A program made the translations under genes and the position numbers. From an uncultured virus (IMG/VR IMGVR_UViG_3300043473_000054) (lineage: Duplodnaviria; Heunggongvirae; Uroviricota; Caudoviricetes), in the IMG/VR virus record IMGVR_UViG_3300043473_000054: a DNA stretch of 20,101 nt. One strand, given 5' to 3'. The stretch's first letter is position 1; each line of letters starts with the position of its first letter. Shown here one piece after another: positions 1 to 20,101 of this stretch. The notes under the pieces are model-generated. The model ran no database searches. It saw nothing but the letters and a program-made list of their open reading frames with translations, and had not been told where the DNA came from.

Positions 1-236
1 CTTTCGAGCGCGTCCTTGGCCATGCTCTCAAGCTTGAGCAGGAGGTGGGCTAGGTAATGATCATCGGGTGCGCCATCGCCGTAGTCGCCGCATATCTCGG
101 CGATGTCGGTGAGGGCTGAGTGCAGGTCGGCGATGACGCTGGCCTGCTGGGCGATCTCAGCCTCCATCTGCTTTTTCTCCTCCTCCGGGCTCACGTAGTA
201 TGGATCGTCGTCGTCGCGGGTGCGTAGGTAGCTCAT
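1..236 (-). CDS. Hypothetical early-left protein (3' end outside the window)
   Basis: Read manually: MSYLRTRDDDDPYYVSPEEEKKQMEAEIAQQASVIADLHSALTDIAEICG...; ATG overlaps the TGA of the upstream gene (ATGA), GGAGGAG SD. Confidence 0.75.
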   Translation of the reverse strand, partial: MSYLRTRDDDDPYYVSPEEEKKQMEAEIAQQASVIADLHSALTDIAEICGDYGDGAPDDHYLAHLLLKLESMAKDALE

Positions 237-523
237 TGCTCCTCCTCAACCAGGCGGTTCGTCTCGCGATCGAAGAACCAGTCTTCGATGGCGCTCTGGA
301 TTGTCCACGCGAGTGCGTCATTCTCTGCTTCGGAGAAGGGCACGTGGTCGGCGAGGAACTGCTCGGCGAGGAGGTGGCACTTGGGATCGTAGGATCGCGG
401 TTTCGGCGGCATGCGCAGTCCTGTCGGTTGGAGTTTCCCTTTGGCGGCGGCGCGGGCGAGGGCCGCATTGCCGTCCCGCAGGTCTTCGAAAGCGGCGCGG
501 AAGAGGGGGTGAAGGTTTTTCAT
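233..523 (-). CDS. Hypothetical early-left protein (96 aa)
   Basis: MKNLHPLFRAAFEDL...LVEEEQ; ATGA overlaps at both ends favour start 523 over the ORF-track start 727. Confidence 0.7.
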   Translation of the reverse strand: MKNLHPLFRAAFEDLRDGNAALARAAAKGKLQPTGLRMPPKPRSYDPKCHLLAEQFLADHVPFSEAENDALAWTIQSAIEDWFFDRETNRLVEEEQ

Positions 524-636
524 CTCGCCACCCACGCTGCGATATCCGGCGCGAAGCCGTAGAGGATGAGCGCGATCGCGACGTTGAAGACGGCGAGCGC
601 GAGGAGCGACAGGATGTCGTCGAGGATGGGAGGCAT
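520..636 (-). CDS. Small single-pass membrane peptide (38 aa)
   Basis: MPPILDDILSLLALAVFNVAIALILYGFAPDIAAWVAR; one hydrophobic span; fills the gap between two genes and is coupled to the downstream one by ATGA. Confidence 0.6.
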   Translation of the reverse strand: MPPILDDILSLLALAVFNVAIALILYGFAPDIAAWVAR

Positions 637-641
637 GGCTC

Positions 642-851
642 TCATTTCCATTGCCTCTCAAGGGCAGTCTTTGCGGTCTTCTCCACCCAGCGAACGAGAC
701 TTGAGGCAGAGGGGTGGCGAGGATCATCCCAGTCTCGGCATTGCTCCACGATGGCGTCTAGGGCTTTGGCGAGGCGGTTGCGTTGACGGGCGGCACTTTC
801 ATACGCCTTCTGATATTCGTCGGCGTTCGGCTGCTGGAAGATGTCGCTCAC
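642..851 (-). CDS. Hypothetical early-left protein (69 aa)
   Basis: GTG start overlapping the upstream TGA, GAGGAGGGG SD; helical sequence. Confidence 0.7.
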   Translation of the reverse strand: MSDIFQQPNADEYQKAYESAARQRNRLAKALDAIVEQCRDWDDPRHPSASSLVRWVEKTAKTALERQWK

Positions 852-1198
852 CAGCCCCTCCTCTCGGCATCGAGCAGGTAGTTGATCGCCTTCTCCGGGC
901 TGCTGAAGCCGTCAGAGTAGAAACCGCAGGCGTTGCGGGGGTATCGCGGGTGCTCCGCGCCGACTATCTCGTAGTCGCCTGAGTAGGCTCCTCCGCGCGT
1001 CTGCTGGATGCAGAACTTATGGCCGGAAGCAAAGGTGACGACGTGGACGTATTCGCCGCGCGAGCCGCTCCACATCTCCTCGACGGTGGGCTCCGGCGGC
1101 AGCTCGTCCTCGTCCTCCGGCTCCGGGCCGAGGAACTCGTCGGCCGGGTTGGTAGCGCGAAAGCTATCGTTCGTTCTGTGCAGCACGGCTCGCTCCAT
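848..1198 (-). CDS. Hypothetical acidic protein, first gene of the leftward early operon (116 aa)
   Basis: ORF directly downstream of the putative PL promoter/operator; coupled to the next gene. Confidence 0.7.
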   Translation of the reverse strand: MERAVLHRTNDSFRATNPADEFLGPEPEDEDELPPEPTVEEMWSGSRGEYVHVVTFASGHKFCIQQTRGGAYSGDYEIVGAEHPRYPRNACGFYSDGFSSPEKAINYLLDAERRGW

Positions 1199-1213
1199 CG
1201 ATCTGATGAAGCA

Positions 1214-1242
1214 GGCATACTAAAACATTGTTTTAGACGCAA
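1214..1242 (-). promoter_or_regulatory. PL-like promoter with 17-bp repressor operator in the spacer
   Basis: Minus strand TTGCGT-N17-TATGCC; the N17 is the perfect palindrome CTAAAACA-T-TGTTTTAG (1220-1236), nearly identical to 1910-1926. Confidence 0.75.
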
Positions 1243-1337
1243 GCCCCTTTTTCAAATAATTTGGGAAAACGAAAATCCCATGGAATTCGCAGGGGGCCGC
1301 TGTGATAATCTATCGCAGGAGAACGGGGAGAGAACAA

Positions 1338-1574
1338 ATGCTGGTTCATGAGCGCGACCTCAACGAGTCCCGGATCAAGGAACTGAAAAAGCTGGCGCTT
1401 CAGGTTGTCCCGTTGCTCCCCGACGATCAGAACGAGGCAGAATACGTGCTCGGCCTAGCGTGGGTCCACGTGGCCTTTCTGAATGAGCACAAGACGCCGA
1501 GTGAGATCGCCGAAGAGACAGTGATGGACAAGACTGTCCTGGAATTCAAGCGGACTGGCTCTTCGCGTCCGTGA
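1338..1574 (+). CDS. Hypothetical immunity-region protein (78 aa), convergent on the repressor
   Basis: GGGGAG SD before ATG 1338; extended -10-like TGTGATAAT at 1301-1309; overlaps the repressor 3' end by 29 bp. Confidence 0.7.
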   Translation: MLVHERDLNESRIKELKKLALQVVPLLPDDQNEAEYVLGLAWVHVAFLNEHKTPSEIAEETVMDKTVLEFKRTGSSRP

Positions 1575-1854
1575 CGGGAAACATCTTGTCATAAAGGCTG
1601 CGGGGAAGCCCGCCAGTGTCCCCCAGGTAGAGGAAATTGCTGTCTACCCGGAGAAGCTGGAATATCTTGACCGCATAACTGGGGGGCACCATCGCGATGC
1701 CGTGCTCCCAGTTCGATAAATTCCCCGCAGCCGGCAATTTCAGACGCTGGGCAAATTCCACCTGAGAGAACCCGGCAGCTTCGCGGGCCGCTCGCAGACG
1801 CTTCCCCACTTCCAATGCAAACGGATCTCGGGGACGCGGGGCCATCTCAGCCAT
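1546..1854 (-). CDS. cI: CI-like XRE-family HTH repressor (about 102 aa, no S24 peptidase domain)
   Basis: VGKRLRAAREAAGFSQVEFAQRLKLPAAGNLSNWEHG...LRVDSNFLYLG XRE HTH signature; divergent from the Cro-like gene; start uncertain (1854 or 1845). Confidence 0.85.
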   Translation of the reverse strand: MAEMAPRPRDPFALEVGKRLRAAREAAGFSQVEFAQRLKLPAAGNLSNWEHGIAMVPPSYAVKIFQLLRVDSNFLYLGDTGGLPRSLYDKMFPVTDAKSQSA

Positions 1855-1886
1855 TGGGGTAGTCCAATATGATTTTTGGCGTCTAT

Positions 1887-1929
1887 CTAACAGATTGTGA
1901 TTGACCGGCCTAAAACATGGTTTTAGAAA
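1887..1929 (+). promoter_or_regulatory. PR-like promoter and OR operators
   Basis: TTGACC (1901-1906)-N17-TAGAAA (1924-1929); operator CTAAAACATGGTTTTAG at 1910-1926; degenerate copy (12/17 to the 1220 site) at 1887-1903. Confidence 0.75.
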
Positions 1930-1936
1930 CGCCGAC

Positions 1937-2188
1937 ATGTCAAGTTACATTCGGACGGTTCCTGAACTGATTGCGCATTTCGGCGGGCTGACGCGGATGG
2001 CTATCGTGCTCCGAACGTCGCCGCAGAACATCGTCCACTGGCGGACGAAGGGGCGCATTCCGGCGATTTTCTACAAGGTGCATCGCAAGCAGCTTGAGGC
2101 GGCCAACCGGGATCTCAAAGTCTCGGACGACCTCTGGGGCTTTCGCGATCCTGCGCAATTGAGCAGCCCACGGCGGAGGGCTGAGTAA
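1937..2188 (+). CDS. cro: Cro-like HTH regulator (83 aa)
   Basis: TVPELIAHFGGLTRMAIVLRTSPQNIVHWRTKGRIPA Cro-type HTH pattern; divergent from the repressor. Confidence 0.8.
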   Translation: MSSYIRTVPELIAHFGGLTRMAIVLRTSPQNIVHWRTKGRIPAIFYKVHRKQLEAANRDLKVSDDLWGFRDPAQLSSPRRRAE

Positions 2189-2425
2189 ATGGCACTTAAA
2201 ACCACTCTGACGACAGAGGAAGTCCACAAGGTCGCATACCTGCACCATGTCTTGGGGGTCGAGCAGCATGTCTTGTCGGTCGCTTTTTCCGTCAACGTGG
2301 GCCGCATATCCGAGGCTTGCATTGCAATGGAATATGCCGCCCGCGATGTGCCGGCAGTCTATCAGCAGGCGAGGCAAAGCCGCTCGGAGTTCCCCAGACT
2401 GATTGATGACGAGGCGGCCGAATGA
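2189..2425 (+). CDS. Hypothetical protein, possibly HTH DNA-binding (CII position)
   Basis: GGAGGG SD; abuts the cro stop; HTH-like segment QHVLSVAFSVNVGRISEA. Confidence 0.7.
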   Translation: MALKTTLTTEEVHKVAYLHHVLGVEQHVLSVAFSVNVGRISEACIAMEYAARDVPAVYQQARQSRSEFPRLIDDEAAE

Positions 2426-2676
2426 CCGCCACCATCCACCCCTTCCATAGGACAGGCTCGGCTCCGGGTCCTCGTGGCCGAGCTTCAGGCCGGGTGGAGT
2501 GCGAGCTTCACCCGGCTGCTCTCCAGCAGCAGGAGGAGGCGATGCGTGACGCGCGCCGCAAGCTCGCCGAGTGCTGGGAGCTGCGCGCCGAAAGCCGGCG
2601 CATCCAGCGCGACTACGAGGAGCGGAAGCTGAAAATAGAGGATCTCATGCGGCGCTACGACGTGGAGCGGGCATGA
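2422..2676 (+). CDS. Hypothetical coiled-coil protein (84 aa)
   Basis: ATGA overlaps at both ends. Confidence 0.65.
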   Translation: MTATIHPFHRTGSAPGPRGRASGRVECELHPAALQQQEEAMRDARRKLAECWELRAESRRIQRDYEERKLKIEDLMRRYDVERA

Positions 2677-3107
2677 AACAGCCGCAAGCCGTGAAGAAGC
2701 TTCTGAGGGAGTCCGAACGGGATTTCACCCAGCTTCGCCGCCAGATGCGGAAGGCCAAGGGGCAGCAGCTGAAGCTTCTGGTCACGGAAGCCCCGGCTGC
2801 GGAATTTCTGCTCAGGGAAACGCGCTTCATGCGCGCTGCAGTGGAAATGATCGCCGCAGCTTTTTACTCTTTTTCTGATCCCGCCGCCGAGGAGCGGACG
2901 TGTTTTGGCTGCCTCAAGCCGTGGAGCCCCGAGCGGGCGATCGCGACAATAGTGGCTATCGAGTTCCTCGGTCGAAGCCCTGTGCCGGGAATGCTTGCTG
3001 GCCTGTGTGACGAGTGCGCCGGAAAGCAGGATTTGATGCTGGAAGCCTGCCGCCGCGACTTTGGTGATCTGCGGGTGGAGCATGTGCATGCGGCGGGGCA
3101 GGCATGA
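2673..3107 (+). CDS. Hypothetical protein with two CxxC motifs (144 aa)
   Basis: CFGC...CDEC putative zinc site; ATGA coupling sets the start at 2673. Confidence 0.7.
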   Translation: MKQPQAVKKLLRESERDFTQLRRQMRKAKGQQLKLLVTEAPAAEFLLRETRFMRAAVEMIAAAFYSFSDPAAEERTCFGCLKPWSPERAIATIVAIEFLGRSPVPGMLAGLCDECAGKQDLMLEACRRDFGDLRVEHVHAAGQA

Positions 3108-3343
3108 GCGCGGACGCAGCATTCCTTCAGCGGCTTGCTCAAGCCGTTCAGACCCAACACGAAGCGACGATGGCGCTGCAACAGCTCGCCACCGAGCTGA
3201 TCGATCACTGTTCAAGAATGCGCCAGTTCACCGACAGGCTGCACGTCATGACGCGGCAGGAAGCAATGCTGGAGCCACCGCGTGACGAGCCGCTGAACGT
3301 GCCGAAATTTATGAAAAACGGCCCTATTCTTGGCGAACGATGA
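3104..3343 (+). CDS. Hypothetical protein (79 aa)
   Basis: ATGA-coupled helical ORF in the early-right operon. Confidence 0.65.
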   Translation: MSADAAFLQRLAQAVQTQHEATMALQQLATELIDHCSRMRQFTDRLHVMTRQEAMLEPPRDEPLNVPKFMKNGPILGER

Positions 3344-3344
3344 G

Positions 3345-3905
3345 ATGGGCAACTGCCGCATCCATGACTGGAGTGACGCGCGGATTGCGCTGCTGACGGA
3401 GCTGTGGCTCGGCGGCGTGACGGGCGGCGAGATCGGCCGCCAGATGGGCGTCTCGCGTAGTGCCTGCATGGGCAAGCTTCGCAGGCTCGGCCTGCTGCGC
3501 CAGGACCGGCCGCGGATGCCGATCGTACGGCGGGTTGCTCGGCTGCTCAAATCAAGTGAGCAAGTGAGCAGGCCGCCGGAAAAGGTGCCGAATAAACGGC
3601 ATTTACGGCAGAACAAGCGGCCGCTGCCACCGCCGGAGCCATACCGGGCGCCTCCGCCGCCGCCCGTGCCGGCGATCGGCAGCTTTGATCTGCTCGACTT
3701 GCGAGCGGGACATTGCCGCTGGCCAGGGCCGCAAGACAGCCCCCCGTGGACCTTCTGTGGAGCGCGCCAGGCGTTCGACAGCAGCTACTGCCCAGAGCAC
3801 CACGCCCTAGCCCATAACCGCGGCAGCCAGCGCGACTTCGACCGCCAGGCCGAGCAGGCGCTCGCGGGCAAGCTCTTCGCCTCCCGCGCGGGCATTGAGC
3901 AATGA
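3345..3905 (+). CDS. gcrA: GcrA-family cell-cycle regulator homologue
   Basis: N-terminal DWSDARIALLTELWLGGVTGGEIGRQMGVSRSACMGKLRRLGL and C-terminal LLDLRAGHCRWP...FCGA...SYCPEHHALAH match both GcrA domains. Confidence 0.92.
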   Translation: MGNCRIHDWSDARIALLTELWLGGVTGGEIGRQMGVSRSACMGKLRRLGLLRQDRPRMPIVRRVARLLKSSEQVSRPPEKVPNKRHLRQNKRPLPPPEPYRAPPPPPVPAIGSFDLLDLRAGHCRWPGPQDSPPWTFCGARQAFDSSYCPEHHALAHNRGSQRDFDRQAEQALAGKLFASRAGIEQ

Positions 3906-4348
3906 GCAAGCTGCGCCGCACCGTGGTTTCGCTGGCCGAGGCGAACGCCTTCGTGACGGCGCACCATCGCCATCACCAGCATGTCGTCGGGCACAAGTTC
4001 GCCATTGGCGCGGTCGCAGACGGGACGCTTGTCGGGGTCGTCATTGTCGGCCGGCCTGTCTCGCGCATGCGGGACGATGGCAAGACACTGGAGGTGACGC
4101 GGCTCTGCACAGACGGCAGCAAGAACGCCTGCTCGTTCCTATATGGCTGCGCGGCCCGTGCGGCCTTCGCGCTCGGGTATGAGCGCATCGGGACATACAT
4201 CCGGCTGGACGAGCCTGGCACGTCGCTGGTGGCGGCTGGGTGGCGAAGAATGGGCCTTGCCGGCGGCGGTTCATGGGACAGGCCGAGCCGCCTGCGCACC
4301 GACAAGACAGAACCCGTGCAGCGCCAACTATTCGAGCTGGCCGCATGA
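3902..4348 (+). CDS. XF1762-family (Mom/GNAT-like) protein
   Basis: EANAFVTAHHRHHQHVVGHKFAIG...GVVIVGRPVSR..DDGKTLEVTRLCTDGSKNACSFLYG...E.GTSL.AAGW motifs. Confidence 0.8.
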   Translation: MSKLRRTVVSLAEANAFVTAHHRHHQHVVGHKFAIGAVADGTLVGVVIVGRPVSRMRDDGKTLEVTRLCTDGSKNACSFLYGCAARAAFALGYERIGTYIRLDEPGTSLVAAGWRRMGLAGGGSWDRPSRLRTDKTEPVQRQLFELAA

Positions 4349-4542
4349 GCATGCGCCTCGTCCCCTACGCCGGAACGGAGCGGCAGCGGCTCTTGCTGCG
4401 CAGCTACACCGAATTGCTGGAGGAGATCCTACTGCGGCAGCGGCGGGGAAGGCTGCTCTCCGAAATAGGCGATAGGCTCGGCTCGCGCGAGATCGTGCGG
4501 TCGGTGCTGCTGCGCTGGCTGTTCGAGGTTCCTGATGCGTGA
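4345..4542 (+). CDS. Hypothetical protein (65 aa)
   Basis: MSMRLVPYAGTERQRLLL...; ATGA overlap with the upstream gene. Confidence 0.55.
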   Translation: MSMRLVPYAGTERQRLLLRSYTELLEEILLRQRRGRLLSEIGDRLGSREIVRSVLLRWLFEVPDA

Positions 4543-4608
4543 ACGCAACGGGAACATTGTGTCTTTCATGTTTTGGCGTGGCTCGCAAACCGCTCCAGAG
4601 TCAGTGCC

Positions 4609-5049
4609 ATGAAGCACGCCAGAGACCTTTTTGGCCATGTGATCAAGGGGCCGCGCGAGGATGCGATCCATGCCGGCATAGTCGAATATCTTTGTCTCTG
4701 CGCGCACCCGAAACTGCTTTGGCTGCACGTGCCAAATTCCGCGATGGTGAAGCCCTCGGCGCGAATGTATTTCGCTCGCCTCGGCGTGCTTCCAGGCGTC
4801 GCTGATCTGCTCTTCGTGCTGCCGGACAAGTCCGTCGCCTTCATGGAGATAAAAGGCCCTGACGGCCGGCTGAGCGAGGCGCAGCAAGCCTTCCAGGCGA
4901 AGTGCGCGCTGCTGAAGCTGAAGTATCGCGTCGTGCGCTCGATCAGCGAGGCGGAGGAGGTACTCCGCGACTGGAATGCGCTGCGCGGCCCGGCCATGGA
5001 CAAAAACTGCGAACCGGCTGCCGATAGAGGGTTGCGTAGCGTGGCGTAA
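4609..5049 (+). CDS. VRR-NUC domain nuclease (PD-(D/E)XK, putative Holliday junction resolvase)
   Basis: EDAIH...HVPN...GVLPGVADL...FMEIKGPDGRLSEAQQAF pattern. Confidence 0.88.
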   Translation: MKHARDLFGHVIKGPREDAIHAGIVEYLCLCAHPKLLWLHVPNSAMVKPSARMYFARLGVLPGVADLLFVLPDKSVAFMEIKGPDGRLSEAQQAFQAKCALLKLKYRVVRSISEAEEVLRDWNALRGPAMDKNCEPAADRGLRSVA

Positions 5050-5086
5050 AAAATATCAGGCCGAGGCCTCCCTGCCCCGGCCTGAT
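5047..5086 (-). terminator. Hairpin that reads as a minus-strand intrinsic terminator
   Basis: ATCAGGCCGAGGC/GCCCCGGCCTGAT stem (5055-5086) preceded on the plus strand by AAAAAA, giving a U-tract on the minus strand. Confidence 0.55.
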
Positions 5087-5133
5087 TAACTGAAGCCTGA
5101 ACTGGAGGCCTCAAGTGTTATTACAGCATAGAT

Positions 5134-6048
5134 ATGGCTGACTTTCCAGCCCTGCCTTTATGGACGGACGCCTATCTGGCGGACACTGCCGACCTCGATG
5201 CATGCGAGCACGGCTGCTACCTGATCCTGCTGATGATCTCGTGGCGGCGGCATGATTGTGCGCTGCCAAATGACCTGAAATGGATGCAGCGATCGCTCAA
5301 TGCATATTGCGGCGGGAGTATTCACGGCAACCGCTTCAACAGCATCGTTCCGAAGCTTCTGGAGCGCTTCTTCCAACTAGGTCCGGACGGGAAATTTCAC
5401 CAGAAAAGACTACGAAAAGAGCGCGATTTCGTTTTGAATTTCTCTAGAACTCAATCCGAAATCGCTAAGAAACGGTGGGCCAAAGTAAGGAAAGACAAAG
5501 AGTTAGCTGATGCCGTGGCAATGCCGGCTGGCAATGCCCCCACACCCACACCCACACCTATAGTAAGAGAAGATGCTAACGCATCTTTGTCCGAAACGAG
5601 TTCGGACACGCTCGCCAACGAGACGCCAAAACGAAGAAAGCGGGTTAGCTACCCTCCAGACTTCGAGGCGTTCTGGACAGCGTTTCCGACTGATGCCCTG
5701 ATGTCGAAGAAGGCCGCAGGGCTGGTCTGGTCACGAATGTCGGAGGACGTGCGCCAGTTGGCGATGGCGTCCTTGGCAGCATTCCGGGCCTATTGCACGA
5801 GCAAGCCGGATTACCGGCCTGTCCACGCGGTTAGATACCTCACGCAGGAGCGCTTCGTCGGCTTCAGCGAGGTGGTAAGCAAGGCCGCCGGGAAGGTTTT
5901 TGTCGCCAAGGGCACTCCGCAATGGACGGCCTGGCAACGTGTCCAGCACAGCTCCTGCGTGACGTCCGCCGAGCATCGGCAAGATGGTTGGTGGTTCGAG
6001 AGCGAATGGCCAAACGGGGAGCATTCGGATGAGCGAAAAACCGCGTGA
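5134..6048 (+). CDS. DUF1376 (YdaU-like) phage replication initiator-type protein
   Basis: MADFPALPLWTDAYLADTADLDACEHGCYLILLMISW...LPND...QKRL..ER N-terminus; PTPTPTP linker; YPPDFEAFWTAFP...SKKAA C-terminal domain. Confidence 0.85.
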   Translation: MADFPALPLWTDAYLADTADLDACEHGCYLILLMISWRRHDCALPNDLKWMQRSLNAYCGGSIHGNRFNSIVPKLLERFFQLGPDGKFHQKRLRKERDFVLNFSRTQSEIAKKRWAKVRKDKELADAVAMPAGNAPTPTPTPIVREDANASLSETSSDTLANETPKRRKRVSYPPDFEAFWTAFPTDALMSKKAAGLVWSRMSEDVRQLAMASLAAFRAYCTSKPDYRPVHAVRYLTQERFVGFSEVVSKAAGKVFVAKGTPQWTAWQRVQHSSCVTSAEHRQDGWWFESEWPNGEHSDERKTA

Positions 6049-6217
6049 GTTGGAGATGCCGACGGTGGAAGTTGCGGCTGCTCCGTCGCCTGAACTGCTA
6101 GCCTTGCTGCGGCGCAAGGCATGGCTGAAGCGGCGGGAGGAGGAGGGGGATCATCCGCCGGCCGACGCTGTCGATCCGCAAGCGTGGCGCTTCGAGACGG
6201 CCGATACGCACGTATAA
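6029..6217 (+). CDS. Hypothetical protein (62 aa)
   Basis: GGGGAG SD before ATG 6029; overlaps the end of the replication gene. Confidence 0.55.
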   Translation: MSEKPRELEMPTVEVAAAPSPELLALLRRKAWLKRREEEGDHPPADAVDPQAWRFETADTHV

Positions 6218-6297
6218 GTTTCTTATCCGCGCGAACCGGCTTAACGGGCAGCGGGGGCCCTTCGACGGGCTCAGGGCAGGCTTACATGGGAGTTTTC

Positions 6298-6873
6298 ATG
6301 GCGCGGGCAGGGCGCAAGCGCAAGGACGTGGCGCGACGGCGCAAGCCTGGCACTGCGAAGCCTGAAGCCACACGCCGGCCTGTTCTCGTCGAGGACCGCA
6401 TGCGCGACGAGATCGAGCAGCGGATGGAAGCACGGCCACGCCGCCAATCTATCCGCGAGCCGGCGCCGCGAGTGGCGGAAACGCCGCTAGTTGCCATCAG
6501 TCGGCGGGATGTCGAGGAAAGGGTATTGCGAGCCTTAAAAACCCTGCGCGCATTACCGGACAAAGGCAGACGGGCACAAGCGGCGCATGGCGGCTGGCCG
6601 GACTATGTTCACGAAGCGATGGACGCCTACAACAGCGTTGAAGAGCGGGAGCGGTTTCAGCCAACTCCGCATGATATCTCTGACTATCTGAAGGCTCTTT
6701 CCTGGTGTCGGCACCTGCCGCGCAATGAGTGGAAATTGTTATGGTTTCGGTCGTTTGATCTATCGTTTGGACTAATAGGGGACTATATTGGCCGCAGCGA
6801 TGAGACTGCGCGGAGGCGTTATGAAGCGAGCATCACTGAAGTCTGGTATGCAGCAAATAACCACCGGGCGTGA
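6298..6873 (+). CDS. DUF6362-like putative late-gene regulator with C-terminal HTH (Q position)
   Basis: VEERVLRALKTLRALPD...WPDYVHE...PTPHDIS...ALSW...LSFGLIGDYIGRSDETARRRYEASI (sigma region 4-like HTH); lies before the late promoter. Confidence 0.7.
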   Translation: MARAGRKRKDVARRRKPGTAKPEATRRPVLVEDRMRDEIEQRMEARPRRQSIREPAPRVAETPLVAISRRDVEERVLRALKTLRALPDKGRRAQAAHGGWPDYVHEAMDAYNSVEERERFQPTPHDISDYLKALSWCRHLPRNEWKLLWFRSFDLSFGLIGDYIGRSDETARRRYEASITEVWYAANNHRA

Positions 6874-7360
6874 TGCTCTTCAGGACTATTTCCAAGACTA
6901 CACGAAATTGGTTTGGCTCGTGGACTGGCGAGCGGTTAAGCTTCCCTATTGCACGGTTTACGTTATCGCTCCGGAGGCTAGCTGGCCCAGCAAGGTCGGA
7001 ATAGCAGTTTGCGCCCGGAAGCGGGTTGCCGCGTTGCAATGCTCACACTGGAAGCGGCTGGCGGTGACGCACTGCTATTGGGCTCCGACGATTGCGGATG
7101 CGCGCAAGGTGGAGAAGAAAGCCCACGCTCTCATCAAGGACGAGCCGAACGGTTTTCTGCTTGGCGAGTGGTTCAACAAGAAGCCGAACGAGGCGGCAGA
7201 GGTGGTGCGCTTTGCAGCCCAATCGGTAGGGGTGGAGCTGAACGATACCATTGAGGACATGAATGCTCGGGAGAGCATCCGCGACCGGTGGCAGCAGGGC
7301 CTCTACGAGGAAACTGTCCGCATTGGGCACTACACGGGCTTCTTCGAGCGCAGGAAATAG
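6848..7360 (+). CDS. GIY-YIG superfamily (T5orf172/MUG113-like) protein
   Basis: VYVIA...SKVGIA...RKRVAALQ...ARKVEKKAHALI...GEWF motifs. Confidence 0.8.
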   Translation: MQQITTGRDALQDYFQDYTKLVWLVDWRAVKLPYCTVYVIAPEASWPSKVGIAVCARKRVAALQCSHWKRLAVTHCYWAPTIADARKVEKKAHALIKDEPNGFLLGEWFNKKPNEAAEVVRFAAQSVGVELNDTIEDMNARESIRDRWQQGLYEETVRIGHYTGFFERRK

Positions 7361-7363
7361 CAT

Positions 7364-7397
7364 TTGACAGTTGTGTGGCACTCGTGGCACTCGTAGC
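7364..7397 (+). promoter_or_regulatory. Putative late promoter with tandem 9-bp repeats
   Basis: Consensus TTGACA (7364-7369) followed by GTGGCACTC x2 plus partial GTAGC (7375-7397); no canonical -10. Confidence 0.5.
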
Positions 7398-7421
7398 GAA
7401 TTCAAGCAAATGCTTGCCAAC

Positions 7422-7458
7422 AACCCGCCCGGTAATTCCGCGGCGGGTTTTTTCATTT
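7422..7458 (+). terminator. Rho-independent terminator
   Basis: AACCCGCC-CGG-TAATT-CCG-C-GGCGGGTT followed by TTTTCATTT. Confidence 0.85.
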
Positions 7459-7464
7459 CTGAAA

Positions 7465-7625
7465 CCCGGCGCTGCTCCTCCCTGGCACCGGGAATGTTCG
7501 GGGCCCGCATCCAAACCCCAACCGCGCTTGCGGGCCTCGGGCAGCTCCAGGATAGCGATTGCTGACGCAGGAAGGCACCGCCAGCGCGTCAGAATGTCTT
7601 GGAGGCTGTGGGGTAGCCCGCAGCC
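7465..7625 (+). ncRNA. Candidate structured non-coding RNA or late leader
   Basis: Consecutive stem-loops at 7465-7492 (loop CTCCTCCC), 7497-7541, 7545-7604 and 7604-7625; no credible ORF. Confidence 0.4.
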
Positions 7626-7651
7626 CCTAGAACGCAAACTGGAACGGTTTA

Positions 7652-7801
7652 CTAGGACTCGGTGACTTCCGCGTCCGGCACGGTCTTCTGCGAGCCGTCG
7701 GGAAGCTGGATCACGCTCTTCGGCTTGGCCGCGTCAAAGCCGGCATCGCCCTGCTTGGCTGGGCGAATGATCGTCACTTGCTTGCCTTGATAGACGGGCA
7801 T
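7652..7801 (-). CDS. Small hypothetical protein (49 aa; below the ORF-track cut-off)
   Basis: MPVYQGKQVTIIRPAKQGDAGFDAAKPKSVIQLPDGSQKTVPDAEVTES; GAGGGAG SD; GC3-rich codons. Confidence 0.7.
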   Translation of the reverse strand: MPVYQGKQVTIIRPAKQGDAGFDAAKPKSVIQLPDGSQKTVPDAEVTES

Positions 7802-7838
7802 GGGGGAATCTCCCTCGGTCCTGTGGATCAGGATGCAG

Positions 7839-8120
7839 CTAAACGCGGAGCTTGCGCTTCAGGTTGCTCTCGGCATGGATGACGGAGCGCTTGGAGCGTC
7901 CAAGGTCCGACAGGTCAAAGCCCCAGTCGGGCGGTCGATAGCCGGAGAGGTAGGCGAAGATCAGCTTGCGCATCGTCTCGGTGACGGGGCGATGTGACTT
8001 GTCGGACGGGTCCATCTCCAGGCGGCGGATGTGCGTCGGGGTGACGCCGAGCATGCGCGACATGCCGGTGATGGAGAGGCCGAGCGCGGTGCGCGCGGCC
8101 CTGAACTCGGCGGGGGTCAT
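7839..8120 (-). CDS. XRE-type HTH regulator, Aca-like (93 aa)
   Basis: MTPAEFRAARTALGLSITGMSRMLGVTPTHIRRLEM HTH; ATGA-coupled to the upstream acidic ORF. Confidence 0.85.
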   Translation of the reverse strand: MTPAEFRAARTALGLSITGMSRMLGVTPTHIRRLEMDPSDKSHRPVTETMRKLIFAYLSGYRPPDWGFDLSDLGRSKRSVIHAESNLKRKLRV

Positions 8121-8353
8121 CGACTGGTCGGGATGTGGCGGGTCAGCACCCACTGGTCACCGGGGGCCTGCATGTAGGCGCTGAAAGCCTCGTCCCAGAT
8201 GTCGTCGTCCCATTCCACGTCATGCTCTGCGGCGTCGGAGCGGTATTCGGGGAAGAAGTTGCCAAAGCTCTCCTTGTCGAAGTGGCTGCCCTCGCGGGCA
8301 TCTTCTTCAAGAGCTTCTTTCACCATGTAGGCGATGAGCGTTTCGCGGGTCAT
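8117..8353 (-). CDS. Small acidic protein (78 aa), candidate anti-defence factor
   Basis: AGAAAGGA SD; 19 D/E versus 7 K/R; aromatic-rich; function is inference only. Confidence 0.7.
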   Translation of the reverse strand: MTRETLIAYMVKEALEEDAREGSHFDKESFGNFFPEYRSDAAEHDVEWDDDIWDEAFSAYMQAPGDQWVLTRHIPTSR

Positions 8354-8401
8354 CTCGGTTCCTTTCTGGCGAGCCGTTGCGGCTCTCAATCTCCACACCA
8401 T

Positions 8402-8451
8402 GAACCATTGGTTCGAGGCAGTCCAATCACAAGTATGTGAACCAATGGTTC
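8402..8451. promoter_or_regulatory. Twin palindromic operators GAACCA-W-TGGTTC
   Basis: Perfect inverted repeats at 8402-8414 and 8439-8451, both in TGAACCAWTGGTTCGA context, in the divergent intergenic region. Confidence 0.75.
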
Positions 8452-8466
8452 GATAAGGAGGATCAC

Positions 8467-8667
8467 ATGAATGTTGGAGGCCTCCTCGGCCTGCTCATCT
8501 TCGTCATTATCGTCGTGGCGCTCGCAGCCTTGATCCTCTGGGTCGTCCAGTATTTCCTGCCCGAGGTCTATCCGCCCGCCCGCATCGTCGTCGGCGTCGT
8601 CGCCCTCGTCGCAATCCTCATCCGCGTCGCCGCATTCTTCGGCGTCGCTGCTGCTGCAATCTCTTAG
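8467..8667 (+). CDS. Small two-TM membrane protein (66 aa)
   Basis: AAGGAGG SD; two hydrophobic helices separated by FLPEVYPPAR. Confidence 0.8.
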   Translation: MNVGGLLGLLIFVIIVVALAALILWVVQYFLPEVYPPARIVVGVVALVAILIRVAAFFGVAAAAIS

Positions 8668-8678
8668 TGTGTACAGAC

Positions 8679-9026
8679 ATGCCATTCCAACCCGGCAACC
8701 AATTAGCTAACAAAATCAACAAGCAACGGCCGCGCATCATTACGCAGAACCTCATCGCGCTGCTGCATGAGGTGGACCCTAACGATGTCCCCAAAGTCCG
8801 GCGCTTCGCCGAGGCATTGCTCGCAAAGGCTCTTGAAGGCGATGTCGCGGCCATGAAGGAAGTCGCCGATCGCGTAGACGGCAGAGTGCCTGTGCAAGTG
8901 CAGGGCGATCCAGACAACCCTCTCGTCATCCAGACAGTCGTCCGCGAAATCGTTCACGTGGACACAACACAGCGGATCAATCCAAACGTCGCCCTGAGCA
9001 ATGCTGGCAATTCCAGAGCCGCTTGA
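8679..9026 (+). CDS. terS: Putative terminase small subunit (DUF5681-like)
   Basis: MPFQPGNQ...LLAKALEGDVAAMKEVADRVDGR.P...GDPDNPL motifs; directly upstream of TerL. Confidence 0.75.
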   Translation: MPFQPGNQLANKINKQRPRIITQNLIALLHEVDPNDVPKVRRFAEALLAKALEGDVAAMKEVADRVDGRVPVQVQGDPDNPLVIQTVVREIVHVDTTQRINPNVALSNAGNSRAA

Positions 9027-10314
9027 GGGCGATAAGCTCTACATCCGAACTGCGCCAGTCTTCGAGCCGCTCCTCGCGCCAGCCCGCTACAAGGGCGCCT
9101 ACGGAGGCCGCGGCTCTGGCAAGTCACACTTCTTCGCGGAGGCCCTCGTCGAGGAGTGCATCGTCACTCCAGGAACGGCCGCAGTCTGCATCCGCGAAGT
9201 CCAACGCACCCTCACCCAGTCAGCCAAGCGCCTCATCGAGCAGAAGATCGCGCAGCTCGGCGTGGGCCCGCTGTTTCGCATCCTCGACGACCGCATAGAG
9301 GCGCCGGGCAAAGGCCTCATCATCTTCCAGGGCATGCAGGATCACACGGCGGAGTCGATCAAGAGCCTGGAAGGCTTCCGTATCGCCTGGATAGAGGAGG
9401 CACAGACGCTGTCCCACCGCAGCCTCGCACTACTCAGACCGACAATTCGTGCAGAAAACTCCGAAATATGGGCCTCCTGGAACCCGCGCCGCAAGAGTGA
9501 CGCCATCGACGAGTTCCTCCGCCAGCAGAAGCCGCCCGGCGCAGTCGTCGTCGAGGCGAATTGGCGGGACAACCCCTGGTTCCCAGAGGTTTTGGTCTCA
9601 GAGCGTGAAATTGACCAAGAACGCTACCCAGAGCGGTATGATCACATATGGGAAGGCGGCTATGCCAAGGCGTTCGAGGGTGCTTATTTCGCCGCCGGGC
9701 TTAACGAGGCAAAGGCGCAGGGACGAATTGGGCGAGTGTCCGCTGACCCGCTATTACCGCTCCGAGCCTTTTTTGACCTGGGAGGCTCAGGGGCTTCCGC
9801 CGATGCCATGGCGATCTGGATTGTTCAGTGGGTCGGCCAGGAAATCCGCGTCCTCGACTACATCGAGGGCATGGGACAGGTGCTCGCCTACTACGTCGAC
9901 GAGCTGCGCCAGCGCAAATACGACAAGGCCATCTGCTACCTCCCGCACGACGGCGTGAACGCTAACGCCATCACCGGCAAGCGCTATGAAGATCATCTGC
10001 GGGAGGCAGGCTTTTCCGTCGAGCCGCCAGTGAAGAACCAGGGGCGTGGGGCCGCCATGATGCGCGTCGAGGCGGTCAGGCGGCTGTTCCCGCGCATGTG
10101 GTTCAATGAGGCAACGACGGAAGCCGGGCGCGATGCGCTGGGCTATTACCATGAGCGGCGTGATGACGACCGACAGGTGGGGCTCGGCCCGTCGCACGAT
10201 TGGAGTTCGCACGCGGCCGACGCACTAGGCCTCTGCGCTATCTGCTACGAGGAGCCGTCTCGGTCGGCGGGCTTTGGGCGGAAGCTGGTGTATCAGAAGC
10301 TTGGCATCGTCTGA
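9001..10314 (+). CDS. terL: Terminase large subunit, PBSX family
   Basis: Walker A GGRGSGKS, Walker B AWIEEAQ, SWNP, nuclease FFDLG and HDWSSHAADA motifs. Confidence 0.97.
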   Translation: MLAIPEPLEGDKLYIRTAPVFEPLLAPARYKGAYGGRGSGKSHFFAEALVEECIVTPGTAAVCIREVQRTLTQSAKRLIEQKIAQLGVGPLFRILDDRIEAPGKGLIIFQGMQDHTAESIKSLEGFRIAWIEEAQTLSHRSLALLRPTIRAENSEIWASWNPRRKSDAIDEFLRQQKPPGAVVVEANWRDNPWFPEVLVSEREIDQERYPERYDHIWEGGYAKAFEGAYFAAGLNEAKAQGRIGRVSADPLLPLRAFFDLGGSGASADAMAIWIVQWVGQEIRVLDYIEGMGQVLAYYVDELRQRKYDKAICYLPHDGVNANAITGKRYEDHLREAGFSVEPPVKNQGRGAAMMRVEAVRRLFPRMWFNEATTEAGRDALGYYHERRDDDRQVGLGPSHDWSSHAADALGLCAICYEEPSRSAGFGRKLVYQKLGIV

Positions 10315-10513
10315 TGCCACGAAGGCGCCGGGGAGCTAGCCGCTGCGTCTGCCAGCGCATGAGCCGCACCTGGCCGGCGCGCTGGGGGCTGTGGCGCAGG
10401 GTCTCCTGGTAGAGTTCACGGCCCTCCCGACCACGCAAAACCGAGCCGAACGCCCAGCCTGAGCGCTACGACGAGGTTGGCCTGGGAGGGCCACCAGCAC
10501 AAGGAGCCAAACA

Positions 10514-10684
10514 ATGTCTGATCCGAAGGAAGACGAATACACCGAGCCGGGCGAGAGCAAGGCCGGCCGTGGCGGGATTGTATCTCCCGGCGGCACGCAG
10601 CCAAAGCCCTCGGAAGACCCGCGCAAGGATAGCGGGCTGCACGACGAGCCTCCTGCACCCAACCAAGACCTGCCGAAAGAGTAG
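10514..10684 (+). CDS. Small disordered hypothetical protein (56 aa)
   Basis: AAGGAG SD at 10501; MSDPKEDEYTEPGESKAGRGG...NQDLPKE; ends 3 nt before the portal GTG. Confidence 0.6.
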   Translation: MSDPKEDEYTEPGESKAGRGGIVSPGGTQPKPSEDPRKDSGLHDEPPAPNQDLPKE

Positions 10685-10687
10685 CGC

Positions 10688-11257
10688 GTGGCCAAGCTGT
10701 CCGTCTCCGAGGTGCAGGCCATCCTCAAGGGCGAGAAGAGCGACGCGCTTAGCGCAGCCGAGAGCAGCAAGCTCTCCGAGGAGCGGGCGCGGGCGCTCGA
10801 CTACTACCAGGGCGACATGGCACGCGACATGCCCGCTCCTGCCGATCGCTCCAAGGCCGTCTCGTCCGACGTGGCGGATGCCGTCGAGGGCCTGATGCCG
10901 TCGATGATGGAGGTGCTGCACGGCGGCGACGACGTGGTGGAGTTCGTCCCGACAGGTGCGGAGGACGAAGAGGCGGCGCAGCAGGAAACCGACTACGTCA
11001 ATTATGTATTCACGCAGAAAAACAATGGGTTTCTTATCGACTATACCTTTGTGAAGGATGCGCTGCTGTCGAAGGTCGCGATCGTGAAAGTATATTGGGA
11101 AGACAAGGAAGAGAGCATTGAGGAGAGCTTCTGGGGCCTGCCGGAGGCGGCCTACGGAATGCTGAAGCAGGCAAAGGACATCGACATCATCGAGCACACT
11201 GAGCGGCAGGGCATTCCCGGCCAGCAGCCGCGTGACGAGCAGCAGGCCGCTTACTGA
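10688..11257 (+). CDS. Portal protein, N-terminal fragment (189 aa)
   Basis: RARALDYYQG...RSKAVSSDVADAVEGLMPSMMEV...VEFVP...EDEEAAQQETDYVNYVF...FVKDALLSKVAIVKVYWE, typical of P22/SU10-like portal N-termini. Confidence 0.9.
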   Translation: MAKLSVSEVQAILKGEKSDALSAAESSKLSEERARALDYYQGDMARDMPAPADRSKAVSSDVADAVEGLMPSMMEVLHGGDDVVEFVPTGAEDEEAAQQETDYVNYVFTQKNNGFLIDYTFVKDALLSKVAIVKVYWEDKEESIEESFWGLPEAAYGMLKQAKDIDIIEHTERQGIPGQQPRDEQQAAY

Positions 11258-11637
11258 TGGGCAAGCGCAAGGGCGATCTTCCGCCATCTAGAGAGAGGCG
11301 TAAAGACAGGATACGTCGGCTGAATAAAGCGACGCTGATTGAGATGGTATTTGCCGAGGAGAAGAGGACCCACTTTTGGTTTGAGGAGAATAAGCACCAC
11401 AAGGATGCGCTGAAGCAGATGAAGCGTGAACTGGACCGCGCAAAGCACGACCTGCATGTGCATGGCGTGAATGGCGACTACCTCGGCATGTCGGTGCGTC
11501 TGGAGGTCGCCCAAGCTGAACTGCGCGGTGCCAAGGCAGACCTGAAGATCCTTGAGGAGGCACTCGCCGACAAGCAGGCCGGCAATCCCAATTGGGAGAA
11601 CGTGGCCGTGATGAAGATGCGCAAGGCGCGCTACTGA
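11257..11637 (+). CDS. Hypothetical basic coiled-coil protein inserted between the portal halves (126 aa)
   Basis: Intact ORF, TGATG-coupled at both ends, no portal or endonuclease motifs. Confidence 0.75.
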   Translation: MGKRKGDLPPSRERRKDRIRRLNKATLIEMVFAEEKRTHFWFEENKHHKDALKQMKRELDRAKHDLHVHGVNGDYLGMSVRLEVAQAELRGAKADLKILEEALADKQAGNPNWENVAVMKMRKARY

Positions 11638-13553
11638 TGGCCCTGCCTCCCTATCCCATGCAGCCTCCCGGGCCTCCCGGCGCAACCCCCGGGCTTGACC
11701 CGCGGGCCATGCCTATGGGGCCTCCTGGCGGCATGGGACCGCCACCGCCGGGAGGCCCGCCAGGGCCACCAGGGATGCCGCCAGGCGGGCCGATGCGTCC
11801 TCCCGGCCCTCCGCCGCCTCCTGGCGCTCCACCGCCTCCAGCGGGCATGCAGGGGCCTCCTGGCCCACCTCCAATGCCTCCACCTCCTCCGCCCATGCCG
11901 GAGACGGTGCATGACGTGAAGATCAGCCGCATCCGCAAATACGGCTGCGCCAGGGTCGAGAACGTGCCGCCGGAGGAGTTTGGCGTCTCGCGGCGGCAAC
12001 GCTCCGTCATGCTGCGCGACTGCGACTACTGCTACCACGAAGTCAGGAAGACGGAGGCCGAGCTTATCGCTGCCGGCTACGACAAGGAGCAGGTCAAGGC
12101 GCTGCCCGACTATGCCGGCGATGGCACGACGGAGGAGATCGCCCGCGACACGGTGGACGACAATGCATTGTCGGGGTCCGAGGGGCTGAACAAGGCCAAC
12201 CGGCAGATCCGCGTCACCGAGCACTACGTGATGATGGACTATGAGGGCGACGGCAAGCCGCGCCGCTATCGGGTGACGACGGCTGGCAGCGGTAGCGAGA
12301 TCCTGAAGCGCAAGGGCCGCCCGGAGATCGTGCCGGACATGGTGCGCTTTGCCGCCATGACGCCGTTCATCAATCCGCACCGCTTCTATGGCACGTCCAT
12401 TGCCGACCTCGTCATGGACATTCAGAGGATTAAGACTGCGTTACTCCGGCAATTGCTCGACAACGTCTATTTTTCCAACAACCAGCGCTTGGAAGTCGCT
12501 GAGGATGGGGCGACAAAGGACACGATCGACGACGTGCTGTCGAATAGGGTCGGCGGCATCATCCGCACCCGTCGCATCGGCTCGGTCGCACCTGTCCCGA
12601 ACCAGCCGATCGGAAGCTTCGTGTTTCCCATGCTGGAATACATGGACACGCTGCGGGAGTGGCGCACGGGTGTGACGCGGCAGGGCCAGGGCCTCGACCC
12701 GAACGCCTTGCAGAACATCGGCGAGCGGGCCGTGCTCGACGCGCAGAACGCCGCCCGCGCCAAGATGAAGCTCATCGCTCGCATCTTCGCCGAGACGGGC
12801 ATTCGGGAGATGTTCTGGCTGCTGCACGCGACGATCCGCCAGAACGCCAGTGAGGCCGAGACAGTGAAGCTGCGCGGCCAGTGGGTGAAGGTAGACGCGC
12901 AGGAATGGCGCGAGCGCAACGATCTCACCATCAACGTCGGGCTTGGCTCCGGCGACAAGAGCCAGGAAATCATGGTGCTGCGCGAGATCATGCAGATCCA
13001 GGGCAACGCCATGACGAGCCCGAAGATGACCGGGCTCGCTGGGCCGCAGCAGGTTTACAACACGGTCAAGCAACTCACGCGCAAGGCGGGGCTGAACTCA
13101 CCTGATCCCTACTTCACCGATCCGAGCAAGACGCCTCCGCAGCCTCCCGAGCCTTCTCCCGAGGAGAAGAAGGGCATGGCGGAGATGCAGTTGAAGCAGG
13201 CTGACATGCAGATGCGTCAGCAGGGCGCTATGGCCGACGCTCAGATGCGCCAACAGCAGGCGCAGCAGGACATGGCCATGCAGCAGGCCAAGGCGCAGCA
13301 GGATGCCGCGCTGCAGCGTGAGAAGTTCATGCTCGACGCGCAGCTTCAGCGTGAGCAGATGCAGGCCGACGCGGAATTGAAGCGGGCGCAGATTGATGCC
13401 GAATTGATGCTGAAGCGGGAGACGCTCGCGGCGGAACTGGCATTGAAGCGCGAACTTGCGATGGCTGGGCTGCAGCTCAAAGCCTCAATGCCGCCTCCGG
13501 GCTCGAATGGCGGCGGGACGAGCGGCGTGCACATAGGCGGCGAGCCAGGGTAG
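11637..13553 (+). CDS. Portal protein, C-terminal fragment (638 aa) with Pro/Gly-rich N-terminus and Gln-rich barrel
   Basis: HDVKISR...VENVPPEEF...PHRFYGTSIADLVMDIQRIKTALLRQLLDNVY...RTGVTRQGQGLDPNALQ...LIARIFAETG...INVGLG portal motifs. Confidence 0.92.
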   Translation: MALPPYPMQPPGPPGATPGLDPRAMPMGPPGGMGPPPPGGPPGPPGMPPGGPMRPPGPPPPPGAPPPPAGMQGPPGPPPMPPPPPPMPETVHDVKISRIRKYGCARVENVPPEEFGVSRRQRSVMLRDCDYCYHEVRKTEAELIAAGYDKEQVKALPDYAGDGTTEEIARDTVDDNALSGSEGLNKANRQIRVTEHYVMMDYEGDGKPRRYRVTTAGSGSEILKRKGRPEIVPDMVRFAAMTPFINPHRFYGTSIADLVMDIQRIKTALLRQLLDNVYFSNNQRLEVAEDGATKDTIDDVLSNRVGGIIRTRRIGSVAPVPNQPIGSFVFPMLEYMDTLREWRTGVTRQGQGLDPNALQNIGERAVLDAQNAARAKMKLIARIFAETGIREMFWLLHATIRQNASEAETVKLRGQWVKVDAQEWRERNDLTINVGLGSGDKSQEIMVLREIMQIQGNAMTSPKMTGLAGPQQVYNTVKQLTRKAGLNSPDPYFTDPSKTPPQPPEPSPEEKKGMAEMQLKQADMQMRQQGAMADAQMRQQQAQQDMAMQQAKAQQDAALQREKFMLDAQLQREQMQADAELKRAQIDAELMLKRETLAAELALKRELAMAGLQLKASMPPPGSNGGGTSGVHIGGEPG

Positions 13554-13570
13554 GGGTGACAAAAGCTGTC

Positions 13571-13855
13571 ATGGCAGACGATGAATTTGCCCTGCGCCGC
13601 GACATGGCGACGGCTGCACAGGTGCAGGCGGCGCTCGATGGGCCGATTGCTGCTGCGTTCGACGCCCTGAAGGCGGCCTATCACGAGGCGTGGGAGATGT
13701 CGGGCCCGCGTGACGACGAGGGCCGGAAGAACCTTCACATAGCGGTGACGATCGTCGGGAAAGTGCGATCGCACCTTGAGGCAATTGTCGCCAATGGGCG
13801 ACTGGCGGAGCGGCAGATCGCCGAGATCACGGCCCGCCGAAGCGCTTCGGAATAG
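13571..13855 (+). CDS. Hypothetical head-module protein (94 aa)
   Basis: Helical ORF between portal and scaffold, AWEMS..RDDEGRKNL pattern; alternative GTG start at 13556. Confidence 0.8.
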   Translation: MADDEFALRRDMATAAQVQAALDGPIAAAFDALKAAYHEAWEMSGPRDDEGRKNLHIAVTIVGKVRSHLEAIVANGRLAERQIAEITARRSASE

Positions 13856-13869
13856 TCTGAAATCTCGCC

Positions 13870-13904
13870 CTGGGCGCAACTGGGCGTAACTGGGCGTAAC
13901 TAGG
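13870..13904 (+). repeat. 10-bp tandem repeat CTGGGCGYAA x3 plus partial
   Basis: CTGGGCGCAA CTGGGCGTAA CTGGGCGTAA CTAGG directly upstream of the scaffold start. Confidence 0.85.
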
Positions 13905-13914
13905 AAATCCCTTC

Positions 13915-15003
13915 ATGTCTGAGCCAACCCAACCCGACGCGGGAGCGCCGGCACCCGAGCCTATTGCGCCCGTTCCCGAGCCTTCTACTCCTCCTCCATC
14001 TCCGCCGCCCTCCGACGCGCCAATTACCGCGCGCGAGGCCGCGGATCTCATTTCCGGTAAGACGGACAAACCTTCGGCACCAGATGGTGCTGACGCCGCC
14101 CCCGAAAGGCCCAGCGGCGAGACTGACGGTAGCGACGACCCTTCTCAGAAGCCCATCGACGCCCCGAGGTCATGGACGAAAGCCGACAAGGAAGCTTTTG
14201 CGAGCCTCCCCCGAGACACCCAGGAACGCATCCTGGCGCTCGACAGGACACGCGAGCTGGAATTGCGGCGCGGCCAAAACGAAGCCGCCGAGCAGCGAAA
14301 GGCCGCCGAGGCCCTGGCGCAGCAGGCGGAACAGGCACAAGCGCAAGCACGATGGCAGTATGAGCAGTCGCTGCCGCAGCAGGCGCTGTTGCTGGACGCC
14401 GAGTATCGAAAAGAGTTCGGGACGCCCACCTGGGACGATCTTCAGGACTGGCAACGTAACGATCCGCTCCGATACCAAGCATGGGATCTGGCCTACAAGC
14501 GGCTGACGCATGCGTCGGCTGAACTGCAGGCGCAGCAAGCCCAGCAAGCCCAGCAGCAGCAATACCAGCAGCAGCAATTCATGCAGAACGCGGAGGCGTG
14601 GAGGGCCGAGGAGGCACAGAAATTCGCTGAGGAATTTCCCGAGTGGAAAGACCCGAAAACCTATCAGGCGAATGTCTCCGAGGTCATGGATTTTATGAAG
14701 GACACCGGCTTCGAGCAGGACTTTCTGGCTCGCGCCGCTAGTGAGTTCCTGCCGATCCAGATCCACGATCACCGCTTTCAAAAGCTCGTCTGGAAGGCCC
14801 TTCAGTACGACAAGGCATTGAAGGCCACCAAGTCACCGTCACGCTCCCCTGTTCCTCCTGTCCAGCGTCCGGGCAGCGCTCCCAATCGGGGAGAGGCTCA
14901 AGAGGCTCGGTTCAAAGACCTCAACCGCCAATTGGACCGCACTGGCAGTCTCAAGGATGCCGCAAGGCTTATCGCGGCACTGAACGGCAGTCGGTCCCCG
15001 TAA
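13915..15003 (+). CDS. Capsid scaffolding protein
   Basis: Position before the capsid gene; disordered N-terminus, APRSW...FASLP motif, coiled coil, C-terminal TGSLKDAARLI helix. Confidence 0.85.
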   Translation: MSEPTQPDAGAPAPEPIAPVPEPSTPPPSPPPSDAPITAREAADLISGKTDKPSAPDGADAAPERPSGETDGSDDPSQKPIDAPRSWTKADKEAFASLPRDTQERILALDRTRELELRRGQNEAAEQRKAAEALAQQAEQAQAQARWQYEQSLPQQALLLDAEYRKEFGTPTWDDLQDWQRNDPLRYQAWDLAYKRLTHASAELQAQQAQQAQQQQYQQQQFMQNAEAWRAEEAQKFAEEFPEWKDPKTYQANVSEVMDFMKDTGFEQDFLARAASEFLPIQIHDHRFQKLVWKALQYDKALKATKSPSRSPVPPVQRPGSAPNRGEAQEARFKDLNRQLDRTGSLKDAARLIAALNGSRSP

Positions 15004-15012
15004 AGGACGACA

Positions 15013-16223
15013 ATGACAGTTCCAACAGATGTCTTTGCTACCTATCAGTCTATCGGTAACAGAGAGGACCTTAGCGATACCATCTATCGCATCTCGCCTA
15101 CAGAAACGCCATTTTTGAGCGGCGTTGAGAAGGTGAAAGCGAAGGCAGTGAACCACGAGTAACGACTACTGCTCGTGTAAAACTGGGTGAATTGCGGGGA
15201 AGCCCTACCGGGTAAGGCCGGGGGTAATCCGCAGCCAAGCCGCGCAAGTAGGCGAGAGCCGAGAGGTGCGGAAGGTTCAACGACTAGGCTCCGAGCGAAA
15301 GCGGTAATGAGCCCACGAGCGCCCAGCCCTTCGCAAGAAGGTGATGAGATAGTCTGAACTCCGATCGACGAGACGGAGAAGCAGCGGATAAAGAGCCGCT
15401 GCGATAACACATTGGGCAAGTTCAAAACCTCGCCGCGGCCTCCACTGCGAATGCTGTCTTGGAAGGCGACGACGCGACGATCGACGCCGCCACGCCAACG
15501 GTCAGGCTGGGAAACATCGCCCAGATCTCTGACAAGGTCGCGGCGGTGACCGGCACGGAGAACGCCATCGACCGGGCCGGGCGCGACAACGAGCTGTCCT
15601 ATCAGCTTGCGTTGAAAGGCCAGGAACTGAAGCGCGACATGGAGAGCATCCTGCTTTCCAACCAGGCGAAGAATGCCGGCGCAATCGGCACGGCGCGTAA
15701 GACCGCGAGCATACTGGCGTGGATCGGCACCAACGACAGCCTCGGGGCCGGCGCCGCTGCCTCTCCGGTGACTCTCGACGGTCTCGCCACGCGGACTGAC
15801 GGCACGCAGCGGGCGTTCACCGAGGCGTTATTGAAGCCGGTGCTGCAGCTCATCTGGAACGAGGGCGGCGATCCCGACACCATCATGGTCGGCGGCGCAA
15901 ACAAGCAGGCGTTCTCGACTTTCACGGGCCGCACCGGCACGGCCGGGCCGAATGAACAGACGACGAGCAAGAAAATCGTAAATAATGTTGAGATTTACGA
16001 AGGGGATTTTGGCACACTTAAAGTAGTGGCCAACCGCTTCATGAGAACACGCGATTGCCTAGTCTTGGAGATGGACAAGTGGGCCGTCGCGTATCTCAGG
16101 AATATGCGTCGCTGGGATCTGGCTAAAACCGGAGATAGCGAAAAGACGCAGATCCTCTGTGAATACGCGTTAGAGGCGAGGAACGAGAAAGCGTCGGGCT
16201 TGGTTGCCGACCTTACTCCGTAG
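15013..16223 (+). CDS. Major capsid protein (SU10/DUF5309 type), intron-split: join(15013..15160,15415..16223), 318 aa
   Basis: AAAGGA SD; exon 1 MTVPTDVFATYQSIGNREDLSDTIYRISPTETPFLS...AVNHE; T+GG restores W; exon 2 QVQNLAAASTANAVLEGDD...ELKRDME...LAKTGDSEK...EYALEARNEKASG. Confidence 0.95.
15161..15414 (+). ncRNA. Group I self-splicing intron (254 nt, no homing endonuclease)
   Basis: Exon ends in U, intron ends in G; P1 CACGAGT/GCTCGTG with U-G at the splice site; P3 CTGGGTG/CGCCCAG; P AATTGCGGGGAA; Q AATCCGCAGC; R GTTCAACGACTA; S GAGATAGTC; P7 GACTA/TAGTC; P8 CCTTC-GCAA-GAAGG; P9 stems. Confidence 0.95.
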
Positions 16224-16320
16224 CACCCATCGTCGCCACGCCTTCAGTCCCGTTAACACTGGACCGAGAGCGAGCACCTCCTGTGGCGTGGCGGCGACCT
16301 TAAAAGCAGGAGGAGAACAC

Positions 16321-17058
16321 ATGGCTAGGCCGAAGGGCTCGAAGAACAAGCCGAAGGCCAAGCCTCCGGCGAAGGCCAAGGCGAAGGTTAAGCCACCGGC
16401 GAGGGCTGAGCCTCCCGACTGGCTACGCAAGGCCATGCAGCCGGCCAAGACACCACAGAAGCGCGGGCCGAAGCCAAAGGCACTGAAGGAAAAATTTCAG
16501 CAACAGGCGAAAGCCAAGAGAGGAAAGAAACCCATGGCGAACAAGCCGCATTACGATCCGCTCGACGATCCAGACCTGCGGGCTGGCGACGCGAAGGGCG
16601 ATGCACCCGGCTGGGAGAGCCCGATCAAGCCGCCGGATACGAGCCTGAAGCCCGGCAATCAGCTTCCGGGGGCTCCTGACAACACTCTCCCTGGCGCCGG
16701 CGGCAAGCCGGATCAGTCGCTGCCGGGGAACCCAATCAAGCCGGGCAAGCCCGCCCCGCTGCCGGGCGGCGGCGTGCGGCCCGACAATGCCCTGCCGGAG
16801 GAGCCCGAGGAGGCTCCCAAATTCGACGAGGTGCAGAGCGGTGCCCAGATCCCGGACGAGAACATGCAGATGCTGATTGCCGGCACGATGGGCGGCGGCG
16901 GCGACCACCACGCGATGGCGAAGCGTATCGTGGAGCGCATGAAGGAAGCCAAGTGGGTAACCAACAAGGCGGCCGACGAAGGGACCGGCGACACCGCCAA
17001 GGCCAAGAAGGGCAAAGCCAAGGACGAGGACGAAGCGGATGCCAAGCGCAAGGCTTGA
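16321..17058 (+). CDS. Low-complexity protein: Lys/Pro-rich AT-hook-like N-terminus plus PDxxLP repeats (245 aa)
   Basis: AGGAGGAG SD; MARPKGSKNKPKAK...; repeats PDTSLKP, PGNQLPG, PDNTLPG, PDQSLPG, PDNALPE; possible internal start at 16534. Confidence 0.75.
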   Translation: MARPKGSKNKPKAKPPAKAKAKVKPPARAEPPDWLRKAMQPAKTPQKRGPKPKALKEKFQQQAKAKRGKKPMANKPHYDPLDDPDLRAGDAKGDAPGWESPIKPPDTSLKPGNQLPGAPDNTLPGAGGKPDQSLPGNPIKPGKPAPLPGGGVRPDNALPEEPEEAPKFDEVQSGAQIPDENMQMLIAGTMGGGGDHHAMAKRIVERMKEAKWVTNKAADEGTGDTAKAKKGKAKDEDEADAKRKA

Positions 17059-17059
17059 T

Positions 17060-17317
17060 ATGCCGGAATTGCCTGCCTCCTTGGACCGGCGGCCGGCGAT
17101 GCCGAACGCCGCCTTCGAGGGCGGTGACGTGCCCGATGACGACGCCATCATAGGCATCATCCCGACCGATCGTCACGTTGTGGACATCGTCGATCCCAAG
17201 CAGGTGAGCGAGCTCATTTCCACGCGGCTCGGCGGCGGCAGGCGGCAATATGGAATTGCCGATGCCGTCCTTGCGCTGTTCGCCGAAAAGCGCTGGCACG
17301 TCATCAGAGAGGGCTGA
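17060..17317 (+). CDS. Hypothetical protein (85 aa)
   Basis: Tightly packed ORF with a 1-nt gap on each side. Confidence 0.7.
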   Translation: MPELPASLDRRPAMPNAAFEGGDVPDDDAIIGIIPTDRHVVDIVDPKQVSELISTRLGGGRRQYGIADAVLALFAEKRWHVIREG

Positions 17318-17318
17318 T

Positions 17319-17606
17319 ATGGCAACACAATATTGGGGTGCGGGTCGCATCGGCACGCACCAGAGCATCGCATACACCGGCACGGCGGGGACGGTCGCCA
17401 ATACCATCACGGCCGGGGTGCAGAAGGTGCGCGTCTGTGCGACGAGCGCCTGCTACATCACCATCGGCGTTTCGCCCACGGCCACGACGGCGGGCGTTTA
17501 TATGCCGGCCGATACGGTGGAGTATTTCACCATCGGGCCGGGTGAGAAGGTGAGTGCCATCCAGTCCTCGGCCGGCGGCACGCTGCACGTCACCGAGGTC
17601 AGTTAA
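17319..17606 (+). CDS. Small beta-rich virion protein (head fibre base or decoration-like, 95 aa)
   Basis: GAGAGGG SD; Thr/Gly/Ala-rich beta pattern VRVCATSACYITIG..PTAT...MPADTVEYF. Confidence 0.7.
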   Translation: MATQYWGAGRIGTHQSIAYTGTAGTVANTITAGVQKVRVCATSACYITIGVSPTATTAGVYMPADTVEYFTIGPGEKVSAIQSSAGGTLHVTEVS

Positions 17607-17610
17607 GCCC

Positions 17611-19251
17611 ATGGCGTTCGGGCGGCTCGGCAGTCTCGGGACCGGCTTCGGCCGGCTCGGGGCCAGGGCACATGGCGGCACTGCCGCGATACCCAGCGGC
17701 TCGGATATGCTGGCCGGCGAGACGGACGGCTTTGCCACCAGCTTCATCAACGCAACGGATGCCAGTCGCGTGGCGGTCAAGGTCGCGAGTGTGACGACCT
17801 CGCAGGGCCTCGACACCTTCTACCAGAATGCCGGCACCAGCCCGAAGATGGTGTTCGACGTGGCCGGCAATCTGGTCTGGTCGCCGCACAATCTGGTGCT
17901 TCAGTCAGAGACCATGGACAACGCCTCCTGGAACAAGGGGGCGCAAGTCGCGATCACGGCCGATGCCACGGCGGCACCAACCGGTGCTGTGACCGCCGAC
18001 AAGCTGGCGAACCTCAATACGGCATCCTCTAACAAGGGCATGCTGGCCAGCACGATCAGCTTTAGTATCAATAACACCTATACCTTCGCAGTGTGGGCGA
18101 AGGCGGCTGAGTGGAGCTGGATCGCCATCGAGGACCGCAACACCGCCACCCGCAAGACCTATTTCGATCTTGGCACGGGTGCGGTCGGAACGATCAACGC
18201 CGCCCATTCGGGAGCGACCATCACCTCCGGCGGCAATGGCTGGTACAAGTGCGCGATCACCTGGGTTTCGCCCGATACAGCCAGCAATACCCCGGTCATC
18301 TACCTGCAGACGGCAAATGCGCAGGGTGTAGTTACGGGCGTGGTCGGTGCAGGCGTGTATCTGTGGGGAGCACAATGTAATCGCGGCGCAACGCTCAGCA
18401 CCTACCTGCCCACGACGACGGCGGCGCGCGCCGGCCTGGCCGTCGACTACGACCTGGCAGCACACACGCCAAGGGGCTTGCTGGTGGAGCTCGCGGCGAC
18501 CAACCTGGCGCTCAATAACGCCACGCTCTCGACGCAGACCATAACGGTATCAACCCTCACGACCTACGTCCTGTCATTCTGGGGCACGGGCACCGTCACG
18601 CTGACCGGCGCATCGACGGCAGGTCCGTTGGCGGGGAGCAGCGCGACAACGCGCGTATCACTAAGTTTTGCGACTTCCGGGACATCGCTGACTCTGACGG
18701 TGAGTGGAACAGTCAGCAACGCGCAACTGGAGCTTGGCACGGCGCCCACCTCACTGATACCGACTCTCGCGGCTAGCGTCACGCGGGTGGCGGACAATTA
18801 CACCTTCCTGCTTTCCACCATTCCGGCGCTTGGGTCCGCCTATTCGATTTACTGCCGGTTTTCCACGCCGGTCATTGCCAACGCTAAGCACGCGGTGGCG
18901 GTGACGGACGGGACAGTGAACGAGTACGCCGGATTTCTCGCCAACACGACGGCGCGGCTGGCGGTGCTGGACGGCGGTGTGGCTGTGGGGGCCATTGTCG
19001 GGCCAACGCTGGTTGCTAATACGGCAGTCTCAGCGGCAGCGCGCATCAAGCTCAACGATTGCGCCATGTCGGTCGGCGGAGGAGCTGCAGCTTTCGATAC
19101 CACAGTCACATTGCCGACCGTCACCGAGGTGCGCTTTGGCGGCACCGGCAACAACGTGGCATCGACCGGCAGCTTCTACATCGAGAAGCTCGCCATCATC
19201 AACGCACGCGGCTGGACCGATGCCGAGCTGGTGGGAAAGTCTGCCACATGA
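17611..19251 (+). CDS. Head spike or fibre protein with carbohydrate-binding-like domains (546 aa)
   Basis: NLVLQSE...W...APTGAVTADKL...YTFAVWAKA...GNGWYKC...YLWGAQ...GLLVE.AATNL...QLELG..PTS.IPT....VTR.AD motifs typical of phage spike/fibre proteins. Confidence 0.75.
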   Translation: MAFGRLGSLGTGFGRLGARAHGGTAAIPSGSDMLAGETDGFATSFINATDASRVAVKVASVTTSQGLDTFYQNAGTSPKMVFDVAGNLVWSPHNLVLQSETMDNASWNKGAQVAITADATAAPTGAVTADKLANLNTASSNKGMLASTISFSINNTYTFAVWAKAAEWSWIAIEDRNTATRKTYFDLGTGAVGTINAAHSGATITSGGNGWYKCAITWVSPDTASNTPVIYLQTANAQGVVTGVVGAGVYLWGAQCNRGATLSTYLPTTTAARAGLAVDYDLAAHTPRGLLVELAATNLALNNATLSTQTITVSTLTTYVLSFWGTGTVTLTGASTAGPLAGSSATTRVSLSFATSGTSLTLTVSGTVSNAQLELGTAPTSLIPTLAASVTRVADNYTFLLSTIPALGSAYSIYCRFSTPVIANAKHAVAVTDGTVNEYAGFLANTTARLAVLDGGVAVGAIVGPTLVANTAVSAAARIKLNDCAMSVGGGAAAFDTTVTLPTVTEVRFGGTGNNVASTGSFYIEKLAIINARGWTDAELVGKSAT

Positions 19252-20101
19252 GGCAGTTCGGGGAGTTTTCGCCGGACGTGAGCGATCTCAACACAGACAC
19301 GCTCGACATCGCCCGCAACGTTCTTCCCGGCGTTAATTCTTACCTGCCCGCTCCCGGCCTTGTGGCGCATTCCGTCACCGCCCTGCCGCTGCCCTGTCGC
19401 GGGCTCTGGTATGTGCAGACGGCAGCGGGGGACTACGACACCTACGCGGCGACCGCCGAAAAACTCTACAAATACGATCCTGACACCGGCACATTTGCCG
19501 ATGTGTCGAGGCTGGTAGGTGGCAACTATGCCCTGCCGACTGACGACTATTGGAGCGGCACGCAATACGGCAACCGGCTGATTCTCTGCAATGTTGGCAA
19601 CGAGCCGCAATTCATCGACGTGGACAGTGGCGCCAATTTTGCCAACCTGCCGAATGCGCCGATCGCCAGCTTCGTCACCGTCATGGACGACCACGTGGTC
19701 TTTTCGCGGCTGTTCACCAACCCACGGGCGATCCGCTGGTCGGCGATCAACGACAGCGAGGACTACACGTCCGGCACGGCGGGCTTTCAGGAGTTCAGTG
19801 ACGCGGGCGAGGTGACGGGCTTTTGCGCCAACGCGCATATTCTGTTTCTGCAGCGCGGCCTGAGAGGCATCATCAGCACAGGTGATAAATACGCTTTCAG
19901 CTTCCCGACGATGAGCAGCGAGAAGGGCACCGTTTCGCCCTTCGGCGTCATCGAGTTTGGCGGCATTGCCTACTGGCTCAGTGACAATGGTTTCTATGTG
20001 GGCAATGCGGACCAGCAGAAGAGCATCTCGGAAAAGCGCATCAGTGGCTATTTCTATGATGCGCTGAACCAGGGAGCCGTCACTCGGGTATTCTCGACCT
20101 T
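19248..20101 (+). CDS. Tail nozzle / packaged-DNA stabilisation protein (P22 gp10-like), 3' end outside the window
   Basis: Read manually: MRQFGEFSPDVSDLNTDTLDIARNVLPGVNSYLPAPGL...WSGTQYGNRLILCN...IRWSAINDSEDY...; open to the window end; ATGA overlap; beta-propeller-like pattern. Confidence 0.8.
   Translation, partial: MRQFGEFSPDVSDLNTDTLDIARNVLPGVNSYLPAPGLVAHSVTALPLPCRGLWYVQTAAGDYDTYAATAEKLYKYDPDTGTFADVSRLVGGNYALPTDDYWSGTQYGNRLILCNVGNEPQFIDVDSGANFANLPNAPIASFVTVMDDHVVFSRLFTNPRAIRWSAINDSEDYTSGTAGFQEFSDAGEVTGFCANAHILFLQRGLRGIISTGDKYAFSFPTMSSEKGTVSPFGVIEFGGIAYWLSDNGFYVGNADQQKSISEKRISGYFYDALNQGAVTRVFST

Follow-up and report, generated by a model that had tools for sequence, protein, structure and literature searches.

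The window analysed here, a stretch of 20,101 nucleotides from an uncultured virus of the Caudoviricetes (IMG/VR record IMGVR_UViG_3300043473_000054), carries a portal gene of the SU10 type that is divided between two open reading frames (ORFs), and the data presented below make it likely that this soil podophage builds its portal from two chains produced through translational coupling, with accessory genes landing at the split site. In tailed phages and herpesviruses alike, the portal is generally regarded as a 12-fold ring whose subunits are single chains. In the window, the first ORF (N-half, Table 1) corresponds to positions 2-168 of the 593 positions of the Pfam SU10_portal profile (PF23899; E 1.1e-52, 179.7 bits), and the second (C-half) to positions 167-593 (E 3.6e-136, 455.5 bits), both above the curated cut-off of 30 bits, which bears out the division of the portal motifs that a preliminary description of this DNA had proposed. 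The full profile is thus found on no single polypeptide, but on two ORFs in different frames with an ORF of 126 aa between them, and the PHROG portal family phrog_1216 is divided between the two halves likewise. The gene order is typical of a SU10-type portal, with the large terminase subunit (TerL) upstream, and the scaffold followed by SU10_MCP from position 15013 downstream.

Table 1. Features of the split portal locus and its surroundings (positions within the window)
Feature	Positions	Strand	Basis or remark
Large terminase subunit (TerL)	9001..10314	+	Pfam Terminase_3, E 1.7e-30; PHROG terminase large subunit families; directly upstream
Portal N-half gene, 189 aa, GTG start	10688..11257	+	TGA stop at 11255-11257; SU10_portal match
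9-nt repeat TACTGATGG, copy 1	11252..11260	.	N-half stop overlapping the insert-ORF start
Insert ORF, 126 aa, no known family	11257..11637	+	Between the portal halves
9-nt repeat TACTGATGG, copy 2	11632..11640	.	Insert-ORF stop overlapping the C-half start
C-half leader, 88 aa, low complexity (rich in Pro, Gly and Met), of variable length	11637..11900	+	Composition
Portal C-half gene, 638 aa, ATG start	11637..13553	+	SU10_portal match
Head scaffolding protein	13915..15003	+	phrog_3927, E 1.8e-18; downstream context

Alignment to intact portals, which had been suggested as a check, locates the cut. In the solved portal 9nwm_A (706 aa), the N-half corresponds to residues 25-172, and residues 91-593 of the C-half align to residues 181-680 of both 9nwm_A and the solved portal 7sxk_b, so that the cut maps to a gap of about 8 residues in these structures. 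The N-half ORF ends with ...QQAAY-TGA, and the C-half opens with a leader in which 46 Pro, 18 Gly and 10 Met account for most of the 88 residues, followed by ...HDVKISR...VENVPPEEF. The DNA of this leader carries short tandem repeats with periods of 9 and 18, and its length varies among relatives and also among the contigs of one sequencing run (X4). In the fused relatives L016 and L017, a Pro/Gln-rich linker occupies the split position.

Both junctions of the window are TAC-TGA-TGG stop/start overlaps, placed in the two copies of the 9-nt direct repeat TACTGATGG, which are spaced 380 nt apart (family D6 of the repeat search). The C-half does start at a TGATG overlap, as had been described, but the stop overlapped by its ATG is that of the insert ORF and not that of the N-half, whose TGA is where the insert ORF starts; two TGATG overlaps thus link the three cistrons in a chain. 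Deletion of one repeat unit leaves TAC-TGA-TGG, in keeping with the earlier reading, and exactly this junction is found in natural relatives without the insert (e.g. L005). One contig of run X4 omits 380 bases from one repeat to the next, with 9 letters shared. Of the 42 split loci described below, 22 have an N-half stop that overlaps the following ATG as TGATG, one has TAATG, and 19 lack an overlapping ATG, which indicates that translational coupling is not universal. Predicted RNA folds at the junctions were no more stable than those of shuffled sequences (nine segments of 121 nt, z from -2.33 to +2.57, one below -1), and a consensus fold of five insert-bearing junctions gave a covariation term of +0.28, with compensatory change in 2 of 35 pairs.

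A search for the same split in related phages, also proposed in the preliminary description, proved fruitful. In all, 918 short relatives of the N-half were detected. Classification by script of 161 related loci resulted in 42 split and 104 fused portals, together with 15 loci without an N-half in the upstream flank examined; in all five of the latter that were tested, the N-half was found 5.6-7.1 kb upstream of the C-half. In a tree of 122 rows of the conserved core of the C-half (C-core), the clade of the window (10 rows, support 100) is entirely split, and so is a separate clade of Bradyrhizobium prophages (31 rows, support 100). Both clades are split at the same loop, with fused forms between them, and at least four changes between the fused and split states are required. 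The gap between the halves spans 5-3261 nt across the split loci, and up to ~7 kb in five further genomes; in the Bradyrhizobium prophages it is filled by 1.4 to ~7 kb of other genes, with M23 peptidase, transglycosylase or lysozyme-like (cell-wall hydrolase) and Ivy domains. Purifying selection acts on both portal halves, dN/dS being 0.08-0.34 in 45 pairs of N-halves and 0.07-0.23 in 36 pairs of C-cores, while dS reaches ~1.1. A Microcystis phage record (H3) with two features labelled 'portal protein' was considered as a further split case and discarded, as its 726-aa portal is unsplit.

Another split portal with a TGATG junction belongs to the prophage ppUSDA76Be-2 (OP596614), which has been reported as a spontaneously produced podophage on the basis of TEM and of virion DNA reads mapping to the prophage (PMC10127595). 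In that paper, the word 'portal' is absent (0 occurrences) and proteomics is not given, so that the functional argument drawn from this prophage is one of particle production only. Its GenBank record leaves the C-half unannotated and labels the N-half as hypothetical, which suggests that automated pipelines are likely to miss or mislabel portals of this kind and to score the prophages carrying them as defective.

The insert ORF of the window is predicted to be all-helical, and its AF2 model (pLDDT 85) shows four helices, described as a helical hairpin. Its C-terminal part contains a conserved motif (KILEEAL...AGNPNWEN...KMRKARY), and a search of 5.8 billion protein clusters yielded only 15 related proteins, 59-221 aa in length. 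The insert ORF matched nothing in Pfam or PHROG, homing-endonuclease signatures included; no tblastn match was obtained at E<=0.01 in 50,697 phage records, no PDB fold resembled the model at E<=0.001, and the ESM Atlas offered only unnamed viral helical proteins, at 0.91. Its dN/dS ratios reach 0.39-0.86 (10 pairs). With the record of the window itself left out, this clade has 13 split viral loci, 6 of which contain the insert ORF. Homologues occur in four sublineages with a synonymous divergence similar to that of the portal, from which the insert would date back at least to the crown of the clade, so that in this clade the split might be due to the insert itself. The idea that the split predates the insert would fit the Bradyrhizobium clade, whose earliest-branching members have adjacent halves and whose derived members carry inserts, an order consistent with the split coming first and the cargo later.

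How the two halves may fit together was addressed by co-folding the N-half with residues 1-440 of the C-core as a 1:1 pair, which gave an ipSAE of 0.75 (0.76, 0.74 and 0.75 in separate runs) against 0.00 for the best of three controls, and of 157 solved complexes 116 attain this mark, as do 2 of 215 mismatched pairs. About 445 contacts are present in the model, with a partner pLDDT of 79 and at least 92% of the contacts common to the runs. The chain ends created by the split (N-half 164-181, C-core 1-28) lie within the predicted interface, where strands of the N-half (131-136) pair with strands of the C-core (21-25 and 152-155) inside one domain. Since similar single-chain portals have been solved (7z44, 7sxk and 9nwm), this result may stem from the model's memory of those structures, and it demonstrates likeness and not binding; with that reservation, the predicted pairing agrees with the two-chain portal suggested earlier, which is still the best reading.

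According to this reading, the portal would consist of two separate polypeptides, an N-terminal module of 189 aa and a C-terminal module of 638 aa, cut in a surface linker that is short in the solved single-chain portals and extended and of low complexity in this lineage. Ribosomes terminating on one cistron would restart on the next through TGATG, resulting in roughly matched amounts of the products, and the two chains would complement each other into one protomer, twelve pairs of which would form the ring, as the fold model and homology suggest. Once split, the gap would behave as an ordinary intergenic site in a strongly expressed late operon, where accessory genes could lodge; in the window, the gap is occupied by a fast-evolving helical ORF that some close relatives have and others lack. 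A more far-reaching proposal, which we regard as rather doubtful, is that the split at the outer loop works as a cargo dock: the cargo would be translated in step with the halves, and its products (the helical ORF, the M23 peptidase, transglycosylase, lysozyme-like or Ivy proteins, and N-half chimeras) would enter with the DNA, as virion proteins that are either internal or associated with the portal, and the two-chain form might blunt portal-sensing immunity, the split having arisen more than once at the same loop.

Several other explanations of the divided gene have to be weighed. The C-half could form the portal ring by itself, the N-half having turned into a protein of its own, whose role in the virion is a different one or not essential. 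The distance of up to ~7 kb between the halves in Bradyrhizobium genomes would agree with such independence, as would additional, incomplete copies of the N-half that run into unrelated sequence, among them the 257-aa ORF at L174:3137-3907 (profile 77-161), which indicate that the N-half module can be shuffled alone. However, the N-half is intact and under purifying selection wherever the C-half occurs, its equivalent residues belong to a single chain in the solved portals, and the co-fold model, for its part, would pair its strands with those of the C-core in one domain, so we consider a portal made of the C-half alone improbable. A full-length portal could still be made by recoding, if ribosomes shifted frame in a programmed way, bypassed the stop codon or hopped over the insert, and the two TACTGATGG copies that flank the insert, identical to each other, superficially resemble a pair of take-off and landing sites. 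Moreover, in the 8 of 8 loci with adjacent halves (viral and phage set), where the insert is absent, the C-half is in frame -1 relative to the N-half, although this offset follows automatically from any TGATG overlap. No slippery heptamer of the X XXY YYZ type occurs in the 21-nt stretch with both frames open, and a ribosome that came down on the second TAC would run into the same TGA. The frame offsets are also mixed in the 42 split loci (+1 in 19, -1 in 16 and 0 in 7), and with gaps from 5 nt to ~7 kb no single recoding event fits them all, which makes recoding very unlikely.

Equally hard to sustain is an origin of the split in an assembly or sequencing error, or in a defective prophage with a dying portal gene, even if the window is a metagenomic viral contig and additional frameshifts or premature stops are present in some related loci (L173/L141, L090, L101, L115, L149 and L157). 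Indeed, the C-half of at least the Bradyrhizobium copy L173 lies in two frames, so that decayed prophages are among the loci counted. On the other hand, a 41.9-kb viral record with an estimated completeness of 93% matches the window at 100% identity over 3101 bases; a single 831-base contig of run X1 covers positions 10900-11707, with both junctions, without any difference, and contigs of run X2, again with 0 differences, tile the same stretch, although X1 or X2 may be the source sample. No RNA run appeared among the sequencing runs listed for this stretch. The same junction is also present in independent assemblies at 72-97% identity. The capsid gene of the window seems broken at first glance as well, but what interrupts it is a group I intron (Rfam), whose predicted splicing restores the full-length frame. 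Considered together with the 42 split loci out of 161, the dN/dS ratios far below 1 in both halves and the particle-producing prophage, these data uphold the earlier view that no simple frameshift error is involved. The presence of self-splicing RNA in the capsid gene also raises the possibility that the halves are joined after all, either in the RNA, where an intron would take out the stop region, or as proteins, ligated by a split intein, which we deem the least credible of these explanations. Between positions 11050 and 11950, Rfam finds no group I or II intron at E values of up to 1, the sole match being a chance snoRNA (E 0.046) in the same scan that detects the capsid intron, and relatives without the insert keep both the stop and the frame offset. 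As for an intein, Pfam detects only SU10_portal in both halves, and the N-half extends just ~11-20 residues past the portal homology, too short for an N-intein, whose size is roughly 100 aa.

The occurrence of a split portal in two clades and in a reportedly particle-making prophage suggests that the N-terminal module of the portal is separable, and would offer a natural system for the study of portal folding, ring nucleation and fragment complementation. The split site would also represent a previously undescribed hotspot of accessory genes, and, if two-chain portals alter recognition by portal-sensing defence, such as the Avs-type systems named in the preliminary description, they would constitute a new kind of escape. 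A literature search, with subscription journals outside its scope, returned no description of a split portal in the text available. Among the matches on an interrupted portal gene are papers on genes located between the terminase and the portal.

With the single-chain SU10-type portals (PF23899; 7z44_A, 7sxk_b and 9nwm_A), the window shares the same family over the whole profile and the same neighbourhood, with TerL upstream, and the scaffold and a SU10-type capsid gene downstream. The solved members, however, are single chains of 705-747 aa, whereas the window is cut at the equivalents of residues ~172/181, its C-half bears an 88-aa Pro-rich leader and the gap holds a separate gene. A second point of comparison is provided by the 'genes in pieces' of T4-like phages, in which essential genes are split by mobile ORFs, such as nrdA of Aeh1 by mobE, or the topoisomerase genes 39/60 of T4. 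In both cases two ORFs, separated by a foreign one, encode an essential protein that is normally a single chain, and reassembly is presumably non-covalent. Unlike those examples, the insert of the window has no homing-endonuclease match (Pfam, PHROGs), the split persists without the insert in many relatives, and the split protein is a subunit of a virion ring and not an enzyme. Finally, insertion sites of morons or other accessory genes occur in phage late operons. In Arthrobacter phages, for instance, non-structural genes are inserted among structural genes (PMC5513430). The split portal resembles these sites in that variable accessory genes lie among conserved structural genes and would ride on late transcription, but differs from them in that the insertion point is found within a gene that is single elsewhere.

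As proposed in the preliminary description, the portal gene of the window is divided into two ORFs, here called N-half and C-half, and the coordinates, the partition of the SU10_portal family between them, the junctions and the Pro-rich leader are all present (see table). At both the N-half/insert ORF and the insert ORF/C-half junctions a TAC-TGA-TGG motif is found, in which the stop codon overlaps the next ATG. The TGATG overlap described for the start of the C-half holds, but the stop codon involved is that of the insert ORF and not that of the N-half. The C-half opens with a leader of 88 residues (including 46 Pro, 18 Gly and 10 Met), which is followed by its conserved portion, the C-core. 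The length of the leader is variable, as contigs of X4, a deep soil metagenome, skip 63-148 bases inside 11665-11876, and a related locus (L006) has ~35 residues versus the 88 of the window.

Features of the portal region of the window, and domains found between the portal halves of related Bradyrhizobium loci (L-numbers)
Feature	Location	Strand	Match or remark
Large terminase	9001-10314		Pfam Terminase_3; upstream of the portal ORFs
Portal N-half ORF, 189 aa	10688-11257	+	SU10_portal (Pfam PF23899) profile 2-168 of 593, E 1.1e-52
Insert ORF, 126 aa	11257-11637	+	Between the portal halves
Portal C-half ORF, 638 aa from ATG	11637-13553	+	SU10_portal profile 167-593, E 3.6e-136
9-nt direct repeat TACTGATGG	11252-11260 and 11632-11640		Copies 380 bases apart
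Peptidase_M23	Gap of L108, L172, L175		
Ivy (lysozyme-inhibitor) domains	Gap of L138, L147, L174, L175		
Transglycosylase or lysozyme-like pieces	Gap of L138, L174, L175, L176, L135		PHROG

Both halves align to intact portals, a comparison suggested in the preliminary description, and meet at a gap of ~8 residues. Residues 18-168 of the N-half align with 25-172 of a solved 706-aa portal (9nwm_A), and similarly with 7sxk_b and the SU10 portal 7z44_A, whereas residues 91-593 of the C-half correspond to residues 181-680 of solved portals; the cut therefore falls within this short gap of single-chain portals. Unsplit relatives have at the same site a linker that is short in L015 and long and Pro/Gln-rich in L016 and L017, and the cut site is a variable loop.

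A 41.9-kb linear viral record, estimated to be 93% complete, matches the window over 3101 bases with 100% identity. In sequencing-run data, whose comparison had also been suggested, both junctions are reproduced with 0 differences: a single 831-base contig of run X1 spans 10900-11707, and the stretch is tiled by 0-difference contigs in run X2, although one of these two runs may be the source sample of the window. In X4, some contigs cover the insert and others skip 380, 388 or 392 bases, with 9 letters common at the joint of the 380-base skip, so insert-bearing and insert-free forms coexist in nature.

The same split, sought among relatives, is present in 42 of 161 loci (L002-L162). These comprise the best 80 of 246 relatives detected in 247 candidate stretches when viral contigs were scanned with the C-core, the best 80 of 94 relatives in 173 candidates from prokaryotes (one genome per species), and the one relative among isolate records, Bradyrhizobium phage ppBeUSDA76-2 (OP596614), and were sorted by script into fused, split or no N-half. 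A fused reading was obtained for 104 loci, 3 of which run off the contig, and five members of this class (L090, L101, L115, L149 and L157) look broken, with a stop soon past the junction. The N-half was absent from the available upstream flank in 15 loci, the flank being short in 5 of them; in all five tested among these 15, the genome has it 5.6-7.1 kb upstream of the C-half. In the 42 split loci, between 5 and 3261 nt separate the stop of the N-half from the first conserved residue of the C-core, and an ATG overlaps this stop in 22 of them as TGATG and in one as TAATG.

An unrooted tree (LG+G4, by a quick search with IQ-TREE) was built from 122 distinct C-core rows after excluding identical sequences, hits with stops or with fewer than 380 core residues, loci with a too-short upstream flank, L001, and L003, the record of the window itself. 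Two clades with support 100 contain split rows throughout: that of the window (10 of 10; 6 with adjacent halves and 4 with the insert) and a Bradyrhizobium clade (31 of 31; the halves are adjacent in 8, separated by a small insert in 1 and far apart in 22, a label that in 9 of these 22 is based on finding no N-half within 4 kb and that was confirmed in 4 of the 9). Fused forms branch between both clades, and the sister of the Bradyrhizobium one is a fused row (L102). At least four fused/split changes are required on this unrooted quick-search tree (in both clades, in L088 and in L097, the latter two being singletons that come from metagenome bins), which indicates that the split probably arose more than once at the portal loop.

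At the sequence level, both halves are clearly maintained, as pairwise Nei-Gojobori dN/dS values in the window's clade are 0.08-0.34 in 45 pairs of the N-half and 0.07-0.23 in 36 pairs of the C-core, with dS up to ~1.1. The phage ppBeUSDA76-2 carries the same TGATG split as the window. In its record, an intact 554-codon C-half (3471-5134) was left unannotated, and the N-half is labelled as a hypothetical protein. This phage, named ppUSDA76Be-2 in its paper, was described as a spontaneously produced podophage by TEM and by virion DNA reads mapped to the prophage (PMC10127595); that paper does not use the word 'portal'. The TEM and virion reads reported there are indirect evidence, from which a split-portal phage appears to build DNA-filled particles.

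Co-folding of the two chains, also suggested earlier, was carried out with the N-half (46-row alignment) and C-core residues 1-440 (44 rows), and gave an ipSAE of 0.75 (0.76, 0.74 and 0.75 in three runs) versus 0.00 for the best of three controls; among reference sets, 116 of 157 solved complexes and 2 of 215 mismatched pairs reach that mark. In the model there are ~445 contacts, at least 92% of them common to the runs, and the partner pLDDT is 79; C-core strands 21-25 and 152-155 pair with N-half strands 131-136, and the cut ends (N-half 164-181 and C-core 1-28) lie side by side. Because single-chain portals of the same family have been solved, this pass may reflect memory of them, and the model shows that the halves still resemble one portal protomer, which is a likeness and not binding.

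A single chain could otherwise be restored through frameshifting or hopping, through an intron in the portal gap or through a split intein. No slippery heptamer was found in the 21 nt where the two frames overlap, a hop landing on the second TAC would hit TGA again, and recoding would have to cope with frame offsets of +1 in 19, -1 in 16 and 0 in 7 of the 42 split loci, with gaps up to kilobases. Rfam detects no intron within 11050-11950 at any E up to 1. Inteins are opposed by a Pfam search in which both halves match the portal family alone, and by an N-half tail past the portal homology too short for an intein piece. RNA folding around the junctions gave nothing more stable than shuffled sequence. 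A genuine two-gene portal is in our opinion the likely reading, in which the halves would be translated as separate chains by translational coupling, the two chains would reassemble by fragment complementation, and the gap between them would serve as an accessory-gene site.

In the window, this site would be occupied by the insert ORF, which has no Pfam or PHROGs match. Of the 13 split viral loci of its clade (the window's own record excluded), 6 contain a homologue, every one at exactly the same site, with amino-acid identities of 88% (L004), 75% (L018), 51% (L011 and L012) and 40% (L008), and when 5.8 billion protein clusters were searched with a profile, just 15 relatives (59-221 aa) were recovered, all lacking a Pfam family. 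From its dN/dS of 0.39-0.86 (10 pairs) and a dS (0.16-0.94) similar to that of the portal, it is a real gene that evolves fast and whose age is about that of the crown of the clade, its patchiness being due to either repeated loss or recombinational exchange. With such an age, the insert may be either younger or older than the split in the window's clade. The C-terminal ~30 residues are nearly invariant. The DNA of the last ~90 nt (11545-11637) is conserved among five relatives far above the rest of the ORF, which neither RNA fold nor covariation accounts for. An AlphaFold model (pLDDT 85, pTM 0.39) predicts helices at 11-20, 24-68, 75-107 and 113-125, with no PDB match at E<=0.001.

In Bradyrhizobium prophages, the gap spans 1.4 to ~7 kb of lower-GC DNA (0.49-0.68 per 500 bases), and the majority of its ORFs have no family; the hits that recur are listed in the table. 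A 257-aa ORF (L174:3137-3907) has a partial N-half copy as its C-terminal part (SU10_portal profile 77-161), whereas no match was obtained for its first 150 residues. Extra partial N-half copies occur near the split site also in L169, L170 and L171. In the earliest branches of the Bradyrhizobium clade the halves are adjacent, which fits an initial split that later drew in cargo. In a Bradyrhizobium chromosome (L173, equal to L141), the C-half matches in two frames at 7842-9315, probably as a frameshifted, decayed copy.

Elsewhere in the window, the major capsid gene (15013-16223) contains, at ~15161-15414, a group I intron that carries no ORF. Rfam RF00028 matches 15103-15378 over the full model (60 bits; cut-off 50), and the SU10_MCP profile (Pfam) 61-292 lies in ORF 15459-16220. 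The predicted splice of T15160 to G15415 yields a 318-aa open frame that aligns end-to-end with the ppBeUSDA76-2 capsid protein of 316 aa (58.5% identity, gapless at the joint). None of 17 related loci scanned had an intron hit, some of them ending before the capsid gene. ORF 3902-4348 matches a PHROG Mom-like DNA modification family (phrog_1384, E 4e-33), with Pfam Mom below cut-off.

The preliminary description had seen in the split a possible way of evading portal-sensing host defences such as Avs-type systems, which is a speculation. In the literature searched, with subscription journals outside its scope, no description of a split two-gene portal was found. Its nearest parallel is found in the 'genes in pieces' of T4-like phages.

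Follow-up and report, generated by a model that had tools for sequence, protein, structure and literature searches.

Self-splicing group I introns of the T4 td/nrdB/sunY type interrupt protein-coding genes of phages; they have an in-frame stop codon shortly downstream of the 5' splice site and additional helices of the P7.1 type, and their peripheral loops may contain endonuclease open reading frames (ORFs). Introns in virion structural genes are also on record. The intron passages of Pope et al. (2013; PMC3706429) describe a spliced intron with a bottom-strand LAGLIDADG-like ORF in the capsid gene of mycobacteriophage LittleE and a 265-bp intron with no endonuclease gene in a tail gene of BAKA/Optimus; splicing was proven by RT-PCR and N-terminal sequencing. 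The same passages cite a capsid-gene intron in lactococcal phage Tuc2009. In the relevant part of Yutin et al. (2021; PMC7886860), introns in the major capsid protein (MCP) gene are called typical of Delta-group crAss-like phages, and one Zeta-group MCP is reported to be split into five fragments.

We analyzed a 20,101-nt stretch of DNA from an uncultured soil phage (hereafter, the window). It contains the head-and-replication module of the phage (Pfam and PHROG), with genes for a large terminase (9001 to 10314), an SU10-type portal (11592 to 13553), a scaffold protein (13915 to 15003), and a tail protein (17554 to 19251). A split SU10-type major capsid gene is positioned between the scaffold and tail genes. 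We consider it very probable that the segment splitting this gene (15161 to 15414) is a functional, self-splicing group I intron that lacks an endonuclease and is subgroup IA-like. This reading is supported by the sequence, the structure, covariation, exon conservation, and the presence of the element in several metagenomes. That the major capsid gene contains an ORF-less group I intron had been proposed earlier from the letters and ORFs of the window alone (i.e., the sequence-only reading), and the proposal is borne out by an Rfam score of 60 bits, a match to the SU10_MCP profile, covariation, and exon conservation. Its description of such an intron as unusual was overstated, since capsid-gene group I introns appear in passages of two published papers (PMC3706429 and PMC7886860).

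The capsid gene begins at an ATG (15013) that lies 9 nt past the stop codon of the scaffold gene. Exon 1 (15013 to 15160; + strand, as for all features of the split gene and its intron given below) comprises 49 codons and the first base (T) of the Trp50 codon and ends in ...CACGAGT. The 254-nt intron (15161 to 15414) starts with AACGAC and ends in ...CATTG, and exon 2 (15415 to 16223) starts with GGCAAG and comprises the GG of Trp50, 268 codons, and the stop codon. An in-frame TAA (15160 to 15162) lies across the 5' splice site (T/AA), so that translation of unspliced RNA ends after 49 amino acids, as the sequence-only reading had stated. The only long ORF 3' of this stop codon in the ORF list (15459 to 16223; 254 aa) starts at a TTG (15459 to 15461), which is codon Leu65 of the spliced protein. 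Gene callers had been expected to report this truncated protein, and three database proteins (P0006, P0013, and P0089) that begin at the codon equivalent to TTG 15459 fit the prediction.

Both exons belong to the SU10-type major capsid protein family, the profile being matched over its full length (Pfam SU10_MCP; PF17236, formerly DUF5309; cut-off, 24.1). Exon 1 corresponds to profile positions 5 to 44 (32.7 bits) and the translation of exon 2 (from Q51) to positions 47 to 292 (278.4 bits; E = 1e-82), leaving just the W and Q positions unmatched at the exon junction. Exon 1 was also assigned to PHROG 1328 (major head protein). With 15160 joined to 15415 in silico, the coding sequence has 957 nt and one terminal stop codon and encodes 318 aa, and a search of 5.8 billion proteins returned uninterrupted homologues of this same length. 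One of these (P0003) is 99% identical over exon 2 and agrees with the computed spliced protein at 312 of 318 residues, while the first 49 residues of another (P0004) are identical to exon 1; both carry ...AVNHEWQ... spanning the junction. HEWQ is present in 114 of the 115 full-length homologues among the best 120 matches. On the basis of these sequence comparisons, the intron is 15161 to 15414 and splits the Trp50 codon (T/GG) of the HEWQ motif, and the coordinates originally proposed for the 254-nt insert hold.

The covariance-model check suggested with the original proposal was made with Rfam. Rfam family RF00028 matched 15103 to 15378 at 60.0 bits (gathering threshold, 50; E = 3.1e-13; model positions 1 to 253) and was the only Rfam family at its gathering threshold across the whole 20-kb window. 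Its alignment sets P1/P2 in exon 1 with low posterior probability, omits the 3' 36 nt, and ends before P9.1; the intron boundaries were therefore taken from protein homology and the P1 pairing. The nucleotides of J3/4 and of the P4-P6 junction agree with the Rfam consensus.

All elements of the group I core listed in the sequence-only reading (i.e., P1 with its U-G pair, P3 to P9, P7.1, and the terminal G, with no P2) were found. P1 is a 7-bp helix between the end of exon 1 (15154 to 15160) and a guide (15171 to 15177), with U15160-G15171 at the cleavage site and a loop at 15161 to 15170. P3 (15183 to 15189 with 15320 to 15326) encloses P4-P6, the 5' strand of P7, and P7.1. The P4-P6 domain consists of P4 (15193 to 15198/15228 to 15233), P5 (15203 to 15205/15222 to 15224), P5a (15208 to 15211/15218 to 15221), P6 (15234 to 15235/15275 to 15276), P6a (15240 to 15245/15266 to 15271), and P6b (15251 to 15253/15258 to 15260). 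P7 (15282 to 15286 with 15350 to 15354) forms a pseudoknot with P3 and, by analogy with other group I introns, would hold the guanosine-binding site. A P7.1 hairpin (15287 to 15291 with 15309 to 15313) lies between P7 and the 3' strand of P3, and P8 (15328 to 15332 with 15337 to 15341) has 5 bp and a GCAA loop. On the 3' side follow P9 (15359 to 15363/15374 to 15378, extended by 15365 to 15366/15372 to 15373), P9.1 (15381 to 15387/15396 to 15402), and the terminal guanosine at the 3' splice site (15414). The unconstrained minimum free energy (MFE) fold (-98.8 kcal/mol; z-score, -3.29) was matched in stability by none of 200 shuffled sequences and recovered P3, P4, P5/P5a, P6/P6a/P6b, P7.1, P8, P9, and P9.1; MFE folding cannot display the P7 pseudoknot.

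Subgroup IA, in the 1990 scheme of Michel and Westhof, reportedly has extra helices (i.e., P7.1/P7.2) between P7 and the 3' strand of P3. The window's intron has one P7.1 hairpin (15287 to 15313), neither a second hairpin nor a P2 being found, and it resembles subgroup IA in its P7.1 insert and lack of P2. The features that place the insert among RF00028 group I introns are thus a score above gathering, a P1 with U-G, a P3-P8 core with pseudoknot and covariation, a terminal G, and a computed exon joining that restores the capsid gene. No endonuclease gene is present inside 15161 to 15414, where the longest ORF in the ORF list has 56 aa and a GTG start; an intron-encoded homing endonuclease gene, the mark of a mobile (homing) group I intron, is accordingly missing from the list.

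Covariation was scored in an alignment (A1) of six related introns from three insertion sites (i.e., the window, L089, L010, L160, L101, and L007). Standard pairs are formed in 96.9% of 262 cells, and both partners have changed in 18 of the 44 pairs; none of 500 shuffles reached any of five measures, and slid controls paired at 35 to 48%. These values come from six sequences, three of them mutually close, and from a structure derived from the window's own sequence; the partial misalignment of L007 in P4/P5 works to the disadvantage of the structure, and P6a/P6b, which vary in length among relatives, were left out of the scoring. Changes on both sides were seen in 5 of 7 pairs of P9.1, in 3 of 5 pairs each of P9 and P7.1 (100% of P7.1 cells paired), in 1 of 7 pairs of P3 (100% of cells paired), and in 1 of 5 pairs of P7 (in L010; 96.7% of cells paired), and two pairs of P4 swap G-C and C-G among relatives. 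P1 can be compared with that of a more distant relative, L011, in which exon CAUGAAU faces guide GUUCAUG, versus CACGAGU and GCUCGUG in the window. The difference amounts to two compensatory exon-intron pairs (G-C to A-U and C-G to U-A), and at the sequence level P1 is co-evolving with its exon in this relative.

We examined 163 loci around capsid-protein relatives (79 viral, plus L001; 3 genomic; 80 metagenomic), on which the uninterrupted protein P0003 was mapped by tblastn. For a frequency count, we considered distinct contigs with a capsid protein at least 79% identical and with codon 50 covered (n = 15, including the window); duplicates were counted once (L085 = L003, L088 = L004, L099 = L010, and L001 = L007), and four loci with a missing N terminus (L090, L091, L093, and L114) were excluded. 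One intron is held by 11 of these 15 capsid genes: at codon 50 in five (the window, L005, L006, L007, and L087), at codon 30/31 in four (L010, L086, L101, and L160), at codon 22/23 in one (L089), and near codon 247 in one (L092). The other four are uninterrupted (L002, L003, L004, and L084), and two introns in one gene were seen in none of the 15 within the part covered. Among more distant loci, L011 alone is split, at Trp50 (905-nt insert; capsid protein ~51 to 61% identical). The exact 254-nt form did not recur in any of the 163 loci. Cultured phages yielded 327 records with an SU10-type capsid gene, the best being that of Bradyrhizobium phage ppBeUSDA76-2 (57.6%); the gene is in a single piece in all 40 of the 327 records that were listed.

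The inserts at Trp50 in relatives are longer than that of the window (984 nt in L007, which is on the same contig as L001/G001; 832 nt in L005 and L006; 702 nt in L087). Every insert at this codon, that of L011 included, follows ...GAGU or ...GAAU and has G as its last base. The five introns at this site begin with AA or AG after the exon U, creating UAA or UAG, and in each of them G is the last base. The L007/L001 intron (Rfam, 45.2 bits; E = 1.4e-9) carries a 215-aa LAGLIDADG_3 ORF in antisense orientation in its P8 loop. LAGLIDADG ORFs on the sense strand are present in L005, L011, and L087 (LAGLIDADG_3 in L005 and L011; 21.4 bits in L087, just below the 22.5-bit cut-off). The L005 and L011 proteins are 45% identical, and both are only distantly like that of L007. 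A covariance model (R1) built from the window and L089 found the window's ribozyme lineage at codon 30/31, with both junctions in L010 and L160 and in part in L101 and L086, whose 5' junctions are off the contig, and also at codon 22/23 (L089). The forms at these two sites carry HNH ORFs (HNH in L010 and L089), and P7 of L010 has one A-C mismatch. A LAGLIDADG-like insert is present near codon 247 in L092 (Rfam, 31.3 bits; E = 4.7e-6; below gathering). Whole-locus Rfam searches gave no match at E of 0.01 or less in L005, L010, L011, L002, L003, or L004, and the cut-out L087 region scored 17.6 bits (E = 0.059; below gathering). Since L005, L010, and L011 went undetected and L087 and L092 were weak in Rfam, the group I call for these five is based partly on R1 and inspection. 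R1 also gave matches of 7 to 16 bits at ~1757 to 1915 in ~23 distant loci (e.g., L016 to L025 and L107). We rejected these as chance or coding-sequence similarity; in L019, Rfam did not match the stretch, which is part of a 304-aa ORF located upstream of the capsid gene.

A free-standing gene of the window, taken for GIY-YIG in the sequence-only reading and suggested as a mobilizer in trans, did not fare as well as the intron itself. The gene (6788 to 7360) gave weak Pfam matches only (T5orf172, 24.0 bits; MUG113, 22.8 bits) and no NCBIfam match, and neither a nuclease-domain match nor an intron association, as would be expected of a GIY-YIG homing endonuclease, was found for it. The T5orf172 and MUG113 families presumably belong to the GIY-YIG clan. 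A T5orf172-domain gene is absent from all five related virus records, whether intron-bearing or not (four of them at least 90% complete), and there is no detectable link between the gene at 6788 to 7360 and the intron. Relatives have their own intron-encoded LAGLIDADG or HNH genes instead.

In a broader reading, which we consider unlikely although not negligible, the N-terminal 50 codons of the capsid gene may be a contested landing zone, in which the ORF-less intron is kept as immunity to the LAGLIDADG endonucleases of relatives. One ribozyme lineage would have been retargeted to codons 22/23, 30/31, and 50, a second lineage would occupy codon 50 and about codon 247, and at least three unrelated endonuclease genes would have entered. 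If this were true, the intron, by breaking the HEWQ target site, would be a defense in phage-phage interference competition and not a mere parasite remnant.

For the self-splicing intron that we favor, catalysis, timing, and mobility are inferred by analogy with described group I introns. The late transcript would fold such that the exon end (15154 to 15160) pairs with the guide (15171 to 15177), and a free guanosine bound in P7 would attack after U15160. The released exon 1 would then attack after G15414, joining T and GG into the Trp50 codon of HEWQ, while ribosomes on unspliced RNA would halt at the TAA straddling the splice site. With no homing gene, the intron would be either the ancestral minimal state or a derivative from which the gene was lost, in a lineage that different endonuclease genes (antisense LAGLIDADG and HNH) have entered in relatives. 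It probably spreads or persists via recombination between co-infecting phages. Sliding exon DNA identity to intron-bearing and intronless relatives is mosaic throughout (0.53 to 0.98), and no clear co-conversion tract was found at the junction. A scan of genome contigs returned 3 distant, unsplit prophage-like copies only, and no host was assignable.

The intron could also be a true group I intron that depends on a helper in vivo (i.e., a maturase-type LAGLIDADG protein of a co-infecting relative or a host factor), which would make the capsid yield conditional. Some LAGLIDADG proteins act as maturases, and relatives with introns at the same site encode LAGLIDADG proteins. P10 of the window's intron is weak (~2 bp only), and an 8-nt copy of the J6/7-P7 strand (15279 to 15286) in the P1 loop (15161 to 15168) offers a competing pairing, which is used in the MFE fold. 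The core is nevertheless compact, GC-rich, and complete, with stable tetraloop-capped helices, and ORF-less phage introns of similar size self-splice, which argues against such dependence. Selection would, moreover, act strongly against a shell that depends on a co-infecting partner, yet three soil studies contain the compact form. We therefore regard helper dependence as very unlikely.

Exon conservation bears on another alternative, namely, that the ribozyme has decayed into an inactive relic, with the capsid gene left as a pseudogene of a defective phage or prophage remnant. Between the window and the intron-bearing L007, exon 1 differs at 22 of 147 nt, and these differences fall in 19 synonymous and no nonsynonymous codons; the comparison with the intronless L003 gives 18 synonymous and 2 nonsynonymous codons. 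These codon counts indicate that purifying selection acts on exon 1 in intron-bearing genomes. A 49-codon fragment severed from its gene would not stay so conserved, which suggests that the split gene is in use; homology, covariation, and exon conservation likewise support the earlier claim that capsid production needs removal of the intron. Decay is also at odds with the core helices, which are all intact with frequent compensatory changes, with the agreement of junction nucleotides with the Rfam consensus, with two intact, in-frame exons whose product is near-identical to an uninterrupted protein, and with an intact neighboring head module (terminase, portal, scaffold, and tail). Natural variants preserve P9 pairing as well: in a contig of one soil study (X3; 15278 to 15410), 15361C>G is accompanied by 15376G>C and 15365T>C by 15373A>G. 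A relic would fit the missing endonuclease gene, as expected late in a homing cycle, and the P7 mismatch of L010. It would also fit the lack of RNA evidence of splicing: no listed run is recorded as RNA, no contig joins 15160 to 15415 in X1, X2, X3, or X20, and the only match in X20, a run presumed to be RNA, spans 70 nt and belongs to a different intron relative. Weighing both sides, we give a decayed relic hardly any chance.

The compact intron was found on contigs from those three studies (X1, X2, and X3). In X1, one 414-nt contig (15021 to 15434) shows 0 differences. In the second study (X2), 15021 to 15201 and 15173 to 15344 are covered, also with 0 differences, and the third (X3) tiles the intron as variants, covering the junctions and the interior. 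An assembly chimera or misjoin, absent from the real phage genome, is next to impossible: X1, the sole run in which one contig spans the complete intron, may be the sample of the window itself, but both junctions and the interior are also present on contigs of the two other studies, and homologous introns interrupt the same codon in four other contigs.

A functional intron of this kind has consequences for annotation. Gene callers reduce this capsid gene to a 254-aa product, and truncated entries of this sort (i.e., the three database proteins named above) are already present in public protein sets, suggesting that ORF-less introns of this kind are silently misannotated in soil viromes. Searches keyed on endonuclease domains miss ORF-less introns. 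Furthermore, the clade offers a natural series in one capsid gene, i.e., an empty site, a bare intron, and forms with an antisense LAGLIDADG gene or an HNH gene, as well as another intron lineage sharing that codon and insertions at three further sites (two ribozyme lineages, four sites, and three endonuclease arrangements in all). This series could be used to study the retargeting of introns and the entry and exit of endonuclease genes.

Among known systems, the T4 td/nrdB/sunY-type introns resemble the window's intron in having a protein-coding host gene, an early in-frame stop codon, and a P7.1-type helix, whereas they reside in nucleotide-metabolism genes and have a P2, which the window's intron lacks. 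Streptococcus thermophilus phage 2972 provides a small ORF-less group I intron in another late gene, for packaging: the interval separating orf3 from orf4 (two "terminase large subunit" coding sequences) matched RF00028 at 53.3 bits. By blastn, window positions 15334 to 15412 (J8/7 to P9.1) are 78 to 79% identical over ~79 nt in 63 Streptococcus phage records, including that of phage 2972. This intron differs from ours in that it lies in a terminase gene, not a capsid gene, and in a phage of a low-GC host, and only the 3' third is alignable by blastn. The phage 2972 record carries no intron annotation at the orf3/orf4 gap.

The Cluster J mycobacteriophage introns, as far as they are described in the intron passages of PMC3706429, are likewise in virion structural genes of tailed phages, with exon 1 ending in U and the intron in G. 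In LittleE, the LAGLIDADG-like ORF of the capsid intron is on the bottom strand, as it is in relative L007, and the BAKA intron is small (265 bp) and endonuclease-less, like the 254-nt intron of the window. Differences lie in the hosts (high-GC Gram-positive bacteria, versus a probable soil proteobacterial phage here), the capsid family, and the insertion site; splicing was proven there and is predicted here. The crAss-like MCP introns in the relevant part of PMC7886860 establish the major capsid gene as an intron target in uncultured phages, although in gut Bacteroidota phages with another capsid family. They were found via endonuclease domains, and the ORF-less form described here would therefore escape such a search. 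The literature searched contained no papers on introns together with DUF5309, and introns in the SU10-type/DUF5309 capsid family appear to be so far undescribed in it. Group I introns in capsid genes, introns that lack an ORF, and endonuclease genes in antisense orientation have all been described before (Pope et al., 2013; Yutin et al., 2021). That a phage capsid gene contains a group I intron is not new in itself, and the most interesting aspect of this locus is the series that surrounds it.

One counterpart of the window intron is a 984-nt intron of the same lineage that occupies the same site, the Trp50 codon, in the capsid gene of a relative (locus L007, 1515 to 2498; L007, L001, and G001 are one contig). 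Its P8 loop contains a 215-aa LAGLIDADG_3 open reading frame (ORF) that runs antisense to both the intron and the capsid gene (L001 852 to 1499 on the plus strand, with the intron on the minus strand), and its P5 is enlarged by a 54-nt insertion. When the 3' tails (i.e., from P9 to the splice site) were compared by eye, in a comparison that also took in L087 (approximately 1530 to 1601), the tail of the L007 intron (2430 to 2497) was almost identical to that of the L005 intron (2432 to 2499), while the 5' cores of these two introns belong to different lineages. Such sequence combinations of like 3' tails on unlike 5' cores suggest that these introns are recombinant, or mosaic.

Capsid genes of other relatives are interrupted elsewhere. 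A ribozyme homologous to that of the window lies at codon 30/31 (ISPT|ETPF) in L010 (1483 to 2440; the same intron as in L099); this insertion also occurs in L160, and partial copies are present in L101 and L086. The L010 intron carries a 283-aa HNH ORF that starts approximately 50 nt inside the intron and spans P3 to P7 plus a P7.1 expansion of approximately 170 nt. Its P1 apparently consists of only about 4 bp, and an A-C mismatch occurs within P7 in both L010 and L086. At codon 22/23 (LSD|IIYK), the L089 intron (1447 to 2409) represents the same ribozyme lineage as the window intron and has an HNH ORF with helix-turn-helix domains placed between P1 and P3; a search for its P1 led to no clear definition. 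The fourth insertion site, near codon 247 (NTVD|VYEGDFG), is that of the L092 insert (approximately 804 to 1527), which has a clean 7-bp P1 with a U-G pair and scored 31.3 bits against Rfam RF00028 (i.e., under the gathering score of 50 bits). Its 183-aa ORF shows a LAGLIDADG-like motif by eye and had no Pfam match.

Within the window intron, the 8-nt sequence AACGACUA occurs both in the P1 loop (15161 to 15168) and in the J6/7-P7 5' strand (15279 to 15286), a repeat that is not kept in L007. Since the P1-loop copy pairs with the P7 3' strand in the minimum free energy fold, a competing fold of the intron is possible. The gene at 6788 to 7360, labeled GIY-YIG in the sequence-only reading, is a T5orf172/MUG113-domain gene by weak profile matches. 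Because it has no counterpart in the five related virus records examined, it is probably an accessory gene or itself mobile.

Two capsid protein homologs in the databases, P0013 (254 aa) and P0089 (255 aa), with 69 to 74% identity, have their first residue where TTG 15459 lies in the window gene; each probably reflects another capsid gene with an intron that was called too short. In a public sequencing run guessed to be RNA (X20, record 12), a contig matches the window only at 15258 to 15327 (i.e., the P6-P7-P3' core), and the P8 beyond this core differs from that of the window; this contig adds another representative, from elsewhere in soil, to the intron lineage. Among known phages, Rfam identified a group I intron in Streptococcus phage 2972 (L164 1263 to 1542; record positions 2089 to 2368; 53.3 bits), whose record lists two separate "terminase large subunit" coding sequences with the gap between them unannotated, and the same unannotated terminase gap is found in many S. 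thermophilus phage records.
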